A DNA stretch of 64,000 nt, taken from a bacterium. Lineage in GTDB: Bacteria > Patescibacteriota > Minisyncoccia > JAHIHE01. A program made the translations under genes and the position numbers. Below, one piece after another: positions 1 to 64,000 of this stretch. The notes beneath the pieces are model-generated. The model did not search any database and had not been told where the DNA came from. It saw only the letters and a program-made list of their open reading frames with translations. The stretch lies in contig JAUYBG010000010.1 of the NCBI GenBank assembly GCA_030693205.1, forward strand, positions 130,059-194,058, given 5' to 3'. How positions within the stretch are numbered: the stretch's first letter is position 1; each line of letters starts with the position of its first letter.

Positions 1-1153
1 TGAAATAAATTTTGAAAAAGAACTTCTTGAAATGTCATTGCAGCTCAAAAACAGGAATTACCGGCTTGGAAAATATACTTGTTTTGCCATCACTGATCCC
101 AAAATCCGCGAGGTTTGGGCGGCTGACTTCCGCGACCGAATCATCCACCATTTGCTTGTCGGCTATCTTGAGCCTATTTGGGAGAAAAAATTCATTTTCC
201 ATTCCTACGCTTGCCGTAAAGAAAAAGGCGCGCATAAAGCTATAAAAAATCTCAGGCAAGCACTTAATATTCAATCGCCGAATATCCATAAATTATGGTA
301 TTTAAAAATAGACATAGAAAGTTTTTTTATGAGCATTAATAAATTCGTCCTTTTCTCGCTCGTTCAAAAACATATCAATAATACCGATATTTTATGGCTC
401 TCCAAGCTTATTATTTTCCAGAATCCAACCGACAATTATCTCATCAAGGGAGACAGAAAAATCCTAGCCTCTATTCCAAAAAACAAATCTTTTTTTCATG
501 CCCCGCCAAGCAACGGACTGCCTATTGGCAATTACACTTCACAATTTTTCGCCAATGTTTATCTCAATGAAGCCGATCAATTTATAAAACATAATCTTAA
601 ATGCCGCCATTATTTCCGCTATATGGATGATTTCTTGCTGCTTCACGAGGACAAAAATATTCTCCTGAAATGGCGAGATAAAATTTCAAATTTTCTTGAA
701 AACCGGCTAAAACTCACGCTTCATCCTAAAAAACAGTTTCTTCAGCCAGTTTCGCGCGGCATTGATTTTCTCGGTTATATCGTAAAACCCGATTATATTC
801 TCAGCCGAAGAAGAATTATCGCTAATTTCAAAAAGAAACTGCATTATTTCAATAAACTGCTGAATAATGATGCCGAGCCTTGGCCAGAAAAACAAAATTT
901 TCAACCCGCTCTACCCTTAATATTCCATAATCAAACGCCGGCTTTGGAATTTATCCTTGAAACGCAGGCAACTATCAATTCTTATTACGGACATTTCAAG
1001 CATGCCAATTGCTCATATCTTCGGAAAAATCTCTGCCAAAAATATTTTAAAGAGCTGAATAACTTTCTGGATCCTGCTGATAAAACTTTTTCATCTTTCA
1101 TTATCAACCCCGCAATCAAAAAGTTCTACCAAGAAAAAAATAAAGAATATTAA
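1..1153 (+). CDS. Diversity-generating retroelement (DGR) reverse transcriptase, 5'-partial (ORF open to window start)
   Basis: Translation carries RT motifs FRDRIIHHLL, the DGR-specific LPIGNYTSQFFANVY (IGxxxSQ replacing the group II QGxxxSP), catalytic YMDDF, and VSRGIDFLGY. Aligns colinearly with Bordetella phage bRT from about residue 58, and no stop codon in frame back to position 2, so the N-terminus lies outside the window. Stop TAA at 1151-1153. Confidence 0.85.
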   Translation, partial: EINFEKELLEMSLQLKNRNYRLGKYTCFAITDPKIREVWAADFRDRIIHHLLVGYLEPIWEKKFIFHSYACRKEKGAHKAIKNLRQALNIQSPNIHKLWYLKIDIESFFMSINKFVLFSLVQKHINNTDILWLSKLIIFQNPTDNYLIKGDRKILASIPKNKSFFHAPPSNGLPIGNYTSQFFANVYLNEADQFIKHNLKCRHYFRYMDDFLLLHEDKNILLKWRDKISNFLENRLKLTLHPKKQFLQPVSRGIDFLGYIVKPDYILSRRRIIANFKKKLHYFNKLLNNDAEPWPEKQNFQPALPLIFHNQTPALEFILETQATINSYYGHFKHANCSYLRKNLCQKYFKELNNFLDPADKTFSSFIINPAIKKFYQEKNKEY

Positions 1154-1268
1154 CGGACGGAAGACAGCGCGAAATCTGTTGCTATTGTTGACATTATTAT
1201 TATTGAAGTTGGAACAGGCGTTATTGCCCGCTATCCTCGCATTATTGTTGTTGTGCTGCTCCGAAAGC
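1154..1268 (-). repeat. DGR template repeat (TR), sense strand is minus
   Basis: 115-bp near-copy of 1862-1976. It differs at 13 positions; at 12 of them the TR base is A on the minus strand (T on plus). Read in the target frame it encodes an Asn-rich peptide (AAC/AAT codons) versus Tyr/Leu/Gly/Ser/Lys in the VR. Begins immediately after the RT stop codon. Confidence 0.8.
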
Positions 1269-1442
1269 AAATGTCCGTCCACTTGCTAAAATCCGGAAGC
1301 CATCGCAATAGTGTGCGTAGGCCGCCTGTCATATATCCTGTCTTCTGCATAAAACAGAGGAATGGACTAGAATCTCCATTTTCCACCCTCTCCCTTTTGC
1401 CGTGGCAAAAAAGGACTCTGGCAGGAATAGAATAATCATAAT

Positions 1443-1793
1443 TTATTGATTAGCCCATTTCTGCCAGCCACCAAGCTGTTTCCCTATTTCTTCTATTTTT
1501 TCATTGAACACCCCCAATTGCCCTCTGCTTATAACTTTCAAATCAAACGCCAAACGCAGATGAATCCTCAGTACTTCTTTTTTATAATCTATCTCGGCTA
1601 TTCCTGATAATTTTTCTTTCCCCGTCATCGCGTTGGTTTTCATCACCAAGTCCAAAATTCCATGAGCGGTATTTTTCAAGCGCTCTCCCAGCGTATATTT
1701 ATATTCTTTGCTGAAATTTTTTGTTGTTTTGTATATTTCCAGCGTGAGAATATACGCAGATTGAAATATGGATATATGATCATAACGCGCCAT
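1443..1793 (-). CDS. avd: Avd (accessory variability determinant), four-helix-bundle / 23S rRNA IVS-protein family
   Basis: 116 aa, lies between the VR and TR in the same orientation. Similar to bAvd (YDHISIF.., LRIHLRLAFDLK, GKQLGGWQKW matching YDQMLIV.., LRFWLRFLAGIQ, GRILGSWI). Confidence 0.75.
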   Translation of the reverse strand: MARYDHISIFQSAYILTLEIYKTTKNFSKEYKYTLGERLKNTAHGILDLVMKTNAMTGKEKLSGIAEIDYKKEVLRIHLRLAFDLKVISRGQLGVFNEKIEEIGKQLGGWQKWANQ

Positions 1794-1858
1794 AAAATTA
1801 AATCAAATAATTCAAATATCCAAATTGTCTAATCATCAAATTGGAAAATGGAGAAAAC

Positions 1859-3523
1859 TTACGGACGGAAGACAGCGCGAAATCTGCTGCTACCGTAGAC
1901 AAGATTATTATTGAAGTAGGAACAGGCGTTATAGCCCGCTATCCTCGCACCCTTGTAGTAGTGCTGCTCCGAAAGCCATTCCCAAGAACCGCTATTAGAC
2001 AAATCTAAAAATTCATCAGTCCTGCCAACTTGCCCGCCATAATTACCATAGGTTTTATCAGCCGTGTATGCCCCTATAGTACTTTCATAATTAGAACCGC
2101 CGTCTTTATATCCGCAAAATCCGAAAAAATCGCTAGCCGTAGGCAATCTCGTGCCTTTCCAATTATTCAAAACCTCCTGTGTTAGCGGACCATTATTACC
2201 GTTTAGTTGGTCGTCAACATCTCCATCAACGATGGTTGTCGGGTTGTAAGTCGCATGCGGAACAAGATAAATAATCGCGAATGTTGAACCAATAGCCGGA
2301 TCCCCGCCTGTCCAGCCAGCCACAGTGAGCGCCGTTGCCGTATTGCTTTCAATTCGACCATAACTGCCCAAACCTGTACCACCAGTAATAAGCGCTTTTT
2401 GCCCAACCCATGCATTGGCGTTTAAAGAAAGTGAGGAGTCGGTTATGCTTGTTGCGTTTGCCGCCGTGGCTGTGCTAACCTTGACCGCGCGACTTGCTTC
2501 AGTGGGTAGCAAATCTCGGATGCCGTCATAGCAATCAGCGGTAGCCAGAGCAATAGCGCCGACGCCGACTTGCGCCGAAGTTGGATAAGACCCCCAACTG
2601 GGCGCGCCACTTGGAAAACTGCCGGCGCATGTCCAGTCACCTATCCATGAATTATCATAAAGAGCAAAACCGTCATCTTCAACAGCAAAAACCGAAGTGG
2701 CATCCGGCGTGCCGCAATTTGAAGCATAGGCGGAAGAAAGCCACGAACCATACACGGTAATAGTATCAGCGGTATTTAATTTGACAACGCCCCAGCAGTT
2801 GATAGCGGTGCCGGCAGTGATTTTAACAATCATATTCGCGTAAGCGTTCGCCGTCCAAACCGCGCCTGTTTTAATAATGGAATCTGCCGAACCGCCAGTC
2901 GCCGCCTGAGCGGTAATAGGCGTTGAGCCAATCTGCTCTGAACCATTCCAAGATAATGAAGTGACAGCTGATGCCCGAACACAAACACCGTCTTCGGGAT
3001 CAATGGTGTCGCCATCGCCGTTACCATCTTCAAACCAGTACCAAGCCGGGTTCTGGGCGTCGCAGGCGGCTTGAGTTATGCTAGTGCCAGACCATGCTGT
3101 GCCCGGATAGCCGGAATAAGCGCCTGTGGAAGAAACGCCAAAGGCCGTTCCTTTTTTAACCGTTGCTGTTGATAAATTATCAGCATTATAAGTGCCGGCT
3201 ACGCCTAGATATGATGTTCCGAGTTTGACAGTGTTGTCGACAATAGTGGGAATTGAATTATAAATTTCGGTCAAAGTGCGGCCGGTTCCTTCCAAGTTAT
3301 CCGAAAAAGCAAAACTATGACCGCCTTCAGTTGCCGTGGCATTAGTAGTTAGCCGCGTGTAAATTTCTGAAATAGTATAAAATTTCGCGGCAGGTTCGCT
3401 TCCGCCCGATGGCGGAGTAATAGTGCCGGCTTTAACAACCATAGAAATAATCAAAATCGAAATTAAAACGGTTAATCCGCTTTTAAACCCGCTGGATAAA
3501 TTTTGTTTATTAAAAATTCTCAT
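1859..3523 (-). CDS. DGR variable (target) protein, secreted/surface Thr-Gly-Ala-rich protein with C-terminal VR
   Basis: 554 aa with an N-terminal signal anchor. The last ~38 aa (EQHYYKGARIAGYNACSYFNNNLVYGSSRFRAVFRP) are encoded by the VR. Coding GC is visibly higher (about 50-58%) than the surrounding DNA. Confidence 0.8.
   Translation of the reverse strand: MRIFNKQNLSSGFKSGLTVLISILIISMVVKAGTITPPSGGSEPAAKFYTISEIYTRLTTNATATEGGHSFAFSDNLEGTGRTLTEIYNSIPTIVDNTVKLGTSYLGVAGTYNADNLSTATVKKGTAFGVSSTGAYSGYPGTAWSGTSITQAACDAQNPAWYWFEDGNGDGDTIDPEDGVCVRASAVTSLSWNGSEQIGSTPITAQAATGGSADSIIKTGAVWTANAYANMIVKITAGTAINCWGVVKLNTADTITVYGSWLSSAYASNCGTPDATSVFAVEDDGFALYDNSWIGDWTCAGSFPSGAPSWGSYPTSAQVGVGAIALATADCYDGIRDLLPTEASRAVKVSTATAANATSITDSSLSLNANAWVGQKALITGGTGLGSYGRIESNTATALTVAGWTGGDPAIGSTFAIIYLVPHATYNPTTIVDGDVDDQLNGNNGPLTQEVLNNWKGTRLPTASDFFGFCGYKDGGSNYESTIGAYTADKTYGNYGGQVGRTDEFLDLSNSGSWEWLSEQHYYKGARIAGYNACSYFNNNLVYGSSRFRAVFRP
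1862..1976 (-). repeat. DGR variable repeat (VR) at the 3' end of the target gene
   Basis: Homologous to the TR at 1154-1268, with adenine-specific differences. The 25-bp 3' end (cggacggaagacagcgcgaaatctg on plus) is identical in TR and VR and is a candidate IMH-like region. Confidence 0.8.
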
Positions 3524-3642
3524 AGTTTTATTATTAAACCGATTAATTAAAGCATAGATTTAAAAAATCAAAAAAGCGTCATAAAAAAGACGCTATATTG
3601 ATGAGTAATTTGAAAAAGATAAAACTCGGCGAGCCTTGTTTA

Positions 3643-3659
3643 CTCTCTCTCTCTCTCTC
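3643..3659. repeat. (CT)8 dinucleotide simple sequence repeat upstream of the DGR target gene
   Basis: ctctctctctctctctc seen directly in the intergenic region 120-135 bp upstream of the target start codon. Confidence 0.9.
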
Positions 3660-3782
3660 GTAATTCAGCCCTGCGGCTGAAATATATTTATAGTTTTGTT
3701 TAATCATAATTATATTATAGCATAATAAAAACTTAATGCAAAAGCCAAAATTGAAAATTCATGATTATTGAACCCGGAATAC

Positions 3783-3829
3783 GCTCTTATTATACCGCTT
3801 ATACCGCCAAACTGGCTTGCTTTCAAACT
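3783..3829. repeat. Direct repeat copy 1 (gctcttattataccg...aaactggcttgctttcaaact) flanking the TA module
   Basis: Matches 4902-4939 apart from an 11-bp indel. Weaker similarity extends about 20 bp further upstream in both copies. Confidence 0.7.
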
Positions 3830-3856
3830 TGATCCACCCGCGCCAATTCTACCACC

Positions 3857-4258
3857 TTAAAATAATTTTTGTCCGGCGTTTAAATATTCCTCCACCTGCA
3901 AAACAATTTTTTTCAGCCATTCTTTATAACTCAAAGACTCTTTTCTCGTAATCAAAACGCCTCCGCTATACAAATCAAAATTTCTTTTCTTTCTCATTTC
4001 ATTGCCCATCGCGAAAATATCTTCATCGCCTAAATATTCGGATAATTTTTTAACTAAATCAATATGATGCCCGACCCGCGACCTGACTCTCAAATTATTC
4101 TTGGCGCAGACCGCAATCGCGATTTTAAGCAAACTATCATAGGAAAATTTAAAAATAATCTCAGGAATATCCGAATCGCGGGCAATTTTAAAATCCTTGA
4201 GCGCCGAATTAAAATAATTTTCAATTTGCCTATCGGTAAATTCTTGTTTTTTAAACAT
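3857..4258 (-). CDS. HEPN-domain protein (toxin partner of MNT)
   Basis: 133 aa, immediately downstream of the nucleotidyltransferase gene with a 2-bp gap. Conserved HEPN-like R(x)4-6H-type region (RVRSRVGHH). Confidence 0.65.
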   Translation of the reverse strand: MFKKQEFTDRQIENYFNSALKDFKIARDSDIPEIIFKFSYDSLLKIAIAVCAKNNLRVRSRVGHHIDLVKKLSEYLGDEDIFAMGNEMRKKRNFDLYSGGVLITRKESLSYKEWLKKIVLQVEEYLNAGQKLF

Positions 4259-4260
4259 AT

Positions 4261-4872
4261 TTATAAAATTTTAACTGCTTTACCGCTAAAAATATTAGTT
4301 ATAAATTCATCTTTATTTTTTTTCCTTTTGGCAAATTCCTCTTCGGTTAAATCGACAACATTAATCTCGCGCCTGATTTTTTCCTGTACTGGCAGCAGCG
4401 CTTTTGCCGCTTCCATAACCTGATGATCGCCGATTATCAAAACATCAATATCGCTTTCCGCTTCAAAATCTCCTTTGGCGTATGAACCGAAAATATAAGC
4501 TTCTTTTATTCCTTTAATTTTCTTTAAGCTACAGGCAATCATATCTCCCAATCCGTATTTCAATTCAAAAGCTTTTTTTACTTCTTTAAGCAAAGGGTAA
4601 TTCTTGTTGATAAAATAATACCTTTGCTCGCCTGAAAATTCCGAGCTTAAAATTCCCTCTTTTTCCAATTTTTGCAGTTTTCGGCTTAAATTTCCCGGGT
4701 CAGCTTCCAAAATTCGCGCCAGTTCGTTGATATAATTTTTCTTGCTCGGATTTATAAAAAAATATCTTAGCGCCTTAATGGTAATTTCTGATTTAAGGTT
4801 AAACATATTATTATAATTCTTATTGTTAATTCTTACAATAGTTATTGTAGCATTATACAATAATTTAATCAA
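4261..4872 (-). CDS. Winged-HTH + minimal nucleotidyltransferase (MNT) protein, antitoxin partner
   Basis: N-terminal ArsR-like wHTH (INELARILEADPGNLSRKLQKLEKEGIL). NTase motif GSYAKGDFEAESDIDVLI. Real start is probably the internal Met near 4806. Confidence 0.75.
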   Translation of the reverse strand: MIKLLYNATITIVRINNKNYNNMFNLKSEITIKALRYFFINPSKKNYINELARILEADPGNLSRKLQKLEKEGILSSEFSGEQRYYFINKNYPLLKEVKKAFELKYGLGDMIACSLKKIKGIKEAYIFGSYAKGDFEAESDIDVLIIGDHQVMEAAKALLPVQEKIRREINVVDLTEEEFAKRKKNKDEFITNIFSGKAVKIL

Positions 4873-4901
4873 CTCGAAAATTTAGAAATTATTAAAATCC
4901 T

Positions 4902-4939
4902 GCTCTTATTATACCGATAAACTGGCTTGCTTTCAAACT
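4902..4939. repeat. Direct repeat copy 2 flanking the TA module
   Basis: See 3783-3829. Confidence 0.7.
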
Positions 4940-4951
4940 ATTCCGGCAAAG

Positions 4952-6154
4952 CTAACCTTTGTTTACCGACTCAAAAATCTCCAGCGTCTCTCTCGCGCAT
5001 TTGTTCCAGGAAAATTTTTTAGCCTGTTCGCGCCCTTTTAAGATCATTTTTTCTCTTAATTTTTCATTGCCTAGAACTTCTTCCATTGCCCGGGCAAGCT
5101 GGCCGCTATTGTAAGGATTGACCATTATGGCCGAAACTCCGACCACTTCCGGCAAAGACGAACAATCAGAAGTGATCACTGGCACATCGCTTGCCATCGC
5201 TTCCAGCGGCGGAAAACCGAAACCTTCATAGAAAGAAGGGTAAACGAACAAACTCGCAAGATTATATAAATACGCCTTGTCCTCATCCGCGATAAAACCG
5301 GTAAAAATTATATCGTCTTTCCAGGCGGAATGGCCAGCGGCATAAAATATGTCCTCGCAAAGCCACCCTTTGGAACCGGCGATCAATAACTTATGGCTTA
5401 AAGCCGATGGCGAATGGCTTTTTTTAAATAATTCAAAAGCCCTGATCAGCCCGATGATATTCTTGCGCGGCTCGATCGTTCCCAAATACAGAATATATTT
5501 TTCCGGCAAATTATATTTAATTTTAATTTCCTTAATTTTTGACCCTTTATCCTCCGTAGTTTTACTGTGTCCTTCTGAAGCCTTTGGCGAAAGAGGAGCG
5601 CAGGAGGAGACTCCGGAATAAATTACTTTTATTTTTTCTTTCGGAATGCCGTAGATCTCCCGAAGATCGTTCTTCGTCGATTCGGAAACCGCAATGATAA
5701 AATCCGCTTCCCGGGCAATTTTTTTGGGATTGACAAAATTATGCCAAAAAATCTGCTTGGGAGAAAAAAAATTGCTGTATTTTTCAAAAGAAAGATCGTG
5801 GAAAGTAACGACTTTTTTTGCTTTAAAAGACGGGAGCAGGTTAATATTCGGCTCAAACACAATATCCGCGCCATTCATTAATTTATCGATTTTAGGCCAG
5901 GAAAAAACCTTGAATGAAGCGTTCAAAATACGATTGGGAATAGACGAGCGGCAGAGGTCAATGTTAGAATTATTTTTTTTCGCTTTTTGGGAAAAATCCA
6001 AATAACGATTGCTTATGCTCTGGCCGCTGCTAAATAACAGGTATTTATTTTTATGATCAATGCTAAAAAGAGCGTTAAGGAGATTTAAAGCATATTCTTC
6101 CACGCCCGAATATTTTCCCTGCCCGATTGCCCGTAAATCAATGCCGATTATCAT
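4952..6154 (-). CDS. Glycosyltransferase family 1 (GT4-type)
   Basis: C-terminal GT1 signature [21 protein letters not shown]. 400 aa. Confidence 0.8.
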
Positions 6155-6379
6155 AAAATAAAATTACTAGGATCATATCTGCCAATACTTATTTTTTCTG
6201 CAAAAGCGCATTTTATCGCCTTCGTAAAACAATTTATTATTTTTTTAGAAAAAAGGCGATAAAATTCGAGTGAAGCATGAAAAAAATAATTATTAGCAAA
6301 AGGTATCAGCTGAACGTCTTTAAAGAAAAAATAAGTATTGGCAGATAAATTAGAAAAATCAAGATACTGCTTTTGCTTT

Positions 6380-6994
6380 TTACTTCTCACCCGAAAAATA
6401 ATTCTTCCCTAGCGCCATAAATATTCCCAAAAACAACCCCGCAACAACAGCTAAAACTCCATTTAGCAAAAGATCACTCTTCTTTTCGACCGAAAGCGGG
6501 TCGGAATAAATTACCTGAAAGCCAATCTGCTCGGCGCTGGAAGCGGAAAGCAGATCCGCTTTTTCCTGCAAAACATCCGTCATCGCGCGAGCCAAACTTT
6601 TTGCCGTTTCTTCGTCTTTAGTCTGATAACGCACCCTGACATACTGGCTGGAAAGCTTATCCGCCTTAAAAATTTTGGAATAGTCTTTCAGACTTCTCAT
6701 TTCATTTTCCGCTTTGGCCCGAATATAAATTTCATTGGCGACTGAAGCGCTCGCGAGCCACTGGCTGATGTTGTCGGCGAAAACATCGGACGCCTGAACG
6801 GCATAATAGCCGTCATATTTATAATACTCCGTCTTTTGCGTCCCACTTCGGGAAATCAGCAAAAGCATATCATTTTCATAAGATACTTCTTTTAAAAGAG
6901 AGAACGCCAACACTAGAAAAAATAAAACCAAGATCGAAATGCTAATTAAGTTTTTTTCTTTTTTAAAAATTCGAATGTATTCTTTTAGTTCCAT
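6380..6994 (-). CDS. Wzz/chain-length-determinant-like membrane protein
   Basis: N- and C-terminal TM helices flank a hydrophilic coiled region. Sits inside the polysaccharide cluster. Confidence 0.45.
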   Translation of the reverse strand: MELKEYIRIFKKEKNLISISILVLFFLVLAFSLLKEVSYENDMLLLISRSGTQKTEYYKYDGYYAVQASDVFADNISQWLASASVANEIYIRAKAENEMRSLKDYSKIFKADKLSSQYVRVRYQTKDEETAKSLARAMTDVLQEKADLLSASSAEQIGFQVIYSDPLSVEKKSDLLLNGVLAVVAGLFLGIFMALGKNYFSGEK

Positions 6995-7003
6995 AACAAT
7001 AAA

Positions 7004-8125
7004 TTAAAATTTAAAATTATTTATTTTTTTAAATTCTACCCATTCCCTTTCCACAAATTCTTTTATTTTTTTCTTAAAAATTTCCTTATCAAAACTCCTG
7101 ACGCTATCCTTTATTTTTTCACCATCGAAGTTTTTGTCCTTAAAATCGCGGACTGCGCCAACGATCGCATCCACAGTCTGTTCATCGAAGAATATGCCAT
7201 TTATGCCTTCCTTGACGATCTCGAGCGCCCCGCCTCCCCGATACGCGATAACCGGCGTGCCGGAAGCCAAAGACTCCAGAGCGACAATGCCAAAATCTTC
7301 TTCCTGAGGGAAAAGAAAAGCTTTCGCCTTGGCGTAATGATCCCGAATCTCTTCATCGGACTGCCAGCCCAAAAATTCTATGTTCGATTTTGCCATTTTT
7401 TTCAATCTTTGCATTTCCGGGCCATCTCCGATTATTTTCAGCCGCAAGCCCAAAGTATTGAACGCTCCGACCACCAAATCGAACCTTTTATACGGAATCA
7501 GTCTTCCGACAATTAAAAAATAATCCTCTTTCTTGATTTTCTTGTCCGGATTGAAAAACGCCAAACTGACCGGAGGATAGATCACTTCCGCCGAACGGCG
7601 ATAATATTTCGCGATGCGCTTGGCGACAAAATTTGAATTGGTGATAAATTTATCGACGCGATCGGCGGAAATCTTGTCCCAAAGCCTGATATAATTCATC
7701 GCCAGCGGAATCGCCTTCCTGATCAGCTTCGCGACGGAAAAATTTTCAGTATAGCTGTAATAATCATCCCACGCGTATCTCATCGGCGTGTGGCAATAAC
7801 AAATATGCAGCGTTCCGGAATTAGAGATTATTCCCTTGGCATAGCTGTTTGAATCGGACAAAACAATATCGTAAAAAGAAAGATCAAAGCTCTCGATCGC
7901 CATGGGCATTAAAATCGGAAAAGAGCGATGATGCGATTTTGACAGCGGCAAGGATTGCAAAAAAGAAGTATAGATCTTTTTACGGCCAAACCTGTTTTTA
8001 AAAATATTTTTATCGTAAACCAAAGTATAGATCGGAGCATAAGGAAAAATTTCGCTAAAAACCTCCAGCACTCTTTCGGCGCCGCCATATTGCACTAAAT
8101 AATCATGAACTAAGGCTATTTTCAT
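7004..8125 (-). CDS. Glycosyltransferase family 1 (GT4-type)
   Basis: GRLIPYKRFD...EDFGIVALESLASGTPVIAY motif. Confidence 0.8.
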   Translation of the reverse strand: MKIALVHDYLVQYGGAERVLEVFSEIFPYAPIYTLVYDKNIFKNRFGRKKIYTSFLQSLPLSKSHHRSFPILMPMAIESFDLSFYDIVLSDSNSYAKGIISNSGTLHICYCHTPMRYAWDDYYSYTENFSVAKLIRKAIPLAMNYIRLWDKISADRVDKFITNSNFVAKRIAKYYRRSAEVIYPPVSLAFFNPDKKIKKEDYFLIVGRLIPYKRFDLVVGAFNTLGLRLKIIGDGPEMQRLKKMAKSNIEFLGWQSDEEIRDHYAKAKAFLFPQEEDFGIVALESLASGTPVIAYRGGGALEIVKEGINGIFFDEQTVDAIVGAVRDFKDKNFDGEKIKDSVRSFDKEIFKKKIKEFVEREWVEFKKINNFKF

Positions 8126-9546
8126 TATTCCGCCTCTCTTTTGTTAATCACCGCCGGTATGGTCTTAAAAAGTATTTTCATATCGAGCCAAAAAGACCAA
8201 TTGGACAGATAATAATTATCCAGATCAAGTTCCTCGTTCGTGCTAAGATCCGAACGCCCGCCAACTTGCGCCAATCCGGTAATACCCGGTTTGATCTCCA
8301 GGTTTTTTCTGTAATAACTGCCGTTTTTTTCCACTTCTCTGGCTTGATGAGGCCGCGGTCCCACCAAACTCATTTGTCCCAATAAAACATTAAAAAGCTG
8401 CGGCAGCTCATCAATGCTGGTGCGGCGTATGAATTTGCCGAAGCTTGTCACTCTCGGGTCGTCTTTGATTTTATAAATCGCTCCGTGCCTCGTGTTTTTT
8501 TCTTTAATTAATTTTTTCTCATACTGAAGCGCTTGTTCATTCTGAACGCCAAATTGCTTCCCCGTGCAATAAGCAAGTTTCATCGAACGAAATTTAAAAA
8601 CATCAAAATTTCCTTTGGCACCGACTCTTTCGCTGTAATAAATAACCGGGCCTTTCGACTCAAGCCTTAAGATCAGAGCCGTAACGATCATCACGGGAGA
8701 AAAAATAATAATTCCAAAAATCGCCCCGACAATATCAAAAGCCCGCTTGATTATTTTTCCCCATCCGTCCAAGGGAGTTTTTTTAATTTCAACCAGCGTA
8801 ATGCCTTTGATCGTTTCCACGTCCACGTTGATCGTTTTGGCCTGAAAAAGATCGGGAATAAATTTAAAATCAATATGATAAACCTGGCAATATTCCAGAA
8901 GTTCAACAAGGATATTCCGCGGTATGGCCAGATCAGCGACAATTACTTCGTCAAACCTGACGGCATTGTAGCTTTTTTTAAAAGAATCCATCGAAAATTG
9001 CTTCTTGTCAACGATCGACCGATACCCAAGCGAAAGATTTGTCTGAAATTCCCTTACCAGATCCGCGCTTGCCTGGTTTTGGCCGATCACCAAAACCTTA
9101 TGAACTCCGTATCCATACTTTCCGATCATATGTCTTCTGGTTTTTTCCAAAATTATTCTGCCGGCGAAAACAAAAGTTATGGCGAAAAGCCAAGCGGCTA
9201 AAATAATAAAACGGGAAGAAAACAGGTCTCTTGTCAAAAAAGTAAAAAAAACCAGCGTCAATACGCCGAGCGTCACGCCTATCAATATTTTTGAAAAATC
9301 TTCTCTTAATTTTCTTTTTGTTTTAAAACTATAAAGCCCCAGCAAAGAAAAAATGACTATAAAAAAAAATGCCGCCGCTAGCGCGAGGACCGCATAACTG
9401 CCAAACGGCAGATCGAAAACAACTGGCCTGATATCGGTAAGACTTTTGTTAAAGCGCAAGAGATACGCAGCCACGCCGGCTAAAAAAAACATCAAAAAAT
9501 CTACCGGCACTAATAACATATTAAATACTAGTTCTGCCTTTTTCAT
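8125..9546 (-). CDS. Polyprenyl-phosphate sugar phosphotransferase (bacterial sugar transferase, WbaP/CpsE-like)
   Basis: N-terminal multi-TM domain and C-terminal sugar-transferase domain ([30 protein letters not shown]). Confidence 0.85.
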
Positions 9547-9610
9547 ACAGTTTTATTATGAAATATTACCTCCAAAACGGCAATTACCATTAATTCCCGA
9601 TAAGCAATGA

Positions 9611-10157
9611 TCAAAGCAAGTCTATAAGCCGAGTTCTGTCCTCCGCCTTTTGCAAAACGGATGGATAGTAATCTATCTAGCCCCAAAATTGCTCATGGGG
9701 TCAAGCGAGCTACTTTTAATTCGCGCGAAGCGCGAACTTTGCTCTTGCTCCTGACAGGGTTTACCATCGCTTTACCGTTGCCGGTAAGGAAAAAATGTGG
9801 CATTTCTTGCGAAAAACCTCATTTAACTTTTCACCTTTTGCCAATGCCCTGCAACGGAAGCTCCAAGCACCAAATCCCAAATCCCAAACAAATCACAAAT
9901 CTCATTTTCAAAACCAAATTATTTGGAGTTTGAATTTTTGTGCTTTGGAATTTGTTTGAAATTTGAAAATTGGGTTTTGGAATTTCCAGTGCAAGGCACT
10001 GGTTAGTATTGTCTCTGTGGCACTTTCCCTAAGGTTTCCCTTGGTCGACGTTATCGACTGTCATTTTTACATCCGTTAAAAAACGAATGCAGGAGCTCGG
10101 ACTTTCCTCCCCTCATCTTTATAAAAAAGCGAGGGGTAACTATCCAACTTGCTTTAA
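9611..10157 (-). ncRNA. rnpB: RNase P RNA (bacterial type A) with an AT-rich expansion
   Basis: Minus strand shows P4 5' strand GGAGGAAAGTCCGAGCTCC and the GTGCCACAGAGACAATAC motif (E. coli GTGCAACAGAGAGCAAAC). 3' P4 strand ACAGAACTCGGCTTATA. P1 helix formed by AAAGCAAGT (5') and ACTTGCTTT (3'). About 545 nt because of an internal AT-rich low-complexity insertion (plus 9870-9990). Confidence 0.75.
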
Positions 10158-10332
10158 TTGTTGCCACTTTATTTTAACAGAAAATAGACTTTTGTCAATC
10201 CCAGCACCAAATTCCGAAATAAGTATAACGTATAAATTAGTTAAGCATCTCGGTATCGCCTTCGGCTTACTTTATCTTAAAGGCAAGATTATCTAAAGAA
10301 TTGGTGCGGGACAAGCCCTTTTAAATGAGATA

Positions 10333-11742
10333 TTAGAATCCATAGCTTAAAAGCATAACCATTTCCAGGTCGCGGGTCATTTTCTTTGCGGTAACTTTAT
10401 TGAGGCCGACCCCTCCCTGTTCAAAAGGCCTATCAAGCATTTCATAAAAAGATCCTTTGTCAAAATCGCCGATCAATCGATTATATATCGCGGATTCCAT
10501 TCTGATTATTTGCCTATCCGTCAGATCTCCTTTCAAGGGATCAATAAAACTGTATCTTAATTCCGTAATTTGACTCCAAATAGCTTTAAATTCGGGATGT
10601 TCCTGGTTCATGTTTTTTGCTAATAGCCCGTCTCCGGCCCCGCCTCTTCTTCCTTTGATAATAGTTTCGGTCTTGGCTATAACATCTTCAACCACCTTTC
10701 CCAGACGCATCGCGGTCATGCTGTTTAAGCCTGCGCCTCCTCTTTCATAATCCGCATCAAGCTTAAATCTCAACTCTTCCTTATTCATTCTTCCCGACAA
10801 TCGATCATGAACTATATTTTCGATCCTGGCAATTTCATCAACATCATAATCGCTTAATAAATAATTCGCCAAAAGTTTCGACTTAAAAGGAATCAAAAGC
10901 ATATTTAATTGCGTGGAAGACAAGCCGGGAAAAGATCTTTGCAATAACTCAAGCTCTTTGGTGATCTTTTCTTCAAAACCACTGGTCGCTTTTGCGCTTT
11001 CAGCCTGTTTCTCTTCCTTTAACACCATCTGGGGCCTGACTTCTTTATTTACCACTTCTTTCTCAACTCTCCCATCCTTAATATAAAATATGCGATTGGC
11101 ATAAACCAGATGTTCCGGATTATGAGTGACCAAAATCAATGTTTTCTCTTCTTTTTCATTCAATTCTTTCAAAAGCTCCATAACCTTGACGGAAGAAACG
11201 GAATCCAAGTTTCCTACCGGCTCATCGCAAAGCAATATTTTCGGATCATTCACCAAAGACCGGGCAATGCCGATCCTCTGCTGCTGTCCGCCGGAAAGCT
11301 CTGTCGGAATCTTATCGGCATGCTCTAAAATTCCGAATCTCTCTAAAAAACTTTTCGCTCTTTTGACTCTCTCTTCCTTGTGCACACCCATAAAAACTTG
11401 CGGCAAAGTCACGTTATCCAGCACGGAAAGCGAAGGGATCAAATTATAAACCTGAAAAATCATCCCGATCCTGGTCCGGTGGAAAGCCGCTAATTCATCT
11501 TCGTTCATGGTAGAAATGTCCTTATCATCCACAAACACTTTTCCTTCTTTGTTCATTTCCAATCCGGCAATGCTGTTCAAGAGCGTTGATTTTCCGCATC
11601 CCGATGGCCCAAAAAAAATTATATATTCCCTGGGATAGATCTCTATGTTAATATTCTGCAACGCCCAAAACTCATTGGTAGTTTTTTTATTGTAAACTAC
11701 ATTTAAGTTCTCTATTTTGATAACCGGCTTTAGAGTATCCAC
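10333..11742 (-). CDS. ABC transporter ATP-binding protein (MacB/LolD/FtsE-like) with a ~240-aa C-terminal extension containing two tandem ~70-aa repeats
   Basis: Walker A GPSGCGKST, signature LSGGQQQRIGIARSL, Walker B LLCDEPVGNLD. The C-terminal repeats each carry an ERGGAGLNSMTA / EQGGVGLNKVTA motif. No adjacent permease gene. Confidence 0.8.
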   Translation of the reverse strand: MDTLKPVIKIENLNVVYNKKTTNEFWALQNINIEIYPREYIIFFGPSGCGKSTLLNSIAGLEMNKEGKVFVDDKDISTMNEDELAAFHRTRIGMIFQVYNLIPSLSVLDNVTLPQVFMGVHKEERVKRAKSFLERFGILEHADKIPTELSGGQQQRIGIARSLVNDPKILLCDEPVGNLDSVSSVKVMELLKELNEKEEKTLILVTHNPEHLVYANRIFYIKDGRVEKEVVNKEVRPQMVLKEEKQAESAKATSGFEEKITKELELLQRSFPGLSSTQLNMLLIPFKSKLLANYLLSDYDVDEIARIENIVHDRLSGRMNKEELRFKLDADYERGGAGLNSMTAMRLGKVVEDVIAKTETIIKGRRGGAGDGLLAKNMNQEHPEFKAIWSQITELRYSFIDPLKGDLTDRQIIRMESAIYNRLIGDFDKGSFYEMLDRPFEQGGVGLNKVTAKKMTRDLEMVMLLSYGF

Positions 11743-11792
11743 AGTAATAAATACTTGTTAAATGATAAATTCAAAATTTTAAATTTTTCCTT

Positions 11793-13610
11793 TTACTTCG
11801 CTCCCATCTCTTTTTTGGCTCTTTCTATTTCCAATATCTGCTCGGGGTTGGAAGTGATAATTTGATCTTCGGAATATGAAGCGACCACCTTGATCGCGGC
11901 GTGTTTTGTTCCGGCAAAAAATATTCCTTCCCCCACATTGCTTTCCAGCAATAAGAATTTTTCTTCATCCGTCAAATAAAAAGTTTCCTTGATCATATCG
12001 ATGGCGGCCGGGGATTGCCGCATCAGAAGCTGAAGCGAAGAATTGGTCACGATCGGTTTGCCGTATCGCGAGCTCAAAAAATCAGTAATATCCTGGGTAA
12101 TGGTGGTAAGCCCCATATAATATTTTCTGCATCGCTTGGCGATGGCGTACATAAAAGCGGCGGCTTCTTCGTTTTGCATCATAACCCAAGCTTCATCAAC
12201 CACTAAAATCCTCTTTTTCAACTGTCCCCTGATCAGCGTCCAAATATAGTGCAAAATAATATACATCGCCACCGGACGCAATTGCTCTTCCATATCGCGG
12301 ATATTGAATACGACGAAACTTTTGTTTATTTTTATATTCGTCGGCTGATTGACAAATCCGCTAAAAGTCCCTTCCGTGAATTTTTTCAACCGCACAGAAA
12401 GAGATTCCGCTCCCTGCATATTGGCAAGAATTTCCCCCAGATCGCTCATAGTCGGAGGAATAGCTGTGGCAAAATCGGAGGTTGGAGTAATATCTTTTAT
12501 CGCGTAAGTTTCGCTGATGGCGCGATCCAAAATCGCATCCTCCTCGGGCGTCAGGGCGCCGAACATTACCTTCAGCAATCCCGATATATGAATAATGTTT
12601 GTTTTTAAAACATCGGCGGGAGATTCGTCTTCCAGAGGAACAGGCAGGTCAAAAGGATTAATATGATGATCGCTGGTCAAAGAAATCCGCAAAAATGCCC
12701 CGTTAACGGTTTCCGCCAAATACTTGTATTCATTTTCCGGATCGATCACCAACACATCAATACCGAACATCAAAGTCCTTAAAATTTCAAGTTTGATCGC
12801 GTAGCTCTTACCGGCGCCGGATTTGGCGAACACCACCATATTGGCGTTTTCCATCGAGAACCGGTCAAAAAGAATCAAGCTGTTGTTATGCCGATTTATG
12901 CCATAAAGAATGCCTCTGTTTGAAGTCACATCGCTCGACACAAAAGGAAAGATCGTCGAAAGCGGGCTGGTATTCATATTGCTGCCGATGGACAATTTGT
13001 CCTGGGCTAAAGGTATCGTGGAAGCAAAAGCGTCTTCCATCTGGAAAACCGCTGGTTTCGCGTAAACCAGTTGCGCCTCAAACATTCCTTCCACCTCGCG
13101 CCCCATTTTATCCAATTCTTCTTTGGTATCCGCGTAAAAAGTGATATAAATCCCCAGCCGGAAAAATTTTTCCGATCCTTGCTGTAAATTATCGCGGAGG
13201 CTCTCCGCGTCCGCCAAAGCGGTTTCCAGCATCGGATCGCGGACTTTTCCCGCTTCTTCTTCCATCCTGATACGGGATGTGACCTGAGTGACGACTTTCA
13301 AAAGACTTTTTAAAACCGTAACGCTATCCACCGGATGGATGAAAAGCGCGACATCGAAGGTAATATCATAATTTATCACGGGTGAAAACCAATTCGTCTG
13401 CAAATACCGCGGATAAGTATGGATAAAATAAGTGGCGGCCATTTTCTTGCCGATAATCAGATAATCCGACATGATCTTGTATGCTGACGGGGCGATCAGA
13501 TCTTTCACGGTTGATACTCCGCGCTGATAGTTTTTTTCCTGTTCCATCAGATCCTTGATCGCAAGGTCTTGAGACGCCGGTTTTTTAAAAATTTTGTCGA
13601 GAAATGACAT
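11793..13610 (-). CDS. VirB4/TrbE/CagE-family conjugal ATPase (Gram-positive-type, ~600 aa)
   Basis: Walker A FAKSGAGKSY, Walker B VLVIDPENEY. The N-terminal domain resembles the VirB4 N-domain. Confidence 0.8.
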   Translation of the reverse strand: MSFLDKIFKKPASQDLAIKDLMEQEKNYQRGVSTVKDLIAPSAYKIMSDYLIIGKKMAATYFIHTYPRYLQTNWFSPVINYDITFDVALFIHPVDSVTVLKSLLKVVTQVTSRIRMEEEAGKVRDPMLETALADAESLRDNLQQGSEKFFRLGIYITFYADTKEELDKMGREVEGMFEAQLVYAKPAVFQMEDAFASTIPLAQDKLSIGSNMNTSPLSTIFPFVSSDVTSNRGILYGINRHNNSLILFDRFSMENANMVVFAKSGAGKSYAIKLEILRTLMFGIDVLVIDPENEYKYLAETVNGAFLRISLTSDHHINPFDLPVPLEDESPADVLKTNIIHISGLLKVMFGALTPEEDAILDRAISETYAIKDITPTSDFATAIPPTMSDLGEILANMQGAESLSVRLKKFTEGTFSGFVNQPTNIKINKSFVVFNIRDMEEQLRPVAMYIILHYIWTLIRGQLKKRILVVDEAWVMMQNEEAAAFMYAIAKRCRKYYMGLTTITQDITDFLSSRYGKPIVTNSSLQLLMRQSPAAIDMIKETFYLTDEEKFLLLESNVGEGIFFAGTKHAAIKVVASYSEDQIITSNPEQILEIERAKKEMGAK

Positions 13611-13656
13611 AACATTATAATGATAAAAATAAATTCAAAAATTTACTTGGCAAAAT

Positions 13657-14352
13657 TTACATCGCCACATCCAATTGTTCTATCGCTGTCAATCCGCCAT
13701 GCTCGGAAATTTCCGGATTATAGATCGTATAGAATAATTCGATCAGCTCTTGAGTGTTAAGCGTGGTCATTTTCACTCCTACGCCTGATAAACCGCTGGC
13801 TACATGCTGAACTCTTTGCATCAATTGATTCCTGTTCTTGGCAAAATCCTCGGAACGGAACGCGCTGGGCTTTTTCGCGCCTGACTGGGTCAATCCGCTT
13901 AAAAAACTCTTTCCGGCCTGAGCCAGCTCTTCCGACGGAGAATACGGCACCACAATATAAAAAGTTTTATTGACGATGTTGGACATCTCGATCAATTCCT
14001 TGATAAAATTCCGGTACTCGCCGATCTGGACTTTCAATAATTCATTGGATTGCTCTTTCTCGCGGATCGTCAGTGTCTTATAATAATCTTCGATGTTCAG
14101 TTTTCTGGAGCTGACCACTATCTGTATGGAAAAATCCACGGAGTTTAGGAAACCCTGAAAATGATAAATGATAGCGTCCTGTTCTTCCTGGGATTTAAGG
14201 GCGAAATTAATGCTGGAGACCATCAGCACGGCTCGCAAAGCCTGATTTTTTAAAATTATCGTACCTTCCTTGATCTCGCTAATATCAAGATAACGCTGAA
14301 AACTATTGATATTTTTTTGTTTTTCTTCGTTTTCCCTGAAAAACTTATCCAT
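13657..14352 (-). CDS. Hypothetical protein (T4SS-cluster associated)
   Basis: 231-aa ORF with a good coding look. No recognisable motifs. Confidence 0.4.
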   Translation of the reverse strand: MDKFFRENEEKQKNINSFQRYLDISEIKEGTIILKNQALRAVLMVSSINFALKSQEEQDAIIYHFQGFLNSVDFSIQIVVSSRKLNIEDYYKTLTIREKEQSNELLKVQIGEYRNFIKELIEMSNIVNKTFYIVVPYSPSEELAQAGKSFLSGLTQSGAKKPSAFRSEDFAKNRNQLMQRVQHVASGLSGVGVKMTTLNTQELIELFYTIYNPEISEHGGLTAIEQLDVAM

Positions 14353-14545
14353 GGTGTTTTTTTATAATATATTATTTCTGTACATTAAAAACTTTGTTTT
14401 TTAATGTTCGATTTTTTTAAATATCGGATATTTTAATAATTTTTAATTTCGAATTCTGAATTTCGAATCAAATTCGAATTTATTAATTTTGAAACATTCA
14501 ATCATTCAAAATTCACTCAAAATTCAAAATTGGAAATTCAAAATT

Positions 14546-14983
14546 TTAAACTGATTCCCTTTCTCCTTCCGCCGCTATTGCTTGCTGAGTATCCAGCATC
14601 CACGCCAGTTCCTGGAGCCGATTGCGGGAAATAATTTTATACTCCGCGCTTATATTCTCTTTAAGCGCCTCTTTTTTGATTCCGCGTTTGATCAAAATTC
14701 CTTCCGGTTCTCTTCGCCAAATATATAATTTCGGCTTGAAATTGTAAGTAAAATAATTGGCGATCAAAACATACAACGGCCGGCCATTGGGTTTGTAGAA
14801 GGCAAATAAAATGGCGGCAATAATGGTCGGCAGAGCTATCAATACGGCGATAAAAGCGACGAATATCAGCGAGGACATAAAAATAATCATCGCGCCCAAT
14901 CCAAGAATGACAGTCTGCTTGACTGTCAGCGGTCCAACTACCGTGTCTTCAACATCAATAAATTGCGGAACAGGATATTGCAT
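14546..14983 (-). CDS. PrgI/VirB3-like small membrane protein
   Basis: N-terminal MQYPVPQFIDVEDTVVGPLTVKQ followed by two TM helices. This is the PrgI-family pattern, and it sits upstream of VirB4 as in Gram-positive T4SS. Confidence 0.55.
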   Translation of the reverse strand: MQYPVPQFIDVEDTVVGPLTVKQTVILGLGAMIIFMSSLIFVAFIAVLIALPTIIAAILFAFYKPNGRPLYVLIANYFTYNFKPKLYIWRREPEGILIKRGIKKEALKENISAEYKIISRNRLQELAWMLDTQQAIAAEGERESV

Positions 14984-15091
14984 AGTTTTAAACGAAGTTT
15001 AAAATAAATTTTTAATTTCGAATTTTTAATTTCGAATGAATGACTTAATTTTGAAACATTAAAACATTCAAAATTCAAAATTGGAAATTTG

Positions 15092-15715
15092 TCATTCTAT
15101 TACGGGTTCTCTCTTCAGCCATTCATATAATTTCAACAGTTTTCTCAAAGTATCCGCCTGGCTGGTGTTCAAGCGCGCGCTAATCGCGTTTTTTTTCGCG
15201 TAATCGAGCCAGGTAAGGTCTTTCTGGGGCTCGGTGCCATGCGTTCTGTCATAATCCAAAAGCCAATTTTTTATTGTTGGCATCTCGGGATTATTCGCGC
15301 CAGTGACAAATATTTTTCCTCCGCCGATCTGCTCATTGTTTTCATGCAGCGCTTCCATAATCGGCTGATTGACCATTTCAAGCCTTGTTTCTCTGGGAAA
15401 TAATAATTGCCGAGTTTCAATTCTTTCCATTATATTTATTTCCTCTACATTTAGCGCGCCGACAAGAGATTCTTTTATAAATCTAGTCATTTCAGTATCT
15501 TTCAAAAAAGGCAATCTTACCAGTTTTAAACAAATCAACAAATTAGAATATTCTTCTATTCCTTGCTCATTATTTTCTGGCAATTCTAACAATTTACTTA
15601 AATTAAAATTAACTTCTTCTGTAATCTCTTCCGCTGAGCTAATATCTAAATCATCAACCGCCTGCTTAACCTTTTGTTTAATTTGTTCAATTTTATTAGT
15701 TTCTTTTTGTTCCAT
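15092..15715 (-). CDS. Hypothetical acidic protein
   Basis: 207-aa ORF in the T4SS-like cluster. Confidence 0.4.
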   Translation of the reverse strand: MEQKETNKIEQIKQKVKQAVDDLDISSAEEITEEVNFNLSKLLELPENNEQGIEEYSNLLICLKLVRLPFLKDTEMTRFIKESLVGALNVEEINIMERIETRQLLFPRETRLEMVNQPIMEALHENNEQIGGGKIFVTGANNPEMPTIKNWLLDYDRTHGTEPQKDLTWLDYAKKNAISARLNTSQADTLRKLLKLYEWLKREPVIE

Positions 15716-15768
15716 ATAAATAATTTTATTCCCAATCTATTTATATATTATTATATTTATTAAACACT

Positions 15769-17859
15769 TTACGGGAAAAAATGAACAATATCTGCATAAA
15801 GACCCGCTTCAGCTGCAGATAAATGTTGAGGGGGAACCAAGGCTGCCAATCTTGTTTCTTTCTTTAGAAGTCCTATTTTCATTTGTTCTGCTTCTTCTGG
15901 TTTTAACTTTTTAATATGACTCTTTGCTTCTACTGTTTGCAAACTTGGAGCCAAAGCCGCTCCCGTTTCATTCCAGTCTCCATTTTCATTAATAAAAGTT
16001 GATGCTCGTAATTCTTTCATTGAGCTCAAAGCATTGCTTCTTCTTACTGATTTAACAATATCCTCCCTATGCCATTCTTCTTGAGTTTTCGTTATACCAT
16101 TTTTTGTAATATCAGGAGCGCTATAATTATAAGTATCCCATTTTTTGCTTCCTTTATCGTAATGACCTAAATCCGCTAATCCCATATTTCCTTTCTTCTT
16201 TTCCAGATCTCCGATATCTTCAAAAAGTTTAGCCGCTTCTTCTGAATTCATATGCGGTATTATATGATCATGAACAAATTTATTATAACCTGCAGCGTCT
16301 GCAGTATATTTATTACCAGTTGATTTATCTGTTTGCGTTGCGGCCATCGCGTATGACTTGCCTTCTACTGCCCCCATTCTTAATAATACCTGCTTATCCG
16401 TAATATTAGTCGCACCTTGAAACATATCAACAATTTCATCCCCATTCGTTGTGGCAAAATCTTTTATTCTTCGTGCTACATCATTTCGATTGGCAATATC
16501 CTTATAATGAGTTTCCTTGCCTCCAAGTCTTTTCGGCGCACGTATATCGCGCATTTGTCCTACCGCTACATCGTAATCATGTTCTTGCTCAGATGTTTTA
16601 GCCTTCCATCCTCGTTTTATTGCTCCAGGCGATAAATACGCCCTTGCTCTGTTGAATTTACCTTTCCACCCACTTCTTTGATCTTGTGCACCTCTCGCCA
16701 ACCACCTATCCGTCGCCCCCCCAGCATAACTCATCGCTCCTTTCCCAATCCTCTCCCCCAACCCCGTCGTATTCTTCATTATCGTATCGGTCCCGGCTAA
16801 ACCCAGCGATTTTGTAATTGGAATTATTGCCAAAAGAAAAACCAAGGGAATTGCATTTTGAATAATTATAATAATAATATCGCTAAACCAGCCAAGATTC
16901 GGATCACCGGCAGAGATCGGCGGAACAACAATCCTTATCCGAGCGAGTTCACCGGAAATATAGAGCATCAAGGCAAAAATCGGGCCAAAAAGCGTATAAC
17001 TCCAAATATTATCCCACCATTTTTTTGATAAATTTTCCATCCCCGGCATCACTTCACCAAAATAGGCAAGTGGCGCGAGAATTAGAAGTATTGCCAATCC
17101 GGCTGTCCTAACTATAAGAAACAATGCCAATGCCAGCAAAATAAAAGCATAAATAAAAGTATAAACCAAAGCAATCCCCGCCCCTATCGCCATCTGCGCT
17201 GTAACTCCTGAAAAACTAAAATAACTGCCTACATTTAAAACGTTGTATTCATTGACAAAATTACCTGCTATCCTCATCAATCCACCCGTAAAATCAGTAA
17301 AACAAGACTCCGGGATAGCGCACATCCATGATAATATCCCGTACATCAGAATATTGCCAAAATCTATGATCACACCGGCGATAACATTGCTGAAATTTAT
17401 CAAAAAAATCGCCAGGATTAGCTTGGGCAAAGATTTTTTAATATTATATCTGTCGCTTTGTACGATTGTCCCAAAAGCCACCAAAAGCATCAGGAGAAGA
17501 AAAAGCAAATTGCAAATATCTCTAATAATTGTCCATCCTTGATATATACCCGGATTGGAAAAAACTTGATTCATAATCGCCGGATTCAAAACAGCATTAA
17601 GAGTATAAGCGGCGATTCCAACTATCACCCAAGCAATCATAAGCAAAACCGAAAAAATTACATATATAATAGGAAAAAGTGTGTGGCCTAAAATAGCATC
17701 TTCCCAACCGGCGTACACCAATCCCTTCGGCAACGCTAAACCGACAACTATCAAAACCGCCAAAACTGAAAAAAGTTTAGTATGTTTTTTTAACTTAAAC
17801 TCCTTAATATTTTTTAAACTAAATTTTTCACGCAATCTTGATAAAAATATTTTTAACAT
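15769..17859 (-). CDS. VirB6/TrbL-like polytopic membrane protein with a C-terminal soluble domain
   Basis: 696 aa. About 8 predicted TM helices in the first 380 aa, then a Lys/Asp-rich hydrophilic tail. Position in the VirB4 cluster. Confidence 0.5.
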   Translation of the reverse strand: MLKIFLSRLREKFSLKNIKEFKLKKHTKLFSVLAVLIVVGLALPKGLVYAGWEDAILGHTLFPIIYVIFSVLLMIAWVIVGIAAYTLNAVLNPAIMNQVFSNPGIYQGWTIIRDICNLLFLLLMLLVAFGTIVQSDRYNIKKSLPKLILAIFLINFSNVIAGVIIDFGNILMYGILSWMCAIPESCFTDFTGGLMRIAGNFVNEYNVLNVGSYFSFSGVTAQMAIGAGIALVYTFIYAFILLALALFLIVRTAGLAILLILAPLAYFGEVMPGMENLSKKWWDNIWSYTLFGPIFALMLYISGELARIRIVVPPISAGDPNLGWFSDIIIIIIQNAIPLVFLLAIIPITKSLGLAGTDTIMKNTTGLGERIGKGAMSYAGGATDRWLARGAQDQRSGWKGKFNRARAYLSPGAIKRGWKAKTSEQEHDYDVAVGQMRDIRAPKRLGGKETHYKDIANRNDVARRIKDFATTNGDEIVDMFQGATNITDKQVLLRMGAVEGKSYAMAATQTDKSTGNKYTADAAGYNKFVHDHIIPHMNSEEAAKLFEDIGDLEKKKGNMGLADLGHYDKGSKKWDTYNYSAPDITKNGITKTQEEWHREDIVKSVRRSNALSSMKELRASTFINENGDWNETGAALAPSLQTVEAKSHIKKLKPEEAEQMKIGLLKKETRLAALVPPQHLSAAEAGLYADIVHFFP

Positions 17860-17992
17860 AAAAAATTATTTTAATGTTTAGTTTTGTGTAGCTAAACAAT
17901 TTTATTTAATTATACCACCATTAAAATTATAACGCAATATAAATTTTAACAAAAAAAGAAGCAATAGAATGATATCTATTGCCATGAATTTT

Positions 17993-18862
17993 TTAAATTA
18001 ATTTATAGCGTGAATGTACTATATTCACGCTACTTATTTCTGTGGTATTACTTAAGCTCTGTTTCGAACTCAAAACTATTGGATACCGCATATACTGCTG
18101 CGGAACATCCTTTATGTATGATGTGGAAATTTTTTCCAGTCCTACATAAAAATACGGATCTTCTACGTCGAAGACCTGCGTCAACCGCAACCAGTTTGTA
18201 CCGAACCACAATTGTTCCGGCGCCATTCCAGTGGGAACCGCCACTGGATAACAGTCCTGATATCTCGGATTACCGTTATAATATATCACCGCGCGATGAT
18301 ATATTGCATCTTTCTCGGAGTAAGTGCATTCCCCTCCAAGGTCTTTAATATACCCTTGCGAATATTCCACAAGATATAAACCTGCGGATATATCCAGTTC
18401 CCTAATCGGATTTGAACCGGGGTTAACTTTCACGCTCCCGATGGTGGTCAGATTAGAGGAACCCGCGATTGTTATCGTGAACGGCCCTGTGCAGACAAGG
18501 CTTTCACCTTGAACTTTACAATTTCCAACAGTAAGGTTTTTCAACTCAGTCGCCCCAAGTACCCTGTCCGGTACCTCCAGAATGCCATTATAGACCATAA
18601 AAAATCCAAGCAGGATTACAATGGTCCATGCGACAATCCCTATAATGCTTATTTTTGGTCTTTTTATCTTACCTCCAAACCATCCTGTCGTTGTCGGAGC
18701 TCCTACCTGTTGTGCTGCTCTTGCCTTTAAAAATTTGTAGATAACAACTAAAACCACAATTACGATTGGTATTAGCGCTATCCACAAAGGCAAACTCATT
18801 AACAAGCTGATGCCTAAAACAAACAGTGTCAAAGGAATTAAATAAACCTTCTTAAAGTCCAT
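17993..18862 (-). CDS. Hypothetical membrane-anchored/secreted protein
   Basis: 289 aa, two N-terminal TM segments followed by a Cys-containing extracellular domain. Confidence 0.45.
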   Translation of the reverse strand: MDFKKVYLIPLTLFVLGISLLMSLPLWIALIPIVIVVLVVIYKFLKARAAQQVGAPTTTGWFGGKIKRPKISIIGIVAWTIVILLGFFMVYNGILEVPDRVLGATELKNLTVGNCKVQGESLVCTGPFTITIAGSSNLTTIGSVKVNPGSNPIRELDISAGLYLVEYSQGYIKDLGGECTYSEKDAIYHRAVIYYNGNPRYQDCYPVAVPTGMAPEQLWFGTNWLRLTQVFDVEDPYFYVGLEKISTSYIKDVPQQYMRYPIVLSSKQSLSNTTEISSVNIVHSRYKLI

Positions 18863-18873
18863 TTCAACCTCCT

Positions 18874-19923
18874 CTATTTTTTATTCTTGTTTTTCGGCTT
18901 TACCCTTGTCTTTTCCTGTTCTGCTTTCACATCTTCAGGCTTTTTTTCAGGTGCTTTTTCAGCTGCTTTATTTTCATTATCGCTTGTCGCATCTTGACCA
19001 ACGCCCATTCCGATTCCGGTCATTACAGGCATAGACATTTTTCCATCGGAGCCCATGGTAATTATCTTAACATTTGCTCCTTTTTGGGCCGCGTCTGCCC
19101 ACTTTTGCGTGGCAAGAAATTCTACCGCTTCCTTACTGGTAAGACCTTGATCTTTTAATTTCTTCATTTGTTCTTCAAAGAAGGATCCTGCGCCTTTTCC
19201 TTTTTGAACTTCCTGAGCAGCTTTCTGAACTTCTACTTGTACCTGGGCTTTTTCAACTTTCTCTTGCAATACAGCAATTTTTTCATTTTGAACTGCTGTA
19301 AATTTTTGCTGAAGTGTCGATAAAATCGAAGTATCAAGCACTTCTACTTCCGGAATTAAAACCTCTTCTAAGTCAACCCCATATTCTGCTAATTTTTTGT
19401 CCCCTTCACGCTGAAGTTGATCAGTTAGGTCTTTTCTTGCCACTACGCCCACTGTTCCTTCTTCCGATTTATCCAGCTCAAGAACTTCTTCTATACTCAA
19501 AGCGGCCAAACGACTTCTCACAAATGCGGTCAAAATTTCTTCCAAACCATAGAAATATTTCTCGTCACTTCTATATCTTACATTAATTGCTTCAAGCTCG
19601 GCGACATAAAAGTCGTGAACGCTTAAATTGTATGTGACTGCATATGCATCCATGATTCTAATTTTAGCAACCACGACCGGCTTAATTTTTACGCCGCTTA
19701 ATAACAAAACCGGTTTGCTTTCATCTCTAAATAAATTAAGAAACTGGGAAGAATCTACTTTTACCCTGCTTACAACCCTAGTTAATCCTGGTATTGTAAT
19801 ATAAGGTCCCGGTTTAGCCAGATCATTGAATTCACCCATGCAGCTAATAACATATTCATATGGTCTTGGTACAAAATGTAATGTCATTATTCCACCACCA
19901 GTGTTGTAATAAACACAGCCCAA
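18874..19923 (-). CDS. SPFH/band-7 domain protein with coiled-coil and Lys-rich C-terminus
   Basis: IPGLTRVVSRVKVDSSQ... core, then a long coiled-coil region. Start is probably the internal Met (MTLHFV). Confidence 0.5.
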   Translation of the reverse strand: MGCVYYNTGGGIMTLHFVPRPYEYVISCMGEFNDLAKPGPYITIPGLTRVVSRVKVDSSQFLNLFRDESKPVLLLSGVKIKPVVVAKIRIMDAYAVTYNLSVHDFYVAELEAINVRYRSDEKYFYGLEEILTAFVRSRLAALSIEEVLELDKSEEGTVGVVARKDLTDQLQREGDKKLAEYGVDLEEVLIPEVEVLDTSILSTLQQKFTAVQNEKIAVLQEKVEKAQVQVEVQKAAQEVQKGKGAGSFFEEQMKKLKDQGLTSKEAVEFLATQKWADAAQKGANVKIITMGSDGKMSMPVMTGIGMGVGQDATSDNENKAAEKAPEKKPEDVKAEQEKTRVKPKNKNKK

Positions 19924-20204
19924 ATTATCGCGGTAACTCCATATATTATATTATTTCCAAAGCCTGAATAATAAGCTGCCGCGCTTATCGCCCCTGAAGA
20001 AATCACAAGGAATATTAACGGCGCAAGTATTACTTTTGGGTATTTTGATATCTTAATACCCTCTTCTTCCGCTATTTGCTGAACAGACCTGTGCCGCACA
20101 AGAACACTGTTTTCTTCTCCATTTTTTGGTTTCTCCGCCTTCTTCGCTTCTCCTTGCTCCCTGTTCAGTCTATCCAGTTCGCTTTCTTTTTCTTTTTCAG
20201 CCAT
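19887..20204 (-). CDS. Small membrane protein (NfeD-like partner of the SPFH protein?)
   Basis: 105 aa with a C-terminal TM pair. Overlaps the SPFH gene start. Confidence 0.3.
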   Translation of the reverse strand: MAEKEKESELDRLNREQGEAKKAEKPKNGEENSVLVRHRSVQQIAEEEGIKISKYPKVILAPLIFLVISSGAISAAAYYSGFGNNIIYGVTAIIWAVFITTLVVE

Positions 20205-20452
20205 ATTTCTTCCTCCATTACATTCATTTCAATTATTTTCATTCTTTTCCTAATCAATTCCAGCATTTTTTCGAATGCCAACATTCTTTCTTTTGCATCC
20301 TCTAAATTGTAAAGAGCATGATTTTCCCACTTTCTGCCGGTTTTTGCTTTAAAAATAAGCAAATAAAAACTGGCAGTTTGTGGACTTACCAGTATAGCAT
20401 AAAATAGCGATTTGTCAATTAGTTTATGAATTTTTCGCGCATTTTCAGCCAA
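20165..20452 (-). CDS. Hypothetical small protein (uncertain)
   Basis: 95-aa ORF overlapping both neighbouring genes. Weak support. Confidence 0.2.
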   Translation of the reverse strand: MAENARKIHKLIDKSLFYAILVSPQTASFYLLIFKAKTGRKWENHALYNLEDAKERMLAFEKMLELIRKRMKIIEMNVMEEEIWLKKKKKANWID

Positions 20453-21396
20453 TCTTCCATGCCTAACTCCTGCGCGCGGGTTTTATCGCTAAAACCAAGC
20501 GTTTTTAGCGATTCGCGGACTTCGGTTGGTTTAAGGCGAAGTCCGGCCGCTAAATTATTCGCCAAAGTTTTCCTCCGGCTGGAAAACCCGATTTTCACCA
20601 ATCGCCAAAAAGATTTTTCTCCTTCTTTACTTGCGGCTTGCCGCAAAAATAAAGGGGGGAACCCTTCGGAGCCTTGCTTGTCCGCCGAAACTTTAGTGAA
20701 GGCGGGGCGAAGGAGGGTGGATTGTTTTGATAAAACTTTACTGTCTTTATTCACGACAATTTTCAAGATCGCTGATTCCACTTTTGGCGCCGGCCAAAAA
20801 GACTCCGGTTTCACGATCTCTACCACGCTTGGCGTGCCATAGAATTGGACAAAAACAGAAATGACCGACATTTGCCCCGGCTCGGCGGAAATTCGCTCCG
20901 CCACTTCGCGCTGGACCAGAAAAACTATTTCCTCCGGCCTCGTCTCCGCCGTAAGAATTTTTCTCAATACCGGCGAAGTGATGTAATAAGGGATGTTTGA
21001 TACGACTTTATACTTGCTTGGACATTCAATGTCCAAGTTGGACTTGGACATTGAATGTCCAAGCAGCAACTTTTCAAGATCAACCTCCAAAAAATCATCA
21101 TTGATAATCTTCAAACTTTTAAATTCTTTTAAATTTTCTTCCAGCACGGGGATCAGGTCTTTGTCTTTTTCGATCGCCACTACATTCGCGCCTTTGGCAA
21201 GCAGAGCTTCTGTCAAAACTCCCAATCCCGGGCCAATCTCGATCACATTGTCGCCTTCCTTGATATTTGCGGTGGCAATAATTTTTTCCAAAACTTTTTC
21301 ATCAATCAAAAAATTCTGCCCAAGAAATTTATTGGGAGCGAAATTATGCTTTTTAAGCAGGCTTTGAATTGTATCGGGATTGGTTAAATCGAACAT
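20419..21396 (-). CDS. rsmA: 16S rRNA (adenine1518/1519-N6)-dimethyltransferase with insertions
   Basis: Hallmark FLGQNFLID, SAM-binding IEIGPGLGVLT, NIPY motif. 325 aa, longer than the typical 260-290 aa because of two inserted segments. Confidence 0.85.
   Translation of the reverse strand: MFDLTNPDTIQSLLKKHNFAPNKFLGQNFLIDEKVLEKIIATANIKEGDNVIEIGPGLGVLTEALLAKGANVVAIEKDKDLIPVLEENLKEFKSLKIINDDFLEVDLEKLLLGHSMSKSNLDIECPSKYKVVSNIPYYITSPVLRKILTAETRPEEIVFLVQREVAERISAEPGQMSVISVFVQFYGTPSVVEIVKPESFWPAPKVESAILKIVVNKDSKVLSKQSTLLRPAFTKVSADKQGSEGFPPLFLRQAASKEGEKSFWRLVKIGFSSRRKTLANNLAAGLRLKPTEVRESLKTLGFSDKTRAQELGMEDWLKMREKFIN
21017..21063. repeat. Tandem 21-bp perfect palindromes inside the rsmA coding sequence
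   Basis: cttggacattCaatgtccaag (21017-21037), ttgga, cttggacattGaatgtccaag (21043-21063). The two copies are reverse complements of each other. Confidence 0.9.
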
Positions 21397-21694
21397 AGTT
21401 TAAAATTTTCAATTTTCAAATCCCAAATCTCAATGAAATCACAATGAACTAATTTTCAAATTGAACATTTAATCATTGAAAATTCATTGTAAATTGGTAC
21501 TTGGTGCTTGAAAATTACAAAAAATCAATTTATATTATTTTTACTAAAAGACTCATTAATTTACCATACGACGACATAACAATCTTATCCTCGATCAAGC
21601 CCTTGACTTTTCCCTTAATTTACCCTAACCTATCAATAATAGCAAGGAGAAAATCGTGAATCTTTGCACATTACAACATATAGGAGGTGAAATT

Positions 21695-22096
21695 ATGAAA
21701 ATTTTAGAAAAAGGAAAAGATGTCGAATGGAAGCGAGAAATTGTGTGTACACACTGTAAATCTAAGCTAGAAATAAATGCCGATGATATTTTCTACTCTA
21801 GCCGCTATTCACCAATTGGAAGTAACGGTTGCCAAGAGTACAGTATAAGCTGTCCTACTTGTAATATTCCCAAACTGTTACTTTTTGACAGCGAGAATGG
21901 TGTAATTATAATAGATATTCCTGCACACATAAGGCTCCGCGCTAAAAATCGCTACCTCAAAGCCAAAAATATAGAAGCAAAAAATATAGAAGCAAAAAAA
22001 GAAAGCACCACAGGAAACCGACTCGTGTACTTCGTGGTACTAGTGATATTTGTTATATTATTCATCGCCTTCTATGCAAATGGTTTTGCAATATAG
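21695..22096 (+). CDS. Zinc-ribbon (CxxC...CxxC) protein with a C-terminal TM helix
   Basis: AGGAGG 8 bp upstream of ATG 21695. CTHCKS...CPTCN motif. KNIEA tandem repeat. Hydrophobic tail. Confidence 0.45.
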   Translation: MKILEKGKDVEWKREIVCTHCKSKLEINADDIFYSSRYSPIGSNGCQEYSISCPTCNIPKLLLFDSENGVIIIDIPAHIRLRAKNRYLKAKNIEAKNIEAKKESTTGNRLVYFVVLVIFVILFIAFYANGFAI

Positions 22097-22165
22097 AAAA
22101 ATATAAGTTATCTCATTAAACCTAAGCCCCCAACTTAGGTCTTTTTTTTATCCAATTTTTACATC

Positions 22166-22196
22166 ATCTGTCTTCCCGAACTTGTTTCGGGATCTA
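22166..22196 (+). repeat. Foldback hairpin repeat (tgtc.t.cc.gaacttgtttc.gg.atct family), copy 1
   Basis: Hairpin cccgaacttgtttcggg. Family members at 22529-22557 (inverted), 38838-38864 and 38893-38922 (inverted). Confidence 0.6.
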
Positions 22197-22334
22197 TTGT
22201 TTTTTAGCATTAAATGCCGCCACACATCTTAAAAGCGAAGCCAATCATTTTTGTATGCATTAAAAGAAGCCCTATGCAGACAGAAATGGTTGACGAGCTT
22301 GAAACATCAAATAAATATTGAAATTCTTTATCAA

Positions 22335-22527
22335 CTAATTAGTTTCTGTTGAAATAGTCCTTGTTTTCTGTCATTCCGATTTGCCCGCAGGCGAAGAGGA
22401 ATCCCTTGGACATGTAAAATAGCAAGTATAAGCGATTTCTCTCCGCCCACTGGCGGATCGAAATGACAAATTTGTTTATTTTTGCCATAACAGAAAAAAT
22501 TATCACTATTTCAACAGGAACTAATTA
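22335..22527. mobile_element. MITE-like palindromic element with 24-bp terminal inverted repeats
   Basis: Left ctaattagtttctgttgaaatagt and right actatttcaacaggaactaattag (1 mismatch). Internal imperfect inverted repeats (tgtcattccgat / atcgaaatgaca). No ORF. Confidence 0.4.
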
Positions 22528-22528
22528 G

Positions 22529-22557
22529 ACACTGAAACAAGTTCAGCATGACAAAAA
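22529..22557 (-). repeat. Foldback hairpin repeat, copy 2 (inverted relative to 22166-22196)
   Basis: Reverse complement reads ttttgtcatgctgaacttgtttcagtgtc. Confidence 0.6.
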
Positions 22558-22578
22558 TTTAAAATAATTCAAATTTCA

Positions 22579-23623
22579 GGCTTAATAGTTAATTTGGGTG
22601 CCTAAAAACTTCAATTTATGGCATACTATAGATAAAAAGTTAATCTAATCTATAATTAATTTTAAATCTATAGTATGTCATTTAAAAAAAGTGTATATAT
22701 TGCGGCTGTTCCAAGGCAATTAAAAAGGGTAAAAGAAATGGAGTTTGGCGATATAAATGTTCTGTTTGTAACAAAAATTTTCAAAGCAAACGAAGAAAAT
22801 CCAGATTGCAGAATAAGCTTTGGAAAGAATATGTTTGCGGAAAACAAACCTTAAAAGATTTATCAGCCAAATATCATCGAGGTAAAAAATGGATAAATCG
22901 GCAATTAAATTCAGTAAAAATTTCTCCAAATGATTTGCCAAAACCTCAACCGATTGTAATCATCGCCGATGTCACTTTTTTTGAAAGAAGCTACGGAGTC
23001 GCGGTGATCAGAGAACCGAATTTAAAGAAAAATATTTATTGGAAAGAAGTATCAACAGAAACTCCGGAAATTTACTGGCAAGCCAGAACTCAAATCGAAC
23101 AGCTGGGTTTTATTCTAAAAGGAGCGGTAATCGACGGTAAAAGAGGCGTTAAAGAGGTGTTTTTGGATCTTCCGGTGCAGATGTGCCACTTCCATCAAAT
23201 AGCCATTATCAATCGATATTTAACCAGAAAACCAAAACTGGATGCGGGCAAGGAATTAAGAAAAATTACACTAACGCTAACCGATTCATCTGAAAAAAAA
23301 TTTACTGCCTTATTGGATAACTGGCATGAAAAATGGAAAGATTTTTTAAGAGAAAAATCATTCAATCCTGAAACTCAAAAATTGCATTACACTCACAAAA
23401 GATTAAGATCGGCCTTTCGAAGCTTAAAAACAAATCTGCTTTACCTTTTTACTTACCAAAAATATCCTGAATTAAAAATCCCAAATACTACCAATTCCTT
23501 AGACGGAACATTTTCCTATTTCAAAACTTTACTGAGAATTCATCGAGGAATGAACAAGACCAAAAGATACAAAGCAATATGCGAGATACTTAAAAATTAA
23601 GCACCCTAATTGACCATTAAACC
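22579..23623 (+). mobile_element. IS1-family insertion sequence, copy 1 (1045 bp) with 22-bp imperfect TIRs and an 8-bp TSD
   Basis: IRL ggcttaatagttaatttgggtg. IRR (reverse complement) ggtttaatggtcaattagggtg. Flanking direct duplication aaatttca on both sides. Second copy at 62623-63668. Confidence 0.75.
22686..23600 (+). CDS. IS1-family transposase (N-terminal CxxC...CxxC zinc finger fused to DDE domain); start ambiguous
   Basis: Frame is open from 22686. The zinc finger KKCIYCGCSK...RYKCSVCNKNFQ resembles IS1 InsA (CPxC...NGK...QRYxCxxCxxxFQ). No in-frame ATG/GTG, and the only TTG (22806) lies past the zinc finger. An ATG at 22675 sits in the +1 frame upstream of an A7 run (see findings). 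About 80% aa identity to the copy at 62647-63561. Confidence 0.7.
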   Translation, partial: KKCIYCGCSKAIKKGKRNGVWRYKCSVCNKNFQSKRRKSRLQNKLWKEYVCGKQTLKDLSAKYHRGKKWINRQLNSVKISPNDLPKPQPIVIIADVTFFERSYGVAVIREPNLKKNIYWKEVSTETPEIYWQARTQIEQLGFILKGAVIDGKRGVKEVFLDLPVQMCHFHQIAIINRYLTRKPKLDAGKELRKITLTLTDSSEKKFTALLDNWHEKWKDFLREKSFNPETQKLHYTHKRLRSAFRSLKTNLLYLFTYQKYPELKIPNTTNSLDGTFSYFKTLLRIHRGMNKTKRYKAICEILKN

Positions 23624-23657
23624 AAATTTCATGATTCATGCTTCATGATTCTATTTC

Positions 23658-25640
23658 CTAAAACCCTAACTCTTCCTCCACCCTCTCCATCAAATGATCC
23701 GGGATCTCGCGCAGGAAGCGCGACGGCGCGTTGGCCTGCATAATATCGCCCAGGTTCCGGCGCTGGCTAAGCAACAAATAAAGTTTTTCTTTGGCGCGGG
23801 TTATGCCGACATAGAGCAATCTCCGCTCTTCCTCGAGCTGGTTAATATCGGCGAGGCTTCTCGAGTGCGGCAAAATGCCTTCCTCGAGCCCGACAATAAA
23901 CACCACCTTGAACTCCAAACCTTTCGCCGAATGCAAGGTCATCAGATTGATCGCGTCATCGTGGATTTTGCGCCCTGTTTCTTCAAAAAGCGACGCTTCC
24001 GCCAAAAATTCCACCAAAGCTTCTTTCAAAGGCAGTTTGGCGTATTTTTTCGCCACCGCGATCAATTCTTTCAAGTTTTCTATTTTTTCCTCGCTCGAGG
24101 GCGAGGCAGCCGCCAAATATTTCGCGTAATCTATTTTTACTAAAATTTTCTTGATCGCTTTTTCCAAATTTAAGTCCTCGCTATTCTTGATCTCCGAGAT
24201 CAAACCGGCAAATTTTTTCACGCTCTCCGCAACTTTCGCGCCAAGCCCAAGCTCTTCCAGATCGGTTTTCTTAACCCAAGAGGTCAGATTTCCCCCGCTT
24301 TTCTCCAAACTCTTGAATATTATTTTCTCGCTTTTTTCGCCGATGCCGCGCGCCGGCACATTGATCACCCGCGCCAAGCTGACCAAATCGCTGGGATTCT
24401 GGATAATTTTCAAATACGACAAAATATCTTTTACTTCGCGCCGGGAATAAAATCTCACTCCGCCCACGATCCTGTATGGCAAAGCTTCGTTGATAAAAGA
24501 TTCTTCGATTATCCGCGACTGGGCATTAGTGCGATAAAAAACCGCGCAATCCCTGAAACTGATCTTTTCCTCTTTGGGTTTTTTAGCTGACTCGATGATC
24601 AGGCTTTGGATAGTCCGGGAAATAAAATTCGCCTCGCCTCTCGAGTCCGCAGCTTCATAAATAAAAAGCGGATGGCCTTCGATCTTCTGCGAATAGATCT
24701 TTTTGTCATGGCGCAAGACATTTTTTGAGATCAGCCCTTGAGCCGCGTCGAGTATGCGCTGGGTTGACCGGTAGTTCTCTTCCAGGAAGATCATCTTGGC
24801 TTCCGGCCAGTCTTTTTCAAAAGCCAGGATATTCCTGATATCCGCGCCCCGCCAGGAATAGATCCCCTGATCCGTATCGCCGACCACGCAAATATTCCTG
24901 TTCGCGCCGGCCAGCATCTTGATCAAAGTATATTGAGCCAGATTGGTGTCCTGATATTCGTCAACCATAATATGAAAAAATCTGTCCTGATATTTTTTTA
25001 AGATATCTTTGTTATCCTTAAAAAGCTCGTGGAGCTTGCAGATCAGATCGTCAAAATCCAAAGCATTATTTTTCTTGAGATTTTCCTGATAGCGCGCGTA
25101 GATCTTCGCCACCTGCTCCTGCCAAAGCCCGTGCGCCTGCTCCTGGAATTGTTTTTCGCCGATCAGCTCGTTTTTTGCCCCGGAAATCGCATATTTTATC
25201 GAAGTCGGACTGAATTGTTTGGGATTGATCTCGAGCGCCTCCATTGTCTTCTTGATCTGAGATATCGAATCGTCCTCGTCATAGATCACAAAATCCGATT
25301 TCATTCCCAGATGCTTGGCTTCCCGGCGCAAAACCATATTGCCGAATGAGTGGAATGTCCCGATTACGGGCATGCTGTCTTGAGCGTCTTCATTTTTTCC
25401 GCCACTAAGCAATTTCCTAAGCCGGATCCTCATTTCTTCCGCCGCCTTATTGGTAAAAGTCACTCCCAGAATTTGATCCGGATTTATATGCTGCTCTTTT
25501 ATAAGATAAGCAACCCGGTGGGTCAAAACCCGGGTTTTACCCGAACCCGGACCGGCCACGATCAAAAGAGGTCCGCTTGGGTGCGTCACCGCCTCGCGCT
25601 GTTTTTCGTTCAAGCCTTCCAAGATATCTGAAATTGGCAT
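23658..25640 (-). CDS. uvrD: UvrD/PcrA/Rep-family ATP-dependent DNA helicase
   Basis: Walker A AGPGSGKTRVLTHR, DEYQDTN (motif II), VGDTDQGIYSWRGA, and the rest of the motif set through VI. 660 aa. Confidence 0.85.
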   Translation of the reverse strand: MPISDILEGLNEKQREAVTHPSGPLLIVAGPGSGKTRVLTHRVAYLIKEQHINPDQILGVTFTNKAAEEMRIRLRKLLSGGKNEDAQDSMPVIGTFHSFGNMVLRREAKHLGMKSDFVIYDEDDSISQIKKTMEALEINPKQFSPTSIKYAISGAKNELIGEKQFQEQAHGLWQEQVAKIYARYQENLKKNNALDFDDLICKLHELFKDNKDILKKYQDRFFHIMVDEYQDTNLAQYTLIKMLAGANRNICVVGDTDQGIYSWRGADIRNILAFEKDWPEAKMIFLEENYRSTQRILDAAQGLISKNVLRHDKKIYSQKIEGHPLFIYEAADSRGEANFISRTIQSLIIESAKKPKEEKISFRDCAVFYRTNAQSRIIEESFINEALPYRIVGGVRFYSRREVKDILSYLKIIQNPSDLVSLARVINVPARGIGEKSEKIIFKSLEKSGGNLTSWVKKTDLEELGLGAKVAESVKKFAGLISEIKNSEDLNLEKAIKKILVKIDYAKYLAAASPSSEEKIENLKELIAVAKKYAKLPLKEALVEFLAEASLFEETGRKIHDDAINLMTLHSAKGLEFKVVFIVGLEEGILPHSRSLADINQLEEERRLLYVGITRAKEKLYLLLSQRRNLGDIMQANAPSRFLREIPDHLMERVEEELGF

Positions 25641-26189
25641 AATAAATATATTTTATAATTTTCAAACAATATTCTAATTATAGGCTACTTTCAAATATTA
25701 TTCAACTACCCTCTATATTATCAGATTTCCTGTTTTTACTATTGACAGAATTAGCTTTTTATAGCGTAATATGCTTTTTGGTGGATAACTTGGGCACTTT
25801 CCGTGGTTAAAACCCGTTAAATTTATTGTTTTTATGTCTATTCTTCTTTTATCCAAAAGGAAAACAGCGCAATAATGGTTTTCTCCTTGACTTCATTTTC
25901 CCCTATGGTATACTAATTGACATTGGGAGTTGCTTATACATTTTAGAGATCAAACGCCCCTATCCTATAAGATAAGGATAAAGAGCGGCGCATTAATCTG
26001 ATATAATTAATCTTATAATATCTTATCGGCTATCTGACCCCGAACCGATCATACATTTCTGGATTATTTAAAAAAATAGATAGACTTTAAGATAAAGAAG
26101 GACTTAAAAGTATCGGTATTTTATTTTTAGCGAAAAAATTAATAAAAAATATAGTTAACGCCTCGATTAGCCTTCTCCAAAGAGGGGTC

Positions 26190-27287
26190 TTGAAGATAAC
26201 TGTCGCAAGCATGGCAATCGGCGTTATTTTAGTTAACCAAGGACTGGCTATGAATCCCGCGGGAAACAATAGTCTTTTTAATTATACCGGTTCCGGATTG
26301 GGCGGATCGGAAGAGCAGATCACCGAAAGCGGATTGATCAACACTATAAATTATTATGTCGGCTTGTCTTCAGGAAAAGAATATGTCGGCTTCGATGCTT
26401 CCCTTATCCCTCCTGATTCCGAGCTTAACAGCGCCGCGAATTCCGGTACGGATAATTTTTATGACGATGTGGCAATAGTAATAATAAATAATCACTCGCT
26501 TATTGCTTCGGCAAATTTTTCCGAAAGCGTGAATGCAAAGAAAAGGGAAGTTTTTGTTTACGAGGTTAAATCCGGCGATACGCCGAGCGCCATCGCGGAT
26601 TCATTCGGTATTTCCACCAATACCATGCTCTGGGCCAATAATCTTGATCTGTCCAGCGCCACCAAGATCAAACCGGGCGACAAACTGGTCATTCTTCCGA
26701 TAAGCGGAGTGCGTCATGTAATTAAAAAAGGCGAAACCGTCGCCACGATCACCAAAAAATACTCCGCTGATAAAGAAGAGATCCTGGCTTACAATTCTCT
26801 CAAGGAAGGGGATGCCTTGGAAACTGATTCTATCCTGATCATACCCGATGGCAAGATGCCGGCTCCTCCGGCGCCAAAAAAACCGAAAGTTATTTTGGCT
26901 TCTATCTCAAAAAACAACGAGGATTTAAATAATATCAATACTGTCGCCGGCGATGATTATTCCCCGGCCCAAGGCCGTCGTTTCCCGTGGGGTCAATGCA
27001 CTTATTATGTCGCTATCCGCCGCTATGTACCATGGAACGGACACGCTAAATACTGGCTGGCGAACGCCAGAGCTTATGGGTTCAAAACCGGTAATACCCC
27101 GCAAGTAGGCGCTATCGTAGCTACCACGGAAAATCCGCGCTATGGACACGTGGCTTATGTAGAAGCGGTCAATAACGACAAAATCACGATCTCCGAAATG
27201 AATTTTGTTGGTTTGGGAATTAAATCAGTCAGAGTTATGTCGGTCAATAATCCGGTGATCAGGGGTTATATTTACGACAAAGAATAA
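26190..27287 (+). CDS. Secreted peptidoglycan hydrolase: 2x LysM + CHAP domain
   Basis: Two LysM repeats (YEVKSGDTPSAIADSFGIS..., HVIKKGETVATITKKYSAD...). C-terminal CHAP with catalytic GQCTYYV and GHVAYVE. TTG start at 26190 or ATG at 26211. Confidence 0.8.
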   Translation: MKITVASMAIGVILVNQGLAMNPAGNNSLFNYTGSGLGGSEEQITESGLINTINYYVGLSSGKEYVGFDASLIPPDSELNSAANSGTDNFYDDVAIVIINNHSLIASANFSESVNAKKREVFVYEVKSGDTPSAIADSFGISTNTMLWANNLDLSSATKIKPGDKLVILPISGVRHVIKKGETVATITKKYSADKEEILAYNSLKEGDALETDSILIIPDGKMPAPPAPKKPKVILASISKNNEDLNNINTVAGDDYSPAQGRRFPWGQCTYYVAIRRYVPWNGHAKYWLANARAYGFKTGNTPQVGAIVATTENPRYGHVAYVEAVNNDKITISEMNFVGLGIKSVRVMSVNNPVIRGYIYDKE

Positions 27288-27474
27288 GTCATCCTTATTT
27301 ATCAAAATATTTTGCGAATTTAAAAAATACACCTCAAAAGGTGTTTTTTGTTATTTTAAAATTTAGATGTTTTGAGCAAAAAAATAAGCCGAAATTATTG
27401 TTCTTTTAATTCAGCTTTTCAAATGTTTATTTTTACTTGCTTGTTGCTTTTCTATTTTTCACCTCTGCTAATTT

Positions 27475-29343
27475 CTAGTTTTGCCATTTATTCATCAGCG
27501 GGTATCTGTCTCTGCTGCTGCCTCCGGGTATTGGATATGGAGTATTGCCAATGCCGTCGCCATTCAAATCTATGCCTGTATAATCGCTGTAATAGTTGCC
27601 TACAGTGCCATTGTCCCATTGATTGCTGCTTGTGTCATAACCATTATAGCTATTGCTAACAAGATTATTTTGGTAAACTTTGTTGTAGATAGAAGCTTCC
27701 AAAACGATCCCATAGCTATTATTCGAGGCGCTGTTGCCATTCACTGTATTGTTGTTGCTGGAATACCATATATAAATACCGTTACGGTGGTTATTCGATA
27801 CATTGTTGTCAATCAATGTGTTGTTGCTGGAAGAATACAGAAAGATACCGTCAACATTGTTTGAACTGACATTATTACCGATCAATGTATTGTTATTGTT
27901 TCCGCCTTCCATCAGAATGCCGTGGGCATTGTTTGAACTAACATTATTGCCAATCAGCATATTATTGCTGGAATACGCCATATAGATACCAAAATGATTA
28001 TTCGGGCCGGCATTGTTGCCAAAGAGCGTATTGTTGTTTGAAACAATCCAAATTCCTGCTCCTGAAGAGCTGGTATTAGTCGCGGTAAATCCTTCAAGAG
28101 TGATTCCGTCCGCGGAAAGCGTGATCGCACTTCCACTGCTATGGGCATCTACGACAGGATTTCCAATTCCCTTCAATGTTAACTGCTTATTTACATTCAC
28201 GTTTTCATAATACGTGCCGCTGTAAACATCAATCTCATCTCCCGTGTTCGCATCATTGATGGCTGCCTGAATACTTGCGTAGTCAGTATTTTTATTGACA
28301 TTATGCACAGGTCCGGTGGGTGCTGGTGTGGGCGTTGGTGTCGGGGTCGGTGTTGGAGGCGGTGCTGGCGCGCTGATGGTGAAATATCCATCGCTGGTAT
28401 CGGTACGTTTTGAGTTTTCCATACTCGTAACAATTACCTTGTAGTCTGTTCCTGTCTCATGGGTGGCAGGAATAGTCCAAAGATACGAACCATCGCCGTT
28501 ATAGTCTGTTGGGACAAATATAGCAATGAGTTCGGTTAACAAGGGAGAAGAACCTTTTTGAAGTTCAATTTTTACTGATGTTGTCTGCTTTCCTGTATAC
28601 TTCCACTGGATCTTTTGCTCGCTTTCAACCGGCCAGTTTTCTCCGCCGTTGGGAGAGAGAACTACAATCTTTTGTTTTGGCGGGATTGGAGGTGTTTTTG
28701 GCATTACCACAACAACAGAACCACCAGCACGTCTGGCATTACAATTTTCTGCACTTTTGCAAGTCATGGCATCCCAAAACTCGCTATTAAGATAATATTT
28801 ACTACTGCCCTTAGATGTTCCTGGATCATTAACTATTATATGAGTGGCATTATATCCCGTTACTACGACAAAATGCCCATCTGCATAATTATATCCTCTG
28901 TTTGAAAGATATTTTGCTGTTATAGATACAATAATAGGATGACCACTATCAATTTCTTGTTTAATCTTGTCTATTGTCCATCCTTTGTCTTGGTAACTAT
29001 CCGTGAATCCTCCATATTCTTTAGCTAAAACTTCTAGTATTGAGGTAGTTGTAGCTGCCCCATTGTAGTTGTTTATTGGCTGTTTTTTGCCATATGTTTT
29101 ATTAAGCCAATCGTCTATATCTTTAATTCCCTGTTCGGTTGGAATAGTGCCATTATAATATGAGAACACCATCAACGAGGAAGTTTGTCCGCAGTTTTGA
29201 GTTCCTGTTGTTCCTGGTGGAACTTGTGCTTTAAATAGCACTTCAAGTGGATTACTATACGCCGCTCCTACCATAGAAAGCAGTATTAATACAGTTATGG
29301 CATAAGCCAATATTCCTATTCTTTTTCTAATCAATTCTTTCAT
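27475..29343 (-). CDS. Large secreted protein: N-terminal papain-like (C39-like) peptidase domain, Pro/Thr linker, C-terminal right-handed beta-helix repeats
   Basis: Signal anchor. NCGQTSSLMV...GHFVVVTGYN Cys/His pair. (PT)n linker. About 9 NNTLIGNNVSSNN-type parallel beta-helix repeats. Confidence 0.6.
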   Translation of the reverse strand: MKELIRKRIGILAYAITVLILLSMVGAAYSNPLEVLFKAQVPPGTTGTQNCGQTSSLMVFSYYNGTIPTEQGIKDIDDWLNKTYGKKQPINNYNGAATTTSILEVLAKEYGGFTDSYQDKGWTIDKIKQEIDSGHPIIVSITAKYLSNRGYNYADGHFVVVTGYNATHIIVNDPGTSKGSSKYYLNSEFWDAMTCKSAENCNARRAGGSVVVVMPKTPPIPPKQKIVVLSPNGGENWPVESEQKIQWKYTGKQTTSVKIELQKGSSPLLTELIAIFVPTDYNGDGSYLWTIPATHETGTDYKVIVTSMENSKRTDTSDGYFTISAPAPPPTPTPTPTPTPAPTGPVHNVNKNTDYASIQAAINDANTGDEIDVYSGTYYENVNVNKQLTLKGIGNPVVDAHSSGSAITLSADGITLEGFTATNTSSSGAGIWIVSNNNTLFGNNAGPNNHFGIYMAYSSNNMLIGNNVSSNNAHGILMEGGNNNNTLIGNNVSSNNVDGIFLYSSSNNTLIDNNVSNNHRNGIYIWYSSNNNTVNGNSASNNSYGIVLEASIYNKVYQNNLVSNSYNGYDTSSNQWDNGTVGNYYSDYTGIDLNGDGIGNTPYPIPGGSSRDRYPLMNKWQN

Positions 29344-29564
29344 CTTTTATCACCTTTTTCTTATATTGTCTTTTGTTCGTCTGTCGATACCATCGGAATC
29401 TATTAGATTCGTCATTTTTTGTTTCTTGATTGTAGGGTACATTTTCCTCTTTTTATCACTTTTTACTCTTCAATTTAGTGATAATGAATATCGTACCACA
29501 ATTTTCTGTAATGTCAAGCAAAAGACAGATGTTACTAAGTTGATAGTGTTTAAAATCCACAAAT

Positions 29565-29592
29565 TAAAAAAGCGAAATTGTTTCGCTTTTTT
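29565..29592. terminator. Bidirectional rho-independent terminator hairpin
   Basis: aaaaaagcgaaattgtttcgctttttt. Perfect 8-bp stem flanked by A/T runs on both sides. Lies 3' of the gene at 29621-30214. Confidence 0.55.
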
Positions 29593-29620
29593 AAAAATCA
29601 TTATAATATTAGATAAAGTT

Positions 29621-30214
29621 TTATTTAGTAAATTCAAAAGTAAAAAGAATTTGATCAAAAGTTTTATTATATCCTAAGTTTGAATCAAAATGATATAAAA
29701 TATTTTCTTTCGCAACAAACCAATGAGGTGTGCCACAGCCCAGCTCAAAACCATCACAAATAGAAATTATTTTTAATCCCTGGGTACCTCCGATCATTAA
29801 TAATTCTTTAGTAAAATTTATTCCATCCTGGCCAAACTCGGGTTTTATTAATTGAAGGAGATCGGATCCTGCTTTAATAGTTATAATTTTTATTCCCAGA
29901 GCGCTTGCATATGGACCAGGTACGCTTTCTGGTATTTCTTCGTTCGGCTGAATAAAAATATCTGAGGGACTATCAGAATAGAGATACCATCCTACTGGAT
30001 ATTTTATTTCAAACCCAATATCTTCATTCCTATAAGTCTTCCAGTCCGAAATATCAACAACAGGCGTTGGTTCTACTGTCGGTTGCACAACAACCGGCGA
30101 ATAATTTTTAAACGCAGGAAGATAGACGACAATAATCAGCGCTGTAATAAAAGCGAATAAAATAATGACAAAAATTAATAGTGATTTTATAGATGATAAT
30201 TTATTTTCAGCCAT
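29621..30214 (-). CDS. Hypothetical secreted/membrane-anchored protein
   Basis: 197 aa. N-terminal TM then hydrophilic domain. Confidence 0.4.
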   Translation of the reverse strand: MAENKLSSIKSLLIFVIILFAFITALIIVVYLPAFKNYSPVVVQPTVEPTPVVDISDWKTYRNEDIGFEIKYPVGWYLYSDSPSDIFIQPNEEIPESVPGPYASALGIKIITIKAGSDLLQLIKPEFGQDGINFTKELLMIGGTQGLKIISICDGFELGCGTPHWFVAKENILYHFDSNLGYNKTFDQILFTFEFTK

Positions 30215-30312
30215 AAATTATTTTAACAATTATGTTTTCATTCTAGCATAGGAAAATTAGAATATCAATAACTTGATAACTCTAATTATAGCTTAGATTA
30301 AAAACACTTGCT

Positions 30313-31524
30313 TTAAAAATTATTTAAAAACGAATAGTTGTTTGCCGGATTCCAAAGCATCCACCCTGTCCCGCCAGCCTCATCGCTGGCTTTTATCTGA
30401 ATCTTGATCTTGTCTACGGTATAGATATCGCCCATATTAAAAGCTTGGATCCAGGGGCGAATTTTGGCATTGCTTAATTCTTTTTCCCGAGGGCCAAAAA
30501 CTTCTTTTGTGCTATTATATTCTTCGAGTTTTATTACCGCCTTCTCGATCGCATATTTTACCACTTCATAAGGATGCCTGGCCGGCTCCGCAAAACCCAA
30601 AAAACCTACGGCGTAATGCGACGGATAAACCATCGGGGCTACGGCATCAAAATTTTGATAAGCATTCTCTATGATTTGGCCGATTCCCAGATCATCCTTA
30701 GCCGAAGTTGTTAATCCGAAAACATCAGCGGAAATTCTGACACTGCCCATTTTTTCCCGAAGATAAGTAAAAAATTCTTTTATGCCTTCTTCTTTGGTGA
30801 TCTTCTTTTTATCAAAAAACGGAAAACTCATCGCGCTGAGCCGCCCGTCGGAAGGAAACCTGATATAGTCATAATTTATCTCGTCAAACCCTCGGCTGGC
30901 GGCATCTTGGGAAATTTTTACAATATAATCCCAAACATCTTGCGAACCGGGATCAAGCCAGGCTAAATTCAAATTATCCCTCCACACCCCTCCGGTGATT
31001 CTATTCTTGACCGCCAATTCCGGCCGCGCGGCCGCCAATCTCGGATCCTGAAAAACCACCACTCGCGCGATCACATAAATATTTTCATCATGCAGTTTCT
31101 TGATCAAAGTGTTGATCTTGGGGATCATTATTTTTTCCGCTTTGTATTTGGCGACATCTTCTATCCCGGAGTCGTAAAACACATAACCGGAATAATCCTT
31201 GATATCGATAACTATGGCGTTCAAATTGGCTTTTTTGATCAGCTTGATAAAATTATCTATTTTAGCAGGGTTTCCGGCGGATGTACTGGTGGCATAAAGC
31301 GCTTTTATCGCTTCCGGCGGATCAGCCAAAGGTTTTTCCGGTTCAATATCCCCTTTTTCATGCACTTCCGGCTTTTCAATGCTCATCGCCGGTTTTAAAT
31401 TATCAAAATCGCCGCTGATGAATTTGTCTTTGATCGCCGGCTTGAAAAATAAAAGAAACAAAATTAAACCCGAAGCTAGGGTAAAAAATATTGTCAAAAA
31501 TATTTTGCGATCTTTGCTTTTCAT
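30313..31524 (-). CDS. Putative glycoside-hydrolase-like TIM-barrel protein (DUF4015-like), secreted
   Basis: N-terminal TM/signal. Pattern resembles GH-like family proteins (NAIVIDIKDYSGYVFY..., RVVVFQDP). Weak assignment. Confidence 0.4.
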   Translation of the reverse strand: MKSKDRKIFLTIFFTLASGLILFLLFFKPAIKDKFISGDFDNLKPAMSIEKPEVHEKGDIEPEKPLADPPEAIKALYATSTSAGNPAKIDNFIKLIKKANLNAIVIDIKDYSGYVFYDSGIEDVAKYKAEKIMIPKINTLIKKLHDENIYVIARVVVFQDPRLAAARPELAVKNRITGGVWRDNLNLAWLDPGSQDVWDYIVKISQDAASRGFDEINYDYIRFPSDGRLSAMSFPFFDKKKITKEEGIKEFFTYLREKMGSVRISADVFGLTTSAKDDLGIGQIIENAYQNFDAVAPMVYPSHYAVGFLGFAEPARHPYEVVKYAIEKAVIKLEEYNSTKEVFGPREKELSNAKIRPWIQAFNMGDIYTVDKIKIQIKASDEAGGTGWMLWNPANNYSFLNNF

Positions 31525-31546
31525 ATTTTAAAACACTAAAGAAAAA

Positions 31547-32248
31547 CTATTTATTCGTTTTTCTTACGATGCACAGCGGCGTTTGTTCATTGGTCTGGCC
31601 GAGAGGATTGTCGCGAAAAACTTTCCTGGCCCAATCATCGGAAATATTCTTGCTGGATTTTCCCAGCACCGATACGCCCAGATCATTGGCGTCAATGATC
31701 ATCACGTCATAGCCAATCTTTCCTTTTAAAAATTCCGCGACTGCGGCCGGATTTTTCGGCCCAAGTTTGGCATATTTGTTATAGGGAGGCAAAGTATAAT
31801 CGCAAGGACCGTCTATCGCGGCGACTTCCTTGCCGGCAATCCTGTAAAACATACCCTTAATGCCAAAAGGTTTCGTGATCGCGGCAACCAAAGCAGCCAA
31901 AAATATCTTTATTGTTCCCGCCTCTCGAACAGCCAGTTCCATTGTCCAGGGGCTGCCGATGCCGATCCCGCTCGGAGTTTTATGGACAAATTTTACCAAA
32001 ATTTTCGCCAAGAACGACGGCTTGATATCTTTGATCGGATAAGACCTGCCTTGCGTGATCGCCACGATCTTCTCGCTGATAAATATCACATCGCCTTCCT
32101 TGAGATAAGGCTTCAAATATTGCGATAATATTGTTTTTAAATCGTCTTTTTCCAAAATTACGTGCGTTTTAACCGGCATCCGCGCATACTGCACGCCATC
32201 AACGCTGATAAACAGGTTTTTGTTTTTATTTGGCGATAAAACATCCAT
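31547..32248 (-). CDS. F420-0:gamma-glutamyl ligase (CofE)-like domain protein
   Basis: KEGDVIFISEKIVAITQGRS matches the CofE EDGDVLVVCSTVISKAEGR block. Also DVMIIDANDLG and PLCIVRK blocks. Confidence 0.5.
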   Translation of the reverse strand: MDVLSPNKNKNLFISVDGVQYARMPVKTHVILEKDDLKTILSQYLKPYLKEGDVIFISEKIVAITQGRSYPIKDIKPSFLAKILVKFVHKTPSGIGIGSPWTMELAVREAGTIKIFLAALVAAITKPFGIKGMFYRIAGKEVAAIDGPCDYTLPPYNKYAKLGPKNPAAVAEFLKGKIGYDVMIIDANDLGVSVLGKSSKNISDDWARKVFRDNPLGQTNEQTPLCIVRKTNK

Positions 32249-32257
32249 AATATTTTT

Positions 32258-33325
32258 CTAATTACAAACTACGCAATGAAGATACTCAACCGTTTTACTT
32301 GCTTTATAATTTCTATTTTTCGCCTTGTCCGCCTTAAAACGGTTATAATCTTTGGTAAAAAAACTATACTTACCTCTCAAGCTCATTATTTCTTTTATGT
32401 CTGCCAACGTTAGCAATCCTTCATTATTATAACTCAAAAAAATATATCTTGCCTTTGCCTTTAAAATCAAATCCTTGAACGCTTTTTTTACCTGAACTCT
32501 TGAACAATAAAGAGATTTTTGTTTTTGATATTCTCGTAAACCAGTTTTTCCGTGAATTTTTGGATTATCATATTTAGCAATTGTTTCAAGTAAATGATAA
32601 TTCGTTGCATACTGCCGCTGATTGTATGGGGGATCTAAATATAAAATATCACCTTCAACTTTCTCTATTACTGTATTTATATCTTCATTTAAAACTTTAT
32701 GCTCTTGATCGTTTATTATCATTTCTGCCGGCTTTAAAACTAAACCGTTTTGAGCGGTTTTCTTTAGTTTTTTAAGAAATGCCCCATAAACAGAAGCCGT
32801 ATTAGCGTTTTTATCAACTGATTCTAGTAAGCTTGTAATTAAAAAATAATATTCATTGTCGGAAATTAATTTTTCTTTTTTCCATTTTTCAATTTTCTGG
32901 CGTATGGCATCACACCTCATGCCATTTTCATCGGAAAAATATTGCCGCGGCACTTTTTGTTTTTTCGTGCCGCCCAAACAATAATTTTTATAAATAAATC
33001 CTTTCTCGCCTTTTAGATTCGATAAGTAACCGCAAACAAGATTTTTCCGATCTTTTGTTTTAATATTTCTCAAATTTGGAATTTCTTTTAATAATTTAGA
33101 AAAGGTTAATTCTTTGTGATTACCAATATAATGCCTATTCAAAACATAACTATAATATTGAATATCATTAGCGATTATTTTATAGCCCTTTTTCTTAAAA
33201 TAACTTCCCACGATTCCAGTTCCCGCAAACAAATCGCAAAAAGTATCGCAGTTTTTATCAACTACTTTTTCTATGGATTCTTCCAAGAACTTCAACAGTG
33301 ATAATTTTGAGCCGATATAATTCAT
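32258..33325 (-). CDS. D12-class N6-adenine DNA methyltransferase (Dam-like, type II)
   Basis: Motif I CDLFAGTGIVG, motif IV LYLDPPYN. Overlaps the upstream ORF by 4 bp. Confidence 0.8.
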   Translation of the reverse strand: MNYIGSKLSLLKFLEESIEKVVDKNCDTFCDLFAGTGIVGSYFKKKGYKIIANDIQYYSYVLNRHYIGNHKELTFSKLLKEIPNLRNIKTKDRKNLVCGYLSNLKGEKGFIYKNYCLGGTKKQKVPRQYFSDENGMRCDAIRQKIEKWKKEKLISDNEYYFLITSLLESVDKNANTASVYGAFLKKLKKTAQNGLVLKPAEMIINDQEHKVLNEDINTVIEKVEGDILYLDPPYNQRQYATNYHLLETIAKYDNPKIHGKTGLREYQKQKSLYCSRVQVKKAFKDLILKAKARYIFLSYNNEGLLTLADIKEIMSLRGKYSFFTKDYNRFKADKAKNRNYKASKTVEYLHCVVCN

Positions 33326-34953
33326 AGCTTGCCATTTAATAATGATTCAAACTCGAGTCTACTAATATAATGTCCGATACTAATAAAATCTTCCTTTTTA
33401 TTTTGTTTTATTAGATCATCTATTGCTTTATAACTAGATGAATATTCTTTGCTTAAATTTAACTTAGGTAATTTATTTTGCAGAGAACTAAACAATTTAT
33501 CCATTTTTTTAGAATTTTTATTCCAAACCATTGTTGCTATATGTAGCGAAGCGTAAAAACTCAATTCATCATCTTGTTTTCTCCTCCCAAAACAATATTT
33601 ATAAACCAAATAAGCAAGCAAAAGTTTTTTAGGATCTTGCTCAAATATTTCTGTATAATATTTATTAATATTAAACATATCGCCTTCTCTGTTCCTCATC
33701 GCAACAGATGGTTTCCGACAAATTAAAGATAGCGATATTTGAGCAAGAAGTCTGCTACTAATTATATCAATAAATTTCTCTGGTCTTCTTTGTTCTCTTT
33801 GTCTTTCGTAAAATATATCGAACTTGCCAAAAAATTCTGCTATAGCCAATTGTTTAGGGTCGTTTGACATCAAATCTCTATTACCAACAGATATTTGATT
33901 ATTCGTTGCTTTGGCTATGCTATTCACAAAACCTTCGCCACCACCAGTATATACTCTACATAAAACCTTAACTTCTTCCTTTAATTCTTTCTTTTGGAAA
34001 GCTTCGTATAATACACGAGCGGTTTGTTGACCATTAACAATTTGTAAATTTTTTATTTTAATAACTCCCTTATCGCTATTTGGAGTAGCTGAATCACCAA
34101 CAATAGTTATTCCATTATTTAAAAACCAAAATAAATTAGCTTTATCGCTCTTGCAAGTTTCGTATATTTCATTATTGCTTTTTTTATATTTAAACCAACC
34201 CCTAACATTCTTTTCAAAAAGTTTTTCACCATTTTCATGTACCAATTTAGCAATTGCACTACCTTTAACCGTCAACAAATAACCAAGCACACCATTACTA
34301 ATCACTTCCGGCTTTAAAATTCTTTCCTTGTCATAATATTCAATTTCAATTTCTTTGTGCTTTAAAGATTCCATTAAAGATAATTTTTTCTTATATAAAC
34401 TTGCCCCATTTATTATATTTATAGATAACTTAGCTTTCGGATATTCAAAAGAAATAAGCTTAGAAAATTTCTTTTCAATGCTTTTTCTTTCCCTTTCTAC
34501 TTTATCGTTAATTTTTGAACCATTAAATACGCTATAAAAAATATTTATATATATTATAGAATCTTTAATATCTCTTATGTCTGCTATCCTTTTAACTAGC
34601 TTGAAATTTTTTAACTTCTTATAAACATTTTCTTTTTCTTCAAAAACATATTCTAACCCTCGTCTTAATTTTTTTAAATCATTTTCCGAATAATTATCTT
34701 TTCCTGACTTACAGTTAATTATAGTAATAATACTATCTTCGTCTAATTCGTTAACATTTATTACATCAATGCCATTTTCGTCATTGCCATCAACAATATC
34801 TGATTCCTTAATATCTTCATAATCTATGTTTGACAATATTGACATACATAAATAATGAAAGGCATTTGCCCTTTTCTTTTTTATTTCTTTGGAGAAAAAA
34901 TTGTTTTCAATTTTTTCTATCTCAATATTTAATGCGCTTTTTTCTGGCTTCAT
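33322..34953 (-). CDS. Candidate restriction endonuclease / AIPR-like abortive-infection protein of a controller-endonuclease-methyltransferase (C-R-M) operon
   Basis: 543 aa, translationally coupled to the Dam-like MTase and preceded by an XRE-type controller. N-terminal DIVDGNDENGIDVINV resembles the AIPR-family DGxxDxGID motif. Confidence 0.4.
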   Translation of the reverse strand: MKPEKSALNIEIEKIENNFFSKEIKKKRANAFHYLCMSILSNIDYEDIKESDIVDGNDENGIDVINVNELDEDSIITIINCKSGKDNYSENDLKKLRRGLEYVFEEKENVYKKLKNFKLVKRIADIRDIKDSIIYINIFYSVFNGSKINDKVERERKSIEKKFSKLISFEYPKAKLSINIINGASLYKKKLSLMESLKHKEIEIEYYDKERILKPEVISNGVLGYLLTVKGSAIAKLVHENGEKLFEKNVRGWFKYKKSNNEIYETCKSDKANLFWFLNNGITIVGDSATPNSDKGVIKIKNLQIVNGQQTARVLYEAFQKKELKEEVKVLCRVYTGGGEGFVNSIAKATNNQISVGNRDLMSNDPKQLAIAEFFGKFDIFYERQREQRRPEKFIDIISSRLLAQISLSLICRKPSVAMRNREGDMFNINKYYTEIFEQDPKKLLLAYLVYKYCFGRRKQDDELSFYASLHIATMVWNKNSKKMDKLFSSLQNKLPKLNLSKEYSSSYKAIDDLIKQNKKEDFISIGHYISRLEFESLLNGKL

Positions 34954-34971
34954 AATAATTATACAATAAAA

Positions 34972-35253
34972 TTACGAAACAAATCGCTTTCTAATTTTTA
35001 AAATATTATTACCTTTTTTATTTTCCTGAAATAAATCTCTCGGATCAACATTGAAAAACTTAGCCAATTCAACAACATTGCTTTTTATTGGATTATATTT
35101 ATCCGATAAAATATTAGAAAGCTGATTTTTGGAAATACCAAGCATACGAGCAAGTTCAGAAAAATTGTCAATTTTCTTTTTCGCCATAAGTTCTTTAATT
35201 TTATATCTATCTATCCTCATAATCATTCTAACATACAAATTAACTTTATACAA
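34972..35253 (-). CDS. XRE-family HTH regulator (RM controller / C-protein-like)
   Basis: LARMLGISKNQLSNILSDK helix-turn-helix. 18 bp upstream of the R candidate. Start is probably an internal Met. Confidence 0.6.
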   Translation of the reverse strand: MYKVNLYVRMIMRIDRYKIKELMAKKKIDNFSELARMLGISKNQLSNILSDKYNPIKSNVVELAKFFNVDPRDLFQENKKGNNILKIRKRFVS

Positions 35254-35265
35254 GTATTTTATTAA

Positions 35266-35937
35266 CTATATACTCTCTATGATTTTATTTAATTCATCCC
35301 TCCACTTATAAGGATTATTCCAAAAACACCCTCTACAACCTTCTTTATCATGTTTATCAATTTCTTTATCCCATTCTTCGCCCCCTTCAAACCAATAGTA
35401 TATTCCTGGGAAACGGCCTCTTTTCCCAGTTTTATAACAATTCTCACAATGTCTAGACTTCAAAAGATTGCTACTTCTTGTCAGGAGAATAAACTTGTCC
35501 TTAATTTCATCTTCTAACATATCTCGATTGTTTGCATCTTCATTTTTATTCCATCTTACTTGTGGAAATTTATGATCTATCTCCAACTCTTTTGGCATCA
35601 TTTTTCTCAAAAACAAGGCATCCTCAAATTTCAAAACTTCTTTAATTCTTTTCGCTAGTTTTTGCGGCAAACCAGAGCGCGTTTTCGTATCATCAGAAAT
35701 TTTTAATGATTTTAATTTTCTGTGGATAGTTTTATTTTTGCATTTTTCACAAAATATTTTTTTAAATAAATTTCCCTTTTCGTCCTTGTCTAATTGTATT
35801 CCTTGATGTCGCCACATTTGCCAAGTTTTCGCCTGACCGGATTTTAATTCACATTTTGTGCAATGCCATTTTAAATCTTTCAATATTTCAAAATCGTGAT
35901 GAGATGTTGTGTTTGGTTTAAAAAAATTCATATTCAA
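35266..35937 (-). CDS. HNH-type endonuclease with Cys-rich zinc-binding regions (candidate restriction enzyme)
   Basis: EIDHKFPQVRWNKNED HNH-like core. Multiple CxxC pairs. Start abuts the MTase stop (35937/35938). Confidence 0.5.
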   Translation of the reverse strand: MNMNFFKPNTTSHHDFEILKDLKWHCTKCELKSGQAKTWQMWRHQGIQLDKDEKGNLFKKIFCEKCKNKTIHRKLKSLKISDDTKTRSGLPQKLAKRIKEVLKFEDALFLRKMMPKELEIDHKFPQVRWNKNEDANNRDMLEDEIKDKFILLTRSSNLLKSRHCENCYKTGKRGRFPGIYYWFEGGEEWDKEIDKHDKEGCRGCFWNNPYKWRDELNKIIESI

Positions 35938-36720
35938 TTAATTCTTAAAAATTAAAATGTATTCGTGTTTAAAAATATAATAGTCGCTTGTAAGCGCGCG
36001 ATATCGCCAAATCGCTTCCTTGTTTTGTTTAGCTCGATTACCCGCCATATTCTTAATAATAACACTTTTAAGCGTTAAACCTAGCTTGTAAGCCTCATTC
36101 ATACAATAAAAACCCAACGGAATCCACTCTCCTTTTTCATATTTATCTCCCATAACAATAGCCAAATATCTATTTTTTTCTAAAACCGAAATTGTATTTT
36201 TAACTACCAAAGAAAATTTTTCTAAAAATTCGTGAAGATCTTTAGCGTTTGATAAATCGTTTTTGTCTGAACTAAATTTTATAATATTTGCGTATGGTGG
36301 ATGTAAAATGGCCAGCTGAACTTTTGTGCGTCTATGCCTCTTTAACGCTTCATTGATTTTTAAAAAAGTTTTTTCATTGGAACTATCGGCTGTTAAAATT
36401 TCAAAAAAGTTTCTTTTGCTGTCTAATTTATCTTGTGTGTGTTTTACTAGCTGAGGTTGAATTTCGATCCCAATGCAGTTTCGTTTTAGCGTCTCGCACT
36501 CATACGCAGTCGTACCGCTGCCTAAAAATGGGTCAAAAACAATATCGTTTTCTTTTGTATATCTTGAAATTAGCTGTCTTGGAATTTGTGGCACAAAATT
36601 ACCGTGAAAAAATCCACTATGTTTTCCTGAATTATCTCTTTCTTTAATAATCCAAAGACTATCAGTCCAAATTTCTGATTCTTTCCAATTATCCAAATTT
36701 AAATCATTGAAAATTGGCAT
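35938..36720 (-). CDS. DNA methyltransferase (N4/N6 family, FxGSGTT + PPY motifs)
   Basis: FDPFLGSGTTAYE and ILHPPYANII. Confidence 0.8.
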   Translation of the reverse strand: MPIFNDLNLDNWKESEIWTDSLWIIKERDNSGKHSGFFHGNFVPQIPRQLISRYTKENDIVFDPFLGSGTTAYECETLKRNCIGIEIQPQLVKHTQDKLDSKRNFFEILTADSSNEKTFLKINEALKRHRRTKVQLAILHPPYANIIKFSSDKNDLSNAKDLHEFLEKFSLVVKNTISVLEKNRYLAIVMGDKYEKGEWIPLGFYCMNEAYKLGLTLKSVIIKNMAGNRAKQNKEAIWRYRALTSDYYIFKHEYILIFKN

Positions 36721-36793
36721 ATAAGCTATATTATTAAATTGTTAACGCGATCCTCGGACGCTTTAGCAGTTAAAAAGCTTTTGGTCTTTAATT

Positions 36794-38317
36794 TTATCTT
36801 TCCTGCGCCCTAACCCGATACTGCAGCGCTTCGGCAATATGCTCTACCTTGATTCTATCGCTTCCGGCCAAATCCGCAATAGTCCGGCCGATCTTGATAA
36901 CCCGATGATAACTTCTCGCGGAAAGGTGAAATTGCTCCATCGCTCTCGATAATATCGCCAAAGCGTCTTCTTCCAGGCGCGAGAACTTTTTCAGTATTTC
37001 CGGGGTCATTTCGGAGTTAGTGCTGATTTTTTTATTGGCAAATCTTTTCTCCTGGATCAGCCTCGCGCGCACCACCCGCTCGCGGATGCGCTCCGAAGAT
37101 TCTTCCAGCGCATCGCTGGCCAGGCTTTCTTTTTTTACTTCCGGAACTTCGACGAAGAGATCCACCCGGTCAAGCAAAGGTCCGGATATTTTTTTCTGAT
37201 ACTTATTTATTTGGGAAAAACTGCAGCGGCATTCGTGATGAGGATTGCCAAAAAATCCGCACGGGCAAGGATTCATGCTGGCGATCAGCGAGAATTTGGC
37301 GGGGAAAGAAAGCGATCCTTGCGCCCGGGAGATCGTTACCGTGCCGTCTTCCAAGGGCTGGCGCAAGCTTTCCAGAAGCTGCCTGGGAAATTCCGGCAAT
37401 TCATCAAGAAAAAGAATTCCCCGATGCGCCAGACTGATCTCGCCGGGCCTGGGAAATTGTCCGCCACCGACCAGCGCGATCGCGGAGGCCGAATGATGAG
37501 GGCTGCGGAAAGGCCGCTCGATCGCAAACGGATCGGTTGAGGACAAAGTTCCGCTGATGCTATAGATCTTGATCACTTCAATCGCCTCCTTTTCGTTGAG
37601 AGGCGGCATGATCGAAGGCATTGAACGGGCAAGCAGGGTTTTACCCGATCCCGGCGGACCGCTCATGATCACATTGTGCGCGCCGCTGGCCGCAATTTCG
37701 AGCGCCCGCTTGGCATGCGCCTGGCCTTTTATAAAAGCCATATTGGTATCGGTGTTTATCCTTTGCTTAAAAGAAAATCTTGGAGCTTTAAAAGGGCTGA
37801 TCTTCGCCTTGCCGATCAAATGCGCTATCAATTGTTGAAAATTTTCTATTGGATAAATCTCAAGCCCGCTGATCAAGCTCGCTTCCAAGGCGTTGATCTT
37901 GGGAATATATAATTTTTTAAATCCTTTGCTTTTGGCAAAAATCGCAATCGGCAGCACTCCGGCCACGTGGCGCAACGCGCCATTTAAAGCCAACTCTCCG
38001 ACAAACACGCTATCCTCTAAATTTATTTTTCCGAGCTGGCCGCTCGCCGCCATCACTCCGATCGCGATCGGCAAATCGTAAGAAGGCCCTTCTTTTTTTA
38101 TATCCGCCGGCGCAAGATTTATCGTAATCCTCGAATGAGGAAATTTAAATCCGGAATTTTTTATGGCTGACTTTATCCGCTCTTTCGATTCCTGCACCGC
38201 CGTGTCCGGAAGCCCGACGACTGTGATCGCCGCGAGTCCCGGAGTAATATCCACTTCCGCTTCGATCTGTATCCCGTCCAGCCCCCAAACCGCGCTGGAA
38301 TTTATTTTTGAGATCAT
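36794..38317 (-). CDS. comM: YifB/ComM family Mg-chelatase-like AAA+ ATPase
   Basis: N-terminal Lon-like domain (VDITPGLAAITVVGLPD), Walker A SGPPGSGKT. 507 aa, typical architecture. Confidence 0.85.
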   Translation of the reverse strand: MISKINSSAVWGLDGIQIEAEVDITPGLAAITVVGLPDTAVQESKERIKSAIKNSGFKFPHSRITINLAPADIKKEGPSYDLPIAIGVMAASGQLGKINLEDSVFVGELALNGALRHVAGVLPIAIFAKSKGFKKLYIPKINALEASLISGLEIYPIENFQQLIAHLIGKAKISPFKAPRFSFKQRINTDTNMAFIKGQAHAKRALEIAASGAHNVIMSGPPGSGKTLLARSMPSIMPPLNEKEAIEVIKIYSISGTLSSTDPFAIERPFRSPHHSASAIALVGGGQFPRPGEISLAHRGILFLDELPEFPRQLLESLRQPLEDGTVTISRAQGSLSFPAKFSLIASMNPCPCGFFGNPHHECRCSFSQINKYQKKISGPLLDRVDLFVEVPEVKKESLASDALEESSERIRERVVRARLIQEKRFANKKISTNSEMTPEILKKFSRLEEDALAILSRAMEQFHLSARSYHRVIKIGRTIADLAGSDRIKVEHIAEALQYRVRAQER

Positions 38318-38329
38318 AGATTTAAATAA

Positions 38330-38818
38330 TTATATTTTTTTAAATTTACCCTTTCCTGTATCGGGCAAAAATTTTTCCAGCAATTTTATCACTCCTATCG
38401 CGATAAACACATCCGCCAGGTTGAAGATCACGATATCTTTAAAATTTATAAAATCAATGATGTATCCGAAACTGACCCGATCAATTATATTTCCCAAAGC
38501 GCCGCCCAAAATAAAACTGACTGCCAGGATCTCTCTCTTCCCCATTTCCCTGAAATTTAATAACTTGCCGCTCGCGAGCCACGCAAAAAATAAAATAATA
38601 ATAATATAAAAAACCCCGGCATTTACCGGAAGGCCAAAAGCAATGCCGTAATTTTTATAAATTTCCAATCTGAAATAATCGCTAATATAAAACGGCGAAG
38701 CCGATAACCAAAATACGGCTATTTTTTTTACCGCCTGATCCAATACAACAAAGCCAATCACTAATAAAACAATGATTGGCAAAAATATTTTTCTGCTAAT
38801 ATTAATTTTCATGCTCAT
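38330..38818 (-). CDS. lspA: Lipoprotein signal peptidase II
   Basis: 4-TM protein with conserved NYGIAFGL and FNLADVFIAIG blocks. Confidence 0.8.
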   Translation of the reverse strand: MSMKINISRKIFLPIIVLLVIGFVVLDQAVKKIAVFWLSASPFYISDYFRLEIYKNYGIAFGLPVNAGVFYIIIILFFAWLASGKLLNFREMGKREILAVSFILGGALGNIIDRVSFGYIIDFINFKDIVIFNLADVFIAIGVIKLLEKFLPDTGKGKFKKI

Positions 38819-38837
38819 AATTACCGTAAATTAAAAA

Positions 38838-38922
38838 TGTCATCCTGAACTTGTTTCAGGATCTTTAGTTTTCTACAAATGGCTCATATTATAGATTCTG
38901 AAATAAATTCAGAATGACAAAA
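38838..38922. repeat. Short foldback element built from two inverted copies of the 22166/22529 hairpin repeat
   Basis: tgtcatcctgaacttgtttcaggatct (38838-38864) and inverted copy agattctgaaataaattcagaatgacaaaa (38893-38922). Confidence 0.5.
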
Positions 38923-39049
38923 CTGATTTTTCATAATCAAGCCCCATTCTAATTTTATTTACATTCATGGCCCCAACACCAAATTCCACAATAAAGTATG
39001 ATTTTATATGTAAGATAATTTCTCGGAATCGCCTACGGCTTGCTCTTTT

Positions 39050-39460
39050 TTATTTACAAAAATTTTCTTTAGAATTGGTGCGGGGTGAACATTTAATACA
39101 GGTCTTTGCTTCAGGGAACGCTTTCAGGCGCTTAATATCGATGGTCTGGGGCGCGCCGCAATTTGTACAAATTCCATAAGTACCGTCATCCATTTTTTTC
39201 AAAGCTTCGTTGATTGCCGCCAGATCTTTTTCCAGCGTATGTTCTACTCCTAAATTATCTTCATACATCTCCACTTCGCTGGCGTTTTCTTCCGGCCGGT
39301 CGCCAACTTGCTCGAATTTAGTGTCAAAATCCCCTTTTAAGTCCTTGCTCTTGCCGGCAAATGTCTCCAGTTGAGCGGTTATTTTGCCCTTTTTTTCAAT
39401 CAGAGCCTTTTTTAATTCTTCTAAAGTCTTTGCGTCAATATTCGCTTTATTTTTTGCCAT
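39050..39460 (-). CDS. DksA/TraR-family C4 zinc-finger protein
   Basis: C-terminal CTNCGAPQ...CIKC four-Cys finger after a coiled-coil region. Confidence 0.6.
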   Translation of the reverse strand: MAKNKANIDAKTLEELKKALIEKKGKITAQLETFAGKSKDLKGDFDTKFEQVGDRPEENASEVEMYEDNLGVEHTLEKDLAAINEALKKMDDGTYGICTNCGAPQTIDIKRLKAFPEAKTCIKCSPRTNSKENFCK

Positions 39461-39698
39461 ATGGATCTTTTGATAAATTACTTAAATCAAATTTTAATTA
39501 CCCTATCATTTTATCATACTTACAATTAAAATCAACACCGGAAGCGAACACGGGATGTTGACCCTGTTAAATCCGGCAGAGCCGGAATTCTGCTTATGGC
39601 AGAATTATTTAACGGGGTTGACAAAATAAAATTTTTAAAGTAAAGTTTACTTAACTTGTTCTTTAAAATTTATATAAAATTAAAAGGAGGTAATAATC

Positions 39699-40757
39699 TT
39701 GATACAGAAAAAACTTAACACTTTCTTCAAAGAACCATTAGATCCTTTAAAAACAACCAGAGGAAGACAATTCGGGCGTAATGGCGATGAAAAATATCTA
39801 ACAGGTATTCCTTGGCCAATTATAGCCGAATCAGAACTGTGGGAAAGCAAAGCGATAAGAAGAATGCCGTTTAAAACCCAGGTTTTTTGCCAGCCGGAAA
39901 ATCCCCATATTAGAAATCGCATGATTCATACCTTTGATGTGATTTCAGTAATTGTGCGAGCTGCTGCTCAACTTGGTTTAAATATTGATTTTTGCCGAGT
40001 AATAGCAATAGCTCATGATTTTGGACACGGACCATACGGCCATCTTTTCGAAACAATTACCGGGATCAAGCACCCTTTGAACGGCGCGAACATATTGCAT
40101 CATATCGAAAGAAAAGGGATCGGATTAAATCTAAACTATGAAATATATAAAGCGGTAATGAACCACTCAAGAGACAGAGCCGATGTACATATGGATGAAA
40201 AAGAAATAAGCGAAATAAGTCTGCTTGTTTGGGCAGACAAAATCGCTTACACCATGTCCGATACAAACGACCTCAAGAGAGAGGGGCTGATCCTCGAAAA
40301 AGATATGCCAGAAGGTATTTTAAAACTCGGCAACGGCATAAATGCTCAAAGAAAAAGAGAAGAGTCTTGCATTATCGCTTTAGTTGAAGAAAGTCTGGAA
40401 AAAGGGAAGATTTCTTTTACAGAAAGCGAGGAAGCGAAAATTTTTAAGGAAACCAGAGATTGGCTGTACAAAAATATTTATACACAGCTGGATTATAAGG
40501 AAGAGAGAATAATTATGGGGGAAGAACTTAAAATAGCTCTCGAACATATCAGAGATAACAGTCTATGCGGAAATCTAGCGCCGGAATTCGCACTAAGCCT
40601 TGCAACGGATCCGGAGGTAAGAAATCTGATTAAAAAACTTAACAAAAAAAACCTATCGAAAAAAAAACGTGAAAAAATAAATATCCCCTCTTTATCCGAA
40701 ATAATCCCATCATTAAACGGCAAAGAAATCGACCACACCAAAAGTCCGCTATGGTGA
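39699..40757 (+). CDS. dgt: HD-domain dGTP triphosphohydrolase-like protein
   Basis: RMIHTFDV...HDFGHGPYGH HD motif. TTG start with AGGAGG 8 bp upstream. Confidence 0.75.
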   Translation: MIQKKLNTFFKEPLDPLKTTRGRQFGRNGDEKYLTGIPWPIIAESELWESKAIRRMPFKTQVFCQPENPHIRNRMIHTFDVISVIVRAAAQLGLNIDFCRVIAIAHDFGHGPYGHLFETITGIKHPLNGANILHHIERKGIGLNLNYEIYKAVMNHSRDRADVHMDEKEISEISLLVWADKIAYTMSDTNDLKREGLILEKDMPEGILKLGNGINAQRKREESCIIALVEESLEKGKISFTESEEAKIFKETRDWLYKNIYTQLDYKEERIIMGEELKIALEHIRDNSLCGNLAPEFALSLATDPEVRNLIKKLNKKNLSKKKREKINIPSLSEIIPSLNGKEIDHTKSPLW

Positions 40758-40778
40758 AATAAAATTTAAAAAACTTAT

Positions 40779-40806
40779 CCGTCAAAATCGTTTGACGGCT
40801 TTTTTC
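40779..40806 (+). terminator. Rho-independent terminator after dgt
   Basis: ccgtcaaaatcgtttgacgg followed by cttttttc. Confidence 0.55.
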
Positions 40807-41345
40807 TTATTTTACCTAAATAAAAGAACAGGGTTGATACCCCGTTCTTTTATTTATAGTTGACGTCAGCACTCTACGACTTGCCATAAAGCAGATTTAA
40901 TATAGCCGACGAAGACGCGAGGCCTTGATAAGCCGATTAAATACTGTGCTTTATGGAAATGAAACGGACCTCCATTTCTTGATCGAATCCATTTCCTCTT
41001 ACTATTTTTATCGTATTTATAGAGTGCGAAGATTTTTTAGTTTAAAATTAAATTGATCTTAAACTCGATTTTAAACAGTAAGAGAAAAATACCGGCCTCT
41101 TTCCCATTTCAATATTTATCTAAACCGTGAAGCGGGCAAATTTCTATTACTCTTTATTGGCAAATATGATTATACCACTATATTTTTTAATTTTCAAGGG
41201 CAATAAGTGTATAACTTTTTAAATAAATACTTCTTGGCTTATCCTCAAACTCTCAAATATCAGTTTAAAAGCAACGGAAGGCCTTTCTTTTTATGACAAT
41301 ATAGTATATAATGGATAAATTGATAATTTCTTAATCAGCGAAGCT

Positions 41346-41840
41346 ATGTCTTCGGACTCTATTTTTTTATTAATGGCAAACCCCTTTATTCAATTGATCT
41401 TTTTCCTGTTTTTATTTTTTTTAAACATAACATTGCTGATAACGTTCCTCTCGCTTAAAAAAAAGATCGGTTTTTTCTTGCAAGGAAAAGACGCCAAGAA
41501 CCTGGAAGAATCGATAGGCAACCTGATCGGCGATACCGCCTTTTTACAGCTAAAACTAAAAAAAATATCTCAAAAACAAGACAAGCAAGAAAAAATACTC
41601 TCTACGGCTATTAAAAAAATTGGCATTGTCCGGTTTAATCCTTTTAACAACACCGGCGGAGACCAGAGTTTTGCCATTGCCTTTTTAAATTCAGAAAATT
41701 CCGGAATTATAATTTCCAGTTTATTCTTAAGAGAAGGAACCCGCATATACGCAAAACCGATCAATAGATTAAAATCTTCTTACCTCTTATCAAAAGAAGA
41801 GGAAGAAGCGATCAAAAAAGCGACTGAAAGCGCCATCTAA
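41346..41840 (+). CDS. DUF4446-like membrane protein
   Basis: N-terminal TM, then the RFNPFNNTGGDQSFAIAFLNSENSGIIISSLFLREGTRIYAKP block typical of that family. Confidence 0.5.
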   Translation: MSSDSIFLLMANPFIQLIFFLFLFFLNITLLITFLSLKKKIGFFLQGKDAKNLEESIGNLIGDTAFLQLKLKKISQKQDKQEKILSTAIKKIGIVRFNPFNNTGGDQSFAIAFLNSENSGIIISSLFLREGTRIYAKPINRLKSSYLLSKEEEEAIKKATESAI

Positions 41841-41863
41841 AATATTTAAGCATCCCTGAAAAC

Positions 41864-43534
41864 ATGGCCGTAAAAAAAACCAAAACCAAACAAACAAACA
41901 AAAGTGTTTTATCTCCGCGCCCGCCTATCGTAGTGGTTATCGGGCATGTTGATCATGGAAAAACCACTCTTTTGGATTATATCAAAAAAACAAATCTGGC
42001 CGCCAAGGAAGTGGGCGGGATCACGCAAAAGATCGGAGCCTATGAGGCGGAAATAGAAAAAAAGGACGGGAAAAAAGCGAGCATCACCTTCCTGGACACT
42101 CCGGGGCACGAAGCTTTCTCCGGCATGCGAAAACACGGGATAAAAGGAGCGGATATCGCTATCCTTGTCGTGGCGGTGGACGATGGCGTCCAGCCTCAAA
42201 CAAAAGAAGCGATAAAGTTCGCGGAAGAAGCCAAGCTTCCAATGGTTGTCGCTTTAAATAAAATTGACCGGCCCCAAGCCGATATCGCCAGAACAAAAAG
42301 CCAGCTATCCGAAGCGGGGGTTCTTACCGAAGACTGGGGAGGACAAACTCTAAGCGTAGAAATTTCGGCCAAAAGCGGCCAGGGAGTAAAAGAACTCTTG
42401 GAATCTGTTCTGCTTTTGACGGAAATGAATGAAATAAACGCAAATCCCGACGATAAAGCCACGGGAATAGTTTTGGAAACAAAGGCTGATCCCAGAAAAG
42501 GGATTTTAACGACTTTTTTGGTTAAAAACGGAACATTAAAATTAAGAGATACTGTTGTTTCTGGCGTATGCATTGGGAAAATTAAAAGAATGGAAAACTT
42601 TCTTGGGAAAAGCGTCACAATGGCTCCCCCTTCAACCCCGGTGGTGGTAATGGGAATGGAAAATATACCCCAACCGGGACAGCTTTTTACCGCTTTTAAA
42701 AATTCCGATGACGCGAAGAAAGCCGTCTTGGGCGCTCGCCGCGAACTGACAGAATTGGAGCAAGCCGAAAAAGAAGAACTCGCAAAAAGAGAAGAGGCTT
42801 TTGCTAAAGAACAAAAGGAAATGGCTCAATCGCCGGAAACGGGAAAAGCTGAGAAAAAATCCGCCCAAGATGGATCCGCCTCAGACGGAGAAAAGAAATC
42901 CGCCAAACCTCTTAATATTTTATTAAAAGCCGATTCCCGAGGAACAATGGAAGCCATTGATTCGATATTAAGCAATCTTAGTTTTAAAGAAATAGACTTG
43001 CATATAACCAAAAAACCTGTTGGCGATATCAATGAAAACGATGTAAAAGAAGCGAGCATTACCAATTCGGTGATAATCGGGTTCAATTCTGCCGTTCCAG
43101 CGTCGGTAAGCGATCTGGCAAAGCAAAAAAAAGTAAAAATAGTTACCGATACGATCGTCTACAAACTGATCGAGGAAGTTAAAAATTTAGCCGCTTCGCT
43201 TTTACCGCCTAAAATAATTAAAACAACGATCGGAAAACTCCAGGTGGTAGCCATTTTTAAAACTAAAAAAGCGGCCGGGGATAACTTTGAAATCGTTTTT
43301 GGCGCCAAAGTGCTCGACGGAAAAATAATAAATGGAGCGGGCATAGAAATATTCCATAATAAAATTTCCACCGGCACCGGCAAAGTGGTAGAATTGCAAT
43401 TCAATAAGGAAATTTCAAAAGAGGTCGCCAAGCCCAACAATGCCGGCATTCATTACCGGGGAAACGCCAACGTTGAAATGAATGATCTTATTGAAGCTTA
43501 CACTGAAGAATCCATCAAGCAAAAATTAGAATAA
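41864..43534 (+). CDS. infB: Translation initiation factor IF-2 (short form)
   Basis: G1 GHVDHGKTT, G3 DTPGH, G4 NKID. C-terminal beta-barrel domains. 556 aa. Confidence 0.9.
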   Translation: MAVKKTKTKQTNKSVLSPRPPIVVVIGHVDHGKTTLLDYIKKTNLAAKEVGGITQKIGAYEAEIEKKDGKKASITFLDTPGHEAFSGMRKHGIKGADIAILVVAVDDGVQPQTKEAIKFAEEAKLPMVVALNKIDRPQADIARTKSQLSEAGVLTEDWGGQTLSVEISAKSGQGVKELLESVLLLTEMNEINANPDDKATGIVLETKADPRKGILTTFLVKNGTLKLRDTVVSGVCIGKIKRMENFLGKSVTMAPPSTPVVVMGMENIPQPGQLFTAFKNSDDAKKAVLGARRELTELEQAEKEELAKREEAFAKEQKEMAQSPETGKAEKKSAQDGSASDGEKKSAKPLNILLKADSRGTMEAIDSILSNLSFKEIDLHITKKPVGDINENDVKEASITNSVIIGFNSAVPASVSDLAKQKKVKIVTDTIVYKLIEEVKNLAASLLPPKIIKTTIGKLQVVAIFKTKKAAGDNFEIVFGAKVLDGKIINGAGIEIFHNKISTGTGKVVELQFNKEISKEVAKPNNAGIHYRGNANVEMNDLIEAYTEESIKQKLE

Positions 43535-43591
43535 CGCGTTTGATCCGTTATTTAAAAAACGCGTAAATATTTTTATAATGCCTATAGTTTT

Positions 43592-43948
43592 ATGACCAGA
43601 AGAATAGAAAAAATCAACAAGCTCTTGGCCCAGGAAGTTTCTAGGCTTTTTTTGACTGAGATCGATTTCCCGGAAGGAATTTTCGTTACTGTCGGCAGTG
43701 TTGACACTTCGCCGGATTTAAAGTATGCTGATATATTGGTCGCTATAATTCCGGACAACAAAACCGGCACCGCGCTGGGCATAATCAGAAAAAAAATTTA
43801 TAAAATACAAAAAGCCCTTGATCGCCGGCTGGAAATGCGGCCCGTGCCGAAACTGAGATTTTCTCCCGCCGCCACGGAGCCGGACAGAATAAGCGAGCTT
43901 TTCCAAAAGATCAAAGAAGAAGAAAAACCGGAAGAAATAAAAGAATAG
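43592..43948 (+). CDS. rbfA: Ribosome-binding factor A
   Basis: RIEKINKLLAQEVSRLF... KH-like fold signature. Follows infB, the conserved gene order. Confidence 0.85.
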   Translation: MTRRIEKINKLLAQEVSRLFLTEIDFPEGIFVTVGSVDTSPDLKYADILVAIIPDNKTGTALGIIRKKIYKIQKALDRRLEMRPVPKLRFSPAATEPDRISELFQKIKEEEKPEEIKE

Positions 43949-43982
43949 CGATTCCAGCGACATAATAAACCAATCAGTTAAT

Positions 43983-45005
43983 ATGGATTTTTTATCAAAA
44001 CCTGTCCTGGCCGAAAAAGACAGCTTACTGTTAGAAAAAATAAAACAAAAAATATCCGATTTTCAGAATTTTAATATTTTCACCCATAAAAATCCGGACG
44101 GCGATGCTGTCGGCTCGATCCTTGCCCTGTATCAGATCCTGGCCGCGAAAGGCAAAAACGCAAGAATGTTTATTTTTGACTCGGCGGACGAACGTTTTTC
44201 TTTTTTCCCAAACTTTGAAAAAATAGAAATCACAAAAAAACCGGAACTTTTGGACAACGCTTTGACAATTTATGTTGACTGCGCCGGGCCTGATCGCACC
44301 GGATTTGAAGAAAAATTTTTCTCCGGCAAGGAGGCTATTGCCATAGACCATCACCTGACCAACGTCCAAAAAAAGCCTGATATGGTCAAGCTCATCAACC
44401 CCGGCGCATCTTCGTCGGCCGAAGTTATTTTTGATCTGGCAACACAATTGGACTGGCCGATGGGACTGGAAACTTCTACCTGTCTTCTGGGCGGATTATT
44501 GGCAGACACCGGCACTTTCCGGCATTCGAACACCTCGCCAAAAGCTCTCCAGATCGTATCCCTTCTGATTAAAAAAGGCACTAATCTAAAAAAAATAGCG
44601 GAGCAATTATTCAAAAAAAGAAAGTTCGGCGGCTCCTTAAAAATATGGGGAGAAGTTCTGAGCCGGGCAGCCGTGGACCCTCAAACCAAGATGGCTTTTT
44701 CTTTTGTCTCGCAAGATGATCTGAAAAAATACGATTCCGATGAAAACGAGCTAAGCGGATTGATAAACTTGCTGGCGGAAATACCGGAAAGCAGATTCTC
44801 GCTTCTGCTGACAGAAACCAGGTTGGGAAAAATAAAAGGAAGCATGCGCTCGGAGCTTTACAAAGGCGTGGATGTGGCAAAGATCGCCCAGGCTTTCGGC
44901 GGAGGCGGCCATAAATTAGCTGCCGGATTTGAAGTAGAAGGAAAAATCGGGGAAAAAGAAAAGGAAATAAAAGAAAAAATTCGGGAAGAATTGCTGAAAC
45001 AATAA
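43983..45005 (+). CDS. nrnA: DHH/DHHA1 phosphoesterase (NrnA-like oligoribonuclease/pAp phosphatase)
   Basis: HKNPDGDAVGS, DHH (IAIDHHLTN), C-terminal GGGH motif. Confidence 0.75.
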   Translation: MDFLSKPVLAEKDSLLLEKIKQKISDFQNFNIFTHKNPDGDAVGSILALYQILAAKGKNARMFIFDSADERFSFFPNFEKIEITKKPELLDNALTIYVDCAGPDRTGFEEKFFSGKEAIAIDHHLTNVQKKPDMVKLINPGASSSAEVIFDLATQLDWPMGLETSTCLLGGLLADTGTFRHSNTSPKALQIVSLLIKKGTNLKKIAEQLFKKRKFGGSLKIWGEVLSRAAVDPQTKMAFSFVSQDDLKKYDSDENELSGLINLLAEIPESRFSLLLTETRLGKIKGSMRSELYKGVDVAKIAQAFGGGGHKLAAGFEVEGKIGEKEKEIKEKIREELLKQ

Positions 45006-45085
45006 TTTATTTTTTACGGATACGGCGCAAGGCGCATCTTGAATTTTTTATCAAATAAGCTTAGAATATAGAATATTGTAATCAA

Positions 45086-45159
45086 GGCCACGTAGCCAAG
45101 TGGTAAGGCAGGAGTCTGCAAAACTCTTATCGGCAGTTCGATTCTGCCCGTGGCCTCCA
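45086..45159 (+). tRNA. tRNA-Cys (GCA), CCA encoded
   Basis: Manual cloverleaf: acceptor GGCCACG/CGTGGCC, anticodon loop CTGCAAA, T-arm GGCAG-TTCGATT-CTGCC. Confidence 0.85.
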
Positions 45160-45182
45160 AACACAAAATCATATGTAAATTT

Positions 45183-45266
45183 GCCGCGGTGGCGGAACTG
45201 GCAGACGCAATGGACTTAAAATCCATCGATCGCAAGGTCATGAGGGTTCGATTCCCTCCCGCGGCA
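45183..45266 (+). tRNA. tRNA-Leu (TAA), long variable arm
   Basis: Acceptor GCCGCGG/CCGCGGC, anticodon loop CTTAAAA, T-loop TTCGATT. Confidence 0.85.
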
Positions 45267-45277
45267 CAAAAATAATC

Positions 45278-46795
45278 ATGGCTAAAAACAATCCAGTCGA
45301 CACAACCGCTTCAATTTGCCCGGAATGCCTAAAAAACATACCGGCTGACATCGTTGAAAAGGCGGGAAAAATACTTTTTAAAAAACATTGTCCCGCTCAC
45401 GGCGACTTCGAAGACATTTATTGGTCCGATTCCGCGCTTTATAAGAAATATAAAAAATTCGCTTGCGACGGGGAAGGCGTATCCAATCCCAATACTAAGA
45501 AAAAAAAAGATTGCCCAAACAGCTGCGGTCTCTGCGCCGACCATAAGACCGGCACGCTTCTGGCAAACATAGATCTGACTAATCGTTGCAACCAAAAATG
45601 CCCGATCTGTTTTGCTAATTCCGCCGTTGCCGGATATTTATATGAACCGAGTTTTCAGCAAGTTAAAAAAATGATGGAAACGCTGCGAAACGAAAAACCC
45701 GTTCCCTGCGATGCTGTTCAGTTCTCAGGAGGAGAACCGACTCTCTACCCCGATTTTATAAAAGTTCTTAAGCTTGCCAAAAAAATGGGGTTCGAGCAGA
45801 TCCAAGTCGCCACTAACGGGGTAAGGGCGTCGCAGGATTTGAATTTTTGCAAAGAAATGGCCAAGGCCGGAATAAATACGATCTATTTCCAATTCGACGG
45901 CCTAAAACCGGAAACTTATCGAAAAATAAGAGGATATAATGCCTTGCCGACCAAGTTAAAAGCTTTGGAAAACTTCCGCTTATCCGGCCTCGACAGTGTT
46001 GTCCTGGTGCCTACTATCGTTAAAGGCGTCAACGATGACCAGATCGGCGACATTATTGATTTTGCTAAAAAAAATTCTGACATAGTGACAACTGTAAATT
46101 TCCAGCCGGTTTCATTTTCGGGCCGAATCGACAGCAAAAAGCTAAAAAAACAAAGGGTTACCGTTCCCGATGTTCTGGACTTAATTGAAAAACAAACAAA
46201 AGAACAAATACAGAAAGAAGACTTTTATCCTATCCCTTTCGTCGTCCCAATTTCTTCTTTTACTGAAATATGGAAAAAATCTCCCCAGGTAAAGTTCACC
46301 GTTCACCCGCACTGCGGAGCAGCCACTTATGTTTACATACGCAACAATAAACTCTTGCCTATTACCAGATTTATCAATGTTGAAAAATTTTTAAACTTGA
46401 TCAAGAAAACAGCCCAAAGCCTCAGCAATCAAGGGTTTATAAACCGAATGACCAATAATGATAAATTTGACAAAGCGGCAGCAGTCGCAAAAATCACCAA
46501 TCATCTTCCTGAAATGATCAGACCGGGAATGTATTCCGAAGGATTGAAGATTTTAAACGAAATAATCGAAATCATCCGGTCGGGGTCGTCTCCCGCTTTG
46601 AAAAAATTCCACCGAAACACGCTCTTTATCGGCATTATGCATTTTATGGATCCTTATAATTTTGACGTTGAACGCGTCAAGCGATGCGGCATTCATTATG
46701 TTACGCCGAATATGAAAATAATTCCCTTTTGCGCTTATAATATTTTCTACCGGGAAAAAACCGAAAAACTTTTTTCAAAACCAATTAAAAAATAA
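45278..46795 (+). CDS. Radical SAM protein with N-terminal Cys-rich zinc-ribbon region
   Basis: CNQKCPIC (Cx3Cx2C) radical-SAM cluster motif with FSGGEPTL glycine-rich SAM site. N-terminal CPEC...CPAHG. Confidence 0.7.
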   Translation: MAKNNPVDTTASICPECLKNIPADIVEKAGKILFKKHCPAHGDFEDIYWSDSALYKKYKKFACDGEGVSNPNTKKKKDCPNSCGLCADHKTGTLLANIDLTNRCNQKCPICFANSAVAGYLYEPSFQQVKKMMETLRNEKPVPCDAVQFSGGEPTLYPDFIKVLKLAKKMGFEQIQVATNGVRASQDLNFCKEMAKAGINTIYFQFDGLKPETYRKIRGYNALPTKLKALENFRLSGLDSVVLVPTIVKGVNDDQIGDIIDFAKKNSDIVTTVNFQPVSFSGRIDSKKLKKQRVTVPDVLDLIEKQTKEQIQKEDFYPIPFVVPISSFTEIWKKSPQVKFTVHPHCGAATYVYIRNNKLLPITRFINVEKFLNLIKKTAQSLSNQGFINRMTNNDKFDKAAAVAKITNHLPEMIRPGMYSEGLKILNEIIEIIRSGSSPALKKFHRNTLFIGIMHFMDPYNFDVERVKRCGIHYVTPNMKIIPFCAYNIFYREKTEKLFSKPIKK

Positions 46796-46842
46796 ACCTG
46801 CCGACATGTTCTAAAAAGATAGCCAAATAATTTGATATTATT

Positions 46843-49026
46843 ATGCTACAATTGCTTACTGCTATTATTTTTTATATTTTTACCGTTTTATCCGTTTTTT
46901 GGGAACCGGTGATCAATAAATTCGGTTCTATCCAGTGGGACGCGGTTAATGTCCATTTTTTTAATTTATTTTTTTCTTCGGAAACATGGAACAAAGGATT
47001 TCTCCCTCTGTGGACGCCTTATATCTTCGCCGGTTTCCCGCAAATTGCCGACCTTCAAGTCGCCTTTTTTTATCCCATAAATCTCCTTATAGGCATATTC
47101 TCTATTTTTACCCCGGAGCTGATTATGCACCAAATAATTCTGCATTATTTTTTCGCCGGCTTTTTTGCCTTTCTCCTGGCCAGATATTTAAGCAAAAATT
47201 TTTGGTTCAGCCTCGCCGCAGGAATAGTTTATTCTTTCGGCGGATTTATGGCGGCGCACGCTTCGCATGTCGGCATGCAGAACACCGCTTCATGGCTTCC
47301 TTTGATCTTTTTATTTTTAATAATCGCCTTAAAAAAAGCGAAAACTTCCTATGCCGCGCTTGGCGGATTATTTTTGAGTTTTGCGATTCTCGCCGGACAT
47401 TTTCAAATGTCCCTCTATATCGCCTACGCTATCGCTTTTTATTTTATCTTCGACGTCGCATGGACAATTGCCGGCAGTGATGATAAAACAGACAATAAAA
47501 AAATCCTTTATTCGGTTTTACACAAAGTCCAGATTGTTTCGATAATTTATATTATCGCTTTTCTTATTTCAGCCATACAGCTTTTACCCACCTATGAACT
47601 GACGCAGCAATCAAACCGCGCCAAAATTACCCTGGAAATGTCTCAAACCGAAAGTTTAAACCCCAAGAGCCTGAAAAGCCTTATCGAGCCGAATTATAAC
47701 AATGTATCCTATGGCGCGCCTTATACGGGACCGTGGGACAGAACGCAAAATTATCTCTATCTTGGCAGCGCTATAATTATGCTGGCCGCTCTGGGAGCGA
47801 TCATTGGAATTTTTTATCGCAGCACGCGCAAAATGACGCTTTTCTGGCTTACGCTTTTAATTCTTAGCCTATTCTATAGTTTTGGCGAATTTGGATTTTT
47901 ACAAAAATATTTTTACCGCTTTGCGCCGTTTTTTGACAAAATACGCGCACCAGCCAATATGATGCTGCTTTTTAATCTTTCCGTTATCGGGCTTGCGTCA
48001 TCTTTTTTTGCGATAATCAATAATTTTTTTTCAAAACTCGAAAATCCTCCGGCAGCGGAAAAAACACGATCAACGCATAATTTTTTATATGTTTTCGGTA
48101 AAATATTCTTTAAGCGCGCGCCCGCTTTTTTGGGAATAATATCCTTCCTGATAATTGCGCAGGAAATTTTACCCGCTGCCGAACTTAATACTTTGCTTTA
48201 TAGCCGCCAAAAGACCAGCGAGGTTTTCGCCGTCCCGCCCATCGCCCTGAAAATAGCGGATGAATACAGCCGCCTCGATGAAATTAATAAATTCAGAATT
48301 TTCAAAGTATCCGGACTCGATTCCAACTCAACCCAGATGCGCCATATTTTTGCCTTTGACGGATACAACCCCCTTTCGCTCAGGCGCCACGCGAACTACA
48401 CGGACGCCATGGTAAAAAACGCGAGGTTGATCGACCTCGCGGGCATAAAATATTTACCCTGCGAATTCATAGCCAGTCGGGCGACCGATCTCGAAAAAAT
48501 CGGAACGCTCTGCGTAAATAAAAATTATTCCAAACTTGCATTTTTTATCGATGATTATATACTCGCTGAAAACGAAACGGAATCTTTACAAAAGACACAA
48601 GAGGTTGACCTGGAAAAAATCATCGTACTGGAAGAAACCCCCGAGAAAAAAACCAATGGCGAGAATTATCCCAAAAATGACCTGCCGGAAAAAACCAATG
48701 AAATATCGGTCGTTGAGTTTCACCCGGGTTTTTGGCGCTTGGCGGTAAAAAACGACAAAAGCGCTTTTTTGTTCTTAAGTCAGGCAAACTATCCGGGGTG
48801 GACCGCAAAAATAGACGATCTACCGGTAAAAATATATCAAGCGGATTATCTTTTCCAGGCTGTCTTTGTTCCTGGCGGAAAACACGAAATAATCATAAAA
48901 TATGAACCCAGGCCATTGATAATTGGAACAATATTGACTATAATTGGTCTATCGTCTGTTTTCCTCATCGTGCTATATGATTTCTGCAAAAAAAGAAAAT
49001 CCCTTAAAAGACTCAGCGGAAACTAA
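46843..49026 (+). CDS. YfhO-family polytopic membrane glycosyltransferase-like protein
   Basis: 727 aa, about 12 TM helices plus a C-terminal extracytoplasmic domain. N-terminal region resembles YfhO. Confidence 0.55.
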   Translation: MLQLLTAIIFYIFTVLSVFWEPVINKFGSIQWDAVNVHFFNLFFSSETWNKGFLPLWTPYIFAGFPQIADLQVAFFYPINLLIGIFSIFTPELIMHQIILHYFFAGFFAFLLARYLSKNFWFSLAAGIVYSFGGFMAAHASHVGMQNTASWLPLIFLFLIIALKKAKTSYAALGGLFLSFAILAGHFQMSLYIAYAIAFYFIFDVAWTIAGSDDKTDNKKILYSVLHKVQIVSIIYIIAFLISAIQLLPTYELTQQSNRAKITLEMSQTESLNPKSLKSLIEPNYNNVSYGAPYTGPWDRTQNYLYLGSAIIMLAALGAIIGIFYRSTRKMTLFWLTLLILSLFYSFGEFGFLQKYFYRFAPFFDKIRAPANMMLLFNLSVIGLASSFFAIINNFFSKLENPPAAEKTRSTHNFLYVFGKIFFKRAPAFLGIISFLIIAQEILPAAELNTLLYSRQKTSEVFAVPPIALKIADEYSRLDEINKFRIFKVSGLDSNSTQMRHIFAFDGYNPLSLRRHANYTDAMVKNARLIDLAGIKYLPCEFIASRATDLEKIGTLCVNKNYSKLAFFIDDYILAENETESLQKTQEVDLEKIIVLEETPEKKTNGENYPKNDLPEKTNEISVVEFHPGFWRLAVKNDKSAFLFLSQANYPGWTAKIDDLPVKIYQADYLFQAVFVPGGKHEIIIKYEPRPLIIGTILTIIGLSSVFLIVLYDFCKKRKSLKRLSGN

Positions 49027-49062
49027 CCGTTTGCACAGTCCCTTATTAATAAAACAATAAGC

Positions 49063-50145
49063 ATGAAAATTTCCAGCCAATTCAATAAATCATTGTTTTT
49101 TACCGTTACTCTGATCGTCGGAGGATTTCTTTTTATTACCATTATAGAAAAGGTCGGGGTTGAAAATATCATTAAAACCGTTTTAACCTTTCAACTCTGG
49201 CATTTTTTTGTCCTGGTGGCGCTAGGTATGATTTCGGCTCTTATTTCCACTACGCGCTGGAAACTTATCCTTGATGCTACGGGTAACACCACGCCTTTCG
49301 GAAAAGTTTTTACCGCCAGAATGATCGGCAACGCCATCAATTACCTTACCCCTTCCGGCTTATTGCTGGGCGAACCGTTCAAAGCAATGGTTCTTTCGGG
49401 AAAAACAGGATTAAGCTTGGGATCAACCATGTCTTCAGTCATAATCGAGGGGTCCATTTTTCTAAGCACTATGCTTCTGTTCATTATTGTCGGTATTTTG
49501 GCTTTTCTTTCCTATTCGGATGTTTCCCGGAAAATATTCGCCATCACTATCGGAACCTTGATCATTCTCCTGGGCGTTTTTTACCTTTTCTTTACCAAAA
49601 TGGTAAAACCATCCGGCACTGCAGCCGAAAAAGGCTTTTTTACCTACCTTATCGATCTCCTGCGTTTGCATAAAATTTCCTTTATCGACAGTTTGAAAAA
49701 TAAAATTATCCGCCGTGAAAATGAAATAAAAAACTTTTTCCAGCTCCACAAAAAAACGGTTTTTACCGCGATCTTCTTATCTGCTTTGGAAATAATGATT
49801 ACGCTTGCCGCCTCCTGGCTGACACTTTACTTTTTAGGCTTGATCGTCGAATTAAAAGCCCTGCTTGGACTTTTTTCTTTAATGAATATTTCCTATCTGG
49901 TCCCATTGCCCGGATCGCTGGGAGGGTTCGAACTTTCTCAAATCTTTGCTTTCGGATTTTTTAGCCTGGGCGGACAAGCTACCGCTCTGGCCTTTACTTT
50001 GATCACCCGCCTAACAAGCTTAGTACTTGTAGCGATAGGTATCGGCTATCTGATCCAGTTTGAGTTAATCGTCATTTTGAATAAAACCGCTGATTTTTCA
50101 ATCAAATTAAAACAAAAAATCAGAGGCTTTTTACAAAGCCTCTGA
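49063..50145 (+). CDS. Flippase-like (UPF0104 / lysyl-PG-synthase TM-region-like) membrane protein
   Basis: 360 aa, 8 TM. Conserved Arg-Trp (TTRWKLIL) after TM2 as in UPF0104. Confidence 0.5.
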   Translation: MKISSQFNKSLFFTVTLIVGGFLFITIIEKVGVENIIKTVLTFQLWHFFVLVALGMISALISTTRWKLILDATGNTTPFGKVFTARMIGNAINYLTPSGLLLGEPFKAMVLSGKTGLSLGSTMSSVIIEGSIFLSTMLLFIIVGILAFLSYSDVSRKIFAITIGTLIILLGVFYLFFTKMVKPSGTAAEKGFFTYLIDLLRLHKISFIDSLKNKIIRRENEIKNFFQLHKKTVFTAIFLSALEIMITLAASWLTLYFLGLIVELKALLGLFSLMNISYLVPLPGSLGGFELSQIFAFGFFSLGGQATALAFTLITRLTSLVLVAIGIGYLIQFELIVILNKTADFSIKLKQKIRGFLQSL

Positions 50146-50167
50146 AATTCCAAGCGCCTCTAACGCT

Positions 50168-50869
50168 TTATCGCTCAAATTTTGCCGAATTATAAACCAC
50201 GTTTCTTGCATAGATCTGAGCCATCTTACCGCCACCATTGTGTCTGGAAATGGCATAAAGCCTATCTATCTTATAACCATTGGTTATAAGATTTTTTACT
50301 GTCCACTCGGTTGAACATTCGAAATCCATAGCGCAGGCATCGGAAACTTTATGCAATTTGGTCTGAATGTGGTACCAGCCTCTGCTTTTGCCGCCGTCCC
50401 CGGTCATTGCTTTACCGTCAAAACTTTCTTTCTCGCGCATCGCTTTTAGATCCTGCCAGCAAGGCAAGGCATATATCCCGGCAGCTTCACAAATCTTTTT
50501 GGCTAGATTATTCTTTCCTTCTTCTGAAATAGCGGTAAATTCTTCTTCTGCAACCTTTTTAGTTAAAGTCAAAACAATAACTTTATTGACCTTGTTGCTT
50601 TTTTCTATTGCTGGTTTAACAGGAACCGCGACTGTCTTATAATTTTCTTTATTTTTGCTGTCCAAATCGGCAATATTAACAAAAGAAAGATTATTTTTCC
50701 CTAAAACAAGCGGTAAAACCTCTGCTTTTTCAGAAAAACTGAAATTAAAAACATTATTCTTGCCAATATTGCTTGCAAGCGCTACTTGAGGAAAAAACAA
50801 ACCGAGCGCTAAGCCTGCCAATGAAACAGTGGCTATTGACAATTCTACGATTTTATGGTATATACTCAT
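50168..50869 (-). CDS. Hypothetical secreted protein
   Basis: Signal peptide then a 200-aa domain. No confident motif. Confidence 0.4.
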   Translation of the reverse strand: MSIYHKIVELSIATVSLAGLALGLFFPQVALASNIGKNNVFNFSFSEKAEVLPLVLGKNNLSFVNIADLDSKNKENYKTVAVPVKPAIEKSNKVNKVIVLTLTKKVAEEEFTAISEEGKNNLAKKICEAAGIYALPCWQDLKAMREKESFDGKAMTGDGGKSRGWYHIQTKLHKVSDACAMDFECSTEWTVKNLITNGYKIDRLYAISRHNGGGKMAQIYARNVVYNSAKFER

Positions 50870-51102
50870 TTTAAATTATTGCGGACTAGTGTTGCTTAAT
50901 CCTTTATTAGAAACATTATTGGCCTTCCTGTGTTTAAGCTTAATTGAACCAATAAAAAAACAGCTTTTAAAAGCCTGTTATGCAACTATCAAGTATAGCA
51001 TATTATAGATTTTTGTCAAGAAGAAATAGGCATACACAAGGAAGGTAAAACTCAACAAAAAAGCAAAATTAAAAGGAGCTTAAAGCTCCTTTTAATTCAT
51101 AT

Positions 51103-51285
51103 TTAGTGGACCTAGACAGAATCGAACTGTCGTCTCCGCAATGCGAATGCGGCGTCTTACCACTGGACTATAGGCCCAAATCCGCTGAAAGCGGATTAAC
51201 CACATAACCAATAACCATAACTAATAACAATTTGGTTATCGGTTATAAGTTATCGATTATTAGTTATTTTGGTCGCAATTGCTGA
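51103..51285. repeat. Direct repeat A (~183 bp) containing tRNA-Ala and its 5' spacer hairpin; left boundary of the island
   Basis: About 97% identical to 59059-59236, with 4-5 differences that are partly compensatory within the spacer palindrome. Confidence 0.85.
51107..51177 (-). tRNA. tRNA-Ala (CGC), copy A
   Basis: Acceptor GGGCCTA with G3:U70, anticodon loop TTCGCAT, T-loop TTCGATT. No encoded CCA. Confidence 0.85.
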
Positions 51286-51607
51286 ACGAAGCTCGAACCT
51301 TTTTTGAACAAAAAATGCTTGATTAGCTCCGCTCCGCGTTTCCGCCCGCCGAACTTCGGCAAGCAAAGCAAAACAATTTTCTTTCAATTTTTTAACGCCC
51401 GCCCGCCAAATTTTTCTTAAAAGGAATTGAAAATTGTTTTGCTTTGATGTCTTGATACCAAGACGGCGGGAACGCTTCACTTCGGCTCGGGCGTGGCGGA
51501 ATTCCTCCCCCCAACCCCCTCCTTCCGCCACGCCCTCGCTCGGACTGCCCTTTTTTTCGGCGGAATTGGAGGCCGTGCCAATTTCATTGGCGCGCCGCCT
51601 CAAATTT

Positions 51608-53152
51608 TCAATCTTTTCTGTATCCTACACGAATTATCGGAATATATCCAGCATTAGCACATTGCCGTTGCCATTCGGCAATCTTTATTAAAAATATCAG
51701 TGATTTGATTTCCGATATTTTTTTTATTTCTGTCTGTCTATCAAAAATGAGCCAAAGACAAATTTCTTTTGGCTTTATTTCTTGATCATTGATTTGGATT
51801 GTTGATGTTTGACTTTGTAAAATTTTTATCGTAGCAAGGGCTTGGTCTACTACATACCCCAGTTTTTGCGGAGTGCCAATTTTTACAAAATATGCAACAT
51901 TATCTTTGTATAAATCCATTTTTTCTATTTTGTATTGCTGTTGAAGTGTTGCAATATCTCGATCTAAATTTTTGTAGCCTTCATTTTCTCGCAAAGAATT
52001 AAAATAATACTCGGCGTAGCCATGCGATGTTCTTTCTTTATCAGATAAGGCATTACGCCATTGTGTAAATGCTGAATTGGAAAAATTGATGTCAGAAATT
52101 TCGACTTTAATTCGCTCATCAATTTGTTTTTTTAAAAATTCAATATAATTTTGATTGAAAATGTGCCATTTGCCGTCAAGCAAAAAATGTCTATCATCAT
52201 CAACATAATCAAGAAAATATTTTAATGGTTTTGTATATCCTTTGTTATGCTCATCTGAAACTTTAACTTTGATGTCATTGATACTTGTCGTCAAATTTAT
52301 ATTTTGCTGATTAACAAAATTTCGGAGAGTAGCAAGATTAAGCTCTCCGTCAATGTCTTGACGCTGACGATTGAAAATAAAGCGATATTGATTTTTATCA
52401 AGAAATACAAAATCAACACCAGAAACTGTTGCCTCTGATGGTTGAAGCCCAGCATTTGTGCTATTTAAAATCTCCTGTGCTAACTTTTGATCTAATTCCG
52501 CAATTTTTGTTTCATCGTTTATGGTGGTAGCGCGTGGCAAAACAATTTTTGCTTCTTTCTGTAATTCTTCTTCGACAGATTTTATCAACTCCGGCAAGTC
52601 GTCAGGGATAATTTCAAGGTGTAATTGAGCAGAATTTCCAAAACTGCCAACCTCGCCCCATTTTTCATCATCTATTGTTTTTGCTTTTACATAGTGAATT
52701 GACTCGCCACTATCATATTCAAATTCACTATTTTCTTGATACGAAATAATTGTCTTGCTTTTCTTCCCGCCAAACAATTTTGAATTTTTAAGTTTTAGGT
52801 TGTTGTTATCTGCAATTCTCTCCGCAAGATTTATTCCAAAATCAGTATCACAAAAATCTTTTAGATAGAAATGCGACTTACCCATACTGATTGCATAAAG
52901 CAAAGAGGTATTTGAAATAAGAAAAATCGCAAAATATGCTTTATTTGTTAGCTTTTCATCGGTGCCAAGATATTCGGCATATAAATCCGTCCACCAAATA
53001 TCAATATCTTCTGGCTTTTTTGAGAGATAAAGCGAAAGAGTAAAATCATTTATTATTTTTTGACCGGAACGCGAAAGACCGACGGCTTCTAATTTTTCCA
53101 ATAAAGCCGCTTCTTTTGTTTTATCAATTTTGTAGATATTGTATTTCGCCAT
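51608..53152 (-). CDS. Hypothetical protein (514 aa), last gene of the island operon
   Basis: Good coding look, 4-bp gap to the upstream res gene. No recognisable catalytic motif. Confidence 0.5.
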   Translation of the reverse strand: MAKYNIYKIDKTKEAALLEKLEAVGLSRSGQKIINDFTLSLYLSKKPEDIDIWWTDLYAEYLGTDEKLTNKAYFAIFLISNTSLLYAISMGKSHFYLKDFCDTDFGINLAERIADNNNLKLKNSKLFGGKKSKTIISYQENSEFEYDSGESIHYVKAKTIDDEKWGEVGSFGNSAQLHLEIIPDDLPELIKSVEEELQKEAKIVLPRATTINDETKIAELDQKLAQEILNSTNAGLQPSEATVSGVDFVFLDKNQYRFIFNRQRQDIDGELNLATLRNFVNQQNINLTTSINDIKVKVSDEHNKGYTKPLKYFLDYVDDDRHFLLDGKWHIFNQNYIEFLKKQIDERIKVEISDINFSNSAFTQWRNALSDKERTSHGYAEYYFNSLRENEGYKNLDRDIATLQQQYKIEKMDLYKDNVAYFVKIGTPQKLGYVVDQALATIKILQSQTSTIQINDQEIKPKEICLWLIFDRQTEIKKISEIKSLIFLIKIAEWQRQCANAGYIPIIRVGYRKD

Positions 53153-53155
53153 AAT

Positions 53156-55510
53156 TTAGTTTAAATCCTCAAACTTCTTCCAATTCTTATCTAACTTACC
53201 CGGAATGTATTTATAATCTTTTGAATCGTTATAATGCCAAATTCCACCCTCTTTTAAAACTATCCCGCCTACAAAATTTTTACCAAGCTCTTTTAATTTT
53301 TCTGCTAAAGCCGGTGCCCGACCCTCGGTGTCGGTAGCAGTTCTTCCGCTCTTTGTATCAAAAATGCCAACCTTGCCGTCTTTGAATTTTATAATCCAAT
53401 CGGGATAGAAAAGAGAAAATTTTTGATCGGCAGTATTGAAGTATTTTATCGCAAAATATTCTTGGCCGATTTCTTGTTTAAACCACCAGTCAATTTTATT
53501 TTTCTTGCCATCAATATAACTGATAAATTCAGTTTCATTTGGTTTTCCGTCATATTCTTTTCTTATGTAAAAATTTTCTAAAACATTAAGCGTCACAGAC
53601 GAATTTTCATAATCTTCTGTATAACTATAACTTTCTTGAATAGTAAAAATTGGAGCTTCCTTTTCCTCGCCCTTTTTCGCTCTTTCAGCCAATATCTTTT
53701 CTAAAATTGGTCTATAATTTTTTAGGGAATGTGTAAGGGCTGGACGAAAAACGCTAGTTGCACCTTTTTGTATATCCTTTATAAAAACACGATAATAGTA
53801 ATCACAATTTTCACCTAAAACGCTTTTGAACCAAACTCTAACCGCCTTTTTCAACGGACTCCAAGATCGAGCAATGTTCGTTATTTTTGCCTTATCTTCC
53901 GTTTGTTCTTTCAGTAGTTGGAAACATAAATAATTAAAAGTTTTTTCAACATCATTTTGGGACATTTCCAAAGATACATCATGTCCTTTTTTCTGGAATT
54001 CAAAATTGATTCTGTCGTAATCTTCAAATTGTGCGTCAACAATTATCTGGTTAGTAATTGAAGAATCTAAATCAAATCCTTTTTTGGATAGTTTTTTTTC
54101 CGCTTTTCCAAAGATATCATCTTTATCAATTACAAAATAACTATTCATTGATTTGATAAAACTTGCTTGAAATTTTGCGGAATTACTTAAATCTCCATAA
54201 TCAACGCGCGAAACATAAGCAGATTGAAGTTGGATATTCTTTATTCCCTTTTTTCTTTTTGAAATATAAACTGCCGGTTTATTTTGTGTTTTATCAATCC
54301 AATTGTCGGTTATGTCTTTTCTGTTGTAGTTTGTGTATAGGTAACCAATTCTTAAATTTGGGCTACTTTTATAATCTTCTTTCAGATTTGGCTCTGGCAT
54401 TCTCAAAATTCTGCCAACTGTTTGGATATAACGCTGTTCAACTCTAACATTTCTAAACATCACTAACACATGAGCGCGCGGGCAATCCCAACCTGTGCCA
54501 GCGGCAAGTTTAAAGAGTAAAATATCATAATCGTCTTCGTTATCCTCGATTCCATCCGGTTTAGGAAATTTATCAAACCATCGCCCTATCTTATTTTCTT
54601 TTATCCCCTTCTTTTTTAAATAGTCGCTTGTTATTTGTTCTTTTGTTTTCTCGCCTACCTGCACGCGTTCTTTGTCGTCATTCGGCAGTTGAATAAGTAG
54701 TAAGGGATTAACTTTTTTGCCAAGTTTTTCAAATTCCTCTTTCAACTCCTCTCTTTTTGCTAAACCAATATCTAAAAGCGCTTCGTCCAAATCTTTACCT
54801 TGAAATTTAGGCAAATCTTCTTTTGTTTGGGTAACAATTTTTTCTTTTATCAATCCTTCTGCAACGACTCGCTTTCTATCAACATCAACAAATCCGCCAT
54901 CTCTTCTCGCGATTAATTCGATTTCATCATTGGGCGTTGCTGAAATGTGGACAACGATTTTTGGATCAATATAATCCACAATTTGTTGAGCCAACTCAGT
55001 TTTTACATGGGTATGTGCCTCGTCAATAATTAAAATTATTGCCCTGCCATTCTTTTTGGTCCCATCAATAAAGTCCTCAAAATATTTACCGCTTTCTTTC
55101 CGCATGTTCTCATCATCTGGTCTTCGCAAAATCCTACTCTCGGCTGATTTTGCAGAAACTTTTTGCCAATTCAGAAACAAAATATCATTTTTAAACATTT
55201 TGCCTCTGTTAATGTTATTTACGGTTAGCAAATTATTTTCAAGCGTATTTTCAAAATATTCTTCAAATTTTTTCTTGCTTTGCATTGCAAGATCATCGCT
55301 AAAAGTAATCCAAACAAATGCCTTATCCATATCCCAGTTAGGTAATTTATTAAGACCACGGACAAAATGCGCCATCATAAAAGTTTTACCGCTTCCTGTT
55401 GGCGATTTGAAAACTAAAGGCAATTGCTTGCCGTCTTTTTTCCATAGCTCCGTAAGAGTAAAAAGCAATTTGTCTATGGTATCTCTTTGAAATGGTAAAG
55501 GATTGAACAT
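53156..55510 (-). CDS. res: Type III restriction enzyme Res subunit (SF2 helicase + C-terminal PD-(D/E)xK nuclease)
   Basis: Walker A SPTGSGKT, DEAH box IIDEAHT, motif VI QTVGRILR. C-terminal YPDW...IFDTKSG nuclease motif. Confidence 0.8.
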   Translation of the reverse strand: MFNPLPFQRDTIDKLLFTLTELWKKDGKQLPLVFKSPTGSGKTFMMAHFVRGLNKLPNWDMDKAFVWITFSDDLAMQSKKKFEEYFENTLENNLLTVNNINRGKMFKNDILFLNWQKVSAKSAESRILRRPDDENMRKESGKYFEDFIDGTKKNGRAIILIIDEAHTHVKTELAQQIVDYIDPKIVVHISATPNDEIELIARRDGGFVDVDRKRVVAEGLIKEKIVTQTKEDLPKFQGKDLDEALLDIGLAKREELKEEFEKLGKKVNPLLLIQLPNDDKERVQVGEKTKEQITSDYLKKKGIKENKIGRWFDKFPKPDGIEDNEDDYDILLFKLAAGTGWDCPRAHVLVMFRNVRVEQRYIQTVGRILRMPEPNLKEDYKSSPNLRIGYLYTNYNRKDITDNWIDKTQNKPAVYISKRKKGIKNIQLQSAYVSRVDYGDLSNSAKFQASFIKSMNSYFVIDKDDIFGKAEKKLSKKGFDLDSSITNQIIVDAQFEDYDRINFEFQKKGHDVSLEMSQNDVEKTFNYLCFQLLKEQTEDKAKITNIARSWSPLKKAVRVWFKSVLGENCDYYYRVFIKDIQKGATSVFRPALTHSLKNYRPILEKILAERAKKGEEKEAPIFTIQESYSYTEDYENSSVTLNVLENFYIRKEYDGKPNETEFISYIDGKKNKIDWWFKQEIGQEYFAIKYFNTADQKFSLFYPDWIIKFKDGKVGIFDTKSGRTATDTEGRAPALAEKLKELGKNFVGGIVLKEGGIWHYNDSKDYKYIPGKLDKNWKKFEDLN

Positions 55511-55512
55511 AA

Positions 55513-57204
55513 TTAGTTAGTACTAATATTATAAATTTGCTTATATATTTCTAAAATCGGCAGAGGAATTGTTTTAATTTTTATTTGTTCTATATCGTCA
55601 AATTCTTCAATTTCTGCCTCATCTCCCCAGCTAAAAATATAAACCGCCGTTTGCTTTTTTAATTTCTTAATCATTTCTGCAAATTCATCAAACTTATCTA
55701 ATTCTTCGCGGAAATATACAGCAGTATATTTTTCTTTATTTCCATCCTTAAATAATTGATAAAATTTATTCTGTTTTGTTAGCTCTAAAGTGTTTTCAGC
55801 AATCGCTAATAATTCACCGGCATTGTGTGCAAGTTCAATTTTATCTTGATCGGTTGCGTTTAGGATATTGTTTTTACCAATGAAGGCGGCTTTATAATAC
55901 TTGAGCGAATTGCCAAGAGCGTTATATTTTTCTTTCTGTTTATTTGTATATCCGCTTATTACCCTTTTAATTCTTGGATAGCAAACACCTTTTAAAATAT
56001 TATTTTCATTGTTAGTTATTAAAATGAATTGCCTCTCTCCCTCATCTTCGGTATTAAGCTCTAATAAAGCCTGACCAGTAGTCCCCGAGCCAGCAAAAAA
56101 ATCTAATATTATTATTTTTTTATTTAAAACCGTATCCAAGAGAGTCTTTATAAGTCCAACCGGCTTTGGATATTCAAATTTATCTTCGAGATCAAACTTT
56201 CCAAGATCATTTTTGCCAACTTCCGACAAATACCCTTGGATTATCGTGTACATGACTTGTCGCATACTTCCCACTTCTTCTGATCTGCAAATATAATGCA
56301 TTCCGTTCTTTGCTTTTTTTAAAATATACTCACCATCAGCCAATTTTTTATCAACTTCGTCTTTTATCTTTTTACCTTTGTACTTCAAAAGATTTTCATA
56401 CTCGCATCTTCTTTCTGTTCCTTTTTTATATTTTCCAAAAACGCGACGAATCACATCGTCATTAATAAAATAAAGTTTCCCTTCTTTCATTAAATACCTG
56501 TCTTTAACTTTTCCAGATTGAAACTTCCGAATATGCTCGATTGCCTTATCGCCTTTTTGGGTTAAAGTGAGATCGTCACTATTTGAATAACAAAGTACAT
56601 AATCGTGACCCCTTACAACCTTCTTTGAATTGCCACCGCCCTTTGCTCTTTGCCAAATCAAGGTACCCATGAACCCCTTGCCAGAAGTGTTGCTAAAAAT
56701 ATCATCCATCAATAGTTTTAGTTGAGCCAATTCATTATCATCAATTGAAACAAAAATTATTCCTTCTTCGCTTAATAAATCTTTAGCTAATTCAAGACGC
56801 TTCCGCATAAAAGAAAGCCAATAACTGTGACGGAATGGATGATCTTTCGGGACCTCCGTTCCATCAGGAAATTTATCTAAAATTCTTTTGTCTTTATAGC
56901 GAAAACCATCAGAACCAGTATTGTATGGCGGATCAATATAAATAACATCAATTTTCCCTTTGTGAGTGTAATTTAGACAGGTTAAAGCGTGATAATTGTC
57001 GCCTTCAATTAAAATATGAGTTGGCTTGCCATCATTGTTTTTTATAGCAAGCTCCGGCACCTCTTTAAGAATTGGTAATTTATTTTCAACATCGTCTTCA
57101 AACGCTTCAGGAACATCCATCCAAACTAAACCATAGCGCTGTTTTTTTACAGATTTTTTTAATCTTTCTATTTCCTTTTTTAGTTTTAAAATTTCTTCGC
57201 TCAT
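55513..57204 (-). CDS. mod: Type III RM Mod subunit (beta-class N6-adenine MTase)
   Basis: DVIYIDPPYNTG (motif IV) precedes ILDFFAGSGTTGQA (motif I). 3-bp gap to res. Confidence 0.85.
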   Translation of the reverse strand: MSEEILKLKKEIERLKKSVKKQRYGLVWMDVPEAFEDDVENKLPILKEVPELAIKNNDGKPTHILIEGDNYHALTCLNYTHKGKIDVIYIDPPYNTGSDGFRYKDKRILDKFPDGTEVPKDHPFRHSYWLSFMRKRLELAKDLLSEEGIIFVSIDDNELAQLKLLMDDIFSNTSGKGFMGTLIWQRAKGGGNSKKVVRGHDYVLCYSNSDDLTLTQKGDKAIEHIRKFQSGKVKDRYLMKEGKLYFINDDVIRRVFGKYKKGTERRCEYENLLKYKGKKIKDEVDKKLADGEYILKKAKNGMHYICRSEEVGSMRQVMYTIIQGYLSEVGKNDLGKFDLEDKFEYPKPVGLIKTLLDTVLNKKIIILDFFAGSGTTGQALLELNTEDEGERQFILITNNENNILKGVCYPRIKRVISGYTNKQKEKYNALGNSLKYYKAAFIGKNNILNATDQDKIELAHNAGELLAIAENTLELTKQNKFYQLFKDGNKEKYTAVYFREELDKFDEFAEMIKKLKKQTAVYIFSWGDEAEIEEFDDIEQIKIKTIPLPILEIYKQIYNISTN

Positions 57205-57206
57205 AT

Positions 57207-58166
57207 TTATTTTATTAAATCCTCAATTGACTCATTAAAACGAATAAAAACATCATGTTCACCCAAACTCCTCTTGGCGCGGCTTACTTCCTCGCCACCC
57301 AACATTGAAACCACTTCGCACTCGCCATTGTGCTTACTATCCCACAAAAAATAGCACACTCCACCCTTAATTTCTACTCCGGGAAAACAATCTTCAGCGT
57401 TAGGGTGATCCACTAAAACTTTAAGTCTTTTGTCAGACAACATTCTGGCCCGAAAATCATTTAATCCCATACCGCCAGCAAACCATCTTGACGGAACAAT
57501 CATTGAAAGATAACGAGGATTAAGCTCCATCGCTGTTTCTATAAATTTTTGATAAATAGGCGTTGCTTGTGCGCCTACACCACCAGTATCTAATTGATAT
57601 GGAGGATTTCCAACAATGACATCAAATTTCATATTATTAAATAAATTATTTAAATGAATAAATTGATAAGCGTGACCTTCCAAACTTTCGCCTCTGCTTT
57701 GTATGCTTTCGGCGGCGCCGCAATAAATACATTTTTTATTTTCAAAAGTGTGTTTAATATTTTCATAAATGATATTGCCTTGTTCATTTTCAAATTTGAC
57801 GACAGAGTGCTTGCTGTTAGCCGACTTTGAATAATACAAAGATCTCCGAGACATTAAGCTGGTAATATCGGTGATTGCCAAACCATAAAGCATGTTTTTA
57901 AAAATATGCTCCCGTCTTTTGTTTTCATCCGGTATGGCTTTTTCCAACCCAGCCATCAATCTTTTGGCGCATTCACGCAAAAATATACCAGTCTTACAGG
58001 CAGGATCCAAGAATTTTAAATCAGGATTTTGCCAAACTTTGTCAGGCAAGAGATTAAGAATATTATTTGCAAGTTGCGGCGGTGTAAAAACTTCATCGCT
58101 GCTAAGATTAGCAATGCAATCTAAAATATCGGGCATTCTTTTTTTAAAAATATTATTTACGAGCAT
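57207..58166 (-). CDS. Gamma-class N6-adenine DNA methyltransferase (TaqI/Eco57I-like core)
   Basis: EVFTPPQLANNIL...FLDPACKTGIFL (X/I) and DVIVGNPPYQ (IV). Confidence 0.75.
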   Translation of the reverse strand: MLVNNIFKKRMPDILDCIANLSSDEVFTPPQLANNILNLLPDKVWQNPDLKFLDPACKTGIFLRECAKRLMAGLEKAIPDENKRREHIFKNMLYGLAITDITSLMSRRSLYYSKSANSKHSVVKFENEQGNIIYENIKHTFENKKCIYCGAAESIQSRGESLEGHAYQFIHLNNLFNNMKFDVIVGNPPYQLDTGGVGAQATPIYQKFIETAMELNPRYLSMIVPSRWFAGGMGLNDFRARMLSDKRLKVLVDHPNAEDCFPGVEIKGGVCYFLWDSKHNGECEVVSMLGGEEVSRAKRSLGEHDVFIRFNESIEDLIK

Positions 58167-58771
58167 AGTTTTAAATAATTACAGATTTTATAGTTCTTAA
58201 GAGGTTTTTGGGTATTAAACAAGGTATTAAATTCGTTTTTATTTTTTAATTGATCTGTTAATCTAAATTCTTGTCTTTTTAAATTTGGTCTTTTGCCAAC
58301 CGCATTATATTCGACCAAAATAATATCTTGAATTTTGTTCAGCATATCCCCAACAATAACATTTCTTTCCAATATCCAGTTTATTGAATTATAAAACCCC
58401 TCATTCGGCTTTTTAGTGTTAAACTTATATGAATAAAAATTCTTTATTTCATTAAGCATTCGCTCTCTCGCCTCTAAAACATTTTCTTCCGATATATCAA
58501 CGCCATAAATAGAAGCTACCGCTTTAACAACATAAAACTCGACATCAATTTGATTTTTATATTTCGCTTTAACTGTATCCAGCTTTCTTTTTAAAATAGC
58601 TACTAAAAAATTACCATTACCGCAAGACGGTTCCAGCAAGGTATTTTCGATATTTTCCGAAAGATATTTCACAAGATCTAGCATGGCATTCACTTCTTTG
58701 TCTGCGGTAAACACCTCAGCCAAATCTCGCACTCTTTCTTTAGATTTTATTATATTGGAAATATTCGCCAT
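58157..58771 (-). CDS. MTase-like paralog with degenerate motif IV (NPPY replaced by DMLN)
   Basis: Motif I EVFTADKEVNAML...LEPSCGNGNFL is conserved. The position aligned to DVIVGNPPYQ reads NVIVGDMLNK. Overlaps the next gene by 10 bp. Confidence 0.5.
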   Translation of the reverse strand: MANISNIIKSKERVRDLAEVFTADKEVNAMLDLVKYLSENIENTLLEPSCGNGNFLVAILKRKLDTVKAKYKNQIDVEFYVVKAVASIYGVDISEENVLEARERMLNEIKNFYSYKFNTKKPNEGFYNSINWILERNVIVGDMLNKIQDIILVEYNAVGKRPNLKRQEFRLTDQLKNKNEFNTLFNTQKPLKNYKICNYLKLCS

Positions 58772-59058
58772 ACTCTTATTTAATTAAATCATTAACACCG
58801 ACCTCAAGCGCTTTGGCGATTTTGGTCAGCGTTTCGATTGTTGGGTTCTGATTAACACCATTTTCAATTTTTACGATAGTATTGATCGATAAATCAGCAA
58901 GACGAGTTTTTATTGCTTTAATATTGTAATAATAGCTAATTTTAACGATTTTGTAAATAAAAATAGACCGTCTTGTGAACGGCTATCTTGAAAGAGATAA
59001 ATCTCGCTTGCAAAGGAGAGAGTAAGGAATGAGCCTCCGAACGAGGCTTTAAATCAAT

Positions 59059-59236
59059 TTTAGTGGACCTAGACAGAATCGAACTGTCGTCTCCGCAATG
59101 CGAATGCGGCGTCTTACCACTGGACTATAGGCCCAAATCCGCTGAAAGCGGATTAACCACATAACCAATAACTCATAACTAATAACAATTTGATTATCGG
59201 TTATGAGTTATCGATTATTAGTTATTTTGGTCGGGG
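59059..59236. repeat. Direct repeat B containing tRNA-Ala copy B and the spacer hairpin, abutting the tRNA-Pro 3' end
   Basis: See 51103-51285. Confidence 0.85.
59064..59134 (-). tRNA. tRNA-Ala (CGC), copy B (identical to copy A)
   Basis: Same sequence as 51107-51177. Confidence 0.85.
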
Positions 59237-59301
59237 TACTGGGAATCGAACCCAGTCTACATCCTCCCGAAGGACGCGTACTACCGGTATACTATACCCC
59301 G
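59229..59301 (-). tRNA. tRNA-Pro (CGG), CCA encoded
   Basis: C1:G72 acceptor CGGGGTA/TACCCCG, anticodon loop TTCGGGA, T-arm CTGGG-TTCGATT-CCCAG. Confidence 0.8.
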
Positions 59302-59325
59302 CTATTTCTATTCTAAAACAATTCT

Positions 59326-60837
59326 TCATTTTACACCAAAACGGCTCTTCTCCGCAAGCTCCACCTCCTCTTTTTTTTCTTCAATGACTTCCAAGCTTTT
59401 AGCTTTTAACTTATCCGGGCTTAACTTGGATAGTTCCTTAACTCTTCCGGTTAAATATTTTTTCGTATTCAGTTTCGGATCTTCCAGCACTTCCGCCAGC
59501 AAAACATTTAATATCGCGCCGATTATCGGGCTTGGCTTGATCTTAAGGATTTTTATTATATCATTGCCGTTTAGTTTAAGCATTTTTACGGAAATAGGAT
59601 CCCGGGAAACCTTATCAATGAGATATTCCAAATGCCTTAATTTATAAGGCTTGGCTTTGGGCACGCCGCTGCCCAAGCGATCGGCAATTCGGAGGTCAAT
59701 CAAATCTTTCAAATTTTCTTTTCCCGCTCTTTTTATCAATCGGCGAATGCCGGCTTCGCTCACTTCGTCCACATTATAGAAAAACATATGATTCCTGACC
59801 AAATGGCTGGTTTTCTCGATAGCTTCATTGGAAAATTTCAGTCGGGACAAAATTCTCTTAACCGCGTTTGCCCCCATAATATCATGGTTGTAAAAAGTAG
59901 CATCCAACCCTGCGCCTCTTTTAGCTTCAGGCTTGGCAATATCATGAAAAAGCGCCGCCAATCGCACTTCGAGCTTTTCACTCGGGCAATATTTCAGCGA
60001 GAGGATCGCATGCTCATAGATCGTATAGATATGGTGGCGATTTTGGCTTACACCAATGCCTTTTTCCAGCTCCGGTACAATATATCCCAAAAGTCCGGTT
60101 TCTTTCAGAAGTTCAACCCCTTCGGCCGGATATTCGGATAAAATTATCTTCGTAAATTCATCTCTGGTCCTTTCCAACGAAATCATCGCCATAGACTTAG
60201 AATGTTTTTTTATGGCGTTAAAGGTTTTTTCCTCGATTTTCCAGGAAAGCGGAGACAACTTGTCCTTAAAATCTTTATCCGCCAGCTGGCGGATTTTTCC
60301 CCCGACCGAACTAAGCTGGCAAGCAAACCGGATCGCCCGCGCGAGGCGCAAAGCATCTTCGTTAAATCTTTGGTCCGGATCGCCTACCGCCTTTATTATT
60401 TTTTTCTCAATATCTTCCGCTCCGCCAAAAGGATCGATAGTTTTCCCTTTAGCATTCATGGCAATCGCATTGATAGTAAAATCGCGGCGAGCCAGATCAT
60501 CTTCCAGCTTCCCGACGAATTCAACTTTTTCCGGCCAGCGCTTGTCCCGATAAGCGCCTTCGGTGCGGTAAGTAGTGATCTCAATTTCTTTTAGCGATTC
60601 TTTTTTTGCGCCCGTGACCGCTGTCACAGTACCGAATTTATTATTGCAAAAATTATGGGGAAAAATCTTCTGAATCTCTTCCGGCCTGGCATTGGTGGTA
60701 ATATCCCAATCATGCGGTCCGCCAGCTGGCGGATTTCCGGTCAATAAATCCCTAACGCACCCGCCGACGACAAAAGCCTCGAATCCGCCGGATTCAAGTT
60801 TTTTAATTATTGATTTTACTTCTGTGGGAATTTTCAT
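59326..60837 (-). CDS. cca: CCA-adding enzyme / tRNA nucleotidyltransferase with C-terminal HD domain
   Basis: GGCVRDLLTG...DWDITT head motif. HD region HDIAKP. Confidence 0.8.
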   Translation of the reverse strand: MKIPTEVKSIIKKLESGGFEAFVVGGCVRDLLTGNPPAGGPHDWDITTNARPEEIQKIFPHNFCNNKFGTVTAVTGAKKESLKEIEITTYRTEGAYRDKRWPEKVEFVGKLEDDLARRDFTINAIAMNAKGKTIDPFGGAEDIEKKIIKAVGDPDQRFNEDALRLARAIRFACQLSSVGGKIRQLADKDFKDKLSPLSWKIEEKTFNAIKKHSKSMAMISLERTRDEFTKIILSEYPAEGVELLKETGLLGYIVPELEKGIGVSQNRHHIYTIYEHAILSLKYCPSEKLEVRLAALFHDIAKPEAKRGAGLDATFYNHDIMGANAVKRILSRLKFSNEAIEKTSHLVRNHMFFYNVDEVSEAGIRRLIKRAGKENLKDLIDLRIADRLGSGVPKAKPYKLRHLEYLIDKVSRDPISVKMLKLNGNDIIKILKIKPSPIIGAILNVLLAEVLEDPKLNTKKYLTGRVKELSKLSPDKLKAKSLEVIEEKKEEVELAEKSRFGVK

Positions 60838-60941
60838 AATATATAGTATAGCACAATTTTTCCATTGACTAAAATGAAATTTTTGGATACTATACTTAAA
60901 TGAGATTAATATAGGATACGGTAAATATCGCGACTTGTAAA

Positions 60942-61014
60942 GGGCGGTTAGCTCAGTTGGTGGAGCACTTCATTTACACTGAAGGGGTCATAGGTTCGAG
61001 TCCTATACCGCCCA
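60942..61014 (+). tRNA. tRNA-Val (TAC)
   Basis: Acceptor GGGCGGT/ACCGCCC, D-arm GCTCAGTTGGTGGAGC, anticodon loop TTTACAC. Confidence 0.85.
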
Positions 61015-61057
61015 CATTAAAATAAAATTATTAAATTTTTAACTAAAATAAAAAAAT

Positions 61058-61468
61058 ATGGAAAATTTAATTCCAGTACCACCAAAAAAGAAAGATTTTT
61101 GGTCCGGATCTTTTGACAAAATAGAAACGAAAGAAGATGCATTGAAAGTCATAAAAGAGTTTTCGCATGGACTTTATTTTTTGGCGATTATTCATATTGC
61201 GGCATACTTTATTCTGGCAGTTCGGTTGGCAGTACTGCTTGATGGTATTATGTATGTAGTTTTAGCTTTCTTGCTTCATAAATTTAACAGTAAAATTGTA
61301 GCAATAATCCTTTTGCTGATTGGCATCGTCAATTTAATTGTTTTTGTAGTGGTTAAGGTTTACAATTACGACAATGTCGAGGGACCGCATCCGGTTCTTG
61401 TTTTTATTATAATCTATTTTAGCATTCGTGCTGTACAGGCAACTTTTAGATTACAAAAATTACAATAA
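61058..61468 (+). CDS. Hypothetical small membrane protein (3 TM)
   Basis: 136 aa, followed by the terminator hairpin aaaaccctgctttgcggggtttt (61539-61562). Confidence 0.4.
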   Translation: MENLIPVPPKKKDFWSGSFDKIETKEDALKVIKEFSHGLYFLAIIHIAAYFILAVRLAVLLDGIMYVVLAFLLHKFNSKIVAIILLLIGIVNLIVFVVVKVYNYDNVEGPHPVLVFIIIYFSIRAVQATFRLQKLQ

Positions 61469-61607
61469 TTTTAAACAGTGCGCCAGTTTCACTGACATAA
61501 AATTCGGAAGCAATGTACATAAAACTTCCACCAACTTTTAAAACCCTGCTTTGCGGGGTTTTAATAAACTTTATAAAGTTTATTAAAATTGACAAACTTT
61601 ATAAAGT

Positions 61608-62567
61608 TTGATAGTATTATGGTGTAAGCTTAAAAATATGACTATCCGAGAAAAATTGCAAATTATCCAGAAAGCGACCGGATTGACTCAAACCAAATTG
61701 GCCGATCGTTTTGGCGTGTCTTTTGTTGCTTTTAACAGCTGGTGGACCGGCAAATCTTCCCCCCGGCCGAAAATGCTGGCGGCAATCGATGAATTATTTT
61801 TAGAAGCAACCGGGCAGAAAATAGTTCCTACCGAACAACTAATTGCCAAAAAACAAATATTGGCTAAAAAATCCCGGGAACACAAAAATATAATTGCCGA
61901 GATATTGAAAAATCCGGATATTCGGGACACCTTCCTGTTAAAACTAACTTATAACAGCAACAGCATTGAAGGCAGTACCCTGACCGAGCTGGACACGGCA
62001 GCGATTCTTTTTGACAATGCCGCTTTGCCGAATAAAAGCATAACGGAGCATTTGGAAGCAAAAAATCATCAGACTGCTCTTAATTATCTTTTTGATTATC
62101 TGGCGCAAAAAGGCGCTATCAATGAAAATCTTGTTTTAAAGCTTCACGGTATTTTAATGAACGGCATTTATCCTGATGCCGGCGCATACCGCAATCATGC
62201 CGTCCGAATTCTTGGCGTTAACTTGTCAACCGCCAATTATTTAAAACTTCCGGATTTAATTCCTGCTATCATCAACGAAGCGGCTAAAAAAACTGATGAC
62301 ATTATCGCTTTGTCGGCCTCAATCCATAGCCGTTTTGAACAAGCTCATCCTTTTTCCGACGGCAATGGTCGAATTGGCCGGATTTTAATGTGCGCCATGC
62401 TTTTAAAAGCCAATTTGGCGCCGGCTATTATCAGGCAGGAAAATAAACGGCTTTATAGCGCTTATCTCTATAAAGCGCAAACCAAAAATGACACAAGCCA
62501 GCTTGAGGATTTTTTATGCGATGCGGTACTGGATGGATTTAAAGTTTTGGAACGAATTAATATATAA
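61608..62567 (+). CDS. Fic/Doc-family protein with N-terminal XRE-type HTH
   Basis: Fic motif HPFSDGNGRIGR. N-terminal HTH (LTQTKLADRFGVS). Followed by the terminator aaaaaccccgtttttgcggggttttt (62587-62612). Confidence 0.8.
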   Translation: MIVLWCKLKNMTIREKLQIIQKATGLTQTKLADRFGVSFVAFNSWWTGKSSPRPKMLAAIDELFLEATGQKIVPTEQLIAKKQILAKKSREHKNIIAEILKNPDIRDTFLLKLTYNSNSIEGSTLTELDTAAILFDNAALPNKSITEHLEAKNHQTALNYLFDYLAQKGAINENLVLKLHGILMNGIYPDAGAYRNHAVRILGVNLSTANYLKLPDLIPAIINEAAKKTDDIIALSASIHSRFEQAHPFSDGNGRIGRILMCAMLLKANLAPAIIRQENKRLYSAYLYKAQTKNDTSQLEDFLCDAVLDGFKVLERINI

Positions 62568-62622
62568 TAAAATTTCCACCGAATTTTAAAAACCCCGTTT
62601 TTGCGGGGTTTTTGCCAACTTT

Positions 62623-63668
62623 AGGTTTAATAGTAAATTTGTGAGGCTATTTCTTAAGTATTTCACATATCATCTTGTATCTTTTAGCTCTACTCATTCC
62701 TCGATGAATTCTCAACAAGGTTTTGAAATAGGAAAATGTTCCGTCTAAAGAATTGGTAGTATTGGGGATTTTTAATTTAGGATATTTCTGGTAAGTAAAA
62801 AGATAAGGCAAGTTTGTTTTTAAACTTCGATAGGCTGATCTTAATCTTTTGTGAGTGAAATATAGTCTTTGAGTTTCAGGATTGAATGATTTTTCTTGCA
62901 AAAAATCTTTCCATTTTTCATGCCACTTATTCAGTAATTCAGTAAATTCTTTTTCATTTGAAGTAGTCAATGATAAAGCAATGCTTCTTAACTCTTTACC
63001 TGCATCCAGTTTTGGTTTTCTGGTTAAATACCGATTGATAATAGCCACCTGATGAAATTGGCACATCTGCACAGGAAGATCCAGAAATACCTCTTTAACC
63101 CCTCTTTTACCGTCAATTACCACTCCTTTTAGAGTAAATCCTTGCTGTTCAATCTGAGTTCTTGCTTTCCAATAAATATCCGGAGTTTCAGTTGATACTT
63201 CTTTCCAATAAATATTTTTCTTTAAATTCGGTTCTCTAATTGCCACAACTCCATAGCTTCTTTCAAAAAAAGTAACATCGGCAATGATTACAACCGGTTG
63301 AGGATTTGGTAAATTATTAGGAGAAATTTTAACTGAATTTAATTGCTGGTTTATCCATTTCTTGCTTCTGTGATATTTTTCTGATAAATCTTTTAGAGTT
63401 TGTTTTTTACAAATATATTCTTTCCAAAGTTTATTTTGTAATCGGATTTTTCTTCGCTTGCTTTGAAATTGCAATCCGCATTTTGTGCATTTATATCGCT
63501 GTACCAGTCGAAATTTTCCATTCTTTTTTACATAACCGTTGCCGCATTTTGGACACTTTTTTTAAATGACATACTATAGATTTAAAATTAATTGTAAATT
63601 AAGTTAACTTTTAATCTACAGTATGCCATAAATTGAAGTTTTTAGCATCACAGATTTACTATTAAGCC
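62623..63668 (-). mobile_element. IS1-family insertion sequence, copy 2 (1046 bp, diverged)
   Basis: TIRs ggtttaatagtaaatttgtgagg (62623-62645) and cacagatttactattaagcc (63649-63668). No clear TSD. Confidence 0.75.
62647..63561 (-). CDS. IS1-family transposase, copy 2; start ambiguous
   Basis: Zinc finger KKCPKCGNGYVKKNGKFRLVQRYKCTKCG plus DDE region. Same AUG plus A7 arrangement (ATG at 63572..63570, A7 at 63563..63557) with the ORF in the -1 frame. Confidence 0.7.
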   Translation of the reverse strand, partial: KKCPKCGNGYVKKNGKFRLVQRYKCTKCGLQFQSKRRKIRLQNKLWKEYICKKQTLKDLSEKYHRSKKWINQQLNSVKISPNNLPNPQPVVIIADVTFFERSYGVVAIREPNLKKNIYWKEVSTETPDIYWKARTQIEQQGFTLKGVVIDGKRGVKEVFLDLPVQMCQFHQVAIINRYLTRKPKLDAGKELRSIALSLTTSNEKEFTELLNKWHEKWKDFLQEKSFNPETQRLYFTHKRLRSAYRSLKTNLPYLFTYQKYPKLKIPNTTNSLDGTFSYFKTLLRIHRGMSRAKRYKMICEILKK

Positions 63669-63684
63669 AAATTTTATAATATTT

Positions 63685-64000
63685 CTAAATTTCCACTGTT
63701 AAATTCGGACCAACAATCTCTGCTTTTATTCCGATATCGCTAATCAATTTCTGAAGCGCTTGCGACCCTTCCTGTTCGCCGTGATTCAAATAAACTTTTT
63801 TCGGCAAAGTTTTACCGCTAGCTAGCCAGCCGAGAAGTTTTTTCTGGTCGCCGTGAGCGGATAAAGCGCCGATCGCCTTGACTCGGCAATTCACCGGAAC
63901 TATTTTCCCGTCGACAGAAACCGGAGATTCGCCTTTCAAAATCCTCCGGCCCAAAGTGCCATTCGCCTGATAACCAATAATAAGCAAAGTGTTTTTTCTT
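63685..64000 (-). CDS. MBL-fold beta-CASP nuclease (RNase J/CPSF-like), C-terminal part only; gene continues past the window end
   Basis: LSAHGD (beta-CASP motif C) and LNHGEQ (terminal VHGE-type motif). Confidence 0.5.
   Translation of the reverse strand, partial: RKNTLLIIGYQANGTLGRRILKGESPVSVDGKIVPVNCRVKAIGALSAHGDQKKLLGWLASGKTLPKKVYLNHGEQEGSQALQKLISDIGIKAEIVGPNLTVEI

Follow-up and report, generated by a model that had tools for sequence, protein, structure and literature searches.

The question raised by this locus is how a DGR could prime and direct its cDNA when its TR ends at the stop codon of the reverse transcriptase (RT) gene, so that no BPP-1-type spacer of about 140 nt lies immediately downstream of the TR. 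The locus lies at the left edge of the window, the 64 kb stretch of DNA that we analysed, and it is a DGR: the TR and VR differ specifically at adenines, the VR is placed inside a protein-coding target with the TR adenines at codon positions 1 and 2, the RT carries the motifs of the DGR lineage, and an Avd, which is present in most DGRs, is encoded as well. It is a known kind of element in a new variant of RNA and gene order, and to judge from its sequence it is an intact, apparently working DGR by which a tiny, uncultured CPR bacterium diversifies one of its surface proteins at the tip. The preliminary description of this DNA had interpreted it in the same way, from the RT of DGR type, the Avd, and a TR/VR pair with A-specific differences whose VR closes an ORF, and had called the DGR complete. 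All parts are indeed present; however, the RT ORF continues beyond the left edge of the window, and therefore the cassette is complete in its parts and not in its sequence.

On the minus strand the order is target, avd, a structured RNA named X, and TR, whereas the RT gene is encoded on the opposite strand and converges on the TR, which its stop codon abuts (Table 1). The inverted RT, the absent TR-RT spacer and the 174-nt structured RNA between avd and TR had gone without mention in the preliminary description. The RT (Pfam RVT_1, 1.4e-20) is cut at its N-terminus by the window edge, with about 40 aa outside. Its translation contains LPIGNYTSQ and YMDD and aligns with the BPP-1 bRT, from bRT residue 46, at 32% identity; the DGR-specific IGxxxSQ motif claimed earlier is present as IGNYTSQ and aligned with the bRT motif, and retron and Drt models match the protein only weakly. 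The assignment of avd was also borne out by a Pfam bAvd match above its cutoff, and the NCBIfam model DivGenRetAVD matched at 5.5e-21 (74.8 bits, about 5 bits under its 80-bit cutoff).

Table 1. Features of the DGR locus and of the putative leader upstream of its target (positions in the window).
Feature	Position	Strand	Remarks
Reverse transcriptase gene	2-1153	+	383 codons and stop codon 1151-1153; ORF open to window edge
P5 3' strand (UCUUUAU)	1140-1146	-	IMH*-like box in TR 3' flank; pairs with X 1373-1379
TR	1153-1268	-	14 AAY codons, 37 adenines
X	1269-1442	-	structured non-coding RNA between avd stop and TR, 174 nt; RNAalifold consensus
P2 3' strand (GGACGGAC)	1273-1280	-	directly 5' of TR; 7 of 8 P2 pairs changed on both sides in clade
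P4 hairpin	1295-1323	-	internal loop UAC / GAUGG; boundaries approximate
P3 hairpin	1341-1358	-	after P2 5' strand, then A-rich stretch; boundaries approximate
P2 5' strand (GUCCAUUC)	1360-1367	-	putative stop duplex strand; consensus fold
Unpaired A, invariant	1368	-	between P5 and P2; column A63, alignment A1
P5 5' strand (AUGGAGA)	1373-1379	-	putative primer strand; complementary to 1140-1146, perfectly to 1848-1854
P1 hairpin	1391-1415	-	conserved UGCCAGAGU before it; 9 of 11 pairs changed on both sides
P0 pairs	1421-1422 with 1385-1386	-	close P1; consensus fold
avd, accessory variability determinant	1443-1793	-	116 aa; Pfam bAvd 3.3e-19
IMH-like box (UCUCCAU)	1848-1854	-	VR 3' flank; position homologous to 1140-1146; perfect complement of X primer strand
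Target gene	1859-3523	-	554 aa; N-terminal signal/anchor helix, N-module, middle domain, C-terminal VR domain
VR	1861-1976	-	last 38 codons of target
Target-operon leader, putative	3575-3742	-	pattern matches only
Terminator-like hairpin and U run, putative	3594-3575	-	pattern match
(GA)8.5 tract in putative leader	3643-3659	-	pattern match
Leader hairpin, putative	3664-3681	-	pattern match
Sigma70-like promoter, putative	3742-3714	-	pattern match, in target-operon leader

Judged by its RT sequence, the element is a member of a clade specific to Patescibacteria (CPR). All of the 30+ loci with an RT identity of at least 46% share the layout of target, avd, X and TR with a converging RT, and their TR is antisense to and immediately downstream of the RT; the loci with an RT identity of 40% or less all have the canonical same-strand order. 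The gap between avd and TR measures 170-377 nt in every clade member. No spacer follows the TR: what lies 3' of it is the RT coding sequence in antisense, which shows no conservation from one subclade to the next. RT coding sequence starts at the first base downstream of the TR in the window and in L001, L002 and L007, and a GC-rich hairpin is found between the TR and the RT stop in L004, L005, L006 and L010. A search of IMG/VR found no clade members.

The host group is that of the published CPR/Patescibacteria DGRs (the CPR set of Wu et al., 2018; DGR clade 2 of Roux et al., 2021), and the element resembles them in being cellular and not viral and in having a target without recognisable domains, with a VR of the classes termed "unknown VRs". 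Several of the relatives were found in the same Rifle/Crystal Geyser genome sets, and therefore the RT clade has almost certainly been catalogued already. DGRs of CPR/Patescibacteria, again the same host group, are reportedly also the subject of a 2017 paper by Paul et al. The gene order differs: the dominant CPR architecture, B3, is TR-(avd)-RT and B1 is avd-TR-RT (Wu et al., 2018), whereas our clade has the order target-avd-TR-(RT), with avd and TR on the same strand and the RT inverted downstream, and so conforms to neither. It is known from DGR surveys that the strands of TR and RT may differ. No description of an upstream structured RNA or of its pairings was found in the DGR literature searched.

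X itself is very probably a real structured RNA with the helices P1-P5, read from the TR-sense strand. The consensus has 32 pairs, and 93.3% of the cells pair, compared with 72.2% in shuffles, none of 500 of which reached the observed value; controls with slid partners paired at most 54% of cells. Both sides are changed in 27 pairs, and the pairing holds on 38 distinct sequences, some of which were held out of the seed. There are 65 GU/UG cells and only 10 AC/CA cells, which fixes the strand of X as TR-sense. The covariance model of X matches the window at 1257-1430(-) with 129 bits (E = 7e-30). It has no match in the canonical relatives, which was to be expected anyway, because a permuted order would prevent matching.

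The duplex P5 connects X with the flank of the TR. The final 26 nt of TR and VR are identical and the flanks diverge beyond them, with UCUCCAU following the VR and UCUUUAU following the TR. Both flanks are complementary to one and the same strand of X, the VR flank perfectly, as in an IMH (VR) and a non-identical IMH* (TR). The TR-flank box lies antisense within the final RT codons, with a U7 run after it. P5 as formed by the window sequence is weak (6 Watson-Crick and 2 GU pairs, about -5 kcal/mol), and the single-sequence MFE fold of the window prefers a local hairpin, AAUGGA/UCCAUU, over P5 and P2. Across the clade, the duplexes of the X strand with the cognate TR flank have a mean of -11.4 kcal/mol versus -6.9 kcal/mol when permuted (p < 5e-5), and those with the cognate VR flank -11.4 versus -7.0 kcal/mol. 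The VR-flank duplexes are longer and nearly pure Watson-Crick (143 Watson-Crick and 3 GU pairs) compared with those of the TR flank (111 and 15). Additionally, the primer strand covaries with the box after the target stop codon in 10 distinct lineages. If true, this covariation is comparative support for a cDNA-linked RNA primer that guides homing to the VR.

These elements can be read as parts of one mechanism, by analogy with BPP-1. One minus-strand transcript would carry both X and the TR, and X would be bound by the RT and Avd. Pairing of the X strand with the TR 3' flank in P5 would set A1368, a candidate priming nucleotide by its likeness to A56 of the BPP-1 Sp, beside the template as the primer. 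The TR would then be copied into cDNA from its 3' end towards its 5' end, random bases being placed opposite A, and synthesis would halt at the P2 duplex, which immediately precedes the TR. Because the primer strand is the Watson-Crick complement of the box just after the target stop, and would still be attached to the cDNA, it would guide the cDNA to the VR instead of returning it to the TR. Replacement of the VR would recode up to 14 Asn-templated positions, giving about 15^14 (~3e16) variants. Since the primer and scaffold module lies upstream of the template, such priming would not be a fold-back of downstream RNA.

The DGR of Bordetella phage BPP-1 has the order mtd-avd-TR-Sp-brt. In its RNA Sp47-56 is paired with TR117-129 and A56 is the priming nucleotide, and Sp59-70 forms a duplex with avd369-379, which precedes the TR; then follow a stem-loop, adenosines and a tetraloop-capped Avd-binding stem-loop. 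The elements of X, namely P5, the invariant A and the covarying P2, are found on the strand 5' of the TR and run in the same RNA polarity: a putative primer strand that pairs with the TR 3' region, a candidate priming A, a strand that pairs with sequence upstream of the TR, and stem-loops. P4, which is capped by a UUCG tetraloop in many relatives, is a candidate for the Avd-binding stem-loop, and P3 with the A-rich stretch after it may likewise be compared with this part of the BPP-1 RNA. We infer that the X/TR core corresponds to the BPP-1 core of primer duplex, priming A and stop duplex; we call it circularly permuted because the equivalent of Sp is upstream of the TR and not between TR and RT. 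The resemblance of X to Sp is topological, as no sequence homology between the two could be demonstrated, and we lean towards a functional equivalence of X and Sp in priming, stop and guidance. In BPP-1, too, the primer strand pairs more strongly with the IMH of the VR (-16.7 kcal/mol) than with the IMH* of the TR (-10.1 kcal/mol), and a better fit of the primer to IMH than to IMH* was proposed to set the direction of homing (Naorem, 2017). A C-terminal VR in the target, avd, TR, an IGxxxSQ RT and A-specific mutagenesis are further common features. On the other hand, our element has its scaffold 5' and not 3' of the TR, no TR-RT spacer, an inverted RT gene that abuts the TR, an Avd barely similar in sequence, no GC-rich cruciform after the VR, a target that is not Mtd-like, and a cellular (CPR) host instead of a phage. 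The primer duplex of BPP-1 is inside the annotated TR, whereas here it is 7 nt past the perfectly repeated part, in a region covered by a degenerate repeat. The odds are about even that the RNA of the CPR-clade DGRs represents the BPP-1 RNA in a naturally occurring, circularly permuted form, with the RT inverted onto the TR 3' end and a second, phase-variable layer possible.

One could argue that this DGR uses a conventional RNA, with a spacer located downstream of the TR (antisense to the RT 3' end) or provided in trans, and that X serves otherwise, for instance as the 3' UTR of avd, in processing or termination, or in regulation. Such an arrangement is the sole one characterised experimentally, and both the weak P5 of the window and the GC-rich hairpin between TR and RT stop in some subclades are in its favour. 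However, the variable downstream sequence, which in the window and three other loci is RT coding from its first base, has the short box covarying with X as its only conserved feature, and X possesses two adjacent duplexes, an invariant A and an IMH/IMH*-like asymmetry, as in the BPP-1 primer region. Thus it is not likely, though conceivable, that a conventional RNA serves this DGR, and an intact CPR-clade DGR with X as an upstream scaffold and a BPP-1-like permuted core is probably the best explanation overall.

The upstream scaffold has a parallel in retrons. Retron msr-msd RNA carries a non-coding scaffold 5' of the template on one transcript, and retron priming occurs from an internal purine beside a helix in which both ends of the template region pair with each other. 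The element resembles this in the position of its scaffold and in the proposed internal purine priming beside a helix. It differs from retrons by its RT of the DGR lineage, its Avd, its TR/VR pair, its adenine mutagenesis and its proposed priming base, which is A and not G. The retron analogy for DGR RNA is drawn by Handa.

The repeat itself records the mutagenesis. TR and VR are 116 nt long, lie at a constant offset of 708 nt and differ by 13 mismatches; the preliminary description was right about the repeat and its 13 differences, 12 of them at A, and gave the extent as 115 bp (1154-1268 and 1862-1976). When the mismatches are tabulated by strand, they are not evenly spread: 12 of 13 have A as the minus-strand TR base, although A makes up 37 of the 116 nt (Fisher one-sided p = 2.7e-6), and the single exception is a T>G change (TR 1244 / VR 1952) beside two A>G changes. 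All changes are confined to AAY codons, 10 of 14 being altered, which agrees with the earlier statement that Asn codons AAC and AAT are diversified; the earlier translations were reproduced exactly, that of the TR containing HNNNNARIAGNNACSNFNNNNVNNSNRF and that of the VR HYYKGARIAGYNACSYFNNNLVYGSSRF. A weaker extension of the repeat covers 16 nt more (1137-1152 versus 1845-1860; repeat family D1, 132 nt, 86%), and no further VR-like copies were found within the 64 kb window. Across the clade the TR DNA identity is 78-92%.

Ongoing diversification of the VR is seen in the clade relatives L008/L070 and L006/L063. The contigs of L008 and L070 have 14 mismatches in 11,056 nt, and 14 of 14 are in the VR. 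Among 102 homologues the 14 TR-Asn positions have an entropy of 2.82 bits and the other positions 0.62 (p = 3e-7). The exact protein of our element clusters with no other and is absent from the contig index. The preliminary description had called the organism actively hypervariable, which for this element goes further than its support, an indirect one from intact genes and motifs and from the relatives of the same clade. It could be that the element is a decaying relic, in which the TR/VR differences record past activity and the target is no longer diversified, as the RT 5' end beyond the window, the one mismatch not at A and a (GA)n tract that is out of frame in some relatives' RT genes might indicate. 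However, a relic seems quite improbable, given that all visible ORFs are intact with their catalytic motifs, the TR retains its 14 AAY codons, there is no loss of X, P2 or the box in the VR flank, and the VR is the only place where sister elements vary from sample to sample. The last alternative, that this is no DGR and the repeat is a plain duplication whose copies drifted apart through point mutations, has the existence of a repeat as its only support. It is effectively refuted by the fall of nearly all differences on positions where one copy has A (32% of the repeat), by their confinement to AAY codons, by the RT and Avd that flank the repeat and by the same pattern in >30 related loci.

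The target had been described as a signal-anchored, Thr/Gly/Ala-rich protein, and its composition (G/A/T/S = 11.9/11.4/11.2/9.9%) and a hydrophobic N-terminal helix at residues 15-29 are in line with this. Besides this helix it has an N-module of 110 aa, which is conserved, a middle domain rich in beta structure and in Cys and Asp, and the C-terminal VR domain. [quoted passage not shown] By a medium-confidence model the C-terminal domain may be C-type-lectin-like, in a secreted or anchored protein; a separate model of the C-terminal part alone had pLDDT 56.

A further observation concerns the RT genes of the relatives, which contain a (GA)n tract in their 5' coding region. In some contigs the tract keeps the reading frame, and in others it is off by one repeat unit; of the 5 informative loci, 3 have it out of frame. 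Such a tract may make the mutator RT phase-variable and so add a second layer.

The locus is a diversity-generating retroelement (DGR), as the preliminary description had called it: a reverse transcriptase (RT) with the motif LPIGNYTSQ, an accessory variability determinant (Avd) and an adenine-biased pair of template and variable repeats (TR and VR) are all present. The TR (1153-1268) and the VR (1861-1976) align over 116 nt at a constant offset of 708 nt with 13 mismatches. When the mismatches are tabulated on the minus strand, which encodes the ORF with the VR, the TR shows A and the VR shows C, G or T at 12 of the 13 positions; with adenines at 37 of the 116 TR nucleotides, this bias is significant (Fisher p = 2.7e-6) and bears out the adenine signature described earlier. 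The sole exception is a T>G change at 1244/1952, adjoining two A>G changes. All changes fall within AAY codons and 10 of the 14 AAY codons are recoded, so the proposed diversification of Asn codons holds as well, and the translations previously offered (TR ...HNNNNARIAGNNACSNFNNNNVNNSNRFRAVFRP; target C-terminus ...HYYKGARIAGYNACSYFNNNLVYGSSRFRAVFRP) are confirmed. The repeat continues degenerately for 16 nt further (1137-1152 versus 1845-1860), and the 64 kb window contains no additional VR-like copy.

The RT is 32% identical to bRT of the Bordetella phage BPP-1 DGR (mtd-avd-TR-Sp-brt, Sp being the spacer after the TR) from bRT residue 46 on, with the IGxxxSQ motifs aligned. Because the alignment begins at residue 46, about 40 N-terminal residues of the RT should lie outside the window. 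The earlier wording of a complete cassette was therefore too strong: RT, Avd, TR, VR and target are seen, and the N-terminus of the RT lies beyond the window edge. All of the window's genes, motifs, AAY codons and RNA elements are intact. For the target, Pfam and NCBIfam gave no match up to E = 10; the protein is identical to the NCBI MAG protein Q8N37_02550 ('bacterium') and its homologues come from Patescibacteria, while a contig look-up with the exact target protein found no record. The window also contains an RNase P RNA, six tRNAs and glycosyltransferases, and is chromosomal.

Features of the DGR, its RNA elements and the (GA)n tracts (window coordinates unless a locus is named; L numbers are collected loci of RT relatives)
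Feature	Position	Strand	Remarks
RT	2-1153	+	open to window edge; RVT_1 1.4e-20; LPIGNYTSQ, YMDD
Avd	1443-1793	-	Pfam bAvd 3.3e-19; NCBIfam DivGenRetAVD 5.5e-21, 74.8 bits (cutoff 80)
Target, 554 aa	1859-3523	-	ORF bearing VR at C-terminus
TR-flank box	1140-1146	-	UCUUUAU; inside last RT codons, opposite strand; pairs with two G-U wobbles
VR-flank box	1848-1854	-	UCUCCAU; perfect complement of X strand 1373-1379
P2 3' strand	1273-1280	-	directly 5' of TR; partner 1360-1367
Invariant A	1368	-	before P2 partner strand 1360-1367
P5 candidate primer strand	1373-1379	-	AUGGAGA in window; GGGAAUYNC in most lineages; precedes invariant A
Putative target leader	3575-3742	-	sigma70-like site, hairpin, (GA)n tract, terminator-like hairpin
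(GA)n tracts, window, L001, L003	window 3643-3659; L001 2540-2558, 6889-6901; L003 5881-5909		
(GA)n tracts, other clade loci	L004 4304-4333; L054 208-258; L062 976-994; L005 7993-8011		

In the window, TR, avd and target lie on the minus strand and the RT on the plus strand, its stop codon (1151-1153) touching the TR. From genomes and metagenomes we gathered 127 loci that encode RT relatives, and each was screened for A-biased repeats. Every locus with an RT identity of at least 46% (here called the clade) has RT(+), followed directly downstream by an antisense TR and then by avd(-) and target(-); at identities of 40% or less, all loci show the canonical order on one strand, with VR...TR ahead of the RT. 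The hosts of the clade are Moran-, Doudna-, Falkow-, Portnoy- and Saccharibacteria, plus other Patescibacteria. IMG/VR holds no clade member (best identity 38%), which agrees with the cellular, CPR-restricted DGR clade described by Roux et al. Wu et al. distinguished the orders B1 (avd-TR-RT) and B3 (TR-(avd)-RT; 90% of their CPR set) and reported that TR and RT may sit on different strands. The window order avd-TR-(RT) matches neither B1 nor B3, yet stays inside this recognised variation. Two of the collected loci, L007 (3072-4502, 4669-5952) and L050 (4752-4872, 5742-5862), have two targets each, with one TR and two VRs diversified differently.

The avd-TR gap measures 170-377 nt in every clade member (1269-1442 in the window), and no spacer follows the TR. 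On an alignment (A1) of 16 distinct sequences of this gap region, X, RNAalifold predicts the helices P0/P1, P3 and P4 and a long-range helix P2. These helices contain 93.3% standard pairs compared to 72.2% in column shuffles (0/500 as high) and at most 54% in a control with helix partners slid. Both sides have changed in 27 of the 32 X pairs, and the excess of G-U pairs over A-C mismatches (65 versus 10 cells) indicates an RNA read on the TR-sense strand. The covariance model built from A1 has matches in clade loci only, always antisense to the RT, and also recovers four loci that the seed did not include (L003, L051, L072, L091); its window hit, 1257-1430(-), has 129 bits. Among 38 distinct matches 94.8% of the cells are paired versus 69.3% after shuffling, in an alignment that is model-fitted and so leans towards structure. 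The model has no match in the canonical relatives or elsewhere in the window, thus sequence homology of X to a downstream Sp is neither shown nor excluded. Rfam has no family in 1000-2000, even at E = 10.

P2 is the candidate stop duplex. A pairing of GGACGGA, which precedes the TR, with the TR 3' end (UCCGUCC) was considered and rejected, as it is not kept in relatives; the GGACGGA-bearing segment instead makes P2 with its partner in X. The primer strand and the P2 5' strand of the window can also form a local 6-bp hairpin (AAUGGA...UCCAUU, 1362-1379(-)), which the single-sequence MFE fold favours; similar, shorter hairpins occur in some relatives and are absent in others. This hairpin could be a resting conformation or chance. 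In L055 an insertion of ~300 nt (3546-3841) separates X from the TR and would interrupt P2.

The candidate primer duplex, P5, joins X to the far side of the TR. Across the clade, a box complementary to the X strand sits 1-7 nt past the TR end; the box varies by lineage and the X strand changes with it (for example GGGAAUUAC with GUAAUUCCC, UGGGAUUC with GAAUCCCA, GAGAUGAC with GUCGUCUC and GAGAUAAC with GUUGUCUC). Because this offset varies, P5 was tested free of alignment, by comparing cognate with permuted partners among 10 distinct lineages, in place of a column-wise pair count. The X strand pairs with its cognate TR flank at a mean of -11.4 kcal/mol compared to -6.9 for permuted partners (p < 5e-5), and with the sequence just past the target stop codon at -11.4 compared to -7.0 kcal/mol (p < 5e-5). 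Duplexes with the VR flank exceed those with the TR flank in length and consist almost purely of Watson-Crick pairs (143 Watson-Crick and 3 G-U pairs, against 111 and 15 for the TR flank).

In BPP-1 the TR directly follows avd; a 140-nt Sp, located between TR and brt, provides the primer and wraps around the RT. The cryo-EM study by Handa et al. showed that Sp47-56 pairs with TR117-129 and Sp A56 primes, that the 'stop' duplex begins 2 nt later, between Sp59-70 and avd369-379 ahead of the TR, and that it is followed by a stem-loop, adenosines and an Avd-binding stem-loop with a tetraloop cap. X of the clade agrees in order and polarity: first a strand that pairs with the TR 3' region, next an invariant A, and a strand that pairs with the TR 5' flank. 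P3, an A-rich stretch and P4, often UUCG-capped, come after these. By our calculation, the BPP-1 primer strand pairs with the VR 3' box (IMH) at -16.7 kcal/mol (10 contiguous pairs) versus -10.1 with the TR box (IMH*); this asymmetry of fit was noted by Naorem et al. (2017) and proposed to set the direction of homing. Therefore, the CPR clade reproduces both the BPP-1 core and the IMH/IMH* asymmetry. Its order is a circular permutation of the BPP-1 RNA, with the Sp 3' end joined to the avd strand and the chain opened between TR and Sp. Helices, covariation and asymmetry are directly observed in the clade RNA; by analogy with BPP-1, the cDNA would be primed from A1368, its synthesis would stop at P2, and it would be guided to the VR. 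How the cDNA is integrated has yet to be settled in the field (Naorem 2017). For other DGRs, the search by Handa et al. covered the 40 nt before and the 100 nt after the TR, a span in which the upstream X arrangement would go undetected, and our literature search found no description of such an arrangement.

The arrangement may be older and wider than the inverted-RT clade, as indicated by an outgroup (L079, L080, L082-L086, L088, L089, L105) with RTs ~35% identical and the canonical same-strand order. These loci have no spacer, the RT start codon lying within ~10 nt after the TR, and have a conserved avd-TR region of ~155 nt whose 5' end (UGUCGUUCACAA) can form a 12-bp duplex with the TR 3' flank (UUGUGAAUGACA).

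As a DGR, the window element adds little, since CPR are known as DGR-rich, and its RT clade is probably already catalogued. The distinctive point is the clade-wide inversion of the RT together with a predicted scaffold RNA, supported by covariation, that has moved upstream with the BPP-1 RNA core kept. The clade is thus a natural experiment on DGR RNA: the two-duplex core was kept though the scaffold moved from after to before the template, and this separates essential features of the BPP-1 ribonucleoprotein from incidental connectivity. The covariation of primer strand and VR flank lends independent comparative support to the unproven choice of the VR by the RNA primer that is linked to the cDNA. 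Surveys that seek DGR RNA elements only downstream of the TR would miss the clade.

Activity is seen in relatives of the clade. One element, recovered from different samples as L008 and L070, varies at 14 of 11,056 nt, and all 14 differences lie in the 129-nt VR; L006 and L063 behave in the same way. Among 102 homologous targets the mean entropy is 2.82 bits at the 14 TR-Asn positions versus 0.62 at the other 24 (p = 3e-7). For the window locus itself, the term 'actively' hypervariable used in the preliminary description is overstated.

In the AF2 model of the target (pLDDT 73.9), residues 15-29 form an N-terminal helix, the middle domain is beta-rich and confidently modelled, and pLDDT values in the C-terminal part are 42-84; a C-terminal-only model (pLDDT 56) was too poor for use. 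No match was found with Foldseek for the full-length model against the PDB at E <=0.001, nor in a profile search against PDB sequences. Residues 1-112 (window 3188-3523) are 72-74% identical to the N-termini of two homologues, P0119 and P0120, which end in a different DGR-type domain (Lcl_C/DUF1566, ...VRCVR). The N-terminal 110-aa module resembles a common unit for export and anchoring and appears to be shuffled among variable-protein classes in CPR; residues 1-32 may be either a cleaved signal (VKA|G) or an anchor. Because these two distant homologues share no more than this N-terminal module of 110 aa with the target, their Lcl_C/DUF1566 label was rejected as support for its C-terminal fold. 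Another homologue, P0112, ends in NYEWLSEQINNNNARVAGNNACSNSNNNNVNNGNRFRAVFRP, an all-Asn 'VR', and is thus an undiversified target or a gene called on a TR.

(GA)n tracts of 13-51 nt occur in the clade only, with 0 in 733 kb of non-clade loci. Those upstream of the RT lie within the 5' coding region and read (Arg-Glu)n just ahead of the conserved IFSFxNLLKAY. In L003 and L062 the ATG upstream is in frame; in L001, L004 and L054 it is off by one GA unit. This resembles a slipped-strand switch that turns the RT on and off, and the tracts suggest on/off control of a targeted mutator. A literature search for (GA)n tracts as an RT switch found none. The tracts were rejected as inverted-repeat or mobile-element ends, as only the tract and 'TAAA' are common. 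The window's own tract, (GA)8.5, begins the list of elements ~120 nt before the target ATG and belongs to a putative leader with the region's best sigma70-like site (TTTGCA-17-TATAAT, extended -10, 3742-3714), a hairpin at 3664-3681 and, just ahead of the start codon, a terminator-like hairpin with a U run (3594-3575). Attenuator-type control is a possible role of this leader.

Beside the DGR (3857-4872(-)) is a gene for a 203-aa protein that combines an HTH with an MntA-like nucleotidyltransferase domain (8e-09). The ORF after it, of 133 aa, matches no family; together the two look like a toxin-antitoxin pair of the MNT/HEPN type. The RNase P RNA (9609-10155(-); bacterial class A, 181 bits) must carry large insertions, as it spans 547 nt for a 367-position model. 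tRNA-Ala(CGC) occurs twice (51106-51177 and 59063-59134), on the same strand, 8 kb apart and with equal Rfam scores, which may reflect a local duplication.

Follow-up and report, generated by a model that had tools for sequence, protein, structure and literature searches.

Components of the retroelement

The window (the whole stretch of DNA analysed, 64,000 nt) carries a diversity-generating retroelement (DGR) at its left edge: a template repeat (TR) and variable repeat (VR) pair, a reverse transcriptase (RT), Avd, and a target gene with the VR at its 3′ end (Table 1). An earlier note on this DNA described an inverted cassette, with RT on the plus strand and TR, avd, VR and target on the minus strand in the order target-VR-avd-TR. 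The open reading frames, the TR/VR alignment and the coordinates all agree with that description.

Table 1. Features of the DGR locus and of its predicted RNA elements, in window positions
Feature	Position	Strand	Description
RT gene	2..1153	+	ORF open from base 2; TAA 1151-1153; RVT_1
Proposed 3′ strand of long-range helix, AUUCUUUAUUUUUU	1135..1148	-	pairs with 1384-1371; overlaps RT codons K-N-K-E-Y
Template repeat (TR)	1153..1268	-	116 nt, 37 adenines; TR/VR alignment
R1 structured leader RNA	1262..1426	-	165 nt; RNAalifold, covariance model
R1 P3 hairpin	1323-1314/1307-1298	-	predicted helix
R1 P2 hairpin	1358-1351/1344-1337	-	predicted helix
R1 P0 long-range helix	1367-1360/1280-1273	-	predicted helix
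R1 segment GGAAAAUGGAGAUU	1371..1384	-	complementary to TR and VR 3′ flanks; candidate primer-strand analogue
R1 P1 hairpin	1415-1405/1400-1391	-	predicted helix
avd accessory gene	1443..1793	-	Pfam bAvd, NCBIfam DivGenRetAVD
VR 3′ flank	1794..1858	-	12-nt box UCUCCAUUUUCC, then four ATTTG repeats
Target gene	1859..3523	-	554 aa; N-terminal hydrophobic anchor, C-terminal VR
Variable repeat (VR)	1861..1976	-	target gene 3′ end; TR/VR alignment

The RT reading frame leaves the window at its left edge and is ~33 N-terminal residues short relative to its homologues. It matches Pfam RVT_1 (1.4e-20), and its motifs read LPIGNYTSQFFANVYL and FRYMDDFLLL, combining the catalytic YxDD with the [I/L/V]GxxxSQ that replaces QGxxxSP in DGR-clade RTs. 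Both I/LGNxxSQ and YMDD are invariant across the window RT and 29 homologues (30 sequences). RT homologues at E ≤ 1e-20 number 6599, and the nearest carry the names Patescibacteria, Moranbacteria, Doudnabacteria and Falkowbacteria. The avd product scores above the cut-off for Pfam bAvd (3.3e-19, 69.8 bits, cut-off 40) and slightly under that for NCBIfam DivGenRetAVD (5.5e-21, 74.8 bits, cut-off 80). Sequence comparisons of the target protein with Pfam, NCBIfam and PDB returned no match; the VR makes up the last 38 codons of its reading frame.

The TR (1268..1153) aligns with the VR (1976..1861) without gaps over its full length, at an offset of 708. Twelve of the 13 mismatches fall at TR adenines of the minus strand, all at codon positions 1 or 2 of the VR, and AAC and AAT codons are abundant in the TR. 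Given the adenine content of the TR, this bias is far beyond chance. The remaining mismatch is the single T-to-G difference that had been noted before (TR 1244, VR 1952; AAT to AAG, codon position 3). The final 26 nt of the TR are identical to the VR, GC-rich and IMH*-like, and beyond them 11 of 18 positions are similar. Since the TR/VR identity reaches 1153, the TR overlaps the final base of the RT stop codon; the two do adjoin, as previously described, with the boundary one base off from the 1154 given then. A blastn search of the 64 kb window found no further TR-like copies.

The ATTTG repeats that follow the VR are enriched and extend as far as the start codon of avd. A promoter-like site at 3742-3714 (minus strand) was considered as the operon promoter, a claim that we withhold because a terminator-like hairpin (3594-3575) intervenes before the target start.

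Convergent RT genes in related elements

The earlier note treated the architecture as unusual and the exact abutment of RT stop and TR as special, and neither view survives comparison with relatives. The survey of related DGRs from the candidate phyla radiation (CPR) that it envisaged shows a convergent TR just beyond the RT stop at 25 of 30 loci whose RT is at least 47% identical, and at all 12 loci with an RT identity of at least 52%. The six close relatives (68-82% identity) have RT on the plus strand, with avd on the minus strand wherever the contig reaches avd. The distance from RT stop to TR end lies between -45 and +54 nt in most loci, a range in which exact abutment is one point; seven loci have larger distances, of about +290 to +940 nt. 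A convergent RT is the rule for this Patescibacteria-centred RT clade and is not novel per se.

Inverted cassettes have been described before (Schillinger et al. 2012; Wu et al. 2018; Yan et al. 2019; MyDGR 2019), and in this clade they are ordinary. Group 4 of Schillinger et al. 2012 (Shewanella, Vibrio, Photobacterium) and G5 of Yan et al. 2019 share with the window an RT opposite to TR, VR and target. Those papers present inversion as rare, and the 2012 paper as a single gamma-proteobacterial event, whereas it is the dominant state in the clade of the window. The existence of inverted DGRs shows that the mRNA for the RT and the template RNA can be separate transcripts. TR/RT-stop abutment and RNA elements are not discussed in these four sources. 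The CPR DGR set of Wu et al. 2018 and Paul et al. 2017 resembles the window in its Avd cassette, a single target without known domains and occasional non-A differences; Wu et al. 2018 state that architecture B3, TR-(avd)-RT, accounts for 90% of their set.

A structured leader RNA upstream of the TR

The avd and TR of the window are separated by 174 nt, whereas the Bordetella TR follows avd almost directly. This interval holds a structured leader RNA, R1, whose RNAalifold consensus from seven sequences has 41 pairs, 19 of them with compensatory changes (9.4 +/- 1.9 in shuffles). In the same alignment 95% of cells are paired, compared with 40-56% when the sequences are slid. The covariance model finds R1 at 34 loci (E < 1e-3), with 92.5% of cells paired as against 48% when slid, counts that are inflated because the 34 sequences were aligned by fitting them to the model. 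The leader also folds better than its shuffles (z = -2.67), and the frequent G:U pairs place the structure on the TR-sense strand. A search of Rfam, including the RT-1 to RT-19 motifs, with both strands of window positions 1-4000 gave no match at E ≤ 1.

At every locus with a detected TR, the end of R1 falls within the first TR bases. This adjacency holds in three architectures: avd-R1-TR-(RT), avd-R1-TR-RT (L024, L033, L057, L080) and RT-R1-TR-avd (L005, L006, L009). R1 is a covarying structured RNA that always adjoins the 5′ side of the TR. Among canonical-orientation relatives the covariance model matched a minority only; a few loci and a similar avd-TR spacing suggest that R1 may extend beyond the convergent clade. 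The convergent arrangement seems possible because the structured RNA precedes the TR instead of following it. The earlier suggestion of a different priming region gains some support from the location of the bulk of the conserved structure, upstream of the TR and downstream of avd; priming by this RNA is putative.

Sequence downstream of the TR

RNA running 3′ of the TR in the window is indeed antisense to the RT C-terminus, and the conclusion drawn earlier, that a Bordetella-type 140-nt non-coding spacer is impossible here, is correct. The locus departs from the Bordetella-type DGR RNA layout in that the TR abuts the RT stop, the antisense strand has no conserved structure and Rfam RT-10 is not matched. 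Loci with R1 have no room for a 3′ spacer after the TR: its 3′ neighbour is the antisense RT C-terminus, an RT start at 7-34 nt, or avd at 42 nt, as against 156-167 nt 3′ of the TR in loci of classical layout. In several relatives (L002, L003, L095 and L004) a strong hairpin does lie directly 3′ of the TR.

A spacer could still be embedded in the RT gene, the main reading of the earlier note, with the TR transcript running ~140 nt into it, the antisense RNA holding Avd-binding, priming and RT-binding elements, and the C-terminal RT codons doubly constrained. The geometry permits such an overlap, and elements downstream of the TR are predicted in 207 of 278 Avd-type DGRs (Handa et al., bioRxiv 10.1101/2023.10.23.563531). 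The window also contains a perfect 10-nt complement between ACGGACAUUU (1281-1272) and AAAUGUCCGU (~992-983), the latter some 156 nt beyond the TR on its 3′ side, on the strand opposite the RT codons that encode YGHF. Relatives do not retain this complement, however: L165 and L166 carry uncompensated synonymous differences, and duplexfold pairing of the 30 nt 5′ of the TR with the 260 nt 3′ of it is not significant against shuffles. In a codon-guided alignment of 25 convergent loci, RNAalifold predicted no consensus pairing across the 200 nt opposite the RT C-terminus, and minus-strand positions 1152-1000 of the window fold no better than shuffles (z = -0.25). Moreover, the position of the RT stop with respect to the TR varies by 100 nt, and what follows the TR in relatives that share the leader is unrelated sequence (the sense RT N-terminus, or avd). 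An embedded spacer is, on this evidence, quite improbable.

Proposed long-range pairing of the leader with the TR and VR flanks

One segment of R1, GGAAAAUGGAGAUU, ends 3 nt upstream of the P0 5′ strand and can pair with the sequence just beyond the TR. In the window this leader/tail helix would be A-U and G-U rich, with 13 of 14 positions paired, four of them G:U, and one U-U mismatch. Across loci, the leader/TR-flank duplex energy is -9.1 kcal/mol for cognate and -5.3 kcal/mol for non-cognate combinations, and none of 20000 permutations reached the cognate mean. Cognate pairs include GGGAAUUAC:GUAAUUCCC in L003, AGAUGAC:GUCGUCU in L004 and AAAAUCUAUU:AAUAGAUUUU in L006, and the lengths of A-run and U-run match in L164 (7/7) and in L165-L167 (6/6). 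A k-mer scan of any R1 column against the TR end gave a weak peak, weakly above shuffles; the signal is clear once the flank beyond the TR/VR identity is included and cognate and non-cognate combinations are compared. In the window the segment has an alternative partner within the TR 3′ end (GUCUUCCGU), with a better energy than the flank pairing. A further candidate helix, in which the P0 3′ strand (GGACGGAC) would pair with UCCGUCC at the 3′ end of the TR, looks plausible on inspection of some loci; it was rejected, as it needs register shifts and has no clean covariation.

The 1-nt difference in U-run length shifts the RT frame in L165-L167, and the RT tails differ, while the nucleotides of the 1135-1148 stretch are conserved despite these indels. 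To judge from its sequence, 1148-1135 looks like a functional RNA strand overlapping the last RT codons. The sense/antisense overlap suspected in the earlier note would accordingly be confined to this short stretch, which pairs with the leader and encodes the last RT codons; the antisense RT C-terminal region as a whole has no conserved structure.

The same R1 segment finds a perfect 12-nt complement in the VR 3′ flank, in the box UCUCCAUUUUCC (~1851-1840), and this complementarity too was reached in 0 of 20000 permutations.

R1 might instead be unrelated to reverse transcription, serving as a 3′-UTR, processing, stability or regulatory element of avd, or as a regulatory promoter or leader of the TR RNA, with priming elsewhere, for example from the 3′-OH of a processed RNA end. 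Priming from the 3′-OH of a nicked template RNA has been described (Naorem et al. 2017, PMC5703328), R1 directly follows avd in two of the three architectures, and protein binding by R1 is itself a prediction. In the RT-R1-TR-avd loci, however, R1 follows RT rather than avd and still adjoins the TR. The R1 segment co-varies with the TR and VR 3′ flanks, which would be unexpected for a pure UTR element, and the P0 helix lies 4-10 nt 5′ of the TR, the site of the Bordetella stop duplex. We therefore regard a role apart from reverse transcription as unlikely.

A model for the template RNA

What is known of the DGR mechanism comes from a single phage system, where priming, processivity and termination are organised by a spacer RNA 3′ of the TR. 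CPR bacteria carry DGRs in abundance, and to our knowledge none of these has been reconstituted. The arrangement described above is probably that of an intact, CPR-centred DGR with a convergent RT, whose template RNA is circularly permuted and carries R1 on the 5′ side in place of a 3′ spacer.

The template RNA would be transcribed from the minus strand and consist of the R1 leader, the TR and then only ~15-20 nt. R1 would carry, 5′ of the TR, the kinds of element that the Bordetella phage DGR has in its 3′ spacer. These would be, in order, the P1 stem-loop with a tetraloop; a purine-rich strand that pairs with the 3′ end of the TR or the sequence immediately beyond it; three nucleotides on, a strand of the P0 helix, whose partner lies directly 5′ of the TR; the short P2 hairpin, followed by adenosines; a single-stranded stretch; and the P3 hairpin. 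In such a layout the TR would form a loop between two neighbouring helices, as it does in the ribonucleoprotein of Bordetella. Because a short 3′ strand would suffice, the neighbouring gene could adjoin the TR, or run into it, on either strand, and in the window the final six RT codons and the stop codon would share their DNA with that strand.

More tentatively, R1 may act as a permuted spacer that brings RT and Avd together upstream of the template, with the GGAAAAUGGAGAUU strand priming cDNA on the TR 3′ flank and RNA-DNA pairing guiding the cDNA to the target; we hold this possible, with considerable reservation. The guiding step is suggested by the complementarity of the same strand to the DNA immediately downstream of the VR stop codon, by which an RNA-linked cDNA could be directed to the target. 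That R1 binds RT and Avd, that its segment is the primer strand, and where the cDNA starts, we infer.

The closest point of comparison is the DGR of Bordetella phage BPP-1 (mtd-avd-TR-Sp-brt), which has in common with the window a C-terminal VR in the target, Avd, an adenine-mutagenised TR and a group-II-intron-like RT. In the BPP-1 ribonucleoprotein, as in our model, a pair of adjacent helices encloses the TR, one directly 5′ of it and one at its 3′ end. The BPP-1 spacer, with the element order of Handa et al. (bioRxiv 10.1101/2023.10.23.563531), and R1 would share the succession of stem-loop, primer-like strand, stop-helix strand, short hairpin with adenosines, single strand and hairpin. Unlike BPP-1, the window has its RT on the opposite strand, lacks a 140-nt spacer 3′ of the TR, and has its structured RNA 5′ of the TR, in circularly permuted form. 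The VR is followed by the ATTTG repeats rather than by the GC-rich inverted repeat of BPP-1. R1 has no sequence or Rfam similarity to Sp (RT-10 motif), and the proposed correspondence is one of element order and type rather than of sequence homology. Counting against the R1 model, many Avd-type DGRs, CPR elements included, have predicted Avd-binding stem-loops on the 3′ side of the TR (Handa et al., bioRxiv 10.1101/2023.10.23.563531), and so do the strong hairpins at that place in L002, L003, L095 and L004.

If a large CPR-centred lineage uses a 5′ leader and a short 3′ strand, searches confined to the sequence downstream of the TR would miss its RNA elements, and the minimal RNA for reconstituting or engineering compact DGRs would be R1, the TR and ~20 nt. 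The model would also explain the frequent RT inversions in this lineage and its tolerance of any gene orientation beside the TR. Under the more tentative reading of priming and guiding by the GGAAAAUGGAGAUU strand, donor/recipient discrimination (IMH versus IMH*) would gain a base-pairing basis, and the complementarity between leader segment and VR flank offers a directly testable hypothesis for how cDNA finds its target.

Activity of the convergent elements

The element could be a fossil, with an inactive RT or RNA and VR differences that are historical. Such a reading could appeal to the RT N-terminus, which lies outside the window, to the one non-adenine mismatch, and to the population evidence, which comes from relatives of the window locus. 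Yet every ORF is intact, the catalytic YMDD and the DGR-type IGNxxSQ are present, and conservation extends to the TR, R1 and both flank boxes. The adenine-specific mismatches at codon positions 1 or 2 likewise count against this reading, and single non-A differences are common in CPR DGRs according to Wu et al. 2018. A fossil is, in our judgement, very improbable.

Relatives of the same architecture diversify between samples. In two of the three sample groups the TR is invariant, and in the remaining one it is nearly so. With the L002 sample group left out of the VR comparison, as it was misaligned by an indel, the VR differences fall at TR adenines at 16 of 17, 24 of 26 and 13 of 14 positions. 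These adenine-specific differences between samples indicate that the convergent architecture is active.

A convergent DGR in the window

A diversity-generating retroelement (DGR) lies at the left end of the window, and the layout described for it in the earlier note, in which RT is opposite in strand to target, avd and template repeat (TR), with the TR at the RT stop, is borne out by the ORFs, the alignment of TR and variable repeat (VR), and the RT and avd domain matches. The RT, ~33 N-terminal residues of which fall beyond the window edge, matches RVT_1 and carries YMDD and a DGR-type IGNxxSQ motif. TR/VR identity extends to 1153, the final base of the RT stop codon. The repeats differ at 13 of 116 nt; 12 of these mismatches are at TR adenines, all at codon positions 1 or 2, and the last is a T-to-G change at codon position 3 (1244/1952). 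The 64 kb window contains no second VR.

Coordinates of the DGR parts and of the helices of the leader RNA R1
Feature	Window position	Strand	Remark
RT ORF	2-1153	+	open from base 2; TAA at 1151-1153
Target ORF, 554 aa	3523-1859	-	ORF
avd, 116 aa	1793-1443	-	matches to bAvd/DivGenRetAVD
TR, 116 nt	1268-1153	-	174 nt beyond avd
VR, 116 nt	1976-1861	-	gapless alignment with TR
R1	1426-1262	-	between avd and TR
P1 hairpin	1415-1405/1400-1391	-	RNAalifold
P0 long-range helix closing junction	1367-1360/1280-1273	-	RNAalifold
P2 hairpin, within P0 junction	1358-1351/1344-1337	-	RNAalifold
P3 hairpin, within P0 junction	1323-1314/1307-1298	-	RNAalifold

Inverted cassettes are usual in the clade

The inverted architecture singled out in the earlier note is already published and ordinary for the clade. 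DGRs with RT opposite TR, VR and target were termed "inverted DGRs" by Schillinger et al. 2012, are also described by Wu et al., and constitute cassette pattern G5 of Yan et al. 2019; MyDGR copes with RT on the strand opposite TR, VR and target. We surveyed 160 loci with relatives of the window RT, drawn from one genome per species plus metagenomes, and in each sought repeat pairs with adenine-specific differences. Loci with RT at least 47% identical to the window RT are convergent in 25 of 30 cases (the others being one divergent, one canonical and three RT-TR-avd), as are all 12 at 52% or above. Six closer relatives found by exact protein look-up (RT 68-82% identical) all have RT on the plus strand, followed by avd on the minus strand where the contig is long enough. 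The distance from RT stop to TR 3' end runs from -45 nt (RT reads into TR) to +54 nt in most convergent loci and is about +290 to +940 nt in seven; the abutment seen in the window is one point within this range.

Three convergent relatives, each represented in several metagenomes, were compared for activity. The TRs are identical in two groups and nearly identical in the third, while variable VR positions fall at TR adenines in 16/17, 24/26 and 13/14 cases. The RT-stop-to-TR distances of these diversifying elements are -4, +17 and +12 nt.

Both contigs carrying the closest RT homologue (82% identical; L161, L162) stop 29 nt past the RT stop, where the TR starts, an artefact expected when a TR/VR repeat is assembled. 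Partly because such repeats break assemblies, convergent cassettes are under-recorded in short-contig collections.

A structured leader RNA accompanies the TR

The avd-TR interval is conserved. Across seven sequences, RNAalifold assigns 41 pairs to it, 19 of them with compensatory changes versus a shuffled expectation of 9.4 +/- 1.9; 95% of cells are paired, and offsetting the partners by 1-3 columns lowers this to 40-56%. Plentiful G:U pairs assign this structure, R1, to the TR-sense strand, and the 3' strand of P0 ends 4 nt from the start of TR/VR identity. A covariance model of R1 recovers 34 distinct loci at E<1e-3, whose alignment, being fitted to the model and so favouring the structure, has 92.5% of cells paired versus 48% when slid, with 39 of 41 pairs compensatory. 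R1 has no match in Rfam 15, and we found no description of it in the published literature.

Wherever a TR is detected, R1 ends inside its first bases, on the TR strand. This adjacency holds in three architectures: the window type, avd-R1-TR-(RT); avd-R1-TR-RT (L024, L033, L057, L080); and RT-R1-TR-avd (L005, L006, L009). R1 thus moves with the TR and not with avd or RT. Downstream of the TR, all three are coding, with the antisense RT C-terminus, the RT start (7-34 nt) or avd (42 nt), respectively. Cassettes sharing the leader have unrelated sequences 3' of the TR, so an essential 3' element, if any, must be short. Farther relatives of classical layout have avd 0-25 nt upstream of the TR and 156-167 nt of room 3' of it. 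Four loci with RT 42-45% identical (L018, L019, L039, L054) display a fourth order, target-TR-avd on one strand with RT convergent, in which the RT 3' end adjoins or overlaps avd instead of the TR; a weak R1 match lies 5' of the TR in L018 (E=0.26).

R1 is complementary to the flanks of TR and VR

In the closest relatives, nucleotide sequence is conserved over ~25 nt past the TR. A 1-nt difference in a U-run nonetheless alters the RT frame, and RT reads 10-14 codons deeper into the TR in L163, L165-L167 and L081. This TR 3' flank is complementary to an R1 segment that precedes the 5' strand of P0 by 3 nt. In L165, AAAAAAUGGAGAUU pairs with AAUCUCUAUUUUUU over 14 pairs, and the lengths of the A-run and U-run match (7/7 in L164; 6/6 in L165-L167). 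In distant loci the two strands change together, as in L003 (GGGAAUUAC:GUAAUUCCC), L095 (CGGGAAUU:AAUUCCCG), L004 (AGAUGAC:GUCGUCU), L006 (AAAAUCUAUU:AAUAGAUUUU) and L033 (AAACAUU:AAUGUUU). Over 20 diverse loci, cognate duplexes average -9.1 versus -5.3 kcal/mol for non-cognate ones, and 0 of 20000 random re-pairings attain the cognate mean. In the window, 1384-1371 pairs with 1135-1148, the antisense of RT codons K-N-K-E-Y, at 13 of 14 positions (four G:U, one U-U mismatch); because, for the window alone, a partner within the 3' end of the TR gives the more stable duplex, this register rests on homology with relatives.

A second complement of the same R1 segment lies directly 3' of the VR stop codon and, in the window, is perfect over 12 nt (UCUCCAUUUUCC). 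Cognate duplexes average -9.6 versus -5.2 kcal/mol, a mean attained by 0 of 20000 permutations. By analogy, the TR and VR flanks may behave like an IMH/IMH* pair (recipient and donor repeat ends), with the recipient flank as the better complement.

Four ATTTG repeats follow the VR between target stop and avd start (1794-1858, minus strand). Counted per 90 nt in relatives whose RT is 33% identical or more, ATTTG reaches 1.34 copies after the VR, against 0.29 after the TR and 0.18 in background; more distant classical-layout DGRs have no such enrichment. The repeats may be a target-site signal replacing the GC-rich inverted repeat of Bordetella.

The antisense RT region

The earlier note raised the concern that RNA 3' of the TR must also encode the RT C-terminus. 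That concern was justified and is confirmed in part: only a short overlap of this kind is supported, by the flank complementarity, and the main RNA scaffold lies elsewhere. RNAalifold finds zero consensus base pairs when the final ~75 RT codons of 25 convergent loci, in a codon-guided alignment, are read as antisense RNA. Shuffled versions of window 1152-1000 (minus strand) fold about as well as the native sequence (z = -0.25). The RT codons for YGHF are linked to the P0 3' strand, immediately 5' of the TR, by an inverted repeat perfect over 10 bp, ACGGACATTT / AAATGTCCGT (983-992 and 1272-1281, plus strand); since relatives do not keep this complement with compensation, chance or a side effect of P0 is its probable origin. 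Taken together, these three results leave a structured spacer inside the RT gene unsupported.

Many convergent relatives (L002, L003, L095, L004, L108, L084, L086) have a strong GC-rich hairpin within the 20-70 nt that follow the TR, overlapping the RT C-terminal tail or a short gap; the window and its closest relatives are without it. The hairpin could serve as a stem-loop that binds Avd, or else mark the RNA 3' end or a termination site between the convergent genes.

Comparison with the Bordetella spacer

In the Bordetella phage DGR, the 140-nt spacer RNA (Sp) lies 3' of the TR and comprises, in order, a stem-loop that binds Avd, a primer strand that pairs with the 3' end of the TR, a strand of the "stop" duplex (its partner being immediately 5' of the TR), a short hairpin and then adenosines, a single-stranded "thumb ring", and a stem-loop that binds RT (Handa et al., bioRxiv 10.1101/2023.10.23.563531). 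R1 shows the same order, with a stem-loop first, then a primer-like strand, a stop strand, a short hairpin and after it AUA/AAA, a single strand and a hairpin. Likewise, the segment:TR-flank helix and P0 are adjacent, with the TR looped out, as in the template:primer and stop duplex topology. Unlike Sp, R1 precedes the TR, and the connectivity is that of a circular permutation. R1 may be seen as a circularly permuted counterpart of Sp placed 5' of the TR, and such a permutation would allow the lineage to tolerate RT inversion and an RT stop drifting into the TR. This permuted-spacer and primer reading, based on element order and type rather than homology, is tentative, and we would sooner doubt than assert it. 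The overall account, a convergent DGR with a 5' R1 leader, we regard as reasonably probable. Within it, we are confident of a functional, convergent DGR and of R1 as a genuine RNA linked to the TR. What is new here is R1 itself, together with its complementarity to the sequences flanking TR and VR.

Neighbourhood upstream of the target

Ahead of the target gene are a promoter-like site (3742-3714, minus strand; 10/12 matches, extended -10), a (CT)n run at ~3645-3660 and, just before the target start, a terminator-like hairpin with T-run (3594-3575, minus strand). Window 3857-4872 (minus strand) encodes a 203-aa protein with HTH and nucleotidyltransferase domains (Pfam NTP_transf_2/Polbeta, 1.6e-11), followed by a 133-aa ORF without a match in the Pfam search; the two genes recall MNT/HEPN toxin-antitoxin pairs. 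Window 4952-6154 encodes a GT4 glycosyltransferase.

Follow-up and report, generated by a model that had tools for sequence, protein, structure and literature searches.

Two copies of an insertion sequence (IS) in the window, the 64,000-nt stretch of a Patescibacteriota contig analyzed here, encode a transposase with no ordinary start codon ahead of its zinc finger; just upstream of the first zinc-finger cysteine lie an ATG in the wrong frame and a pure run of A residues. The same was true across the clade. Among 130 distinct homologous loci the ATG was in frame in none, 68 requiring a -1 and 62 a +1 correction. With moderate confidence, and on the basis of sequence, we propose that translation begins at the out-of-frame AUG and that the frame is obligatorily corrected within the A-run, most likely by slippage of RNA polymerase, so that the start site would act as a pure throttle on transposase synthesis with a start-codon hairpin as a safeguard. 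More tentatively, we suggest that this constitutes an unrecognized recoding arrangement, an obligatory, two-way, early frame correction that extends over a clade spanning more than 10 phyla and in which the start is apparently maintained by selection in either wrong frame.

IS256-family elements carry terminal inverted repeats and generate an 8-9-bp target duplication. Copy 1 (positions 22579-23623, + strand, 1045 bp) has ends of this type, with 27-nt inverted repeats that match at 22 of 27 positions and a perfect 8-bp duplication of AAATTTCA; homology to copy 2 and to the related locus L001 starts at its left inverted repeat. The two copies are 83% identical in nucleotide sequence (1086 aligned positions), and their transposases are 82% identical. 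The initial annotation had assigned the element to the IS1 family, an assignment that the profile searches overturned. The NCBIfam model NF048019 (IS256_Zn_var; "IS256 family, variant Zn-binding type") matched the transposase with 327.8 bits (E = 6e-98; curated equivalog cut-off, 150 bits), aligning residues 9-307 with profile positions 2-300 of 304. In contrast, the IS1 model NF033558 gave only 22.6 bits against a cut-off of 100, over residues 7-49, which contain just the zinc ribbon, and the Pfam model Zn_ribbon_InsA stayed below threshold (E = 0.34). A mid-gene fusion of the IS1 insA/insB' type was also rejected: there is one long ORF with its frame junction at codons 4-6, and no more than MSFKK comes from the upstream ORF.

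As for a Mutator/IS256-type catalytic core, the canonical IS256 NCBIfam model scored 28.8 bits (cut-off, 150), the profile match to the ISCth4 transposase 6xg8 was weak (E = 0.0044 over ~80 residues), and in the third acidic motif, NTTNSLDG, a D replaces the E of IS256. Relatives of the transposase comprised 3557 protein clusters at E ≤ 0.001, and an Rfam search of positions 22450-23700 returned no match. Both copies are complete, and probably active, members of the IS256-related "Zn-binding variant" clade. IS256 itself has a single uninterrupted ORF with an ordinary start, whereas the window element has no in-frame start before the zinc finger; this is a new feature and no ground for excluding the element from the Zn-binding variant family. 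The features of both copies are collected in Table 1.

Table 1. Positions, in window coordinates, of the features of the two IS copies
Feature	Position	Strand	Remarks
Target-site duplication, left, IS copy 1	22571..22578	+	AAATTTCA; same 8-mer at 23624-23631, abutting the inverted repeats
Left terminal inverted repeat, IS copy 1	22579..22605	+	GGCTTAATAGTTAATTTGGGTGCCTAA; compared with reverse complement of 23597-23623
Hairpin 5' arm, copy 1	22618..22633	+	ATGGCATACTATAGAT; pairs with start-codon region; upstream of predicted transcription start
Predicted promoter, copy 1	22629..22656	+	-35 TAGATA (22629-22634), 16-nt spacer, -10 TATAAT (22651-22656); 10/12 consensus
Hairpin 3' arm, copy 1	22666..22681	+	ATCTATAGTATGTCAT; ATG inside
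Start codon, -1 class, copy 1	22675..22677	+	Out of frame with transposase ORF; invariant in subfamily alignment
Zero-frame ORF (MSFKK...), copy 1	22675..22854	+	Unslipped product, 59 aa; unconserved
A7 slippery run, putative recoding site, copy 1	22684..22690	+	ATG, TCATTT, A7, then G
Transposase ORF, copy 1	22686..23600	+	C2C2 zinc ribbon and putative IS256-type catalytic domain; 304 codons plus stop
Right terminal inverted repeat, IS copy 1	23597..23623	+	Reverse complement GGTTTAATGGTCAATTAGGGTGCTTAA; overlaps stop codon
Target-site duplication, right, IS copy 1	23624..23631	+	AAATTTCA; perfect 8-bp duplication
IS copy 2, complete	62624..63668	-	1045 bp; inverted repeats at both ends; degenerate 8-bp duplication TAAAATTT / TAAAGTTG
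Transposase ORF, copy 2	62647..63561	-	P0006 = Q8N37_02855, identical
A7 run, copy 2	63557..63563	-
Start-codon hairpin, copy 2	63566..63629	-	Arms 63629-63614 and 63581-63566; loop TAGATT-16-TACAAT, promoter-like
Start codon, -1 class, copy 2	63570..63572	-

The arrangement around the A7 run of the window element is ATGTCATTTAAAAAAAGTG. The transposase frame of copy 1 opens at 22686, directly after a TAA at 22683-22685, and ends with a stop at 23598-23600. Its first canonical in-frame start is a TTG at 22806 (codon 41), past both CxxC knuckles. The initial annotation had reported that the ATG at 22675 and the A7 run leave the transposase in the -1 frame and without an in-frame start ahead of the zinc finger, that the diverged copy 2 is arranged identically, and that the reading in the ATG frame is not conserved. 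All of this was borne out: both copies read ATG-TCA-TTT-A7-G with the transposase frame open only after the TAA, they share the 19-mer atgtcatttaaaaaaagtg, and the ATG-frame ORFs of copies 1 and 2 are 59 and 14 aa long, respectively. Its placement of the slip on A AAA AAG did not hold, since the phase of that heptamer (A_AAA_AAG, 22685-22691) is that of the transposase frame and not of the ATG frame. The ATG-frame codons are TTT AAA AAA AGT, which gives the zero-frame motif T_AAA_AAA. Compared with an X_XXY_YYZ heptamer, this motif allows perfect re-pairing in the A site but not in the P site.

The 130 loci of the clade sample showed 41-87% identity, came from more than 10 phyla, and included finished isolate replicons. 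Their common layout is an ATG, then 0-9 nt, then an A-run just ahead of the first Cys. The distance from ATG to first Cys, taken modulo 3, was 2 in 68 loci, 1 in 62, and 0 in none, whereas a chance arrangement would place about one third in frame; the observed distribution is thus far beyond chance. Run length was 6-8 in 126 of the loci, with A7 the most frequent (87 loci, 67%), followed by A6 (26, 20%) and A8 (13, 10%), and a few A5. The run consisted of A only in all 130, down to 41% protein identity, indicating constraint at the nucleotide level. An ATG occupied the equivalent place in 130 of 142 distinct contexts, and GTG or TTG was found there in several of the others. On a tree of 122 tips, we counted at least 19 switches between the -1 and +1 classes and none to the in-frame state. 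The idea that the out-of-frame AUG is a real start, with a slip in the A-run serving as a throttle, is therefore strongly supported at the sequence level and can be extended from two copies to a clade. The ATG-(N6)-A7 pattern that had been proposed from the two copies survives as an ATG followed by an A-run, but with a variable spacer and a run of mostly A6-A8, and the -1 slip describes both window copies without being a rule for the family.

Several observations indicate that these elements are intact and that the region lacking its own start codon is used. The ORF was intact in 122 of 128 complete copies. With no clade member in frame, the refuting conditions named in the initial annotation (a plain in-frame ATG in other members, or extra disruptions) did not overturn its idea. 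The C2C2 motif was intact in 120 of 122 relatives, and the zinc-finger segment had a pN/pS of 0.30 (20 close pairs), consistent with purifying selection; together these indicate that the zinc-finger region is translated. The zero-frame peptides, by comparison, had a median length of 14-15 aa across the family and shared only M-x(0-3)-K-K. SD-like motifs upstream of the out-of-frame ATG were enriched in SD-using relatives (31% vs 15%, p = 7e-6). Recently multiplied copies kept the frameshift: two Syntrophorhabdus loci (L019 and L020) were 100% identical over 1034 bp with different flanks, and L150 and L153, from a cluster (L150-154) at ≥99% identity, shared an identical 1036-bp core, again with different flanks. 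The run length was constant within each of 13 clusters (31 members in total) whose copies were ≥95% identical. Homologues were also seen in cultured isolates, namely Aliarcobacter, Nitratifractor, and a Klebsiella plasmid. The finished genome of Nitratifractor salsuginis DSM 16511 and complete Aliarcobacter plasmids have the same architecture, and the protein deposited for N. salsuginis requires that one nucleotide be skipped in A6G. The N. salsuginis element (A6) and the one on plasmid pACIB of Aliarcobacter cibarius H743 (A7) both belong to the +1 class.

A true in-frame ATG was found only in a distant sister subfamily (~38% identity), with the leader MTK(K/R)(V/I)TR(K/R)AK(K/R)C, and among cluster representatives true in-frame starts appeared only at ≤45% identity. 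Closer candidates were rejected on inspection. The "MLWCIKKC" start of the P0043 type stems from a code-4 call in which TGA is read as W; the TTG start of P0112 results from a T-to-C change that also removes the TAA; the GTG start of P0126 lies 4 nt past the out-of-frame ATG; and P0034 and P0057 are upstream-open frames with the out-of-frame ATG still inside. Homopolymer sequencing error was likewise discarded as a source of the layout: of the 119 homopolymer runs found in the window (A/T ≥7, G/C ≥6), ~100 fall within intact long ORFs, and the layout is shared by ~130 independent assemblies and by finished isolate replicons.

The ATG of the window copies lies within one arm of a predicted hairpin (for copy 1, MFE -24.2 kcal/mol, z = -7.1). 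In 14 subfamily members 88.8% of its cells were paired, compared with 22-47% in slid controls, and six pairs showed compensatory changes, a covariation value that was reached by none of 500 shuffles. The loop contains the predicted promoter, in which TAnAAT and TAGAT show little or no variation among the 14 relatives while the remainder of the loop is variable; promoter function and transcription start are predictions from the sequence. Given a conserved promoter within the loop, the 5' arm is expected to be missing from native transcripts, and the hairpin could serve as a second safeguard that buries the AUG only in transcripts reading in from outside. The hairpin was absent in many subfamilies of the clade, and in some it ends 0-2 nt ahead of the A-run. 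A role as a slippage stimulator of the type described by Penno et al. was not favored, given the promoter inside the loop and the many subfamilies without a hairpin.

In the mechanism we propose, translation would start at the AUG, 0-9 nt (6 nt in the window) upstream of the A-run. The full zinc-finger transposase would be produced in a minority of cases only, when the frame is restored inside the run, in the first 2-6 codons. The likeliest route would be RNA polymerase slippage, with one A added in the -1 class (giving MSFKKKC... in the window) and one removed in the +1 class; slippage of P-site tRNA-Lys on AAA-AAA may add to this, above all in the -1 class. Unslipped events would yield only a short, unconserved peptide and no regulator resembling InsA or OrfA, so the device would be a pure expression throttle. 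Which machine slips, and how efficiently, we infer from the sequences. The need for +1 in half of the relatives argues against a dedicated -1 ribosomal frameshift and favors a two-way mechanism such as transcriptional slippage. In the IS1447 subgroup of the IS3 family (Clostridium thermocellum), transcripts with one nucleotide more and one nucleotide fewer each made up ~16% on an A9 run, and A7 was sufficient (PMC6211511). The window copies and 77% of the relatives have runs of at least 7 A and so reach this threshold. The A6 (20%) and few A5 members fall short of it, as they do of the "8 nt or longer" that is commonly given for transcriptional realignment (PMC3711429), which is evidence against polymerase slippage. 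Slippage at A7 also cannot be very efficient, since many A7-A9 runs occur inside host genes.

A purely translational alternative, in which peptidyl-tRNA-Lys slips on AAA-AAA during early elongation (-1 here, +1 or -2 in the other class), is possible, although we consider it rather unlikely. A ribosome still tethered to the initiation SD may help such a slip, and where members use an SD, it precedes the A-run by ~12-17 nt, the range that stimulates -1 shifting in dnaX. The A6 elements, marginal for polymerase slippage, would suffice for tRNA slippage. Moreover, the zero frame contains two full AAA codons in about 127 of 130 loci, but there is another explanation for this bias: in 81% of loci the run follows a T, and the third phase would then produce a TAA in the zero frame. 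T_AAA_AAA, AAA_AAA_A, and AAA_AAA_T are over-represented at conserved frame transitions (PMC3711429), and in E. coli the related C_AAA_AAA close to a start codon causes -1 ribosomal frameshifting at 25-60% while the RNA is unchanged (PMC1851650), which makes a ribosomal route fully credible for the -1 class. It accounts less well for the family as a whole. The half that needs +1 (or -2) mostly lacks a slow or stop codon at the A site, and the 60 nt past the run were not enriched for stimulatory RNA structure (n = 130 loci; mean z = -0.13; z < -2 in 3%). The repeated interconversion of the classes also speaks against it: -1 and +1 ribosomal shifts differ greatly in requirements and efficiencies, and frequent neutral switching between them is hard to explain.

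Two further readings dispense with recoding during expression. The run might be a contingency locus, with most copies OFF and rare ON alleles, produced by replication slippage, that transpose; homopolymer tracts in 5' coding regions are classic switches, such as the poly-A of M. fermentans p78 (cited in PMC3711429), and altering the run by 1 nt would switch the gene ON. We regard such phase variation as very improbable. No element among the 130 was ON, run length did not vary within the 13 clusters, and runs of A6-A8 are short for a hypermutable tract. If ON alleles alone transposed, new copies should be ON, yet freshly duplicated identical copies were all OFF. That no recoding occurs, the protein starting at an internal or non-canonical in-frame codon or the copies being decaying pseudogenes, with the ATG and A-run incidental (an A-rich enhancer or promoter remnant), strikes us as extremely improbable. 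The public annotation does begin copy 2 at an internal TTG, and a fortuitous in-frame TTG or GTG lies beside the run in L161, L164, and the Klebsiella copy L169. However, the position of the first in-frame start downstream of the first Cys is not conserved and ranges from codon 2 to codon 163, purifying selection acts on the zinc finger that lies ahead of these starts, and nothing but AAA and AAG codons separates the in-frame stop from the first Cys in the layout seen most often. Decay is countered by the intact ORFs, the inverted repeats, the perfect target duplication, and the identical multicopy sets, and incidental placement by the lack of any in-frame locus. The out-of-frame start with correction in the A-run remains our preferred reading.

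If this reading is correct, the arrangement would control nothing but the amount of transposase, without any protein made upstream. A special state of the machinery may be exploited, either an RNA polymerase close to its promoter, at ~20-28 nt from the predicted start site, or a ribosome that is early in elongation and has not yet let go of the SD. The complete lack of in-frame loci would then be a clean sign of selection against an unthrottled transposase, and the clade would offer a natural system for studying how well polymerases and ribosomes stay in register over the initial codons. Such genes are truncated or labeled "hypothetical" by gene callers and PGAP; copy 2, for example, is annotated as residues 31-305 of a "hypothetical protein" (Q8N37_02855). 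Full-length transposases would accordingly be mis-annotated by the thousands, as "hypothetical" or truncated proteins, in CPR and other genomes. Literature searches on IS256 slippage or realignment, on frameshifts in CPR insertion sequences, and on the NCBIfam family name turned up no account of the feature.

Recoding in IS elements is textbook knowledge for IS1, IS3, and IS630. To our knowledge, the shift in the described cases always joins two sizeable ORFs in one fixed direction. IS1 is a small IS with an N-terminal zinc-ribbon DNA-binding domain, in which a -1 ribosomal frameshift on A6C (producing InsAB') limits transposase. The window element resembles it in size, in its N-terminal zinc ribbon (a similarity also seen in the profile scores), and in having an A-rich slippery site. 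In IS1, however, unlike in the window clade, a shift in the middle of the gene, always -1, connects two functional ORFs, and InsA persists as a repressor. In IS10 and IS50, an inverted repeat sequesters the translation start; the 5' half of this repeat precedes the promoter of the element itself, so that folding is confined to transcripts from outside. The fold-back hairpin at the start codon of the window copies, with its 5' arm upstream of the predicted promoter, is similar, but here it is combined with obligatory frame correction and occurs in only some subfamilies of the clade.

The Roseiflexus IS630-family element (Penno et al. 2015, as summarized in PMC5009743) makes transposase from realigned transcripts only, and slippage depends on a nascent-RNA stem-loop directly 5' of the slippage motif. 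Its motif is U5C5 and lies mid-gene, whereas in our elements the 5' arm of the hairpin is upstream of the predicted promoter and many subfamilies have no hairpin. The C_AAA_AAA site of attB1 in pDEST17 also places AAA-AAA a few codons from initiation and shifts efficiently by -1 without a stimulator (PMC1851650), but this is a chance artefact of a vector in E. coli and works in the -1 direction only. The gene for release factor 2, prfB, has an obligatory early +1 frameshift after an initial ORF of 26 codons in E. coli (PMC5009743). Like the window element, it has a short, useless zero-frame product and encodes the whole functional protein in another frame. It relies, however, on CUU-UGA, an SD 3 nt upstream, and autoregulation by RF2, always in the +1 direction; in the window clade, the shift would occur after 2-5 codons, on an A-run, in either direction, and with no evident feedback loop. 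The IS1447 subgroup shares with the window clade a dependence of transposase expression on a pure A-run, which is conserved at A7-A9 among IS1447 relatives (PMC6211511). There the run ends a functional OrfA and fuses it to OrfB, with a single productive direction for the whole subgroup, whereas in the window clade the run lies 0-3 codons past the AUG, without an OrfA, and both directions are used interchangeably.

Both insertion sequences in the window have the same 19-mer at the start of the transposase gene, confirming the out-of-frame ATG and A7 run described in the initial annotation; the copies are 82% identical in protein and 83% in DNA. In copy 1 the string, from 22675, reads ATG TCA TTT AAA AAA AGT G. 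As had also been claimed, no start in the transposase frame precedes the zinc finger; the earliest canonical one in copy 1, TTG 22806 at codon 41, lies past both CxxC knuckles. The heptamer named for the slip, A_AAA_AAG, needs correcting: it is phased in the transposase frame; the codons read from the ATG are TTT AAA AAA AGT, which gives a zero-frame motif of T_AAA_AAA. Homopolymer sequencing error in the window was ruled out, since about 100 of its 119 runs (A/T of at least 7, G/C of at least 6) fall within intact long ORFs. The copy 1 transposase ORF also contains in-frame T7 (22976-22982) and A8 (23293-23300) runs, where a slippage-prone polymerase would also spoil some full-length messages.

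Coordinates of the two insertion sequences and their start regions in the window
Feature	Position	Strand	Remark
IS copy 1	22579-23623	+	complete, 1045 bp, 27-nt inverted repeats
Target duplication, copy 1	22571-78 and 23624-31		perfect 8 bp, AAATTTCA
Hairpin over ATG, 16 bp (window subfamily)	22618-33 paired with 22666-81	+	MFE -24.2 kcal/mol, z = -7.1
Promoter-like TAGATA-16-TATAAT	22629-22656	+	within hairpin loop
A7 run, copy 1	22684-22690	+	from sequence
ATG-frame ORF, copy 1	ends 22854	+	59 codons; ORF reading
Transposase ORF, copy 1	22686 to stop 23598-23600	+	opens right after TAA 22683-22685
IS copy 2	63668-62624	-	1045 bp, degenerate duplication
Start, copy 2	ATG 63572-63570, A7 63563-63557	-	same 19-mer as copy 1
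Transposase ORF, copy 2	63561-62647	-	ORF reading

The element had been assigned to the IS1 family, but the IS1 model covers only the zinc ribbon (22.6 bits against a cut-off of 100); the transposase instead fits NCBIfam NF048019, "IS256 family transposase, variant Zn-binding type" (327.8 bits, cut-off 150, E = 6e-98). A Pfam search of the transposase gave no above-threshold match, and the family profile matched the solved IS256-family ISCth4 transposase (6xg8) weakly (E = 0.004). In the public MAG record, copy 2 appears as a 275-aa "hypothetical protein" called from an internal TTG (P0006, residues 31-305 of copy 2). IS256 transposases carry their catalytic Glu in TNxxES. In the clade of relatives with an out-of-frame ATG and A-run, the Asp of the motif NTTNSLDG (window 23490-23510; alignment columns ~297-305) is almost invariant (NSLDG), which may make the clade transposase DDD instead of DDE.

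Several other features of the window were observed. A 33-nt inverted repeat (22335-22367 / 22496-22528, 85% complementary, 128 nt apart) lies just 5' of IS copy 1, and an AT-rich motif, AAATTCAAAATTT..., recurs between genes in direct and inverted orientation (11767-11800, 14438-14567, 15007-15104, 21397-21456). A direct repeat of ~185 bp (51091-51275 and 59048-59233, 97-98% identical, 8 kb apart) takes in two tRNA-Ala(cgc) genes (51106-51177 and 59063-59134, minus strand) that were duplicated together with 60 nt of flanking sequence. The 624-codon minus-strand ORF 27475-29346 has units of 69-72 nt repeated in tandem (27750-28035), which suggests a repeat-containing protein.

A protein search returned 3557 related clusters, and the called proteins nearly all start in or after the first zinc knuckle, indicating that gene callers cannot find a start. 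For a mechanical analysis of 5' ends we took 80 loci from genomes and 80 from metagenomes (41-87% identity). In 130 of 142 distinct contexts, an ATG is followed by 0-9 nt (mostly 3, 5 or 6) and then by a pure A-run immediately before the codon for the first Cys of the zinc finger (Cys1). The ATG-(N6)-A7 arrangement, whose conservation in relatives the initial annotation proposed to check, is conserved as an ATG plus A-run, but the gap varies and the run is A7 in 87, A6 in 26 and A8 in 13 of the 130. Several contexts without ATG carry GTG or TTG at that place; in several others the script picked the second CxxC, the first knuckle being missing or off the contig. The distance from ATG to Cys1, modulo 3, is 2 in 68 contexts, 1 in 62 and 0 in none, so that the proposed -1 shift is needed in the window copies and in 68 of 130 contexts, but the other 62 need +1. 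Neither in-frame ATGs (0/130) nor general decay of the ORF (unbroken in 122 of 128 complete copies) was found in the clade, the two circumstances in which the initial annotation expected its reading to fail. Of 122 relatives, 120 have an undamaged C2C2 finger, and the spacer is 18 residues long in 106. The zero-frame peptides (median length 14-15 residues) have only M-x(0-3)-K-K in common. A neighbour-joining tree of 122 transposases requires at least 19 switches between the two out-of-frame classes, never via an in-frame state. Judging from these loci, an out-of-frame start is the rule of the whole clade, beyond the two window copies.

Called proteins with a whole N-terminus, which look like in-frame exceptions, were of three kinds: code-4 translations reading TGA as Trp (P0043/L163), a TTG that arose when a single substitution abolished the TAA (P0112/L161), and a GTG 4 nt past the out-of-frame ATG (P0126/L164). 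All retain the ATG and A7. A distant sister subfamily, ~38% identical to the window protein (L167, L166), does have genuine in-frame starts, with the leader MTK(K/R)(V/I)TR(K/R)AK(K/R)C. In a set of 150 cluster representatives, proteins with both an in-frame start and a full finger were found only at ≤45% identity (0/35 above), and the out-of-frame start therefore marks a large clade rather than the whole superfamily. In the sister-subfamily locus L166 (288-1298), the gene caller rendered two TGA codons as Trp, which means either a host with genetic code 4 or 25 or a decaying copy. Another relative, at 39% identity, lies on a Klebsiella pneumoniae mcr plasmid (L169; NZ_CP071820.1, 118102-119040), where it occurs in two places. 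It has A5 only; PGAP starts the protein at an in-frame TTG that precedes the out-of-frame ATG by 5 nt, and a strong GC hairpin, AAACCCCACTCAAA / TTTGAGTGGGGTTT, lies directly upstream.

Multicopy elements have the same layout. A Syntrophorhabdus MAG holds three copies, each with different flanks, its contigs being 439-768 kb long; two copies show no difference over 1034 bp (100% identity), and the other is 99.5% identical. Loci L150 and L153 have the same 1036-bp core, without a difference, between differing flanks, and the L150-L154 cluster (at least 99% identity) has a common A8 start context. Going by sequence, active elements carry the frameshift. The layout is also present in finished replicons of cultured bacteria: in Nitratifractor salsuginis DSM 16511 (ATGGCTTGTAAAAAAGTGCCC) the deposited Nitsa_0013 protein agrees with the translation only if one nucleotide is skipped in A6G, and in Aliarcobacter cibarius pACIB (ATGTCTGTAAAAAAATAG...) PGAP calls just a 208-aa fragment. 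The pACIB element (L170; NZ_CP043858.1, ~195343-195370), found in three places in the plasmid, has the zero frame ATG TCT GTA AAA AAA TAG, with a stop codon immediately 3' of two Lys codons, a prfB-like configuration.

In the window subfamily a hairpin covers the ATG. Across 14 relatives its pairing is kept in 88.8% of cells, compared to 22-47% in slid controls, and six pairs show compensatory changes; covariation as strong as that observed arose in 0/500 shuffles. The promoter-like hexamers are constant or almost constant in these relatives and the remaining loop is variable. A transcript from the predicted promoter would start near 22663 and lack the 5' arm, so that the hairpin would resemble IS10/IS50-type protection, the classical fold-back against read-through from outside. 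It looks more like a guard against such read-through than a stimulator of slippage. Other subfamilies are without the start-codon hairpin; in them, a clear SD instead precedes the out-of-frame ATG by 8-12 nt. SD-like 4-mers precede 31% of loci versus 15% of control ATGs (p = 7e-6), which speaks for initiation at this ATG. In SD-using subfamilies (L052, L053, L077 and L103) a small conserved hairpin, TTACA-(GGAG..)-TGTAA, carries the SD in its loop, ~20 nt upstream of the out-of-frame ATG. Structure 3' of the A-run was not enriched (mean z = -0.13), and an Rfam search of the element region gave no match.

The evidence for the architecture of the out-of-frame ATG and A-run is strong and comparative. 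We conclude from the reading frames that standard decoding could not make the full-length transposase, and from their conservation that selection keeps both the transposase and the out-of-frame start. It is poorly supported that the transposase simply starts elsewhere without recoding: the first in-frame starts 3' of Cys1 are scattered from codon 2 to 163 in the surveyed relatives, and the zinc-finger segment, itself lacking a start, is evidently translated, given its pN/pS of 0.30 (20 close pairs). DNA-level phase variation of the A-run fares as poorly, with run length constant in 13 clusters of at least 95%-identical copies (31 members) and the in-frame state never sampled.

We favor RNA polymerase as the slipping machine: slippage on the A-run would correct the frame and yield full-length transposase. 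This is the one known mechanism whose +1-nt and -1-nt products arise about equally often, and such symmetry would explain the near-equal, freely interconverting classes; moreover, the pure A-run is the sole conserved element. With the A9 template of IS1447, A10 was found in 8/52 cDNA clones and A8 in 9/52, and A7 is sufficient (PMC6211511). Against polymerase slippage, 20% of members have A6 only, and A7-A9 runs are numerous within the genes of the host. For -1-class elements such as the window copies, tRNA-Lys slippage on the ribosome must be taken seriously as a rival and probably contributes, as ribosomes in E. coli shift by -1 at a rate of 25-60% on C_AAA_AAA close to an N-terminus with homogeneous RNA (PMC1851650).

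Full-text searches on IS256-type or CPR elements (ISfinder not covered) yielded no account of an out-of-frame start. The closest known cases include IS1 InsAB', IS1447 (IS3 family), which has an A-run on which slippage is transcriptional, with both directions seen in its RNA, and a Roseiflexus IS630 element, whose slippage depends on a hairpin; prfB shares a short useless ORF1 and an obligatory shift, at codon 26. In contrast to these four, the clade has its junction 2-6 codons into the gene, and nothing functional is therefore coded upstream; the direction of the shift varies within the clade, and the in-frame state is never seen.
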